Of a DNA stretch of 36,054 bases, positions 1 through 36,054 are shown one piece after another. Made by a program: the position numbers and the translations under genes. A model generated the notes under the pieces. That model was given only the letters and a program-made list of their open reading frames with translations. It was not told the DNA's origin and did not search any database. The stretch covers positions 1 through 36,054 of the forward strand of contig JAADHL010000360.1 of the NCBI GenBank assembly GCA_013151875.1. The letters are read 5' to 3'. Position 1 is the first letter of the stretch. The number at the start of each line of letters is the position of its first letter. Source of the stretch: Deltaproteobacteria bacterium (GTDB taxonomy: Bacteria; Myxococcota_A; UBA9042; DTJE01).

Positions 1-447
1 GAAAAGGTCAAGCTGCATCTTCCCGGTCTCTACACCGCAGTGGACGACCTCTTTCAGGCCGAATCGGACCATGCCGGTCCAGAGACATCCATGCGTCTGT
101 GGTCGGAAATGCCTAACATATCCGTGGACTTCGGCGTCATGGAAAAGGCTGAAGGCATCGTTGTGATCCCGGCTTCGTTCGGCTGGAGCGACGTGGGCAC
201 ATGGAGGGCCCTGACCGCCTTCCCATCCGACGACGCCGAGAATTTCGTCCACGGAAAGGTCATTACCGTGGACTCCGCCGGAAACGTGCTGTACTCGTCT
301 CATGGCCTGCTGGCCGCATTGGGGCTGGAAAACATGGTCGTGGTAGTGACCCGCGGCGCGGTGCTGGTCTGCCCAGCCGACAGGACCCAGGAGGTGCGGG
401 CCCTCGTCGATGAACTCAAGAGCAGGAACATGACCGAGTATTTGTAG
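1..447 (+). CDS. Mannose-1-phosphate guanylyltransferase (ManC/CpsB-like), C-terminal part; 5' end lies outside the window
   Basis: Frame 1 is open from base 1 to TAG at 445-447. The translation contains ...IPASFGWSDVGTWRAL..., typical of GDP-mannose pyrophosphorylases. A phosphomannomutase gene follows directly. Confidence 0.75.
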   Translation, partial: EKVKLHLPGLYTAVDDLFQAESDHAGPETSMRLWSEMPNISVDFGVMEKAEGIVVIPASFGWSDVGTWRALTAFPSDDAENFVHGKVITVDSAGNVLYSSHGLLAALGLENMVVVVTRGAVLVCPADRTQEVRALVDELKSRNMTEYL

Positions 448-531
448 GGCCGCTCCCGCTGGACCCGATTCAGCCGATCGTATATCGTCCATCGTCGAAC
501 GTTGACAACAAGCTTGCGGCAGGAAACCCAA

Positions 532-1905
532 ATGGAAACGCTTAATCCCGACATCTTCAGGGAATACGACATCAGGGGAATCGTGGGCACGGACCTCACC
601 AACGCCACCGTAGAGGTTCTTGGACGCGCCTGGGGCACATGGATCCGGAAATCGGCCAGGGACGTCTGTGTCGTCGGCAGGGACTGCAGGATTTCTTCAC
701 CGGCCTTCGCCGAGGCCCTCATCCGGGGGATTACAGCGTGCGGCGTACGGGTGAAGGACATCGGAATAGTCCCGACGCCCCTCCTCTATTTCTCGATGTT
801 CCACCTCGACATCGACTGCGGCGTCATGATTACCGGCAGCCACAATCCCAAAAATTTCAACGGATTCAAAGTCTGCGCGAACAAATCCGCCCTGTACGGA
901 TCGGACATAGCCGAGGTCGGGCGGATCGCCTCATCCGGTGATTTCGCGGATGGACAGGGCGAGGTCTCACACGCCGATGTGATCAACGCCTACATGGACA
1001 AGGTGGCTTCCGGGGCTAGACTCGGATCCCGTTCCCTGAAGGTTGTGGTTGACGCGGGCAACGGGACCGGGGGCGTCGTGGCGATACCGCTTTTCCAGCG
1101 CCTCGGCATCGACGCGGTTCCCCTGTACTGCGAAATGGACGGTGAGTTTCCCAATCATCACCCGGACCCCACGGTGCCGTCGAACCTGGACGACCTGAGC
1201 CGAAAAGTGATTGAAACCGGCGCGGATCTGGGGATCGCCTTCGACGGAGACGCGGATCGCATCGGTGTGGTCACGGAGACCGGGGAGGTGATTTACGGCG
1301 ACATGATCCTGTTGATCCTGGCCCTTGCCCTGTTGCGCGACAATCCAGGGGCCGAGATCGTCTCGGAGGTCAAGTGCAGCCAGGTGTTGTTCGACGAGAT
1401 CGAAAAGGCCGGCGGCAGGGCCGTGATGTGGAAGGTCGGGCACTCTCTCATCAAGGCGAAAATGGCCGAGGACGGCGCCCTCCTCGGGGGTGAAATGAGC
1501 GGTCACATGTTCTTCAGGCATCGCTGGTACGGCTTCGACGACGCCATCTATTCGGCCATCCGTTTCCTGGAGGTGCTGTCCGCCGGCGACCAGCCTGCGT
1601 CGCGCCTGCTGGAGGGCGTGCCCGTAATGAAATCCACGCCCGAGATCCGATTGGATTGCCCGGATGGGATCAAGTTCAAGGTGGTCGATGCGATGACCGA
1701 TCTGTTCAAATCCAGGCACTCCGACGTCATCGACGTGGACGGCGTCAGGGTCCGTTTCCCCCATGGCTGGGGACTGGTGCGTTCGTCCAACACCCAACCG
1801 GTCCTCGTGTTCAGATTCGAAGCGGATTCCGACGAGGCGCTGGAAAACATCAGCACCGCCATGATGTCCAAGGCTGAAGAGTTCAAGAAACGGCTGATGG
1901 GATAG
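532..1905 (+). CDS. Phosphomannomutase/phosphoglucomutase (alpha-D-phosphohexomutase family)
   Basis: Active-site loop ITGSHNPKNFNGFK, metal loop AFDGDADR and sugar loop GGEMSGH are present. ATG at 532 (METLNPDIFREYDIRG) has AGGAA 6 nt upstream. The ORF-track TTG at 502 is a less likely start. Confidence 0.9.
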   Translation: METLNPDIFREYDIRGIVGTDLTNATVEVLGRAWGTWIRKSARDVCVVGRDCRISSPAFAEALIRGITACGVRVKDIGIVPTPLLYFSMFHLDIDCGVMITGSHNPKNFNGFKVCANKSALYGSDIAEVGRIASSGDFADGQGEVSHADVINAYMDKVASGARLGSRSLKVVVDAGNGTGGVVAIPLFQRLGIDAVPLYCEMDGEFPNHHPDPTVPSNLDDLSRKVIETGADLGIAFDGDADRIGVVTETGEVIYGDMILLILALALLRDNPGAEIVSEVKCSQVLFDEIEKAGGRAVMWKVGHSLIKAKMAEDGALLGGEMSGHMFFRHRWYGFDDAIYSAIRFLEVLSAGDQPASRLLEGVPVMKSTPEIRLDCPDGIKFKVVDAMTDLFKSRHSDVIDVDGVRVRFPHGWGLVRSSNTQPVLVFRFEADSDEALENISTAMMSKAEEFKKRLMG

Positions 1906-1936
1906 AAACCTTCGCGATCTGATTCACGGCCGGCGC

Positions 1937-1966
1937 AAGGGAAAAAGAAGAAGGAAAAGAAAAAAA
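1937..1966 (+). other. 30-nt uninterrupted polypurine tract ending at the ychF start codon
   Basis: aagggaaaaagaagaaggaaaagaaaaaaa read directly. It ends at the A of ATG 1966 and stands out in otherwise GC-rich DNA. Confidence 0.9.
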
Positions 1967-3015
1967 TGAAAGCTGCCATCATCGGCCTCGCTCAGAGCGG
2001 CAAGACCACCCTTTTCCATGCCCTAGCCGGAACGAGCCGGGAAAAGGGTGGATTGACGATGGGCACCGTGGAGGTGCCGGACCCCCGCGTGGACAAATTG
2101 ACCGAAATGTACCGCCCGAAAAAGACCATTCACGCTGCCCTGGATATCGTCGAGGCGCACGCCCCTTCCCTGGGCGGCAAGGACAAGGCGCAAGGTCTGG
2201 ATCCGGCCTTCCTCAATATGGTCAAGCCCATGGACGCGTTCCTGCTGGTGGTTCGCGCCTTCGACGGCGAGGGCCTGTGTGACCCGGCCAGGGACGTCCG
2301 CACGGTCCTGGACGACCTGGTGCTGGCGGATCAGATGGTCATTGAAAATCGGCTGGAACGCATGGACCTGGACGTGCGCAAGGGAAAGCCCCCGGCCCCG
2401 GCGGAAGAAAGGAAGGCGCTGGAGCGGGCGCTGGAACTGTTGAACGACGGCAATCTGATCCTGAACGACCCGCAGCTTGCCTCCCAACACGTGCTGAGGG
2501 GATATGCCTTTCTGACGGCGCGCCCCATCCTAACGGTCGTCAACATCGCGGAGGGCCAGGTCCAGAACGACCCAGCCACGATCATCGAAAGCTGGGGCCT
2601 GCCGGTCAAGGGGCTCCCAACCTTCCCTTGCTGCGCAGGCCTGGAAAAAGAGATTCACGACCTCCCGGTTCAGGAGCGTGGGGAATTCCTGGAGGCAATG
2701 GGCATTGGCGAACCTGTCCTGGACGTGGTGGTCCGCCGGACGTACGCCGCCTTGGGGTTGATTTCCTTCCTGACCGTCGGCCCGGACGAGGTGCGGGCCT
2801 GGACCATCCGGGATGGAACCAAGGCCCCTGCCGGGGCGGGTACTGTCCACTCGGACATAGAGAGGGGATTCATCCGGGCCGAGGTGATGTCCTATGACGA
2901 CCTGGCCGAACTGGGTTCGGAGGCCGCCGTGAAAAAGGCGGGAAAAGCCCGCCTGGAGGGCAAGGACTACGTAATTCGCGACGGGGACGTCATCAACTTC
3001 AGGTTCAATGTCTGA
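1966..3015 (+). CDS. ychF: Ribosome-binding ATPase YchF/OLA1 family
   Basis: P-loop GLAQSGKTTLF at the N-terminus. The C-terminal TGS-like end ...EGKDYVIRDGDVINFRFNV is characteristic of YchF. Length is 349 aa. Confidence 0.85.
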   Translation: MKAAIIGLAQSGKTTLFHALAGTSREKGGLTMGTVEVPDPRVDKLTEMYRPKKTIHAALDIVEAHAPSLGGKDKAQGLDPAFLNMVKPMDAFLLVVRAFDGEGLCDPARDVRTVLDDLVLADQMVIENRLERMDLDVRKGKPPAPAEERKALERALELLNDGNLILNDPQLASQHVLRGYAFLTARPILTVVNIAEGQVQNDPATIIESWGLPVKGLPTFPCCAGLEKEIHDLPVQERGEFLEAMGIGEPVLDVVVRRTYAALGLISFLTVGPDEVRAWTIRDGTKAPAGAGTVHSDIERGFIRAEVMSYDDLAELGSEAAVKKAGKARLEGKDYVIRDGDVINFRFNV

Positions 3016-3018
3016 AGT

Positions 3019-4917
3019 CTAATGCAACGGATGATCAGCGCACACGGCCGGGTCGAAGTGCCCTTCGCGCACGAACAAATACCCCGTGGACAGAATGGGC
3101 GTCGTGCTTGGGGGAGGAGGCGCGGTCGCATCATCGGTCTTGGGGTAACCGAATCCGTCCATGCCTCCCATGACCAGGACCAGGCCCGGGTCGAGAGGCA
3201 GTGCCAGGGCCCCCAGCCTTGAACGCGAGTCCTCCAGCACTCCATCCTCGACCAGTCCGGAACCTTTCCCATCCACCGAAAAAAGCGCCAGGGTCCGGGG
3301 AAAGCAGAACGAACCCCACACCACTCCGCATCCCGGCGTCCCGGGCTCTTCGTTGAAATTTCTGTATCCACCGGCCATGACCATTTCGCCGTCTCCCACG
3401 GATACGATGGATGCCATGGACCTCACCGCCCACTGCCGCGGCTCATCCAGGGACACGGCGGTCGCCGAGTCAGGGTCATAGTGACCGCTGCCGTCGGCAT
3501 CCAGTTGCAGCAACCATCCGGTCCGCTTTTCCGGGTCTGGATTGGTGAAACTGAAAGTGGAGTCGTCCAGAGGATTTCCGCCCATGATCAGCAGGGTGGC
3601 GGCATCCCCAGTGTCGGACAGCACCGCCATGGAAGGATAGGCGGTCGGCGAGACATTCGGAGGCGGCCCCCCTGTTCCCAGTTCATGCGCCGTCAGGGCC
3701 CCGGAGGTATTCATAAACACCATTTCAGAAGCGGCCGGCTTGTCTCCAGTCCAGCCCCCGACCAGCACCAGGTCGCCGGTCGAAAGGAAAACGGCCCCAG
3801 AAGCAAAGCGAGGTGACGTCAGACTACCTTCCAGCACATGAACGGTTCCGTCCAGCAAGGCACTGGCGTCGGTCTCGATGAACACCACCTTGTCGGCGGG
3901 CTTGCCGTCGGTCGGGTTCCGGCCGCCGGCCAGGGCGACCCATCCGCGATCCCTGCTCACGGCCAGGGTGGCCTGAACCCCGGCCGTGGCGGTCTTGACG
4001 CCCGTGGAGGACCCGGCATTCAGGTCCAGCACGTCCACCGTGAATTCCACGTCATCAGCGCCGTCCAACGCCGCCACGTCTCCAGGGAAGCCCTGGGGGG
4101 CCAGAACCGCGGACCTGACCCCGCCAATCGCCAGGAGCATTCCCTGGTCGCCAGGCGGTTCAACCATGACGTGCATGGCGCGAGGCTCATGCAGAGCGTT
4201 TCTCAGGCCCTCTGGTCCGAAAGTTCCGATGAAAATTCCGGTACGGGGATCGAATTGCCACAACCGCGAACCGGCGGTCAGAGTGTCCCCTGTGGGTTTT
4301 GGGTTCCACTGATCGAAACCGCCGCTGACAAAGACGCGTCCATCCTGCGCGACCGTCCCAGCCGCGAAGGCCGAACTCCCGTTTTTGAGGAATTCGTCCC
4401 CGCCGAACTGAGGCGCCAGCGGACTCTGGTTCCAGCCGCCCACGCAAGACAGGGCTCCTGCCCGCTTCATGAACACAATCGGCGCGGATTTACGGGACTC
4501 CAGCACCTCGAATGCGCGACTTTTTCCACCCCAAGTGGCGCGGGGTTTCGGACCGGAGCTGCACCCAGTGACATCCAGAACGTAGCGGCCTGGAGGCACG
4601 CCGGTCATCAGGGCCTCTCCAGGGGACTCAAGTCCAACGTCGCTGAACACCAGGGCGGATTTCTCGACTCCGGCCGTGTCCAGGAGCCGCGCCACAATCC
4701 AATCCACGTCATCAGGGAGTCTGCCGGTGCTCAAGGGCGGATTCTCGCAACCCGCAGAGACGCCGTTCGCGAACACCAGCCCTGAGGTTTCGGATGAATC
4801 GAGCGTGGCCGCCCTTCCGCAACCAAGCAGCCCGACCAACGCGGCAAGGAAAGCAAACAGTCTTGGGACCTTGGTTTTCGGTCGGCGGGTGCTTTCGGGT
4901 TCCAATGAAACCCTCAT
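3019..4917 (-). CDS. Kelch-type beta-propeller lipoprotein (paralog 1)
   Basis: Signal peptide plus lipobox (LVGLLGC). There are about 7 repeats of hydrophobic-x-GG blades (VSGGFDQW, AIGGVRS, LAGGRNP, LVGGWTG, IMGGNP, MAGGYRN, VMGGMDG). The start is 1 nt from the stop of the upstream paralog. Confidence 0.7.
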   Translation of the reverse strand: MRVSLEPESTRRPKTKVPRLFAFLAALVGLLGCGRAATLDSSETSGLVFANGVSAGCENPPLSTGRLPDDVDWIVARLLDTAGVEKSALVFSDVGLESPGEALMTGVPPGRYVLDVTGCSSGPKPRATWGGKSRAFEVLESRKSAPIVFMKRAGALSCVGGWNQSPLAPQFGGDEFLKNGSSAFAAGTVAQDGRVFVSGGFDQWNPKPTGDTLTAGSRLWQFDPRTGIFIGTFGPEGLRNALHEPRAMHVMVEPPGDQGMLLAIGGVRSAVLAPQGFPGDVAALDGADDVEFTVDVLDLNAGSSTGVKTATAGVQATLAVSRDRGWVALAGGRNPTDGKPADKVVFIETDASALLDGTVHVLEGSLTSPRFASGAVFLSTGDLVLVGGWTGDKPAASEMVFMNTSGALTAHELGTGGPPPNVSPTAYPSMAVLSDTGDAATLLIMGGNPLDDSTFSFTNPDPEKRTGWLLQLDADGSGHYDPDSATAVSLDEPRQWAVRSMASIVSVGDGEMVMAGGYRNFNEEPGTPGCGVVWGSFCFPRTLALFSVDGKGSGLVEDGVLEDSRSRLGALALPLDPGLVLVMGGMDGFGYPKTDDATAPPPPSTTPILSTGYLFVREGHFDPAVCADHPLH

Positions 4918-4918
4918 C

Positions 4919-6571
4919 TCAATCCGGATTGTAGATGGGTGCGGTGGTCACCGACATCGAGTTCTGGGAAAAGCCGCCAGCGAGGAACACCCTCCTGGTG
5001 GCGTCAAAGACCGCCATGTGCCCTGCCCTCGCAGGCGAAAGATCGGGAGTCAGTCCCGCTACCGAGTCGATCACGTACTTGCACCCGGTCTGATTCACCA
5101 TGTCGTCGCACTCGAGGTTTTCGATGATCAGTTCGGTGGAGGGAATGGGCAGGCCACCTGTTCCCAGCCCACCGGCGATTACAATCGTGTTGTAGTCGAT
5201 AAGGGTGGATGTGTGGGCACCTCGCGCCGTCTTGAGGAACATGACCTCGCCGTCGTTGAAGCCCTTGATTCCCTCGCGGAAGACGTCAACCCGTGAGGAA
5301 GGTTGCGTATGCCCTGTATCCGTAAAACCACCGATAACATAGACTATTCCCTGCTGCGGCACATGGACCGCGCTCAACATGGTCCTGCCGCCTCCGGGGA
5401 GTTTGGTCGCCGCCGCAAGGTCCGGCTCCACATTGTAGCCGCCCACGGTAAATGCCTCCACGTCCGACACGACTCCGCTGGGGTTTTCCCCGCCGAACAG
5501 GATGAATGCGTCAACGCCCGGATTGGCGCCGGTCCTGCCGTAGGTGGACATGTGCACCATGGTATGGTTGTACCGTGTCGTCACCATCTCACCATAGGCA
5601 ACCGTCCCGGTATCCAGTATGTACATGTTCCAAAAAGAACCGGCCTGAGGGATGTTGGACAGCCCGCCGGCAAGGAAAATGACGTCCGGATTCGTTCCGG
5701 CCAGGCCAGCGGTGAACAGGGCGCGGCCCGCGCCTCCCGAAAGCCCTTGAGGGCTCTGCCTGAAGACCCCCGACTCCGGATCGAATACCTCTATAGAATC
5801 CGTAATGGAAGCCGGTCCCTGAGCAACCTGAGTGTATCCGCCCAGGATTACGACCCTGCCGTCCGAAATCTTCACCGCCTGGTGGAACGCCCTCGGGATG
5901 GTCATGGTGCCGACCGCGGTGAAGGTACCATGGGCGGGGTCGTACACCTCCCCGTCCGGGAACACCACGTCCAGGTCCTCGGCACGAGTCCACGACGTGG
6001 ACCCTGTCTTGATCCTGGCCCCACCGAGGATCAATATCCTGCCGTCGTCCAGAACGGTCATCGTCGCGCCAATCCTCTCGCCCAGTACCGGGGCGGTAGG
6101 TACCGGAGGATTGGCGGTGTTCATCGGTGAAGACAGGGAATTCCTGGGGCTCACGAAAACGTCGATTGTCCTGGCCTGGTCGTTGTGCTTTACGGTCAAC
6201 GGCACCGACCGACCGCGCGCGATGATGTCGCCAGCGACCTTGTCGTCGCAGACGTTGCTGCAGACCTCAACGGTGACCTGACGGCCGTAGCCCTCGGGAA
6301 TGTCGGGGAGGGCCGCCTGGCCGGAATTGTAATCGACCACCGTGTCCAGGGTCCCGTTGATCCCGGTCCCACTGACCGAAAAGCGCACTTTTTTTGCCAG
6401 GGAGACATCGAACGGATTCTGGTTGGGACCCGCCAGGGTCGTCCCTGTCACTGGGTGCACCTTGACGAGCAGCAGTTCCGGCGAGCTGGAACCCCCGCCG
6501 CAGGCCATGAAGGCCCAGGCGACAAGGGCCGACGCGAATACCCGGATTTTTCCGTTCCATTGGAACTTCAT
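4919..6571 (-). CDS. Kelch-type beta-propeller lipoprotein (paralog 2)
   Basis: Start chosen at ATG 6571 (MKFQWNGKIRVFASALVAWAFMACGGG, lipobox) with GGAGG 8 nt upstream. Repeated blades are ILGGAR, ILGGYT, LAGGLS, LFGGEN, IGGFTD, IAGGLG and LAGGFS. Confidence 0.7.
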   Translation of the reverse strand: MKFQWNGKIRVFASALVAWAFMACGGGSSSPELLLVKVHPVTGTTLAGPNQNPFDVSLAKKVRFSVSGTGINGTLDTVVDYNSGQAALPDIPEGYGRQVTVEVCSNVCDDKVAGDIIARGRSVPLTVKHNDQARTIDVFVSPRNSLSSPMNTANPPVPTAPVLGERIGATMTVLDDGRILILGGARIKTGSTSWTRAEDLDVVFPDGEVYDPAHGTFTAVGTMTIPRAFHQAVKISDGRVVILGGYTQVAQGPASITDSIEVFDPESGVFRQSPQGLSGGAGRALFTAGLAGTNPDVIFLAGGLSNIPQAGSFWNMYILDTGTVAYGEMVTTRYNHTMVHMSTYGRTGANPGVDAFILFGGENPSGVVSDVEAFTVGGYNVEPDLAAATKLPGGGRTMLSAVHVPQQGIVYVIGGFTDTGHTQPSSRVDVFREGIKGFNDGEVMFLKTARGAHTSTLIDYNTIVIAGGLGTGGLPIPSTELIIENLECDDMVNQTGCKYVIDSVAGLTPDLSPARAGHMAVFDATRRVFLAGGFSQNSMSVTTAPIYNPD

Positions 6572-6587
6572 CGCAACAACCTCCTGC

Positions 6588-8162
6588 TCACCATGTAGCC
6601 CGCGCGCCGAACGTCTGTTCACCGCCACCTCCGCCGCCGCACTTGCCGGCGCCACAGACGGCGCCCACGACGGTGCCGGTGACCACTACCCCGACGACGG
6701 TCCACAGCCACCATTCCTTGTAAATGGGCCTGGAAGGTGACTCGGAGGGCCATTCGTTCATCGGGAAGTCCTCCGGGATCTCGTCGAAGCCGCCCGTGGC
6801 CTGGGCCGTGGGCTGAACGGCCGCCACCGGGGCCGCCGCGGGCTTCTGGGTGGGAGAAGATGCCGGAGCGGGCGCGGGCGCTGGTGCCGGCGGCGTCGCG
6901 GCAACGGGTTTTTTCTCGGGTCGCTGGGTCGGGACCAGGGCGTAAATAGCCGGCCTTTTCGTCACGCGCCTGTCGGCCGGGAAGGTGGAAAGGGAGTCGG
7001 CCAGCCTTGATTCGAGGTCAAGGAGGGCAATCTGGAGATTGCTGAGGTCGGTGTCGATGACCGCGGGCTCGATGCCGGCCAACCTGCCTGATTTGCCGTC
7101 AAAGAGGAAAAGGCCCAGGTGGAAGGCGCCGTCCGAACGGGCCAGATATGACAATACAATGTATTCAGCGCCGGCCTTTTTCATGGCAATGCGGGCGTCG
7201 CGGGCGAAGTTTCCCGTAAAGTCTCCCGACTTGGCGTATTCGGTCAAGGGCCTTGTCTTGACCTTTGCCACCACGGGCCGGGCCGGTTTGGCCGACTTCC
7301 TGGCGACGTTCAGATTCAGGCGCAGTGAAGCGGTCCGTCCGGGCGACCGCGTATTGACAAACCTTCCGGCTGGAGGCAGACCCTCGGCCACCACGCGGAC
7401 GAAATGGCGTCCCCTCGGCAGGCCGGTAACGGTCTGGCTGCCCGTACCGACAAGGCGCCCATCCACGTAAACCGACGCGCCTTCCACGTCGACCGTAACG
7501 GTCAAGTCGCCACCCTTTGCAATCCTTTTCCTGCGCCTCTCCAGCTTCCTGATGAACTTCGGATTGAAAGCCTTGTCCTGGAGGCTGATGTCCGGACGCA
7601 TGGTCAGAAGCCTCTTGAGCGCGGCCCTGCCCTCTTCGTAGTAGCCGCCGGCCGTGAACCCGACTGCCAGCCACAGATAGGTATCGACGTACAGGTCAAA
7701 GTCCTCGAGGTCCTTGAGGTTCCGCCGGTACAGTTTCTCGGCGCGCATCAGACGGCCAAGGCCCGTTTCCAGGCGTTTTTTCTTCACAGCGGCCTTGCCC
7801 GATTCGGCCAGCTTGCGCGCCTTCTCCAAACGCGGATTGGTTTTTACCGGCTCGGGCGCTGGTTCGGCCGGCTTTTCTTCCAGCGCCGGTCGGGCGGCGG
7901 GGGTCTGCAGCACCTTCAGTTTGATCTTAGGGTCTATCTCGGCCAGCGCCCTGAAATATTCCTCCACCCTGGACGGGACTCCCTCGGGTACGTACTCGGA
8001 TCGTTGAACCGGCACGAACAAAACCACGTGCCCGGTATCAACCTTGTCCGTCCTGACCGTCCTGGCGCACAGCGGAGTGGGAAAAGCCGCCATGGACATC
8101 AGAAATGCGCATAGCACCAGAAAGACCATGGCCTCGTTCAATCGCTTCATGCGGGCCAGCAT
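6588..8162 (-). CDS. PEGA-domain envelope protein with N-terminal signal peptide, Pro/Ala-rich linker and C-terminal TM anchor
   Basis: PEGA-like segment VTVDVEGASVYVDGRLVGTGSQTVTGLPRGRHFVRVVAEG. The PAPAPAPAPA linker is followed by WWLWTVVGVVVTGTVVGAVCGAG. Start set at ATG 8162 (MLARMKRLNEAMVFLV...) because GGAGG lies 8 nt upstream. The ORF-track start at 8186 lacks an SD. Confidence 0.65.
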   Translation of the reverse strand: MLARMKRLNEAMVFLVLCAFLMSMAAFPTPLCARTVRTDKVDTGHVVLFVPVQRSEYVPEGVPSRVEEYFRALAEIDPKIKLKVLQTPAARPALEEKPAEPAPEPVKTNPRLEKARKLAESGKAAVKKKRLETGLGRLMRAEKLYRRNLKDLEDFDLYVDTYLWLAVGFTAGGYYEEGRAALKRLLTMRPDISLQDKAFNPKFIRKLERRRKRIAKGGDLTVTVDVEGASVYVDGRLVGTGSQTVTGLPRGRHFVRVVAEGLPPAGRFVNTRSPGRTASLRLNLNVARKSAKPARPVVAKVKTRPLTEYAKSGDFTGNFARDARIAMKKAGAEYIVLSYLARSDGAFHLGLFLFDGKSGRLAGIEPAVIDTDLSNLQIALLDLESRLADSLSTFPADRRVTKRPAIYALVPTQRPEKKPVAATPPAPAPAPAPASSPTQKPAAAPVAAVQPTAQATGGFDEIPEDFPMNEWPSESPSRPIYKEWWLWTVVGVVVTGTVVGAVCGAGKCGGGGGGEQTFGARATW

Positions 8163-8307
8163 ATCGGGAACCTCCGCATTATCCATAACACCGCGGCCAT
8201 CTTTCCGGGACCGCCGATCCTTTAATGGCGCAGCGCGGCAGAATCTATCACCTTGGACATGACTCAGTCAACCTCGCCCGTCAACTCCCGAATCGGCAAA
8301 AAAGCTC

Positions 8308-8335
8308 TTGACAACCTTGGGTTTCCGGTTAGGAT
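8308..8335 (+). promoter_or_regulatory. Sigma70-like promoter for tRNA-Val / infC operon
   Basis: TTGACA (8308-8313), 16-nt spacer, TAGGAT (8330-8335), about 20 nt upstream of the tRNA 5' end. Confidence 0.5.
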
Positions 8336-8354
8336 CCGTCCCGGCATTGTCGCC

Positions 8355-8426
8355 AGGCGCGTAGCTCAGTGGGAGAGCGCTACCTTGACACGGTAGATGT
8401 CGGCGGTTCAATCCCGCCCGTGCCTA
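8355..8426 (+). tRNA. tRNA-Val (anticodon GAC)
   Basis: Hand-folded cloverleaf:
- Acceptor AGGCGCG/CGTGCCT, with one G-U pair.
- U8 and A9, then D arm GCTC-AGTGGGA-GAGC.
- Anticodon arm CTACC-TTGACAC-GGTAG, with GAC at positions 34-36.
- Variable loop ATGTC and T arm GGCGG-TTCAATC-CCGCC.
- Discriminator A.
The 3' CCA is not fully encoded; the genome reads CCG. Confidence 0.9.
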
Positions 8427-8491
8427 CCGGCGCGAAGGACGGGCGCCCGCCGGGCGATCCTGTCGTACGCAGTCCCTTGCGAGAGAAATAC

Positions 8492-9049
8492 GTGGTCGCA
8501 GACAACCGGGAAGTCAGGACCAACAATAGGATCAGGGCTCGAGACGTGAGACTGATTGATCACAAAGGCGTCCAGATTGGAATCGTCTCGCTGTCGCAGG
8601 CGCTGGAGATGGCGGACAACGTCGGTCTGGACCTCGTTGAGGTGGCGGGACAGGCCAGGCCGCCCGTATGCCGGATCATGGACTTCGGCAAGTTCAAGTA
8701 CCAGCGCAAAAAGAGGCAGGCGGAGGCCAAGAAGCGTCAGGTGACCATTCAGCTCAAAGAGGTGAAAATCCGTTACAAGACGGATGATCACGACCTGGAA
8801 ACCAAGATGCGCAGGGCAACCGAATTCCTGAACGAGGGACACAAGGTCAAGTTCATGATGTTCTTCAAGGGAAGGGAGATCCAGTTCACCGCCCTTGGCC
8901 AGCAGACCATGGAAAAGATAGGTGCCAAGTTGATGGACGTGGCCGTCCAGGAACGCCCCCCCCGCATGGAGGGAAGGGTTCTTACAATGTATCTGGCGTC
9001 AAAGGGCGGCAAGAAGGAGGAAGGCGAAAGTGCCGAAAATAAAGACTAA
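8492..9049 (+). CDS. infC: Translation initiation factor IF-3
   Basis: ...NNRIRARDVRLIDHKGVQIGIVSLSQALEMADNVGLDLVEV...PPVCRIMDFGKFKYQ... matches the IF-3 N and C domains. The ORF-track start at 8369 lies inside the tRNA. The first plausible start after the tRNA is GTG 8492 (GAGAG 6 nt upstream), with TTG 8477 as an alternative. Confidence 0.85.
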   Translation: MVADNREVRTNNRIRARDVRLIDHKGVQIGIVSLSQALEMADNVGLDLVEVAGQARPPVCRIMDFGKFKYQRKKRQAEAKKRQVTIQLKEVKIRYKTDDHDLETKMRRATEFLNEGHKVKFMMFFKGREIQFTALGQQTMEKIGAKLMDVAVQERPPRMEGRVLTMYLASKGGKKEEGESAENKD

Positions 9050-9227
9050 CAGGGCTGCGGCAAAGCGGTTCGGCAGGACCGGCGGCGGCTCCCTGCGCAG
9101 GTCCAAGGCCTACAAGGGCCACCTGCAGGAGCACAAGGGCAAGAAACAAAAGCGGAACCTGAGGCAGACCACTCTGGTATCCAAAGCTGATGAAAAGCGC
9201 ATGAATCGGCTGCTGCCGAACATGTGA
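9030..9227 (+). CDS. rpmI: 50S ribosomal protein L35
   Basis: MPKIKTNRAAAKRF... The GTG start at 9030 has GGAGG 9 nt upstream and overlaps the last 20 nt of infC. Confidence 0.9.
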   Translation: MPKIKTNRAAAKRFGRTGGGSLRRSKAYKGHLQEHKGKKQKRNLRQTTLVSKADEKRMNRLLPNM

Positions 9228-9242
9228 CGGAGGACCTTAGCG

Positions 9243-9596
9243 ATGGCACGGGTAAAAAGGGGTTTCAAGAGACGGCGCAGGCACAACCGGCTGCTGAAGC
9301 TGGCTTCCGGTTTTCGCGAACGCCGCAGGACGGCCTATCGACGGGCGGTGGAGAATGTGCACAGGGCCCTGAGGTTCGCATATGTGCACAGACGCCAGAA
9401 CAAGCGCAACTATCGTCGACTGTGGATTGCACGCATCAATGCCGCGTGCAGGATGAACGACACCAAATATTCGGATCTGATCCATGCCCTGAACCAAGCG
9501 GGCGCGATCATCGATCGCAAGGTGCTGGCGGATATCGCGGTTCATGACCCGGAAGGTTTCACGCGGATTGTGCAGACCACTTTGAGTGGGTCTTAA
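9243..9596 (+). CDS. rplT: 50S ribosomal protein L20
   Basis: MARVKRGFKRRRRHNRLLKLASGFRERR...RRLWIARINAACR. This is the canonical position after rpmI. Confidence 0.95.
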   Translation: MARVKRGFKRRRRHNRLLKLASGFRERRRTAYRRAVENVHRALRFAYVHRRQNKRNYRRLWIARINAACRMNDTKYSDLIHALNQAGAIIDRKVLADIAVHDPEGFTRIVQTTLSGS

Positions 9597-9636
9597 GACC
9601 GGTTGTTGGGGGATTATCCACGGAGGGCTCCTAAAG

Positions 9637-9915
9637 ATGACAAAGACTGACATCGTCGAAGGCGTTTACGAACGACTTGGAGGCTTTTCCAAGAAGGAAG
9701 CCGCTGCCATCGTGGAAACGATACTCGACGTCATGAAAGATGCCCTCACTGATGGCGAGAAGGTCAAGATTTCCAGTTTCGGCACCTTCACCGTCCGGGC
9801 AAAAAAGAAACGACGCGGAAGGAATCCAAAAACAGGCAAGACCCTTGAGATTTCGGCCCGCAAGGTCCTGACGTTCAAACCCAGTCAGGTCCTGAAATCG
9901 CTTCTGAACTCGTAG
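9637..9915 (+). CDS. ihfA: Integration host factor alpha-like (HU/IHF family DNA-binding protein)
   Basis: MTKTDIVEGVYERL...FGTFTVRAKKKRRGRNPKTGKTLEISARKVLTFKPSQVLK. ATG 9637 has GGAGG 10 nt upstream. The N-terminal extension from 9586 in the ORF track is rejected. Confidence 0.75.
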   Translation: MTKTDIVEGVYERLGGFSKKEAAAIVETILDVMKDALTDGEKVKISSFGTFTVRAKKKRRGRNPKTGKTLEISARKVLTFKPSQVLKSLLNS

Positions 9916-9937
9916 AGTTCGCTTAACACCGGGAGGC

Positions 9938-10456
9938 GTGATGGGCGGCCCTACCCGCCGACCGATCCCCGAGCGCCAATACTTCAAGATCGGTGAAGTC
10001 GCCTCCATTGTGGGTGTGTCCACCTCGGCAATACGTTTCTATCAGCGAGAATTCTGGCCACATGTACGTCCTGCCAGGACCGGCTCGGGGCATCACGTCT
10101 ATTCACGCCGCGACGTGATGATACTGGGCATGATTCGCACCTTGGTCCGCGACCAGCAGTACACTGTCAAAGGCGCGCGAACAAGACTGGGGGACCTCCT
10201 GTCCAGCCACGACGGCGACCCATCGACAATCGACCTGGGTCAGGGCGAGCTCCCTCTGGGCGGCCACGAAGCGGAAAAGGGAGTTGGAATCGAAGGGGAC
10301 CAGGTAGGCGGACCGGATACAGCAACCCGGAATGATCCGACGCTGCGCTCCACGACTGCCGAACGGGATTTGGAACGCTGCCGCGGGGAGTGGGAAGCCC
10401 GGCTTAGGCGAATCAGGCAGGCGGTCAACGAACTGCTTCAGGAAGTGGACGGATAG
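9938..10456 (+). CDS. MerR-family transcriptional regulator
   Basis: The N-terminal HTH YFKIGEVASIVGVSTSAIRFYQREF is the MerR signature. The C-terminal half shows no recognisable effector domain. Confidence 0.75.
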   Translation: MMGGPTRRPIPERQYFKIGEVASIVGVSTSAIRFYQREFWPHVRPARTGSGHHVYSRRDVMILGMIRTLVRDQQYTVKGARTRLGDLLSSHDGDPSTIDLGQGELPLGGHEAEKGVGIEGDQVGGPDTATRNDPTLRSTTAERDLERCRGEWEARLRRIRQAVNELLQEVDG

Positions 10457-10473
10457 AGCCGAATCCGCAATCG

Positions 10474-10983
10474 CTATCTGATGTCGCTGAATACGTAGTC
10501 CTTGTCCTTGGCGTCCACGTGACAGAAATAGCATCCCTCGGGATCCACCCGATCAAGGGACATTTCCTTTTTGGTGGAGGGGTCAAAGGCCTTGAAGGCC
10601 CATCGGCTGCCCTCGCCCATTCTGGCCTTGAACATCACCGAGACCCTGAACACATCACGGGGCACGAGCTGTCCAGCCGGATCCTGGGCCAGGATGCGCT
10701 CTTCCTTTACAAGGATCGATCCGACGGGGAAGTCCTTTCCCGGCTCGCGGCGCAGGGCCACGTCGTTCGCGAAGATATCGCGGGCCTGCCGCTCGGTTTC
10801 GCGCACTATCGGCGCCTGATTGATCTTTTTCCACTTGCGGTAGCCCGAGGGGAAGTCGGCGTTCTCGGCTTCACGCTGGGACCGACTGACACCCGCCCCC
10901 GAGCACCCGACAAGCGGAAACGTAGTCATGAGAGCAAGCAGCATCACCAAGGCGAACGGACTTTGCGGGGAATATCTCGGCAT
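10474..10983 (-). CDS. Cytochrome P460-family haem lipoprotein
   Basis: Lipobox LVGCSG and a C-terminal CYFCH (CXXCH) motif. P460-like landmarks are YRKW, FPVGSILVKE, WAFKAF and KDYVFS. ATG 10983 has GGAGG 5 nt upstream. Confidence 0.65.
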   Translation of the reverse strand: MPRYSPQSPFALVMLLALMTTFPLVGCSGAGVSRSQREAENADFPSGYRKWKKINQAPIVRETERQARDIFANDVALRREPGKDFPVGSILVKEERILAQDPAGQLVPRDVFRVSVMFKARMGEGSRWAFKAFDPSTKKEMSLDRVDPEGCYFCHVDAKDKDYVFSDIR

Positions 10984-11018
10984 GTATACCTCCCGGGGCC
11001 TCCCGTGGAGGGCTCCGG

Positions 11019-11240
11019 TCACCTGGACTGGGCGGCAAGCAGTTTCTTGCGCCTACGATCCGCCTCGCGCTGCTTTCTTTTGGCCTTGACGCTCGGCTTC
11101 TCGTGGAAACGGCGCTTTTTCAGCTCTTTGTAAAGTCCCTCGTTGGCCATCTTGCGTTTCAATGCCGACAGCGCGCGACCGACGTCATTGTCCTGAACGA
11201 CAACCTCGAGGGGCTTGAAATCCACGTTTTTCGGATTCAA
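11019..11240 (-). CDS. rpsU: 30S ribosomal protein S21
   Basis: ...VVVQDNDVGRALSALKRKMANEGLYKELKKRRFHEKPSVKAKRKQREA... The TTG start at 11240 has GGAGGTGA about 9 nt upstream. Confidence 0.85.
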   Translation of the reverse strand: MNPKNVDFKPLEVVVQDNDVGRALSALKRKMANEGLYKELKKRRFHEKPSVKAKRKQREADRRRKKLLAAQSR

Positions 11241-11276
11241 AAGGTCTCACCTCCCTTACCGTATCCGGGCGCAAGC

Positions 11277-11306
11277 CTTTTACAGCAGGCCGGCGGGGAT
11301 TGTCAA
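11277..11306 (-). promoter_or_regulatory. Sigma70-like promoter for rpsU
   Basis: On the minus strand: TTGACA (11306-11301), 18-nt spacer, TAAAAG (11282-11277), about 35 nt upstream of the rpsU start. Confidence 0.4.
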
Positions 11307-11332
11307 GCGGAATCAGCGACGCGCGACCCAAA

Positions 11333-12469
11333 TCACCCTGGCTCGCTGCGGGGAGGGGGTTCCTCCGATTCATCTCCGTCCCCCAGGTAGAACCGGCTTC
11401 TCTTGTAGGACTCCAGCGACACCATGACCAGCGCCCTGATTACGGCCGCGGAGGGGACCGCCAACAGAAGGCCCAGGAAACCCAGAAGCTCGCCGCCGGC
11501 AAGCAACGCGACAATCACGAGGAACGGGTTGATCCCGACCCGATTACCGATGATGTTGGGAGTGATCAGGGTTGCATCCAGCAGGGGCACTCCCCCGAAG
11601 ACAGCGAGAACCGCTATTACCTGACCGGCCCCAGAATAGTCCAGCGCAACGGACAAAAGCGACAGGATGAGCCCGATGAATATCCCAAGGTACGGAACGA
11701 AGTTCAGCAGACCGGCGATGATGCCGATGATCGTCCCTCCGGAGATGCCGATTATGGTCAGCGCCACTGAATAGATGCAGGCCATTGTCAGGCTGACGAT
11801 GATCTGGCCGCGGATGAATCCGGAAAGGGCGTCATCGACCGCGTTGATGGCCACCCGGGCGCCGTTGCGGTAACGGGCCGGCAGCATCTCCATTCCCTTC
11901 AAACCGATCTCCGGGTACGACCTGAGAAGGTAAAAGGTAAAGACCACCACAATGACCAGATTGACGACCGCCAGCCCCAGGTTCAGAGCGCTTTTGAAGG
12001 CGTACGAAAGCAGCCAGCCAGTGGGCGCGGCCAGGTTCTTGATGTTGTCCTGGATGGTCTGGGTCATGGCCAGGGCGTCAAAGTGCAACTTGATCCCCAG
12101 ATGCTGTTCGACCAAGGGCGACAGGCTTTGATCCAGGACGTCCAGCATCAGGGGAAAGCGTTGGACGAGGTCTATGAACTGCACGAACAAGGTCGGTATC
12201 ACCAGCAGGACGACGGCAGTCAACACCACCAGTGAAACCAGCACCATCAGGATGCTCCCCAGGGTCCGCGGAATGCCTCTTCGATGCAGGAAACCCACCG
12301 CCGGCGAAAGGATGTACGCGAACAGCAGCGAAAACATGATGGGGATCACCACCACCCGCAGACGGTACAGCAGCGCCAGGACAGCGCCGATGATGATCGC
12401 CACGCCGCCGTACTTGGCCAGCAGGTAGGGATAGCGTCGATGGGCCTGCCAGCGGGTGGGCGTCGGCAT
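11333..12469 (-). CDS. AI-2E family transporter (PerM/YhhT, UPF0118)
   Basis: Polytopic membrane protein with the ...GLLNFVPYLGIFIG... segment typical of this family. ATG 12469 has GGGAG 6 nt upstream. The longer ORF to 12574 is rejected. Confidence 0.75.
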   Translation of the reverse strand: MPTPTRWQAHRRYPYLLAKYGGVAIIIGAVLALLYRLRVVVIPIMFSLLFAYILSPAVGFLHRRGIPRTLGSILMVLVSLVVLTAVVLLVIPTLFVQFIDLVQRFPLMLDVLDQSLSPLVEQHLGIKLHFDALAMTQTIQDNIKNLAAPTGWLLSYAFKSALNLGLAVVNLVIVVVFTFYLLRSYPEIGLKGMEMLPARYRNGARVAINAVDDALSGFIRGQIIVSLTMACIYSVALTIIGISGGTIIGIIAGLLNFVPYLGIFIGLILSLLSVALDYSGAGQVIAVLAVFGGVPLLDATLITPNIIGNRVGINPFLVIVALLAGGELLGFLGLLLAVPSAAVIRALVMVSLESYKRSRFYLGDGDESEEPPPRSEPG

Positions 12470-12566
12470 GTGAGGCTCCCTTGGAAACGAACCAAGATTA
12501 TCATTACTGCCGACAATCCGCGAAAAAAGCAATCCGTACCTTGGCTCAGAGCGAAGTCCCAGATTA

Positions 12567-12602
12567 GATTCCAAGACTGGATTCCTGGGTTCGATTCCAA
12601 GA
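12567..12602. repeat. 10-nt direct repeat GATTCCAAGA (x2) flanking a tRNA T-arm-like string
   Basis: GATTCCAAGA occurs at 12567-12576 and 12593-12602. Between and over them lies CTGGGTTCGATTCCAAG, a T-arm consensus with one stem mismatch. It sits about 100-130 nt upstream of the AI-2E transporter start. Confidence 0.6.
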
Positions 12603-12687
12603 TTCGGGGTTCATGGTAGACAGATGGATGGAAAACGTGGAAACGGATTTCGAGACGGCGGCACCGCGGAACCGCCGGTCGTCTGAA

Positions 12688-13594
12688 TTACTTCAGTTCC
12701 GGTCTGCGAAGCGAAACTGACGCGGTCTTCCCGACATCGGCACGGATCTGTTCGGCCAGTTCATCGACGTCCGCGAACTTTCTGATCTCACGCAGATATT
12801 TAAAGAAGTTCAGCCGGACCCTCGTGCCCACCAGGTCCCCATCGAATCCCAGCAGATGGGCCTCCATCACGGGACGCCTGGACTCGAACGTAGGTATGGG
12901 TCCATGATGGACCGCCGCAGGCATACACCCCGTGTCGGGGCCGGGTTTCGCCATCGAAAAGTATATTGGCCGTCGGAAAACCCAGTTTGGCCCCACGGCC
13001 CTCGCCATGCACCACTTCCCCGCACACTGAAAACGGACGCCCTATCATCCTTTCGGCCGTTTCCATGTCTCCCTCTTCAATCCGGCGCCGGATCCGCGAG
13101 GAACTGATGCGCATCCCGTCGATTTCCACGGCCGGCATCACATGCAGTTTGAATTCGCCTCTTTTGGAATATCGCGTCAGGAGTTCCACGTCGCCTTCCC
13201 TGCCCCGGCCGAAGCGCGCGTCCTCTCCCACGAAAAGCTCGCGGCACTTCAGCCGGCCGATCAGATGGTCCCTGATGAAATCGTCGGCGCTGATCGCCGC
13301 CAGCTCGAAGGTGAACGGTATCACTTCCAGAAAGTCCAGGCCGGCCTTCTCGATCTCGTTCTGTCGGTCCTCGAGACTCTGGATCATCGAGGGCGCCCTT
13401 TCCGGATGCAACACCTTCAGGGGATGAGGAAAAAACGTCACCAGGCAGGAAGACATCCCCTGGGATTCGGCGGTCTCCACAACCTGCTCCAGGATGACCC
13501 GGTGGCCCCTGTGAACACCATCGAAGTTGCCCATTGTGACGACGGTCGGTCCAGTGCCCTCGGGCGTCCCGCCCAGCCCTCTGATCATCCGCAT
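12688..13594 (-). pseudogene. ribF: Bifunctional riboflavin kinase/FMN adenylyltransferase, interrupted by a frameshift near 12905-12925
   Basis: Frame A (to 12800) carries VVTMGNFDGVHRGH ... GRGAKLGFPTANI ... HGVYA and then runs into non-homologous sequence. Frame B (12688-13008) carries ...GPIPTFES...EAHLLGFDGDLVGTRVRLNFFKYLREIRKFADVDELAEQIRADV, the flavokinase C-terminus. Confidence 0.7.
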
Positions 13595-13698
13595 GGTTCG
13601 ACTGCCCCCATCGCAGGCCAGATCCAGGGGATCATTCTGTGCATGTCGCAAAGGACGTCAAGCCCCGGGGTGCTTTTCTTCAGCGAACAGGCACCGGT

Positions 13699-14328
13699 TC
13701 AGGCCGTTTTTTCCTCTTTCGACTTCAGCGCGCGTTCGAGGTCCGCGATCAATCCGTCCAGATCCCCCTGGTCCTTCGGCGACTGGGAGCCCACGGACCT
13801 GAGCGCCTCGACGGCGCGCGCGTACAGCTCCCTGTCGTGCTGGGCTTCGCCGATCATGCTGTCCCTCAGGGAAAACACGTCGGCCTCCAGGAATCTGAAC
13901 TCGTCTTTACTGCGCAGTTTGCGAATTGAATTGAATCTGCCTTGCGCCATGGCGCGCAGCATCATCGATACGGCGAACACGGGCCCTGCGGCCCTGAAGG
14001 TCATCCGCACGCTGACCCAGGCCAGCAGGGCCACCAGGACAGCGGCGACCATCGCCAGGGTCAGGGCCCTCGCCAGGTTGTCGGTACCGACCTCCTCTCC
14101 GAGGTCCTTGTTGAATTCACGGTCATCCTGGTCCAGAGGCCTCCCCACGTCCTGCTGAGCCTGGTTCACGCCCATTATCCTCTGCTGCTCTCCAAGGGTG
14201 TTCATGTACATGAACCCCAGCACCACCAGGATCGACATGGCAACGCCGACTATCATGGCGGTGTAGCGGGTCTGGAAGCTGGCGTTTATCCAGATCTTGC
14301 GCCGTTTGTATCCACGATTGCCACCCAT
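13699..14328 (-). CDS. Two-TM membrane protein with a HAMP-like linker and coiled-coil tail
   Basis: TM1 is YTAMIVGVAMSILVVLGFMYM and TM2 is LTLAMVAAVLVALLAWVSV. TM2 is followed by RMTFRAAGPVFAVSMMLRAMAQGRFNSIRKLRSKDEFRFLEADV, a HAMP-like pattern. ATG 14328 has AGGAGG 6 nt upstream. Confidence 0.55.
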   Translation of the reverse strand: MGGNRGYKRRKIWINASFQTRYTAMIVGVAMSILVVLGFMYMNTLGEQQRIMGVNQAQQDVGRPLDQDDREFNKDLGEEVGTDNLARALTLAMVAAVLVALLAWVSVRMTFRAAGPVFAVSMMLRAMAQGRFNSIRKLRSKDEFRFLEADVFSLRDSMIGEAQHDRELYARAVEALRSVGSQSPKDQGDLDGLIADLERALKSKEEKTA

Positions 14329-14372
14329 GTAGCACCTCCTGGACCCCTGGGACCTCACAAGGGGTCAAGAAA

Positions 14373-15215
14373 TCACCGACTCAATGCCTTTGCAAAAGAA
14401 GCGGCCACGGCCTTTCCGGCTGCCGTCACGGCCATTTCCCTGGCGTCCGGCGGCTCCTCCACAATCGTGTATTCGTCCGCATAGGGATCCGGCGGAGGCG
14501 GCTCTCCCCCCTTTCCTTTCGCTTTGGCCTTCCCCTTCCAGATCACTACCCCGGGCACGGCAACCGCCCTGAAAGTCACCCTGGCCTCCGCCTTTTTACG
14601 GTTGCCTGTCGTGCCGACCACTTCACCTTCCAGGACCAGCATCACCTGAGGGCCTGGTTCGCCTTTTTCAACGTCGTCGCGAAAGTCCATCGAGGAAGCC
14701 ACGTCAAAACGATCCCGACTCAACAGTTCCTCCAGAACACCCTCCTGATATGCCTTGGTCAGGGTATCCGGGCGCCAGCCCCTTTTTGCCTTCAGACCGC
14801 GCACATTGAACGTCACAACCGGGGCCGACGACGCCACTCGGATGGCCGATTTCTTTGCCCACTTGGCCACGAAGGCGTTCGGGTCGAGCGCGGCTCTGCA
14901 CAGCGGAGCAAATGCCTCCGGCGCGCCTATGGTCCCCAACGCCTTGGCGGCGGAGCCTCGGACCAGCCGGCTCGAATCACCCAGCGCGGCGATCAAGGCC
15001 GAGACTGCCTTTGGGTCCTTGCCTTTCGATTCGAGCCCCAAGGCGGCCTGCGCGCGGACCCTGGGGCTGGGATCGGAGGTCAGGGCCTTGACCAGATCCG
15101 TGCCCGCAAATACTTTCCCCGCAAACGCAATCTCAAGGAAAACAACGATAATCGCAGCCGCTCGGACCCCAGCGTTCGAAATCAGCACTCCGCACTCCAT
15201 GGTTCGCAGTCGCAC
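14373..15215 (-). CDS. Secreted HEAT-repeat protein with an uncharacterised C-terminal domain
   Basis: Hydrophobic N-terminus. PBS-lyase/HEAT-type repeats are SDPSPRVRAQAALGL, GDSSRLVRGSAAKALGTIG and LDPNAFVAKWA. The start is uncertain (GTG 15215 or ATG 15200) and neither has a clear SD. Confidence 0.5.
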   Translation of the reverse strand: MRLRTMECGVLISNAGVRAAAIIVVFLEIAFAGKVFAGTDLVKALTSDPSPRVRAQAALGLESKGKDPKAVSALIAALGDSSRLVRGSAAKALGTIGAPEAFAPLCRAALDPNAFVAKWAKKSAIRVASSAPVVTFNVRGLKAKRGWRPDTLTKAYQEGVLEELLSRDRFDVASSMDFRDDVEKGEPGPQVMLVLEGEVVGTTGNRKKAEARVTFRAVAVPGVVIWKGKAKAKGKGGEPPPPDPYADEYTIVEEPPDAREMAVTAAGKAVAASFAKALSR

Positions 15216-15226
15216 GGGTTGCCGGG

Positions 15227-15859
15227 CTAAAGTCCCACGTCGACGAATATGTAGTCCCCTTCATGCCGATAGAGGTATCCGACCGGTTTCTTGAGGAATA
15301 TGGACACGATGGTCTGCCGCGCTTCCCCCTCCCCGGTCTGCTGGATTGTGACCCTGTTGACGGCCGTGGGGAACTCGCTGGTGTTCAGGAAGCGCTGGTC
15401 GTTCGCGGTTGAGATATCGGTTCCGGGAAGCTTCAGCACGATCCTGTCGGGCTTTGGCTTCGTGACGTTGAACCTGATTGGGCCTTTGAGTTGTAGAAAG
15501 ACCCTGGAATACGTAGCGAAAGGCTGGAAGCCGACCCATTCCAGCACTGGGCGGGTTGGTTGGGCCTGGTCGGGCTTGGCGTTTTTGACGGAAACGGCCG
15601 AGGTGTCGCGGACACCCGGAACGACCCCCTTGTATCCACGCGACACGTATATCTGCCCTGCCTCGTCGGCCACCTTGTCCCACTCGCTGGAATTCGAGGT
15701 GATCACTATCCCCGTTCTCTTCTTGGCGTTTTCTTCCTTCTTTTCCCCCATCATCTGGATTCGAGGCGCGACCTTCCTCTCGTCGCGCACCTGGGACCAG
15801 GCCGGTACGGCCACGGCAACAACGAATGAAAGGGAAAACAGCATGCCGAGCAGTCTCAT
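15227..15859 (-). CDS. Secreted AMIN-domain protein
   Basis: Signal peptide MRLLGMLFSLSFVVAVAVPAWSQ. The C-terminal ...FATYSRVFLQLKGPIRFNVTKPKPDRIVLKLPGTDIS...NRVTIQQ... resembles AMIN domains of PilQ/AmiC. ATG 15859 has GGAGG 5 nt upstream. Confidence 0.55.
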   Translation of the reverse strand: MRLLGMLFSLSFVVAVAVPAWSQVRDERKVAPRIQMMGEKKEENAKKRTGIVITSNSSEWDKVADEAGQIYVSRGYKGVVPGVRDTSAVSVKNAKPDQAQPTRPVLEWVGFQPFATYSRVFLQLKGPIRFNVTKPKPDRIVLKLPGTDISTANDQRFLNTSEFPTAVNRVTIQQTGEGEARQTIVSIFLKKPVGYLYRHEGDYIFVDVGL

Positions 15860-15933
15860 CCCTGCCTCCGTGATACGGGACGTTTCATGATACCCCCGGC
15901 GGGGAACACTCGCAAAGAAGACGCGGATAACGC

Positions 15934-15973
15934 ATGACTGAAGCATGAAGACGAGCTAGAATCGGCTCGTCTT
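15934..15973 (+). promoter_or_regulatory. Candidate nnr promoter overlapped by a perfect 9-bp inverted repeat
   Basis: ATGACT (15934-15939), 17-nt spacer, TAGAAT (15957-15962). The inverted repeat is AAGACGAGC (15948-15956) / GCTCGTCTT (15965-15973), with an 8-nt loop that contains the -10 hexamer. It ends 14 nt before the nnr ATG. Confidence 0.35.
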
Positions 15974-15986
15974 GCGGGGTGATGCG

Positions 15987-17528
15987 ATGAAGCTGGTAAC
16001 TGCCGGGACCATGCGGGAGCTGGACGGATACACCATCAACACAGTAGGCATACCAGGCGTGGTTCTGATGGAATCAGCCGGTCGGGCCTGCGCCGAACGG
16101 GCCGCTGAATTGATGACCGAACGCGACCTGGACACCGCGCTGGTGCTTTGCGGCCCCGGCAACAACGGCGGCGACGGGTTCGTGGTGGCCAGGCACCTCT
16201 CGGACTGGGGTTTTGATCCGGTGGTCGCCCTGTTCGGCAGACGCGCCTCCGTCAAGGGCGACGCCAGAGTATTTCTGAACACCCTGGATCACTTCCCAGT
16301 GCCGATCATAGAGGTTACGGGCGACCTCCCCGAGGACACCCTCATGGCGGCCGCGGCCGGCGGCATCGTGGTGGACGCCCTGTTCGGCACCGGACTGCAG
16401 AGACCTATCGAGGGCCGGTATGCACGGGCGATAGAATCGGTCAATTCACTGCGATGTCCGGTGCTCGCGGTAGACATCCCGTCCGGGGTCTGCTCGGATA
16501 CCGGACGCATCATGGGCACGGCCCTCAATGCCGACGTCACGGTGACCTTCGGGGCGGCCAAGATCGGCCACTTCTCGTACCCTGGAAGGTCCCGGTGCGG
16601 CGAGGTGGAGGTAGTGGATATCGGAATCCCGGGCGAGGCCATCGACGAGGCCCCCGGCGCCTGGCTGTTGGACCCTGGGTTCGCAGCCAGGGCCTTTCCA
16701 CCGCGCGACGCCGAATCATTCAAGAACAGTTTCGGACACCTGCTGGTGGTGGGTGGGCTGAAGGGAAAGTCCGGCGCGGCCCTGCTTTCGGCCATGGGAG
16801 CGGTTCGCAGCGGCTCCGGCCTGGTCACGATAGCAACGGATCGCGAGGCGCGTGGAAATATTGAAGGACGCTTCCCGGAGTTGATGGTCGAGGGTCCCTT
16901 CCTGGTCGATGGTGATCACATTGCCGTCGACGAGGATCATTTTTCGCGTCTGCTCGAATCAAAGACCGGCGTGGTCATCGGGCCGGGCCTGTCCACCCTG
17001 TCCGGCGCCGACTCAATCCTGAAAATCGCGATCGACGCAGGTCTTCCCATAGTGCTGGACGCGGACGCCCTCAACCTCATGGCAGCCGAACCGGACAGGG
17101 AATGGGGCCTGGGCCCCGACAGCGTCCTTACACCGCACCCCGGCGAGGCCGGCAGGCTCCTGGTGCGGCCCACGTCCGAGGTCCAGGCCGACAGGGTAAG
17201 GTCCGCCGCCGAACTGTCCGATCAGACCGGGGCCGTCGTGGTGCTGAAGGGCGCCGGCACGCTGATAGCGGCCCCTGACAACCAGATGTGGATCAACAAC
17301 ACCGGAGGCCCGGCCCTTGCAACGGCCGGGACCGGCGACGTGCTGGCCGGAGCAATCGGGGGCATCATCGCACGCGGCATTCCGACCTGGGCCGCGGCGG
17401 CGGCCGCCGTGTATATTCACGGTCTGGCGGGCGACCTGGCCGCGGGGTCCGGCAACGTCCATTCGATCAGCGCGTCCGACGTGCTTGACCGTCTTTCCGA
17501 GGCCATTGCATCGGTTTGCGTCCCATGA
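15987..17528 (+). CDS. nnr: Bifunctional NAD(P)H-hydrate repair enzyme (epimerase / ADP-dependent dehydratase)
   Basis: The YjeF_N motif CGPGNNGGDG is at the N-terminus. The C-terminal carbohydrate-kinase-like half carries GTGDVLAG. Start is ATG 15987 (MKLVTAGTMRELD). Confidence 0.85.
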   Translation: MKLVTAGTMRELDGYTINTVGIPGVVLMESAGRACAERAAELMTERDLDTALVLCGPGNNGGDGFVVARHLSDWGFDPVVALFGRRASVKGDARVFLNTLDHFPVPIIEVTGDLPEDTLMAAAAGGIVVDALFGTGLQRPIEGRYARAIESVNSLRCPVLAVDIPSGVCSDTGRIMGTALNADVTVTFGAAKIGHFSYPGRSRCGEVEVVDIGIPGEAIDEAPGAWLLDPGFAARAFPPRDAESFKNSFGHLLVVGGLKGKSGAALLSAMGAVRSGSGLVTIATDREARGNIEGRFPELMVEGPFLVDGDHIAVDEDHFSRLLESKTGVVIGPGLSTLSGADSILKIAIDAGLPIVLDADALNLMAAEPDREWGLGPDSVLTPHPGEAGRLLVRPTSEVQADRVRSAAELSDQTGAVVVLKGAGTLIAAPDNQMWINNTGGPALATAGTGDVLAGAIGGIIARGIPTWAAAAAAVYIHGLAGDLAAGSGNVHSISASDVLDRLSEAIASVCVP

Positions 17529-18409
17529 AGACCGTTCGCCTGCTCATCGTGACCATGCGCCCGGCGCAATGGGTCAAGAATCTGTTCGTCGCCGCGCCCG
17601 TGCTTTTCGCCAAGACGCATACGATCCAGGACCCCGGCATCATCGGTCGCGCCGCCCTGGCAACCCTGGTTTTCATCCTCCTGTCCGGCTCGGTCTATAT
17701 AATGAACGACATACTGGACGCCGACAGGGACAGGCTCCACCCCGTCAAGAAGAACCGCCCAATCGCCGTCGGGGCCCTCGACGTCAGGTCCGCTGTTGCC
17801 GGGGGGTTGGCGGTTCTTGCCTTGGCGCTGGGCTGCGGCTACCTGCTCGGCGGCGCCTTCAACTTGGTTGCAACGACCTATCTGGCCTTGAACATCGGCT
17901 ATAGCTGGTCCCTGAAAAATACGCCCTGGCTCGACGTTTTCATTATCGCCAGCGGCTTTTTGCTGAGGATAATCGCGGGTTCGTTCGCAATAGGCCTGGC
18001 CACCTCCGAAATCTCGTACTACCTGATTCTGTGCACGTTCCTGCTGGCCCTCTTCCTGGCCCTCGGCAAACGCCGACACGAGCTTTCAGTGCTGGGTCCC
18101 GGAAAGCCCCGCGCGGTCCTGGAGAGATATCGGACCACTCACCTGGATGCCGCTCTGTTCGTAGTGGCCGTTCTGACCGCTGTCGCGTACACCCTCTATA
18201 CGCTCTCGCCGAGGACACGTGACTATTTCGGGACCGACCGGCTTGTCTATACGGTCCCGTTCGTGGTCCTGGGCATCTACCGGTTCATGGCCCTTCTCAA
18301 ACGCGACGGTGACCCGCGAAGTCCGACCGACATGATGATCAGGGATATGCCTTTCGTGGTAAACATCCTGTTATGGGCGTCGCTCGTGGCCTGGGTTATA
18401 TATTTCTGA
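17525..18409 (+). CDS. UbiA-family prenyltransferase, decaprenyl-phosphate phosphoribosyltransferase-like
   Basis: RPAQWVKNLFVAAP at the N-terminus and the Asp-rich NDILDADRDRLHPVKKNRPIA motif. Polytopic membrane protein. ATG 17525 overlaps the nnr stop (ATGA). Confidence 0.7.
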   Translation: MKTVRLLIVTMRPAQWVKNLFVAAPVLFAKTHTIQDPGIIGRAALATLVFILLSGSVYIMNDILDADRDRLHPVKKNRPIAVGALDVRSAVAGGLAVLALALGCGYLLGGAFNLVATTYLALNIGYSWSLKNTPWLDVFIIASGFLLRIIAGSFAIGLATSEISYYLILCTFLLALFLALGKRRHELSVLGPGKPRAVLERYRTTHLDAALFVVAVLTAVAYTLYTLSPRTRDYFGTDRLVYTVPFVVLGIYRFMALLKRDGDPRSPTDMMIRDMPFVVNILLWASLVAWVIYF

Positions 18410-18425
18410 AGCGGGGCAGGACCAG

Positions 18426-18890
18426 ATGTCGAAAACATTGACGACGAGCCGCCATCCAGCGGCCTTTGGCGATTTGGTTGGGCGCGTTCTTGTTGTGTTG
18501 GTGATCGCAGCCGCAGGGTGCGGCCCGCGCATCCAGGTCAGACCATCCCGACTGGCGGCCCAGAGGACCGAGGACCTGGCCCGATCCCACGAAAAGGACC
18601 GAGAGTTCTTGGTCCGTTGGAACCCGGCCCAGTGCGACGTCCCCGGATTCGAAGTACGCCTGGACGGCGCATGGCACAGGGTGTTCGTCGAGGACCTTGA
18701 CGATCCGGAAAGCCCCGCCGCCACGGCCAAAACCCGATTGCAGAAAGACGGGGGGGAAAACACCGGACGGCTTCTGGTTCGTGGTGAGCTTACGTCCAGA
18801 ATCAGGGAGGCGCTCAACAAAAGTCGTTATATGGTCCTCGAGATCATCGAAATATGTCATCTGGACGGATGCCCGCCGCAGGAGGACTGA
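18426..18890 (+). CDS. Hypothetical lipoprotein
   Basis: Signal peptide plus lipobox (VLVIAAAGCG). I recognise no domain. It lies 16 nt after the UbiA-family gene, and its 3' end contains the SD of the next gene. Confidence 0.5.
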   Translation: MSKTLTTSRHPAAFGDLVGRVLVVLVIAAAGCGPRIQVRPSRLAAQRTEDLARSHEKDREFLVRWNPAQCDVPGFEVRLDGAWHRVFVEDLDDPESPAATAKTRLQKDGGENTGRLLVRGELTSRIREALNKSRYMVLEIIEICHLDGCPPQED

Positions 18891-18893
18891 GCG

Positions 18894-20564
18894 ATGGACA
18901 GAGTGGTCGAATGCGTGCCCAATTTCTCGGAAGGCCGGGACCGGCGCATCATTGACGCCATCACCTCATCAATGAAATCACGCGGCGCAACCGTGCTGGA
19001 CGTCGACATGGGCGCGGCGGCAAACAGAACCGTCGTAACCATGGCGGGTGAGCCTGAAGCGGTCGAAGCCGCTGCTTTCGAGGCCATCAGGACCGCCGCG
19101 GACCTGATCGACATGGCGTCCCACTCGGGCGAACACCCGCGCATGGGCGCGACCGACGTCTGCCCGTTCATTCCGGTTCGTGGAGTGGGCATGGATGACT
19201 GCGTCGCCATGGCGAGGCGGCTCGGCGAGCGCGTAGGAAGGGAACTCGGCATACCGGTCTATCTGTACGGGGCCGCGGCCGCCACTCCTTCCCGAAACAG
19301 CCTGGCAGCCATCAGACATGGGGAATACGAGGGCCTGGCGGCCAAACTCCTGGATCCCGCCTGGGCTCCTGACTTCGGCGAGTCCGGATTCAATCCGAAG
19401 AGCGGGGCCACCGTGATTGGGGCACGGGAGTTCCTGATCGCCTATAACATCAACCTGAATACCCGGGACCGTCAAAAGGCCATGAGGATAGCGGTGCGTC
19501 TGAGGACCCAGGGGGGCCTGGCCCGCTCTCCCGACGGCGCGCCTCTGAGGGACCCGACCGGAAAGACCTTTCGGATTCCAGGTCTGTTTCGGGACGTCCG
19601 GGCGGTCGGCTGGGTCATCGAGGAGTACGGAATCGCCCAGATTTCGATCAATGTCCTCAACCACCTGGCCACTCCGCTGCACGTCATCTATGAAGAGGCG
19701 AAGCGTCTGGCGGCGCAGGTGGGGGTCTCGATCACCGGCAGCGAGGTCGTGGGCCTGCTTCCTGAAGCCGCCCTGCTGAACGCGGGCCGTTTCTATCTGA
19801 ACCGTCAGGGGCTCTCGTCGGGCGTCCCAAGGAAGGAACTGGTTCACGTGGCCGTCAGGTCGTTGGACGTCAAGCCGTTCGACCCGGATGCGAAGGTCAT
19901 CGAATATCGCCTGGACGCCGACGCGCAATCATTGACGTCGGTGACCGTGGATGATTTCGTCGATTCGGTGAGCATGGATTCACCGGTGCCTGGAGGAGGA
20001 TCGGTGGCGGCGCTGTGCGGCGCGATGGGCGCGGCCCTGGCCGGCATGGCGGCCAACCTTACCGTCAGACGTCGCGAGTTGTCGGACACCCATGCCTCGA
20101 TGAAGGAGATCGCGGTCGAGGCGCAGGATTTGAAGGATGCGATGGTGCGTCTTGTGACCGAGGATTCCGAATCATTTGAAGATGTCATGTCCGCCTTCAG
20201 GCTCAGGGCCTCCAATGATGACGAAAAAAAGGCCAAGGAACTGGCTCTGGAATCCGCTAACACCAGGGCTGCACAGGCGCCGTTGAAGACGTTGGAACAC
20301 TGCCTGCGGTTGATTGACCTTGCCGGCGAGGTGACCAGACGGGGTTACGAAAACTGCCTGTCCGACGCGGGAGTGGCCACAGCCGCGGCCCTCGCGGGCG
20401 CTCAGGGCGCTGCCTTGAACGTCCTCATCAACGCCCGGAATCTGAAAGACGCAAATGAAGCGGATCGATTTCGTTCCCAGGCCCTGGAAGGCGCTTCACG
20501 GGCAAGGGAAAAGGCGCGTGAAGTCCTGGACGAGCTTACGGCGAGGCTGGCCGACGGTCCGTAA
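18894..20564 (+). CDS. Fused glutamate formimidoyltransferase / formimidoyl-THF cyclodeaminase (FTCD-like)
   Basis: N-terminal VECVPNFSEGRD is the formiminotransferase signature. C-terminal PVPGGGSVAALCGAMGAALAGMAANLT is the cyclodeaminase signature. AGGAGG lies 8 nt upstream of ATG 18894. Confidence 0.85.
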   Translation: MDRVVECVPNFSEGRDRRIIDAITSSMKSRGATVLDVDMGAAANRTVVTMAGEPEAVEAAAFEAIRTAADLIDMASHSGEHPRMGATDVCPFIPVRGVGMDDCVAMARRLGERVGRELGIPVYLYGAAAATPSRNSLAAIRHGEYEGLAAKLLDPAWAPDFGESGFNPKSGATVIGAREFLIAYNINLNTRDRQKAMRIAVRLRTQGGLARSPDGAPLRDPTGKTFRIPGLFRDVRAVGWVIEEYGIAQISINVLNHLATPLHVIYEEAKRLAAQVGVSITGSEVVGLLPEAALLNAGRFYLNRQGLSSGVPRKELVHVAVRSLDVKPFDPDAKVIEYRLDADAQSLTSVTVDDFVDSVSMDSPVPGGGSVAALCGAMGAALAGMAANLTVRRRELSDTHASMKEIAVEAQDLKDAMVRLVTEDSESFEDVMSAFRLRASNDDEKKAKELALESANTRAAQAPLKTLEHCLRLIDLAGEVTRRGYENCLSDAGVATAAALAGAQGAALNVLINARNLKDANEADRFRSQALEGASRAREKAREVLDELTARLADGP

Positions 20565-20940
20565 TCGCTGGGGCCTTTGCCCGCCGGCGACGTGTCGTCC
20601 GGATCGGGCGGCGCTTGGCCGTTGACAAGACCTCACGCACCAGCTTCGTGTAGCCTTTTGGTTTCACGGACTTCAGAAAATTCACGATATCCACCCTGGC
20701 GTACATCGGAATCACCCACTGTTTTCTGTTTTTTTCCTTTCGATAAATCTTGCCGTGAAAAATCTTGAATGTCTTGAGGGCGGCCCTCACCTCTCGACGC
20801 TCGGCCGGATCACCGACCACGAGGCGCAGTTCCACCCCACCATGGCGACCCGTATCGGGATCATCGGACCTTATCCGCAGGCAGCCGTTCCTTTCGTAGC
20901 ATTCTCTCAGGACGTCCTGTGGCCGGATACGAACCGCCAT
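20536..20940 (-). CDS. Hypothetical small basic protein (134 aa), last gene of the spike module
   Basis: ATG 20940 is 3 nt after the M64 stop. The Arg/Lys-rich tail is AKRRPIRTTRRRRAKAP. The DNA is locally AT-richer than its neighbours. The 3' end overlaps the convergent FTCD-like gene by 29 nt. No confident family assignment. Confidence 0.45.
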   Translation of the reverse strand: MAVRIRPQDVLRECYERNGCLRIRSDDPDTGRHGGVELRLVVGDPAERREVRAALKTFKIFHGKIYRKEKNRKQWVIPMYARVDIVNFLKSVKPKGYTKLVREVLSTAKRRPIRTTRRRRAKAPAITDRRPASP

Positions 20941-20943
20941 CCC

Positions 20944-22299
20944 TCAACCTCCAGGGCTGGTCAACAGGCGGATCATGTCCTCCACCGCCGCCTTGCAGAC
21001 CGGACAGAACCCCTTGTTTCCCTTTGAAAACATCTTGCAATCCATGGCGGGGCGGTAGAGCCCTTTCGCGGAATAACCCGCGCCCTCGAACGCACCGACC
21101 ACGTTTCCATAACGCGCCCGATCGGGAGGGGTCGGGATCGGGGTCGAGTCATCGACAAGCGCGCGCCATTTCAGGGGATGGTCTTTCAACAAGGCGGTAA
21201 GGTTCGGTTCCCAAGGCTCCACGCCCCTCGGATAGAAATCCGAATAGGCCACCGAGGAGGAATAGTATTCGTCGCCCAGACCCGCGAAACCGTGGCCGAA
21301 TTCGTGAGTCATGATGTACTCGTCGAATTCGTTGTCGGACGCGAAAACCGAATACAGACCAAAGATGCCGCCACCTCCATAACGGGAAGTATTGACCATT
21401 ACGATCAAGGTGTCGTAAGGCGCCAGGGCCGCCAGGTCACGCAAGTCCCTCGACCTGGTGGATGTAAGATATCTGGCCGAGCCGAAGGTATCGAAGGTCG
21501 TGGACAACCCGGTGTCCGTGAAGATACCGCGTCTGGGTTCATCGGGTCCTGAACCGGCCGAGGGGGCTCGGATGGCCCTGACCGCGAAGGATTGGCGCAT
21601 CTCTTTGAAAGGACTGGTCTGAAAGAGTACCCGGAGGAAGCGTCGGGCATCCTTGTTGAACTTCGCGGACTCGCCTTCGGTGTAGCCGTCGCCCAGGATC
21701 AGCACGTCCACCACGGATTCCGGGGGGCCGTTTACTTCCAGATTCAACACCTCGACGCCATCAAAACGACGGCCGCGATCCACTTCTCGCGAGCCTGGAT
21801 CGATTGTCACCGAATACACGTCCTCGAACCGCCCATCCTTTTTCCTGGACGCAATCACCACCCGCACCTGCCGCCTGGGCATCGGAAAACGCACCGCCTC
21901 CTCGATGGCCCTGACGCGGCCCGACGCGGCCTCCGCGGTCGTCTGCCATTCACCGAACAGGCTTGAATATCCGTATCGATAGATCAATCTTCCCAAGGGC
22001 ATGGCGTACACGCTCACCCGGTATTTGCCGTAATCGGGGAAGTCCGTCAGGCGCCCGTACCGCCCGCCCCAGAAGGGCTCCTCGCGTACCTGATCCAGCG
22101 AGTATCGCTCGGAATCGGCCGTACCGGAATGGATCAGATCGAGCCTCATTCCCCTGGGCACGAAGCTGTCGGTGAACGCTGACACGGCAACGGATCTACG
22201 CTCGCCGTCGTTCAGGGCATCGGCATCGGCGGTGACGGCGGCCGTAACGACCGAAAGCGCCAGCAGATGAATCACAGCGACCCGGGAACGACGATTCAT
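20944..22299 (-). CDS. Peptidase M64 family zinc metallopeptidase with Sec-type signal peptide
   Basis: THEFGHGFAGLGDEYY (HExxH plus GLGDEY) is preceded by VMVNTSRYGGGGIFG. The N-terminus is MNRRSRVAVIHLLALSVVTAAVTADA. The ATG overlaps the DUF2169 stop (ATGA at 22296-22299). Confidence 0.8.
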   Translation of the reverse strand: MNRRSRVAVIHLLALSVVTAAVTADADALNDGERRSVAVSAFTDSFVPRGMRLDLIHSGTADSERYSLDQVREEPFWGGRYGRLTDFPDYGKYRVSVYAMPLGRLIYRYGYSSLFGEWQTTAEAASGRVRAIEEAVRFPMPRRQVRVVIASRKKDGRFEDVYSVTIDPGSREVDRGRRFDGVEVLNLEVNGPPESVVDVLILGDGYTEGESAKFNKDARRFLRVLFQTSPFKEMRQSFAVRAIRAPSAGSGPDEPRRGIFTDTGLSTTFDTFGSARYLTSTRSRDLRDLAALAPYDTLIVMVNTSRYGGGGIFGLYSVFASDNEFDEYIMTHEFGHGFAGLGDEYYSSSVAYSDFYPRGVEPWEPNLTALLKDHPLKWRALVDDSTPIPTPPDRARYGNVVGAFEGAGYSAKGLYRPAMDCKMFSKGNKGFCPVCKAAVEDMIRLLTSPGG

Positions 22300-23492
22300 C
22301 CGATGCCCTCTTCCACGAGGACCTTCTCATAGGCTCTTACGTCGATGTCCTCGACCTCCATCGGCAAGGCGGAAAACTCGTCGCCTTCATTCAGTTGGGA
22401 CAGTACGCACTTCCCCCTGAACGTAAGGACCAGTTTCATGTCGTCCACCAGAAAAACCACGGTGTCCAGTACGGTCGGCAGGGTCAGGCGTCCGGCTCCC
22501 GTTTCGAGTCTGAGCAGGGGACGCACTCCGGGCAGGTTGAAAGTCAGCATGCCCCCGGGAGTCATGTTCCTGAAGGCCAGCGCTTCGTCCCCCGCCAGGA
22601 TGGGAAACGTCATGCCGGGCGCGGCGGACTGATGGAATCGTGGGTCCATCACAGGCGGCTCGAACCCCTCCAGCATGGCAATCGCTTCCGCGTCCTTTTC
22701 CGGGTCCAGGTCCGCGGCCTGCTCCCGTATCCGCTCCCTCGCCTCGTCAATCTGAAAGGGCATGACACCGGCAAAAGCCACTCGCGGATACCACGCGGCG
22801 GCGTAGACACCGAAGCCCACGGGCAGGGGCAGGTCCTCCGGCGCCCCGATCCGCCTGACCACGGATTCGGGGGTCAACAACGCACCAGGGTCCTCGATCT
22901 GCGGCAGTTCGAGTCCGTCCAGCCCAGCCCGTGAGTTCTGCACGCAGTAACCCATGCCGAGCGGATTGGAGGGACATGGAATCTCGATGACGTCTTCCCC
23001 TCCCGGCAGTTCGTACCTTGCCGTTCCCCCGTAGGCGCGCGTGAAATTCAAGGGCACGCTGGCAACCGGTTCCGGTTCGGAAAAGACAGGCGTTCTGAAA
23101 ATCGTTTCCTTCTTTGTCTGTCGGGACGGCTTGCGCCAGCTCGCATGCCGGGGTCCGAACACCCTCAGGACGCGGCGGGCCTTCCCAACCGTCACCTCCA
23201 CGTCGAACGACGGTACCGGCCGCCCCTTCGGCGCATAGGCCGTCCCGTGCACCACAACGTCGGTCATGGCCTTTGCCAAAACGGAGTCGGAATCGAACAT
23301 TATCGGCGATGCGGCGGGATCGTCGCCCTCGATCGGCAGAGCGGCAAACCTGACGGGCTCCTTGTCTTCGGCGGGGACGAGGATGCGGTCATCACCCAGG
23401 ACATATGTCGCCTTGGCGACCACCACACCTGCCTGATTTCCCTCTGGATCCGCCAAGGTGAAACGTTCGATTTCGTAGTTTCCGGCTTGCAT
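22296..23492 (-). CDS. DUF2169-domain protein (VgrG-associated adaptor family)
   Basis: Pattern typical of DUF2169 as recalled: N-terminal ...GVVVAKATYVL..., TDVVVHGTAYAPKGRPV, VLRVFGPR, NFTRAYGG, SNPLGMGY, PVGFGVYAAAWYPR and LDTVVFLVDDMKLVLTFRG. It sits directly downstream of a spike gene. Confidence 0.75.
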   Translation of the reverse strand: MQAGNYEIERFTLADPEGNQAGVVVAKATYVLGDDRILVPAEDKEPVRFAALPIEGDDPAASPIMFDSDSVLAKAMTDVVVHGTAYAPKGRPVPSFDVEVTVGKARRVLRVFGPRHASWRKPSRQTKKETIFRTPVFSEPEPVASVPLNFTRAYGGTARYELPGGEDVIEIPCPSNPLGMGYCVQNSRAGLDGLELPQIEDPGALLTPESVVRRIGAPEDLPLPVGFGVYAAAWYPRVAFAGVMPFQIDEARERIREQAADLDPEKDAEAIAMLEGFEPPVMDPRFHQSAAPGMTFPILAGDEALAFRNMTPGGMLTFNLPGVRPLLRLETGAGRLTLPTVLDTVVFLVDDMKLVLTFRGKCVLSQLNEGDEFSALPMEVEDIDVRAYEKVLVEEGIG

Positions 23493-23518
23493 CCATCGCC
23501 GCCGTAGATCCGTGGGAT

Positions 23519-24319
23519 CTAGTTGATCTTGACCGTCGCGCCCTTGATGGTCATTCCGCCGCTCGAATTGATGTCCATGGTGCTGCCGGCCTTTATCTCA
23601 GCGGAGCTTCCGGCCTGTATCTTGCTGGAAGAGCTGGATTTCGTCTCCAGCGTCTTGCATTCCAGCAGGATCTTTCCATTCGGCGCCGAAACCGTGACAT
23701 CCCCGTTCTTGCTTTCAAGCTTCACGTGGTTGTTCGTGCTGTCGATGGTGAGGAGGTTTTCCTGTTTCCCGTCGGAAATCTGGATCATCAACGCGCCGTC
23801 GGACTCGTCCATGACGATGAAATGCCCAGGCCTGGACTTGTGGCCGTCCGCGGCGGTGCCCGCCTCGCACCTGGTCTGTATGATGATCCGGCCCTCACCT
23901 TCAGTGTCCTGGAACTGGATGACGTGTCCCGAGCGACTGAAGAGGGTCCTGAAATCGTTGCTGCCGCCCTGACTCTGGTTGTCATGGATCGCCTTGTCCA
24001 CCGGGCTCCACAGCGAACCGATGACAAAGGGGCGTCTGATGTCACCGTGCTCGAACGCGACCAGGACCTCGTCATCTACCTCCGGAAGCCAGAAAGCCCC
24101 CCGGTCGGGCCCCGCCATGAAGGTGGCAATCCTGGCCCAGTTCGACGGAAAGTCCTCACGATCGGGGGCGTCGGTATAGGTGGAACTGGACTCCTGCACC
24201 CAGGGAAACTTGACCTTCACGCGATAGAGCCCTTCCGGGTCGTTGTTGTCAATCACGATCCCGATGACCACGCCGTATATCCGGTTCACCTGCCGTTCGG
24301 CGGAAATGGGGCTGTCCAT
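23519..24319 (-). CDS. gp5/gpV-type OB-fold spike protein (VgrG-like C-terminal module only, 266 aa)
   Basis: IYGVVIGIVIDNNDPEGLYRVKVKFPW...SNWARIATFMAGPDRGAFWLPEVDDEVLVAFEHGDIRRPFVIGSLWS matches the phage baseplate-V / VgrG OB-fold. The C-terminus is Ser/Gly-rich and beta-helix-like (KIQAGSSAEIKAGSTMDINSSGGMTIKGATVKIN). ATG 24319 has GGAGG 7 nt upstream. No gp27-like N-terminal domain. Confidence 0.8.
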   Translation of the reverse strand: MDSPISAERQVNRIYGVVIGIVIDNNDPEGLYRVKVKFPWVQESSSTYTDAPDREDFPSNWARIATFMAGPDRGAFWLPEVDDEVLVAFEHGDIRRPFVIGSLWSPVDKAIHDNQSQGGSNDFRTLFSRSGHVIQFQDTEGEGRIIIQTRCEAGTAADGHKSRPGHFIVMDESDGALMIQISDGKQENLLTIDSTNNHVKLESKNGDVTVSAPNGKILLECKTLETKSSSSSKIQAGSSAEIKAGSTMDINSSGGMTIKGATVKIN

Positions 24320-24349
24320 CCCTGGCCCTCCGTTTAGCACAGGAACTCG

Positions 24350-24378
24350 ATGATACATTCACGTGGTGCGGCGGTCCA
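24350..24378 (-). promoter_or_regulatory. Candidate internal promoter for the spike module
   Basis: On the minus strand: TGGACC (24378-24373), 17-nt spacer, TATCAT (24355-24350). It lies in the 62-nt gap between the lipid-kinase stop and the spike ATG. Confidence 0.3.
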
Positions 24379-24381
24379 GTG

Positions 24382-25341
24382 TCAGCGGCTGGAGCCGAAA
24401 ACACCAAGGGGAGGATGAACGCCGGCGCCGCGGCCGGGCACCAACAACCTGAGAGACGCGGGTCGGATCCCGGCCCGCATCGGAATACCGCCCACCTGTT
24501 CACCATCCAGGTCTATCAACGCCTGATCCCGCGACTCGACCTCCACGGTACTGCCGCGTCCATGTCGTATCTTTGGGTGCGTCAGGTGATGCCCAGAGTA
24601 AATCCTGCGTGACAGACCGATGAATTCCAGCTTCGTCAGGTCGCCGAACACCACAACATCAAACAGGCCATCATCCAGGGATGACCCGGGAGCCACCATC
24701 ATGCCGCCGCCAAAAAACCGGCCGTTCGCTACCGCAACCAGATTGGCCGGCCCCTCATAAAACGGCCTATCGTCCACCTTCACCGACATTTCGACGTTAC
24801 GATATCCGAACATGCCGCGCAGGGACCCGATCAGGAACGAGGCCCTGCCGCCCAGCGCCTTGCTGGTGTTGTTCACGTAATGGTCCACCTGGCCCGAGAT
24901 GCCGCAACTTGCGATATTCATGAAGGCGCGACTGTCCCGCCCACCGGCCAGGTTCGCATATTCCAGGATCCCGGTGTCCACGGTCCTGGGCTCGCCGTGA
25001 CGCAGGTATCCGACAATGTCTTCGGCCTCTGTTTTCAGACCGAGCATCCTCCTGAAATCACCGCCCGTCCCGCTGGGCATGACAGCGATAACGGTTTTGC
25101 AGCCTGTCCCGGCCACCGGCTGGATCACCTCGTTCAGGGTCCCGTCGCCACCGCAGGCCACGACAAGCTCGTCGCCCCGCGCCACGGCCTCGCCCGAAAG
25201 CGTCGCCGCGTGCATGGGCCCCTCGGTGTACGCCACTTTCATGTCCGGGAAAGCGGCCCGCAACGTGGGTTCCATCGAACCGAATCGCCTTTTCGTGGCG
25301 CCGTTGGCGCTGTGCGGGTTCACGATGAAAAACGGATTCAT
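24382..25341 (-). CDS. Diacylglycerol-kinase-family lipid kinase (YegS/BmrU-like)
   Basis: The VVACGGDGTLNEV catalytic-domain motif is present, length is 319 aa, and the ATG overlaps the upstream stop (ATGA at 25338-25341). Confidence 0.8.
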   Translation of the reverse strand: MNPFFIVNPHSANGATKRRFGSMEPTLRAAFPDMKVAYTEGPMHAATLSGEAVARGDELVVACGGDGTLNEVIQPVAGTGCKTVIAVMPSGTGGDFRRMLGLKTEAEDIVGYLRHGEPRTVDTGILEYANLAGGRDSRAFMNIASCGISGQVDHYVNNTSKALGGRASFLIGSLRGMFGYRNVEMSVKVDDRPFYEGPANLVAVANGRFFGGGMMVAPGSSLDDGLFDVVVFGDLTKLEFIGLSRRIYSGHHLTHPKIRHGRGSTVEVESRDQALIDLDGEQVGGIPMRAGIRPASLRLLVPGRGAGVHPPLGVFGSSR

Positions 25342-26462
25342 CGCCTCCTCCGACGTTTCGGTTTCGAACGTTTCGGCTTCAGCCAGGCGGCAATAAGGCT
25401 GAACAGGTCCATCACCTTCGCCGGGCCGTCGCCACGGGAATCCAGGTGGCTGGCGCAGGTGGAGCTTGCCGACACAACGACGTCCGCGCCCGCGTCATCG
25501 GCCATCTGGATGACGGACGAGGCGGCAATACCCGACAGCACCGGCGATGTCCGGTCCCACCCTCCTCCGGCGCCGCAACAGGCCGCATCGCCCCGATTCA
25601 TCCTCATTTCGATCGGGGACAAGCCGTTGACATGTGTGATCACCTCGCGGGGCAGGTCGTACTGACCCATGTGTCGACCCAGGAAACACGAATCATGATA
25701 CGAAAGACGCAGGCCCAGGGGTTCGCGTTCGGTCCTCATCACCAGGGGCGCCACGATATCCAACGCCGAGGTCACCACGGGCGGCCTGGAGACCCCTGCC
25801 GCCGCGAAAAGGTTCTTCATGGTGTGTTCGCAGCATGGAGACAGGGTCACCACCATGCGATAACGGCGCAGGGCCGACGAAACCTCCTCTGCCCTTTCAA
25901 GGAAGGCGTCCCGATAGCCGCCGGCGTGAAGCGGATACCCACAGCACATGGCAGCCTCGTCGGAGGCGCCGATAAACTCGATGTTCAGATGCCTGAAAAC
26001 GGCGAGAACGTCCTTGACAAGCCCGGGCCGGTCCAACAGGGCGTGGCACCCCGGAAACAGGACCGCTCGCGCCTCCGGCACGAAATAGCGTTTTGGAATC
26101 ACCGCTGATTGGGCCTGGATCAGGTCCTGTGTCGGGACTTCGAAAATGTCCTGGCCGTAAGGGGCGATTCCTTTGTCCACCAGTTCCGCCCTCAGGTCGA
26201 ACAGGGATGTCTCGACATCCACGTCATGGGCGCAGGCTTCATGGCACGAGAGACAACCGGTGCACTGGTAGAACAGTTCGGCGACCTCCTCGGACGCGGG
26301 TATCCGTCCGTTTTCGATCAACCAGCCATGCAGCATTTTGGCGAATGGTGAATATGTCACGGAACCTGTGGATGCGACGACGGGGCACCTGTCCAGGCAC
26401 AGGTCCGGGCAGAATGCGCACAGGTCGAATCGCCCCTTCTTTCCGTGAATGCCGTCAGTCAT
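25338..26462 (-). CDS. (Fe-S)-binding protein, GlcF / heterodisulfide-reductase-B-like (2x 4Fe-4S motifs plus 2x CCG domains)
   Basis: CAFCPDLCLDRCP and CTGCLSCHEAC cluster motifs. CCG motifs are AAMCCGYPL and AACCGAGGG. The start is 1 nt after the stop of the FAD protein gene. Confidence 0.75.
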   Translation of the reverse strand: MTDGIHGKKGRFDLCAFCPDLCLDRCPVVASTGSVTYSPFAKMLHGWLIENGRIPASEEVAELFYQCTGCLSCHEACAHDVDVETSLFDLRAELVDKGIAPYGQDIFEVPTQDLIQAQSAVIPKRYFVPEARAVLFPGCHALLDRPGLVKDVLAVFRHLNIEFIGASDEAAMCCGYPLHAGGYRDAFLERAEEVSSALRRYRMVVTLSPCCEHTMKNLFAAAGVSRPPVVTSALDIVAPLVMRTEREPLGLRLSYHDSCFLGRHMGQYDLPREVITHVNGLSPIEMRMNRGDAACCGAGGGWDRTSPVLSGIAASSVIQMADDAGADVVVSASSTCASHLDSRGDGPAKVMDLFSLIAAWLKPKRSKPKRRRRR

Positions 26463-26463
26463 G

Positions 26464-29211
26464 TTACTCCGGATTCAAGGTCCCTTCCGGGTCCAGAATC
26501 TCCTTTACCCGATCCGCGGCGCCGGCCAGAGTGTCCGGGAGTTCCGGAGCGCTCAGTTCGGACAGGACTTCAGGCGGATACACGTGCCGATCCTCCCTGA
26601 GCAGCAATCTGAAGGTCGCCCCCTGGGGCGCCATGTCCGTAACGTGCGCCTCGGGACAGGAGTCGTCCTCCATTTCACCCAACGCGGCGCACAACGCCAT
26701 CACCCGGTCCATGGGCAGATGACGCTCTATGGACGGGGCCCGCTTCCTGACTGGGGTCTGCCTGTCCTCGGCCCTCACGGACTCACCCTCCATCCCGAGT
26801 GATTCCATCACCGAACGCACAACGGCCAGATTCCTGGAAACCGAGGCCCGCATGCCGCCGAACTGGAATACTGTTCGTATCCGCCTGCGACGGCCCAGTT
26901 TCGATGGCGCGCGGATGACCATCAGGACCTTCTCGGGACGCGCATGGCGCACCAGTATCGTCCTTATCGCCGAACACGTCATCACAGGGTCATCGGTGGC
27001 GAAAGCAACCGCCTCTCTTACCGTGGGAACCGGAAACACGCGCAGACAGACACCAGTGATTATGCCGTACCTTCCCCCTGCCCCCAGAAAACAGTGCATC
27101 AGGTCCGGTCCAGCGGATCGCCGCGGGCACGGACGAACTGCAAACGGGGTTCCGTCGGGCAGAACGGCCGACAGGCCCAGGCAATTATCCTGCACGGTAC
27201 CGTAACGCGGGCTGCCCTTGCTGGGCGAGGAACGGGCCAGGAATTCCCCAAAGCTCATCAGAAGCCTCGATTTGGGGACCAGGCCGATGGTGAATCCCTT
27301 TTCCCTCAGGAAGTTTTCGAGTTGAAGGACGGTCATGCCCGCCTGAAAGGTCACTGTTCCCGACACAGGATCCATGTCCAGGATTTCATCCATGCGCGAA
27401 AGGTCCACGGCCCGCACGCGTCTGTCGGTCTTGACCGGAGGCGTCGCGTTCTGGCAGATTATGCCTCTGCCCGCCTTGTCGGCCAGTCTGAGGATGTCGG
27501 ATATCTCCTCCGGCACCTCCGGGGCTATTGCCTGTTTGTCACCGGTCTTGTGGTCCCACGAAACGATCGAATCGAACTCGTCGTTCCCGTTCCCTGCGCC
27601 GGCATCTCGTTCTTCCTTGGGCTCGAACCGGACCGTGGGCGGGTACACCTTCTGGGGATTCATAATGCCCGAGGGATCCAGGGCCTGCTTGACGGCCCAG
27701 AACAGCCTCTCGCCCCCATGATATTCGTCGGGCGTGAATGCCCTCTTCATCAGACCGATGCCGTGATGGTGGCTGACCGTGGCCCCGGCATCCATGGCGG
27801 CGGAAAGCGCCTTGCGAACGACCTCGTCGTACAGGCCGACCAGCCTCGGACCGTTGCCGTTGTAGCCCGAAAACGTGAAATAGATGGCGCAACCCTCACG
27901 ATAGGCGTGTGAAAAGTGGGCCATCACGGAAACCCGGTCCAGGACGGCCCTGCGGACCTTCCGATAGATGGCGGGAACGTCCCTCCAGAGTCCCGCCACT
28001 TCCAGCGTCTCGGCAAAGGCGCCCTGCGCGAACACCTTGCTCAGTTTGAACGACACCGAATAACGATGCCTCATCCAGAACTCGCCTGGCCCGGGGCCAA
28101 GGGCCCGTCCCGTGGCCCTGACCGCCAGGTCCGTGGCCCTATCCATATTCTGCCGCGTCCTGATTCCCTCGCCCTCGAAACCCACGACCAGAAGACAGGA
28201 AAGCGGCGCCAGGTCCAAGGCCCTCTGAATCAGCCCAGGATGAGCCAGGAATTTTCTCAACAGCGGCCCGGTGAGGGCCGAAGAAAGACCGGAAAAGGAC
28301 AGGCCGGACGGGTCCACACCCAGGGTCCGCCCCAGCAATGCAGGCCCGGCGTTGTTGGCCGTCTTTTCGTGATGATCCGATTCCGAAGACATCGAAAAAT
28401 TGTTGATCAGGGTATCCAGGGGGTCGTACAGGCGCATCACCGCGGGTCTCAGCCCCTGCTGCATGATATTCCGCATGGCCTCCAGGCCGGAGGTTACGTC
28501 CATGAACCTGAAACCCCCGAACCTCCTGAAAGGCGGCATCGGATAGATGCGCAGACGCACCCTGGTCACGACGCCAAGCGTACCCTCGGAGCCCATGATC
28601 AGCTGGGCGAAATCCGGCTCGCCGAAATGATTCCGGGTCGTCTCCAGCTCGGCCACCGAACCATCGGGAAGGACCGCCTCGATGGAAAGGACCATGTCCT
28701 CGATCTTTCCATAGCGGGACGAGAACTGGCCCGCCGACCGCGTGGCCACCCAACCTCCCGTGGTCGAGCACATGATTGACGAGGGAAAGTGGCCAAGGGT
28801 ATATCCCCTTTCGTTCAGGGCGGTTTCGAGATGCTGGCCTATCATGCCGGCTTCGACGTCCACGGACATCGACAATTCATCGATTTCCCTGATGCGGTTC
28901 ATCCGTTTCAGGTCCAGCATTACCCCACCCTGAACCGGAAGGGTGCCGCCGCACACACCGGAACCACCACCAAACGGAATTACCGGAATGCCGGTCTTTG
29001 AACATATCGCCAGCACCTGTCCGACGGCCTCAACGGACCTGGGCCACACGATCGCGTCGGGCCTGTCCTCAATCCGTCCTCCGTAAAGCTTGAGGATATT
29101 GAGGCGCGGCCAGAGGTCGGCCCCATACACGCGCAGATCAGTCTCACGCGTGGAAACCCCGTCGATTCCCACCGCGGCCCTGATCGCGTTGATGACCCCT
29201 TCGCCGATCAT
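26464..29211 (-). CDS. FAD-linked oxidoreductase with two tandem FAD-binding (PCMH-type) modules: AGPS/GlcD-like N-half fused to a GlcE-like C-half
   Basis: N-half: PDAIVWPRSVEAV...IPVIPFGGGSGVCGG, HFSHAYREGCAIYFTF, VSHHHGIGLMKR, LDPSGIMNPQKV. C-half: a second FAD-domain-like stretch (EEISDILRLADKAGRG...VDLSRMDEILDMDPVSGTVTFQAGMTV...) ending in LDPEGTLNPE. Start taken at ATG 29211 (MIGEGVINAIRAAVG). The ORF is open up to 29343. Confidence 0.7.
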   Translation of the reverse strand: MIGEGVINAIRAAVGIDGVSTRETDLRVYGADLWPRLNILKLYGGRIEDRPDAIVWPRSVEAVGQVLAICSKTGIPVIPFGGGSGVCGGTLPVQGGVMLDLKRMNRIREIDELSMSVDVEAGMIGQHLETALNERGYTLGHFPSSIMCSTTGGWVATRSAGQFSSRYGKIEDMVLSIEAVLPDGSVAELETTRNHFGEPDFAQLIMGSEGTLGVVTRVRLRIYPMPPFRRFGGFRFMDVTSGLEAMRNIMQQGLRPAVMRLYDPLDTLINNFSMSSESDHHEKTANNAGPALLGRTLGVDPSGLSFSGLSSALTGPLLRKFLAHPGLIQRALDLAPLSCLLVVGFEGEGIRTRQNMDRATDLAVRATGRALGPGPGEFWMRHRYSVSFKLSKVFAQGAFAETLEVAGLWRDVPAIYRKVRRAVLDRVSVMAHFSHAYREGCAIYFTFSGYNGNGPRLVGLYDEVVRKALSAAMDAGATVSHHHGIGLMKRAFTPDEYHGGERLFWAVKQALDPSGIMNPQKVYPPTVRFEPKEERDAGAGNGNDEFDSIVSWDHKTGDKQAIAPEVPEEISDILRLADKAGRGIICQNATPPVKTDRRVRAVDLSRMDEILDMDPVSGTVTFQAGMTVLQLENFLREKGFTIGLVPKSRLLMSFGEFLARSSPSKGSPRYGTVQDNCLGLSAVLPDGTPFAVRPCPRRSAGPDLMHCFLGAGGRYGIITGVCLRVFPVPTVREAVAFATDDPVMTCSAIRTILVRHARPEKVLMVIRAPSKLGRRRRIRTVFQFGGMRASVSRNLAVVRSVMESLGMEGESVRAEDRQTPVRKRAPSIERHLPMDRVMALCAALGEMEDDSCPEAHVTDMAPQGATFRLLLREDRHVYPPEVLSELSAPELPDTLAGAADRVKEILDPEGTLNPE

Positions 29212-29411
29212 GTCGTCATCGTCATCCCAATCAAACCGTTTGCAGCATAGCACGCAGCACGGAACACGCTCAATGCCATCAGCGGATAACGATCGGGGAT
29301 GAGCCGTCAGCCCTTGATCGAAACGGTTGACGCAATGCGGCAAATGCGCAAAAGTATCGTCGCCGCGAGTGCGGGAATCAGCCCGCGCCGGAAATCAGGA
29401 GGATGCTGGCG

Positions 29412-31004
29412 ATGGAACGCTGGGAAATGATGAACAAGGCGATAAAGCCCCTGGACGACGTGCTGGGAGTCGGTCTGGACGTCCTGAAAAAGACCGGGTA
29501 CTACGACCCGTTCCGCGAGGGACTGTACGACATGATGCGCACCCTGATGAGAAAGAACTTCGAAAAGCAGAACGACCTGGAGGTCATCGGCGCGGAAAAC
29601 GTGCCCATGACCGGTGGCTGTCTTATTGCGATCAACCACCAGTCATGGCTCGATGTTCAGGTGGTTGCGGCTTCCGCCCCGCGGCGCATCCATTTCATAG
29701 CAAAGGCGATGTTCAAGGACTGGCCCTTTCTGCACCACATGATCGATTTGACCGACGGCCTTTACATACGGCGCGGCGGAGACGACAAGGGGCTGGAAGA
29801 CGTAGTGAACGCCCTTAAGGAAGGAAAGGCCGTCGCCATCTTCCCGGAAGGGACGATTCCCGGTGAAGAGGATGTCCCCAGGTGGGATGTGGAAAAGGAC
29901 ACCGGCCTCCTGAAGGGAAAGACCGGCGTGGTCAGGCTGGCCTTGGCCGCGGGCGTCCCGATCATCCCGTGCGGAGTCTCCGGCACGGGAAAGGCGTATC
30001 CTCCCGAGGCATATCCGAGGATGCAGCAATGGCCCCCAATACCTGGTCCAGGCCCTGTGACCGTCAGATTCGGCAAGCCGATCGTCTTCCCAAAGCCCAA
30101 AAGGACCCCATCCAGGGCCGAACTGGCCAAAAAGACCAAAAAGGTGATGCTGGCCATCTCGGCGCTGGTTGACCACAGCCGTGGGTTCGTGCCCTTGAAG
30201 CTTCCGCTGAACGGCAAGACCGAACCGACGTCTCTTCCAAGATACGCATATTCCCACTCGGTAAAGCCGGGCAAGGACGGCAAAAAGGCCCCTTACGGCG
30301 TACTGGTGATACATGGATTCACCTCGGACATCCACTGCGTGGACAGATTGGTGGCGCCGCTGGACAAGACGGGAATGCCCTACAGGTTTCCGGTGCTCAG
30401 GGGCCATGGGACCACCTACCAGGACATGGAAGGGACCACGAACCGGGACTGGTACGAAGACGCGGAAAACGCCCTGCTGGACCTCTATGGCGAGGTCGAA
30501 AAGATCATCGTCGTGGGCCATTCGATGGGTGGGCTGGTGGCTCTGGAACTGGCGGCCCGGCATCGTGACAAGGTGGGGGGGGTCGTGTCCCTTGCCGCTG
30601 CTTTGAAGTTCGCTGATCCGCTGGCGCCGTTGAGTCCTCTGCTGGCGCGTTTCGTCCGCTTCTGGCCGAGTCCCGAGGCCTACACCGACAAGTCGCTGGA
30701 GGCCGCCGAAAACCGCAACTACCCGAAGTTCTCTACAAAGGCTTTCTGTTCGCTGCTGGACTACTCGCACGACGTCTTACACATCCTGTCGTTCGTCAAG
30801 GCCCCAATCCTGATCCTGCATTCACGCAAGGACAAGGTGATTTCTCCCGGCAGCGCGAAGACCATCTATGAAAAGGTGTCGTCCAAAGACCGATCCCTGA
30901 TGTGGTTTGAAAAGAGCGGCCACGAGATGTTCCTTGACTGCGAAAGCGAGGCGGTGACGGGAGCGACGATGAACTTCATCCGCAGAATCGCGGACGCGGG
31001 CTGA
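29412..31004 (+). CDS. Fusion protein: PlsC-type (LPLAT/AGPAT) acyltransferase N-domain plus alpha/beta-hydrolase (esterase/lipase) C-domain
   Basis: Acyltransferase motifs NHQSWLD (HX4D) and IFPEGT. Hydrolase part: VLVIHGFTS, nucleophile elbow GHSMGG, and distal ...HSRKDKV... / GHEMF. ATG 29412 is 9 nt after AGGAGG, whereas ATG 29403 abuts the SD. Confidence 0.75.
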   Translation: MERWEMMNKAIKPLDDVLGVGLDVLKKTGYYDPFREGLYDMMRTLMRKNFEKQNDLEVIGAENVPMTGGCLIAINHQSWLDVQVVAASAPRRIHFIAKAMFKDWPFLHHMIDLTDGLYIRRGGDDKGLEDVVNALKEGKAVAIFPEGTIPGEEDVPRWDVEKDTGLLKGKTGVVRLALAAGVPIIPCGVSGTGKAYPPEAYPRMQQWPPIPGPGPVTVRFGKPIVFPKPKRTPSRAELAKKTKKVMLAISALVDHSRGFVPLKLPLNGKTEPTSLPRYAYSHSVKPGKDGKKAPYGVLVIHGFTSDIHCVDRLVAPLDKTGMPYRFPVLRGHGTTYQDMEGTTNRDWYEDAENALLDLYGEVEKIIVVGHSMGGLVALELAARHRDKVGGVVSLAAALKFADPLAPLSPLLARFVRFWPSPEAYTDKSLEAAENRNYPKFSTKAFCSLLDYSHDVLHILSFVKAPILILHSRKDKVISPGSAKTIYEKVSSKDRSLMWFEKSGHEMFLDCESEAVTGATMNFIRRIADAG

Positions 31005-31134
31005 TTTTCATCAATTGATGCGACCTTTTTCGCCGGGCGTTTTTGTAGACAAAGATCCATAACTATGGTAGGTAATGCCGTCTCTGGAACGCATTGAATT
31101 GTCTGTATTTTTCAGGATGGATGGAGGAGAAGCC

Positions 31135-32343
31135 ATGTCGATCAGGATGAAAATGATGATTGGGTCCCTCTCGCTGCTGGCCCTGGGCCTCGGCTGCGAG
31201 AAGGATACCCAGAGTTTCGTAAGCTGGGCCATCGGGCTGCAGATACAGGGCGAGGGCACCTTTGACGAGGTAACCAAGTCCTACAAGCAGATCCTTGGCG
31301 ACCCGAACGCGGCCGAACAGAAGGGGACCATAAACAACGGGTCCTTCGCGGGCGAGTCGTCGGGAACCCTCGAGGTCCACAAGACCGGCAAGTTCACCGA
31401 GCAGTGGACGGTCGTGGGCAAGACCTACTCGAACAATCCACTGCTTCCGGGCCGTGACACGTTCGGAGAGGTGCCTGTCTATCTGGTCGAACAGCAAAAA
31501 GTCGAGCACGACGTCAGCACCTATACCAAGGAAGTGACCAACGAAGAGTCGCAACCCAACGTGATGCACAGCTACCAGACCGAAAACACCGGTTTCGCCG
31601 ATAAGGCGACCAGCGCCTCCACCTACGGCCTGGCCGGCGACGAGTATCTCGTCAAGATGACCGACCTCGGCATGCTGTGGGACCCGAACTGGGAACTGTG
31701 GGAAATGTTCTGGAAGGGCGACGATATCAACAACAACACGGCCCTGGAAAACGGCGCAACGTGGGCGGGCCTCAAGGCCGGCGTGGAGTACCTGTGCCAG
31801 GCCAATCCCTCGGTGGGCGACGTGTGGGTGAACCCTGATGGGACAACAATCTATCGGGATATCGCCAACGAGTCCGTCCCGGTGGGCGCGGGCGCGCACA
31901 GCGCGGCCAAGCTGGAACTGCGCGAGGTGACCAACGTCAATACCATGGATATCGCCAACCGCTGCCTGGTAATCTATGACGACGCCGACAGCGCGTGGAC
32001 CCTGGCAGGCAACCCGGTGGAGGGCTTTGATCATGCCGACACGTTCCCGACCGTGCACCTCGACCCTGGCTGTGAAGGCAGCTTCGAGCACAGCAAGATC
32101 GGCCACGAATGGTGGTACAGGAACGTACTCGTAAAGTCAGAGACGACCAGGCAGTTCGTGACCGTGACGGACTACGGATGGGAATGGCTGGAAGCGGAAG
32201 GCGCCAACATCGTTCGCAAGACGTCCAAGGTCAAGACGGCGGCCGCGGCCAATGCCCGGGCCTTCGTGGAGTTCACCTATACGACCCGCACCGAAACCTA
32301 CGCCAACACCGGATGGTCCGAAGCACCGTTCGACGCCCTCTGA
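31135..32343 (+). CDS. Hypothetical lipoprotein, Trp/Thr/Asn/Glu-rich, no recognisable domain
   Basis: MSIRMKMMIGSLSLLALGLGCEKD (lipobox). GGAGGAG lies 5 nt upstream of ATG 31135. Third-position GC is high like its neighbours. Confidence 0.55.
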   Translation: MSIRMKMMIGSLSLLALGLGCEKDTQSFVSWAIGLQIQGEGTFDEVTKSYKQILGDPNAAEQKGTINNGSFAGESSGTLEVHKTGKFTEQWTVVGKTYSNNPLLPGRDTFGEVPVYLVEQQKVEHDVSTYTKEVTNEESQPNVMHSYQTENTGFADKATSASTYGLAGDEYLVKMTDLGMLWDPNWELWEMFWKGDDINNNTALENGATWAGLKAGVEYLCQANPSVGDVWVNPDGTTIYRDIANESVPVGAGAHSAAKLELREVTNVNTMDIANRCLVIYDDADSAWTLAGNPVEGFDHADTFPTVHLDPGCEGSFEHSKIGHEWWYRNVLVKSETTRQFVTVTDYGWEWLEAEGANIVRKTSKVKTAAAANARAFVEFTYTTRTETYANTGWSEAPFDAL

Positions 32344-32363
32344 TAACGCGCCCCGCCTCTCAA

Positions 32364-32915
32364 CTATCTGGTTACCGCCGGCAGTTTCGGCCTGAAATCA
32401 ACCCGCGCCCCAGGACCGATCCCGTGTCTGCGTGCGGCGTGGGCGTTCAGTTCGATCACGTATTGGGATGGGCGGCCCACGGACCTGGTGACGAGGGTCA
32501 GGGGCCGGGCATCCTCCACCACGCCGACCACCACCAGCCTGGAATTCACGAATACCATGTCGAGCGGCACATACGTGTTCTTCATGTAGAAGGTCTGGTC
32601 CTCTTCACCCGGAAATACGAACACCATGCCGCGATCCGGGGCCAGTTCGCGCCGATACATCAGTCCCTTGCCCCGTAACGCCGGGGTGTCCGCGACCTCC
32701 AGGTTGAACAGGGACTTCGCCCCTTTCAGGGAAATGAACGTGGCAACGACCGTTTTCAAAGATGTATCGGCCTTTCCCAGCGCTTCGCCAGATTCCCCGG
32801 CAACCGCTTTCGGAGGTTGAGGCCGACACGCCACGTTCAAGGCAATACCCACAAACACAGTAATTTCCAGTAAACGACGACCCGAGATCGATGCTCGCCC
32901 CCTTGCTACAGACAT
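32364..32915 (-). CDS. DUF192-domain protein (secreted)
   Basis: ...VADTPALRGKGLMYRRELAPDRGMVFVFP...FYMKNTYVPLDMVFV... is the DUF192 pattern. Start is ATG 32915, 7 nt after the upstream stop. The long N-terminal extension to 33092 is rejected. Confidence 0.7.
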   Translation of the reverse strand: MSVARGRASISGRRLLEITVFVGIALNVACRPQPPKAVAGESGEALGKADTSLKTVVATFISLKGAKSLFNLEVADTPALRGKGLMYRRELAPDRGMVFVFPGEEDQTFYMKNTYVPLDMVFVNSRLVVVGVVEDARPLTLVTRSVGRPSQYVIELNAHAARRHGIGPGARVDFRPKLPAVTR

Positions 32916-32922
32916 CACCACC

Positions 32923-34890
32923 TCAATCCACGGGCAGAATCTCTTCCAGATATGCCCTGTTCCAGGGCGCGAACACCCTTGCCTTGCCCCCCGGGAGCTG
33001 CGCCCTCTCCTCAAAGGGCCTGAAGGCGCCCGCGTCCATGATGTACCCTGGGTTGTCACCCACGTTGTGGAAATGTCCCTCCAGCGCGGCAAGGCCCAGG
33101 GAATGCCCTACCTCATGAGACACCGTGTCACCTATAAGATTGCCCAGCACCCGGACGGCCTCCGAGATGGCCGGGTCACGCCCGCCGCCGGGATACTCGC
33201 CTTCCCCGACCGGTGTTCCGCCCAATTCGGGAATCACAGAAGCGAACACACTGTCGAACGCGGGTGCGGTCATGCTTTCGTCCAGGCTGGAAAGCGTCGG
33301 GGAAAAATTGAGAAATGATTCCAGGAAGACTCCGCCGTAGGGGAAATAGCCCGCCTCGGCGCTTACGGCGTTGTATCCACCCAGCAGTTCATTCAGGCGC
33401 AGGTTTCCGACATCCTTGCCGAAAGTGTTGTCCAGGCCCAGAAGGCCGGCGTCGTTGGGATCGCGGTTCATCACTTCCGCCGTGGTGTATTCCACCCAAT
33501 CCGCAGGAGGGGGGTCCAGCCGGAAATCCACTGATATGCCCTGGTAATCGCCGATGCAGACCTCCAAGGCGCGCTCCTTCACCAGTTGCGACACGGCCTG
33601 CAATCCGAAAGACCTGATGCCGTCCTCGAAAGTGGGCATGAACCGCAGATAAACCACCTGGATCTGGCGTCCCACTTCCAGGACCGCGTCAAGGCCCTGG
33701 CCCTTCAGAATCTCGTCTTTGAACACGACATGCGGGGTGAATGTCCCTTCAAGCACGGCCGGACCCGACCCGAATCCGGCGGGCATGCCATCAGGGCCGA
33801 CGAGGGTCCTTACCACCAGGCTTGCCAGATAATTGCCTTCCACCCTGTCCGGCACCAGCACCAGGGGATTCGCCCCGGAATGAACAATCGAGGCATCGGG
33901 ACCGGTCTGGGTGCCGATAAACGTCAGAAAGGTCACCGTTCCCAAGTCGCCGTCCAGGGCCAGGAAACCATTGCCATCGAAAACCAGTTGCTGACCGCGG
34001 TGTATCGTCGTGGGCCGGATCGAATTCAGTCGGGTCCGCGCTATCTCGATCCGTAGGCCGGACAGGTCGTTTCCGGCGACATCAAGGGACCGGCCGGCAT
34101 CGCCCTGAAAGAGGTTTTCTATTCTCGCGCTCCCCTCGAACGCACCCGGTCCAAGGCCCAGAAGGTCGGGAGTCAGTATGAACGTCGCGAGCGTCCTGTC
34201 GATCACCTTGAGGGGAATGGCAATCACCTTCTTTTCAATGGCGCCGTCGCCCCCCTTTGCGTGAAACGTCCCGTCCAGTTCGAGGATCGTGGAACCGGGC
34301 ATGGCCGCGCCGTCACCCTCACCGGCGGCCGACTCGCCGGCAAAAATGAATCCGCTGCCGTGCACCTCCATCTCCTGGCCGATGAAGGCGTTCAAAGGAG
34401 TAACGGCGGACATGTTCGGGGTCAATGAGGACACCACCTCGATTTCCAGGTCCAGGACCGCGCTGTCAGTCAAGTCCCCGCCGACGGCCCGCCGCACCGT
34501 CACATTCGCCTGAAAACTCCCAGCATCCAGCGGCAGCAGGGCAATCAGCCCCTGACCGACCGAAAAGGTCGCCTGGTCCGGCCCAACATAGTCCAGATAC
34601 ACAGCGACCGCCACCTGCTGCGCGCCGTCGGCGCCCGTGATGGTCATCGACATCTCCCCCACTTCAGGGGGCACGAAGCCAGTTCCGGACACCGTGACCT
34701 TTGTCCCATCGAGCCACACCGACGGTGTAATCGAGACCACGGAGACGTCGTCCAGCGCGTAGGCGCCCACGCCGTCCTGTTCCGGCCCGCAGGAAATCAA
34801 TACACAGGCAACAACGCAGGCCGCAATCCACCGGCGATGTACGATTGGCGTCCCACGATCGAACCAGCCATCGAACTTGCGCCCCATCAC
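32923..34890 (-). CDS. Lipoprotein with three IPT/TIG-like domains and a C-terminal zinc-metalloprotease (HExxH) domain
   Basis: Lipobox VLISCG. TIG-like segments are ITPSVWLDGTKVTVSGTGF, VTPLNAFIGQEMEVHGSGF and IRPTTIHRGQQLVFDGNGF. The catalytic motif is DTVSHEVGHSLGL...EGH. Start is GTG 34890 or ATG 34887, overlapping the dNK stop. Confidence 0.65.
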   Translation of the reverse strand: MMGRKFDGWFDRGTPIVHRRWIAACVVACVLISCGPEQDGVGAYALDDVSVVSITPSVWLDGTKVTVSGTGFVPPEVGEMSMTITGADGAQQVAVAVYLDYVGPDQATFSVGQGLIALLPLDAGSFQANVTVRRAVGGDLTDSAVLDLEIEVVSSLTPNMSAVTPLNAFIGQEMEVHGSGFIFAGESAAGEGDGAAMPGSTILELDGTFHAKGGDGAIEKKVIAIPLKVIDRTLATFILTPDLLGLGPGAFEGSARIENLFQGDAGRSLDVAGNDLSGLRIEIARTRLNSIRPTTIHRGQQLVFDGNGFLALDGDLGTVTFLTFIGTQTGPDASIVHSGANPLVLVPDRVEGNYLASLVVRTLVGPDGMPAGFGSGPAVLEGTFTPHVVFKDEILKGQGLDAVLEVGRQIQVVYLRFMPTFEDGIRSFGLQAVSQLVKERALEVCIGDYQGISVDFRLDPPPADWVEYTTAEVMNRDPNDAGLLGLDNTFGKDVGNLRLNELLGGYNAVSAEAGYFPYGGVFLESFLNFSPTLSSLDESMTAPAFDSVFASVIPELGGTPVGEGEYPGGGRDPAISEAVRVLGNLIGDTVSHEVGHSLGLAALEGHFHNVGDNPGYIMDAGAFRPFEERAQLPGGKARVFAPWNRAYLEEILPVD

Positions 34891-35531
34891 GGCTTCCCCC
34901 CAGCGCCGCGGATGTGCCTTTCAATGGTTTCAATCACGTCCACCTGGTCAACCAGGTCCGAAACGTAGTCGATGCGATCGGTCCTCAGCACCAGCGTAGG
35001 AGACCTCTTGTAACCAGCAAACCATTTTTCGTACAGACGGTTCAGCCTGCGCAGGTATGCCTCGGGCACATCCCTTTCCTCGGGACGGCCCCTCGCGGCG
35101 ATCCTTTTCTTGATGGACCCCAGCGAACAGCGCAGGTAGATCATCAGATCGGGTGGTTTCAACAATTCAACCAGGGTCTGGTACAGCGACCAGTAGGTCC
35201 CGAATTCCCTCTTGTCCATGATGCCCATCCGGGACAGCGTGATCGCGAATATTTCGGCATCTTCGTAAATCGTCCGGTCCAGAATCACGGGATCGGGTGA
35301 CTGGGTCATCTCCTGGTGCAGGTGAAATTTCCGGATCAGGAAAAACACCTGGGAATGAAAGGCCCACCTGGGCATGTCGGCATAGAAGTCGGACAGATAA
35401 GGATTCTCTTCGTTTGGCTCGAACAGCGGCTTTATGGGAAAGTGCCTGGTGAGAAACCGGACCAGAGTGGACTTGCCTGTCCCGATGTTACCCGAAACAG
35501 CAATACATTTGGCCGGGCCGATAGTCGTCAC
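34887..35531 (-). CDS. Deoxynucleoside kinase (dAK/dGK/dCK family)
   Basis: P-loop IAVSGNIGTGKSTL, plus FEPNEENPYLSDFY, WAFHSQVFFL and LDRTIYEDAEIFA. Start preferred at GTG 35531 (GGAGA 6 nt upstream). ATG 35600 is possible but would leave only about 30 nt for the divergent promoters. Confidence 0.8.
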   Translation of the reverse strand: MTTIGPAKCIAVSGNIGTGKSTLVRFLTRHFPIKPLFEPNEENPYLSDFYADMPRWAFHSQVFFLIRKFHLHQEMTQSPDPVILDRTIYEDAEIFAITLSRMGIMDKREFGTYWSLYQTLVELLKPPDLMIYLRCSLGSIKKRIAARGRPEERDVPEAYLRRLNRLYEKWFAGYKRSPTLVLRTDRIDYVSDLVDQVDVIETIERHIRGAGGKP

Positions 35532-35570
35532 TGGCGTCTCCGAACTCGATACTGAAAATATTTTACACCA

Positions 35571-35600
35571 TTGACTGAGGTGGGGCGCCACGGCTATCAT
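35571..35600 (+). promoter_or_regulatory. Sigma70-like promoter for the SCP2 / CoA-transferase genes
   Basis: TTGACT (35571-35576), 18-nt spacer, TATCAT (35595-35600), about 30 nt upstream of GTG 35631. Confidence 0.4.
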
Positions 35601-35630
35601 CGGATTCCCCTTTTTTCAGGAGTAATCCAA

Positions 35631-35969
35631 GTGGCTGACAAGAAACCCGAACAGATTTTCATGGATGATCTGGCCAAGCGCATCAGCGGCAATCCGGATC
35701 GCGCCAAACAGATCGGCGGCATCTTCGAGTTCGTGCTCGATGGTGACGACGGCGGCACCTGGAGCCTGGACCTGGGCACCCCGGAGGTGAAGGCCGGTCC
35801 CAACGAGGCCATGAACGTCCGGATCCGGATGAAGGACTGCGACTTCCTGGACATCTATACCGGCAATCTGAACCCAATGGCGGCCTTCACCCAGGGTAAA
35901 CTCAAGGTCGAGGGCAACATAGCCATGGCCCTGAAGCTCCAGGACGTCCTCTCCGGAAAAGGCTGGTAG
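35631..35969 (+). CDS. SCP2 sterol/lipid-carrier domain protein
   Basis: ...GGIFEFVLDGDDGGTWSLDL...DCDFLDIYTGNLNPMAAFTQGKLKVEGNIAMALKLQDVL is the SCP2 pattern. GTG 35631 has AGGAG 7 nt upstream. Confidence 0.75.
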   Translation: MADKKPEQIFMDDLAKRISGNPDRAKQIGGIFEFVLDGDDGGTWSLDLGTPEVKAGPNEAMNVRIRMKDCDFLDIYTGNLNPMAAFTQGKLKVEGNIAMALKLQDVLSGKGW

Positions 35970-35975
35970 ATCACC

Positions 35976-36054
35976 GTGGCCCCAGGCAAGCCGCTTGAGG
36001 GCGTTCGCGTGGTGGACCTGACCAACTACCTGCCTGGGCCACTCGCGACCCTGC
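35976..36054 (+). CDS. Family III CoA-transferase (CaiB/BaiF/AMACR-like), N-terminal 26 codons; 3' end lies outside the window
   Basis: VAPGKPLEGVRVVDLTNYLPGPLATL matches the conserved LxGxRVxDLTxxxAGPxAT N-terminus. GTG 35976 lies 6 nt after the SCP2 stop. Confidence 0.6.
   Translation, partial: MAPGKPLEGVRVVDLTNYLPGPLATL

Follow-up and report, generated by a model that had tools for sequence, protein, structure and literature searches.

A 36,054-nucleotide stretch of DNA from an uncultured Myxococcota-type lineage (hereafter the window) carries a hub-less central-spike gene followed by a DUF2169 gene, in an order shared by at least 14 distinct lineages. On the reading that we favour, with about even confidence, these genes belong to a vertically inherited, spike-led operon with a DUF2169 chaperone that would supply the spike-tip subassembly of a machine whose genes lie elsewhere, and the two genes downstream, encoding an M64 peptidase and a small basic protein, would be passengers. 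The features of the locus are as follows:

24350–24378, minus strand: promoter-like element TGGACC-17-TATCAT (consensus scan, 9/12 matches; −10 hexamer at 24355–24350)
24327–24331, minus strand: Shine-Dalgarno motif GGAGG, 7 nt before the spike ATG (read from the sequence)
23519–24319, minus strand: hub-less central spike, 266 aa, gp5/gpV-type OB-fold and C-terminal beta-prism (Phage_base_V)
22296–23492, minus strand: DUF2169 (TvpA-type) spike-tip chaperone, 398 aa, single domain (Pfam DUF2169)
20944–22299, minus strand: M64 zinc metallopeptidase, 451 aa, predicted Sec-type signal peptide (M64_N and Peptidase_M64)
20536–20940, minus strand: basic 134-aa protein, pI 11.3, with a single LAGLIDADG-like domain (predicted fold) and an Arg/Lys-rich tail

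An earlier sequence-only reading had described four closely packed minus-strand genes, and both their coordinates and their junctions were borne out by the sequence: a 26-nt spacer separates the spike TAG (23519–23521) from the DUF2169 ATG (23492), the DUF2169 and M64 genes share an ATGA overlap (22296–22299) and 3 nt (GGG) lie between the M64 stop and the ATG of the small ORF (20940). The overlap is present in the window but not conserved, the orthologous genes being 91–112 nt apart. At its 3′ end the small ORF overlaps a convergent FTCD gene by 29 nt. Based on dN/dS, purifying selection on all four genes is at least as strong as that on the flanking housekeeping genes (spike, 0.05–0.10; small ORF, 0.07–0.15; DUF2169, 0.18–0.25). 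Profile HMM searches upheld the spike, DUF2169 and M64 assignments, all above their cut-offs. The start of the spike gene at 24319 is supported by ortholog lengths of 263–269 aa and by the GGAGG motif; a longer ORF from 24358, whose start has no Shine-Dalgarno or ortholog-length support, was rejected. That the module has a Shine-Dalgarno sequence of its own was confirmed, and a GGAGG-type motif is kept before the spike in nearly all orthologs. The proposed promoter fared less evenly: as a consensus match it does not exceed chance (1 found versus 1.3 expected), but a −10-like hexamer, TAT(C/T/G)AT, is retained ~35–45 nt 5′ of the spike ATG in 13/16 orthologous loci, amid otherwise unconserved sequence and independently of which gene precedes the spike.

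The spike matches Phage_base_V at 93.9 bits (cut-off 23.8, E = 7.6e-27; residues 32–117 of the 279-aa ORF), so the gp5/gpV type had been recognized correctly, but the absence of a gp27/hub module had been overlooked: a Pfam profile search found no gp27/Phage_GPD module in the protein. It aligns solely to residues ~373–590 of solved CIS and T6SS spikes (7AEF, 7B5H, 4MTK, Pvc8 and Afp8), and its profile also matches the C-terminus of both 7B5H and 9RCE, as well as the 7AEF prism; together with a shared tip motif, this alignment predicts a C-terminal prism with a blunt tip. The protein presumably forms a trimer and, lacking the gp27 half, is unable to cap an Hcp tube on its own. Scores against VgrG/TssI models fell well below the membership cut-offs (TIGR03361, 50.5 versus 186.35; TIGR01646, 58.2 versus 121.8; VgrG_rel, 102.5 versus 275), with matches confined to the C-terminal third of each model.

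The spike has 3,334 homologs. Its nearest relatives whose gene context is known are split spikes, each encoded within a complete eCIS cluster. These gpV-like proteins of about 212 aa, which follow a separate Phage_GPD hub (loci L013, L029, L030 and L035), are 35–46% identical to the window spike over their full length and share its OB-fold, beta-prism and C-terminal tip (…MTIKGATVxIN; MTIKGATVKIN in the window). In contrast, the window spike is about 55 aa longer owing to two lineage-specific insertions, one of ~13 aa within the OB-fold and one of ~40 aa ahead of the prism, that no eCIS spike carries. Whereas the spike stands between a gpD hub and PAAR/gp25 in a complete cluster at 62/62 eCIS-type loci (scored as such by at least 3 core genes), the window spike is solitary, with no sheath, tube, gpD hub, gp25 or gpJ/gpI baseplate gene beside it, and the gene after it encodes DUF2169, a protein that forms no part of eCIS. 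All 62 eCIS-type loci come from outside the Myxococcota group, as do a short contig with two eCIS genes and a 3-kb Reyranella contig with none. As part of the favoured reading, and with the same even confidence, the spike may descend from eCIS split spikes and have lost any link to a gp27/gpD hub gene.

About 30 plausible ORFs were scanned with Pfam, and eCIS and PAAR probes were run by tblastn; neither approach revealed a sheath, tube, baseplate, gp27/GPD, PAAR, TssJLM or ClpV gene in the 36-kb window, in agreement with the sequence-only reading. Likewise, eCIS core genes were absent within up to ±10 kb at 48 orphan-type loci (the window and 47 others). The description of the module as an island did not hold: its GC content (0.55–0.65) is that of the flanks (0.57–0.70), there is no integrase nearby, the sole tRNA of the window (8355–8428) is not near the module and the spike–DUF2169 pair is embedded in one shared housekeeping gene order (DAGK ... 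FTCD-UbiA-YjeF), even in relatives that are only about 50% identical.

Gene order was conserved for part of the module. The spike is the sole gene present in every spike-anchored relative. DUF2169 comes after it in most of these but is cleanly absent in two lineages, and at least 8 loci have the spike alone beside hflX; the function of the spike is therefore not strictly dependent on DUF2169. The spike–DUF2169 order recurs in three different settings (next to FTCD, dsrAB or hflX), and the full four-gene order is retained in two more lineages (L001 and L005). Conservation of the gene order, which had been put forward as a check, thus applies to the pair but not to M64, which is limited to the closest relatives and one other lineage. 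Among more distant cousins, two loci (L017 and L021) read spike-PAAR-DUF2169-X280 and one (L009) PAAR-DUF2169, and the linkage of DUF2169 to PAAR is confined to these three.

The DUF2169 protein matches its Pfam family at 201.8 bits (cut-off 25, E = 2e-59) and has about 33 orthologs at 45–63% identity. Its AF2 model (pLDDT 94.6) has a single significant PDB fold match by Foldseek, the DUF2169 crystal structure 8VTH (E = 2.2e-22, TM 0.77). DUF2169 proteins are chaperones of the cone–VgrG tip; their known client is the cone protein PAAR/PIPY, not a peptidase, and a cone gene adjoins DUF2169 in nearly all published systems (Sachar et al. 2025, PMC11883445). The adaptor family had been named correctly, but its missing client had escaped notice: neither the window nor the neighbourhood of any other locus of its own clade has a cone gene (DUF4150/PIPY or PAAR), VgrG or gpD hub.

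The nearest known parallel is the Tvp system of type VI secretion, in which TvpC, an OB-fold and beta-prism protein without gp27, acts as a VgrG surrogate and nucleates the PAAR–TvpA cap, and in which a pre-complex of TvpC with PAAR and TvpA is exchanged for VgrG (Monlezun et al. 2026, PMC13373197). Both systems place the gene for such a protein beside a single-domain DUF2169 gene, the window DUF2169 protein has the 8VTH fold and cousin loci insert a PAAR cone between the two genes. The sequence-only reading had both families of this spike–adaptor pair right and missed the TvpC-like architecture. Several differences separate the two systems: the window neighbourhood has no VgrG, PAAR/PIPY or T6SS gene; the spike is a Phage_base_V member most similar to eCIS split spikes, scoring below the cut-off for DUF6484 (21.1 versus 27.6 bits, over 22 residues only) and giving no match to DUF3540 at E ≤ 0.1; where cousin loci have a cone, it is of the canonical PAAR_motif family and not DUF4150/PIPY; the window-type spike also occurs alone; and the locus lies within housekeeping synteny of a Myxococcota-type host. 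The locus also resembles the orphan vgrG-adaptor-effector islands of T6SS, which combine a spike, an adaptor or chaperone and a variable 3′ slot away from machine genes. Unlike these, it is not an island, its spike has no gp27 half and its 3′ gene encodes a predicted Sec-exported enzyme without an immunity partner.

The M64 protein is a typical member of its peptidase family (Peptidase_M64, 270.2 bits; M64_N, 110.9 bits), with a zinc-site HEXXH (HEFGH at residue 332) that is conserved in its orthologs. Its N-terminus, MNRRSR followed by VAVIHLLALSVVTAAVTA and DADA, has 3 K/R and 0 D/E before a 12-mer of KD 2.69, and by the same kind of heuristic a Sec-type N-terminus is predicted in 3/3 orthologs. 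The domain pair, HEXXH motif and secretory N-terminus are those of the Thomasclavelia ramosa IgA protease type, and only the position after DUF2169 is unusual. Among related loci, M64 occurs in the window, L001/2, L005/6 and L097 alone; it is missing from the next-closest relative, whose spike is 81% identical, and from most others, and in L097 it follows a gene for a FadL-like outer-membrane protein. No immunity-like partner lies beside it, the next gene product being the basic protein with a LAGLIDADG-like fold. The predicted signal peptide and the lack of an immunity-like partner leave the proposal that M64 is spike-delivered cargo unsupported, and its patchy linkage and FadL-like neighbour speak against it too; these results correct an attractive idea. 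M64 has the look not of cargo but of an unrelated passenger exported by Sec, and is probably a co-transcribed neighbour outside the spike system. Nor would it be an undescribed cargo class, since a short M64-domain protein of the Salmonella SPI-6 T6SS has already been proposed as an effector on bioinformatic grounds (PMC10469887); that candidate is 243 aa long, versus 451 aa in the window, and has a transmembrane immunity partner.

The small ORF gave nothing above threshold in Pfam, NCBIfam, PHROG or PADLOC, and Pfam LAGLIDADG matched neither it nor 9 distant relatives. Its AF2 model, built from only 5 sequences, has a pLDDT of 78.9 with a core above 90, and all of its top 50 PDB fold matches by Foldseek are LAGLIDADG meganucleases (probability 1.00, E = 6e-4 to 8e-3, TM about 0.45–0.54). 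The family is tiny, with only 5 close homologs in 5.8e9 proteins and 58 representatives from a profile search of 1.84e9, and it accompanies the spike in 9 lineages whether or not M64 or DUF2169 is present. The predicted alpha-beta-beta-alpha-beta-beta-alpha core is that of single-domain, I-CreI-type homing endonucleases. In contrast to those enzymes, these unannotated, stand-alone proteins have a basic tail, no Pfam match and no Asp/Glu before the helix-ending Gly (helix-end motif YERNG; N/S/H/G family-wide, with the register set by eye). The protein is probably non-catalytic and DNA-binding.

According to the favoured reading, a chromosomal operon would be headed by the hub-less spike gene with its own conserved promoter, and across most of this Myxococcota-type lineage the next gene would encode a TvpA-type DUF2169 chaperone. 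In the cytoplasm, the spike trimer and DUF2169 may form or hold a spike-tip subassembly, analogous to the TvpC–TvpA pre-complex of type VI secretion. Completed by a PAAR/PIPY cone protein, this subassembly would be passed to, or installed on, a contractile machine, T6SS or eCIS, whose genes lie in another part of the genome. The position 3′ of the pair would be variable and filled in the window by two passengers, with M64 Sec-exported rather than spike-loaded and acting in the periplasm or outside the cell. Counting against this explanation are the absence of PAAR/PIPY, VgrG and gpD hub genes near the window clade, the scores of the spike below TvpC-family cut-offs and the lineages without DUF2169.

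A stand-alone role, in which the hub-less spike with or without DUF2169 was domesticated for a function that is cell-intrinsic or in some other way non-contractile, in genomes without a contractile injection system, is possible but distinctly less probable. It would fit the lack of eCIS genes around the 48 orphan-type loci, the constancy of the spike and its own conserved promoter, its tighter constraint than neighbouring housekeeping genes, its stable adjacency to hflX and FTCD over deep divergence, its two private insertions and the missing cone. Yet T6SS-positive bacteria commonly have orphan spike and adaptor loci at a distance from the main cluster, the PAAR-binding blunt tip is still conserved with eCIS spikes, the PAAR and candidate cargo X280 of the cousin loci make sense only for an injected tip and, in the literature, DUF2169 has no known role outside T6SS. 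That domestication of an eCIS-derived spike, often together with DUF2169, extends across the clade and works without a sheath–tube machine is slightly more doubtful again.

We consider it improbable that DUF2169 loads M64 onto the spike as a cargo effector, with the small ORF as partner or immunity protein. The tight junctions on either side of M64 in the window, the recurrence of the four-gene order in two lineages, the position 3′ of spike and adaptor genes that is typical of cargo and the Salmonella candidate would suit such a role. However, T6SS and eCIS take up their cargo in the cytoplasm whereas all three orthologs have a Sec-type N-terminus, the overlap gives way to spacers in orthologs, most lineages have no M64, its partner in L097 is a FadL-like protein and the known DUF2169 client is the cone. 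The small ORF is moreover found without M64, and its cytoplasmic LAGLIDADG-like fold is unlike a periplasmic immunity protein, for which a signal peptide or transmembrane segment is expected. More improbable still is that the locus is what remains of a degenerating eCIS cluster, or a set of genes brought together by chance, without present function; homology to eCIS spikes with all other eCIS genes missing would agree with decay, but the ORFs are intact, dN/dS is 0.05–0.25 across lineages, promoter and Shine-Dalgarno motif are conserved and the pair has been kept in so many lineages.

The mechanism for DUF2169 with gp27-less surrogate spikes dates from 2025–2026 and is described in proteobacterial T6SS clusters only. 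The present locus shows this two-part logic in another phylum, with a spike of eCIS rather than VgrG ancestry, and in a pair detached from machine and cone genes and long kept under strong selection. If a machine is encoded elsewhere, the idea of Tvp-type pre-assembly would extend beyond canonical T6SS, and spike-tip modules could be housekeeping-like chromosomal fixtures. If there is none, the pair would represent a new use of a phage-derived spike; were domestication clade-wide, this would be a non-contractile use of a membrane-puncturing beta-prism trimer and would place DUF2169 outside type VI secretion.

Four minus-strand ORFs are present at the positions proposed in the sequence-only reading, with the following boundaries and junctions, taken from direct reading of the sequence.

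23519-24319, minus strand: spike, ending in the TAG stop codon 23519-23521 and followed by a 26-nt spacer
22296-23492, minus strand: DUF2169 protein, starting at ATG 23492; its stop overlaps the M64 start in an ATGA at 22296-22299
20944-22299, minus strand: M64 peptidase, followed by a 3-nt gap
20536-20940, minus strand: small ORF, starting at ATG 20940, with a 29-nt 3'-end overlap with the convergent FTCD gene

A mechanical ORF list places the spike start at 24358, but the earlier choice of 24319 is preferred because it has GGAGG 7 nt upstream and agrees with an ortholog length of 263-269 aa. Profile HMMs supported the assignments made for the spike (Phage_base_V, 93.9 bits versus a cut-off of 23.8), the DUF2169 protein (201.8 bits versus 25) and the peptidase (M64_N, 110.9 bits; Peptidase_M64, 270.2 bits), while the small ORF matched no family in Pfam, NCBIfam, PHROGs or PADLOC.

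Pfam scans identified the ~30 further ORFs of the window as ordinary cellular genes, including phosphoglucomutase, YchF, Kelch and PEGA proteins, IF3, MerR, an AI-2E transporter, FAD synthetase, HEAT and AMIN proteins, YjeF, UbiA, FTCD, a DAG-kinase-like protein, a CCG/FAD-oxidase pair, an acyltransferase-hydrolase, DUF192, a TIG protein and a deoxynucleoside kinase. The claimed absence of machine genes was borne out across the 36 kb, which contain no sheath, tube, hub, baseplate, PAAR, TssJLM or ClpV gene; tblastn searches of the window with 13 proteins of extracellular contractile injection systems (eCIS) gave no match, and those with four PAAR types revealed no hidden PAAR. The FAD-oxidase, CCG and DAGK genes directly precede the module on the same strand, and module GC (0.55-0.65) equals that of the flanks. 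A prophage origin was rejected on the weakness of all PHROG matches (E ~1e-4) and the lack of an associated tRNA or integrase (the only window tRNA lies 12 kb from the module), and a role in anti-phage defence by zero PADLOC matches.

Elsewhere in the window, three consecutive large minus-strand genes at 3019-8186 encode two Kelch-repeat beta-propellers (632 and 578 aa) and a PEGA-domain protein (532 aa), a possible cluster of surface or secreted proteins. The start assigned mechanically to the IF3 ORF (8369-9049) falls within a tRNA-Val(GAC) at 8355-8428; the IF3_N domain starts at residue 51 of the ORF, and the true infC start therefore lies well downstream. Unusual start codons are known for infC genes. 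At 31063-32343, ORFs of 347 aa (minus strand) and 422 aa (plus strand) overlap without a Pfam match; the latter is probably the real gene, since orthologous loci have a ~408-aa gene called at the equivalent position on the window plus strand, opposite to the module.

The spike derives from those of eCIS and has no hub. When 51 orthologs were built into a profile, its alignment to solved spikes (AlgoCIS 7AEF, Anabaena tCIS 7B5H, P. aeruginosa VgrG1 4MTK, Pvc8 and Afp8) was confined to their residues ~373-590, corresponding to the OB-fold and beta-prism, and the gp27/hub part (~370 aa) is missing; VgrG/TssI models match the spike in their C-terminal third only, far under cut-off. A homolog search returned 3334 matches in two length classes: ~212 aa (~43% identical), which are the spikes of complete eCIS clusters, flanked there by a separate Phage_GPD hub on one side and PAAR/gp25 on the other (as in the related locus L013), and ~265 aa, to which the window spike belongs. 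Compared with eCIS spikes, the orphan spikes carry a ~13-aa OB-fold insertion and ~40 extra residues before the prism, and they keep the blunt tip motif MTIKGATVKIN.

Spike loci were surveyed using one genome per species (80 loci returned), and a metagenome scan with a narrower alignment gave 14 loci. All survey matches at ≥51% identity were in MAGs carrying Myxococcota, Myxococcales or 'Deltaproteobacteria' labels, except for one labelled Enterobacteriaceae (L022); that label looks like a mis-assignment, because the hflX genes of L022 and L011 are 95% identical. At 45% identity, matches were found in a Myxococcales genome (L025) and a MAG labelled Reyranella (L026), while those below 45% were mainly from Methanosarcinales, cyanobacteria, Acidobacteriota, Bacillota and similar, with a few Myxococcota/'Deltaproteobacteria' orphans (L027, L031, L032, L042 and L077). 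With eCIS proteins as queries against neighbourhoods of up to ±10 kb, three or more eCIS core genes were found at 62 loci, all of them outside the Myxococcota group. The orphan-type set, lacking a contractile-machine cluster (n = 48, including the window and some duplicates), had zero eCIS genes within this range, apart from the short contig L053, which has two and is probably an eCIS fragment. A literature search on solitary Myxococcota spikes found nothing relevant.

Gene orders at related loci (L numbers; slashes join grouped loci). S, spike; D, DUF2169; M, M64; s, small ORF.
Window clade, S-D-M-s: window, L001/2, L005/6
Window clade, S-D-s: L015, L095, L096, L109
Window clade, S-D: L003/4/100, L007/8/101
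Window clade, S-s: L108, L014
Window clade, S-D-FadL-like OMP-M64: L097
Window clade, S-D beside dsrAB-like genes: L102/L105
Distant, S-PAAR-D (713 aa)-X280, between moeA-like and asd-like genes: L017, L021
Distant, X280-S-PAAR: L026
Distant, S-D (795 aa)-hflX: L025
Distant, S-hflX: eight loci (L011, L012, L018, L019, L020, L022, L023, L024)
Distant, D-X280: L099, L106
Distant, PAAR-D: L009
Distant, solitary spike adjoining polysaccharide genes: L027, L031, L032, L042

From these orders, the spike is constant in all spike-anchored loci, DUF2169 is frequent and dispensable, and the downstream slot is variable, with M64 limited to a small sub-clade. Conservation of the four-gene order therefore holds in part: S-D is widespread, but the full order occurs only in the window, L001/2 and L005/6. 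FTCD-UbiA-YjeF lie downstream of the module in the window clade, where L109 is the next-closest relative of the window (spikes 81% identical), and no DUF2169 remnant was found in the spacers of L014 and L108. The hflX-linked spikes form a sister clade of the ~265-aa hub-less class and always lie immediately upstream of this GTPase gene, with differing upstream neighbours; spike-DUF2169-hflX may be the older arrangement, as suggested by the 795-aa DUF2169 between spike and hflX in L025. At L102:7766-10094 and L105:4492-6819, spike-DUF2169 (spike 70% identical to that of the window) lies directly upstream of genes resembling dsrA/dsrB (dissimilatory sulfite reductase; judged by eye from N-terminal sequences), placing the module also in a sulfur-metabolising lineage with lower GC.

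The DUF2169 protein was modelled confidently (AF2, pLDDT 94.6), and its sole significant PDB match was the DUF2169 crystal structure 8VTH (E 2.2e-22, TM 0.77). Because nothing hub-like was matched, a disguised gp27/hub fold, with the pair forming a split VgrG, was rejected. Residues ~237-287 (window 22630-22780) form a confidently predicted three-helix insert of ~50 residues, which, judged by secondary-structure order only, appears to correspond to an expanded version of the dynamic client-binding loop of 8VTH and might reflect a different client. DUF2169 proteins are chaperones that keep PIPY(DUF4150)-VgrG tips secretion-competent (PMC11883445). In the Tvp system, a PAAR protein is first mounted on TvpC, an OB-fold and beta-prism trimer without gp27 (DUF6484 or DUF3540), and is capped by the DUF2169 protein TvpA; TvpC is later replaced by VgrG (PMC13373197). 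The window pair shares the TvpC-TvpA architecture but differs in that its spike falls under the DUF6484 cut-off (21.1 versus 27.6 bits, 22 residues) and lacks a DUF3540 match, and in that no cone protein or VgrG is nearby.

Two protein families recur at cousin loci at the following positions.

Conserved 106-aa Cys-rich PAAR_motif protein (CPxxxHGCxxCxH … CCGPNTW … HCGG): L017:10790-11110, L021:10794-11114, L009:9604-9924, L026:2462-2779
X280, ~280 aa, Pro/Gly/Met-rich, starting MPAPQ… and ending …PTFAPPFVPVGPVV: L017:13338-14186, L021:13720-14619, L026:833-1672, L099:2106-2951, L106:~9085-9915

The former pairs with DUF2169 and is a canonical PAAR, whereas a JBC 2025 survey found that DUF2169 usually adjoins DUF4150/PIPY and rarely PAAR. 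X280 has no Pfam or PHROG match and no signal peptide; in five settings unrelated to one another it adjoins spike, PAAR and/or DUF2169, making it a candidate cargo or structural partner of orphan tip modules. A MAG labelled Planctomycetes holds another detached Tvp-like module (L010:7476-11185), comprising a 173-aa weakly DUF3540-like protein ending …RIRLN, DUF2169, a 269-aa protein and a second DUF2169; glycosyltransferase genes surround it, and no T6SS gene occurs closer than 10 kb.

The small ORF has five close homologs in 5.8 billion proteins, and its profile recovered 58 representatives in 1.84 billion, nearly all stand-alone (87-162 aa); no Pfam domain was found in the relatives scanned. 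Its AF2 model (pLDDT 78.9, core >90) matches LAGLIDADG meganucleases only (top 50/50, probability 1.00, TM ~0.5). With the register assigned by eye, the helix-1 motif is YERNG and the residue before Gly is non-acidic throughout the family; this, together with the predicted fold, suggests that the protein is most likely DNA-binding and non-cleaving. A PAAR/PIPY cone, considered for its size and 'VIPMY' string, was rejected on the LAGLIDADG-like alpha/beta fold, and an M64 immunity protein on its occurrence without M64 and lack of an export signal.

Rates of dN/dS for module and flanking genes; values are rough because dS is saturated.
Spike: 0.05-0.10
Small ORF: 0.07-0.15
M64: 0.15-0.19
DUF2169: 0.18-0.25
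FTCD (flank): 0.10-0.14
DAGK (flank): 0.13-0.19

These values argue that all four module genes are real and functional, and that the locus is a decaying relic is very unlikely. The promoter-like site proposed upstream of the spike matches the consensus no better than chance, but 13/16 orthologous loci keep its -10 element, TAT(C/T/G)AT, in many cases after a TG, at 35-45 nt before the spike start, amid otherwise unalignable sequence and independent of upstream gene identity. The Shine-Dalgarno claim held, with GGAGG conserved downstream of this element, and together they indicate that the spike is the first gene of a separate transcription unit. The spike stop codon is covered by a perfect inverted repeat of 7 bp (TAGATCC-CAC-GGATCTA, 23505-23521); this repeat was rejected as a conserved attenuator and is probably fortuitous because it is not kept in 11 orthologous spacers.

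The peptidase had been proposed as an undescribed class of cargo for the spike/adaptor pair. The novelty does not fully stand, because bioinformatic work has put forward a 243-aa M64-domain protein, paired with a transmembrane immunity protein, as an effector of the Salmonella SPI-6 T6SS (PMC10469887), a case that the window M64 does not resemble. In three of three M64 orthologs, a basic n-region leads into a hydrophobic h-region (MNRRSR-VAVIHLLALSVVTAAVTA-DADA in the window, KD 2.69), a signal absent from the spike, DUF2169 and small ORF, and the HEFGH motif is intact. The ATGA coupling to DUF2169 is found in the window only, not in orthologs. At L097:5102-6622, DUF2169 and M64 flank a gene for a FadL/OmpP1-like outer-membrane protein of 506 aa that carries a signal peptide (by-eye judgement), which suggests that M64 travels with envelope genes. 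Given the Sec-type N-terminus, the small sub-clade and the lack of an immunity-like gene after M64, a cargo role is unlikely, and M64 is better viewed as a putative Sec-exported passenger in the variable slot.

The orphan arrangement noted in the sequence-only reading is thus confirmed, and its interpretation is supported in part only. In the best-supported reading, to which we give roughly even confidence, the spike trimer and DUF2169 would form a complex that pre-assembles or holds a spike-tip module, resembling the TvpC-TvpA pre-complex or an alternative split spike; a cone protein would then complete the tip, to be handed over to and used by a contractile machine presumably encoded elsewhere. 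The main rival, a domesticated spike working independently of any machine, is clearly less probable; it draws on the spikes found alone in some loci, the strong constraint on the spike, its lineage-specific insertions and the lack of a cone protein in the window clade. The locus thus pairs a hub-less spike derived from eCIS with a chaperone in a Tvp-like module, which stands apart from any machine or cone gene and is a fixed part of the chromosome in an uncultured Myxococcota-type lineage.
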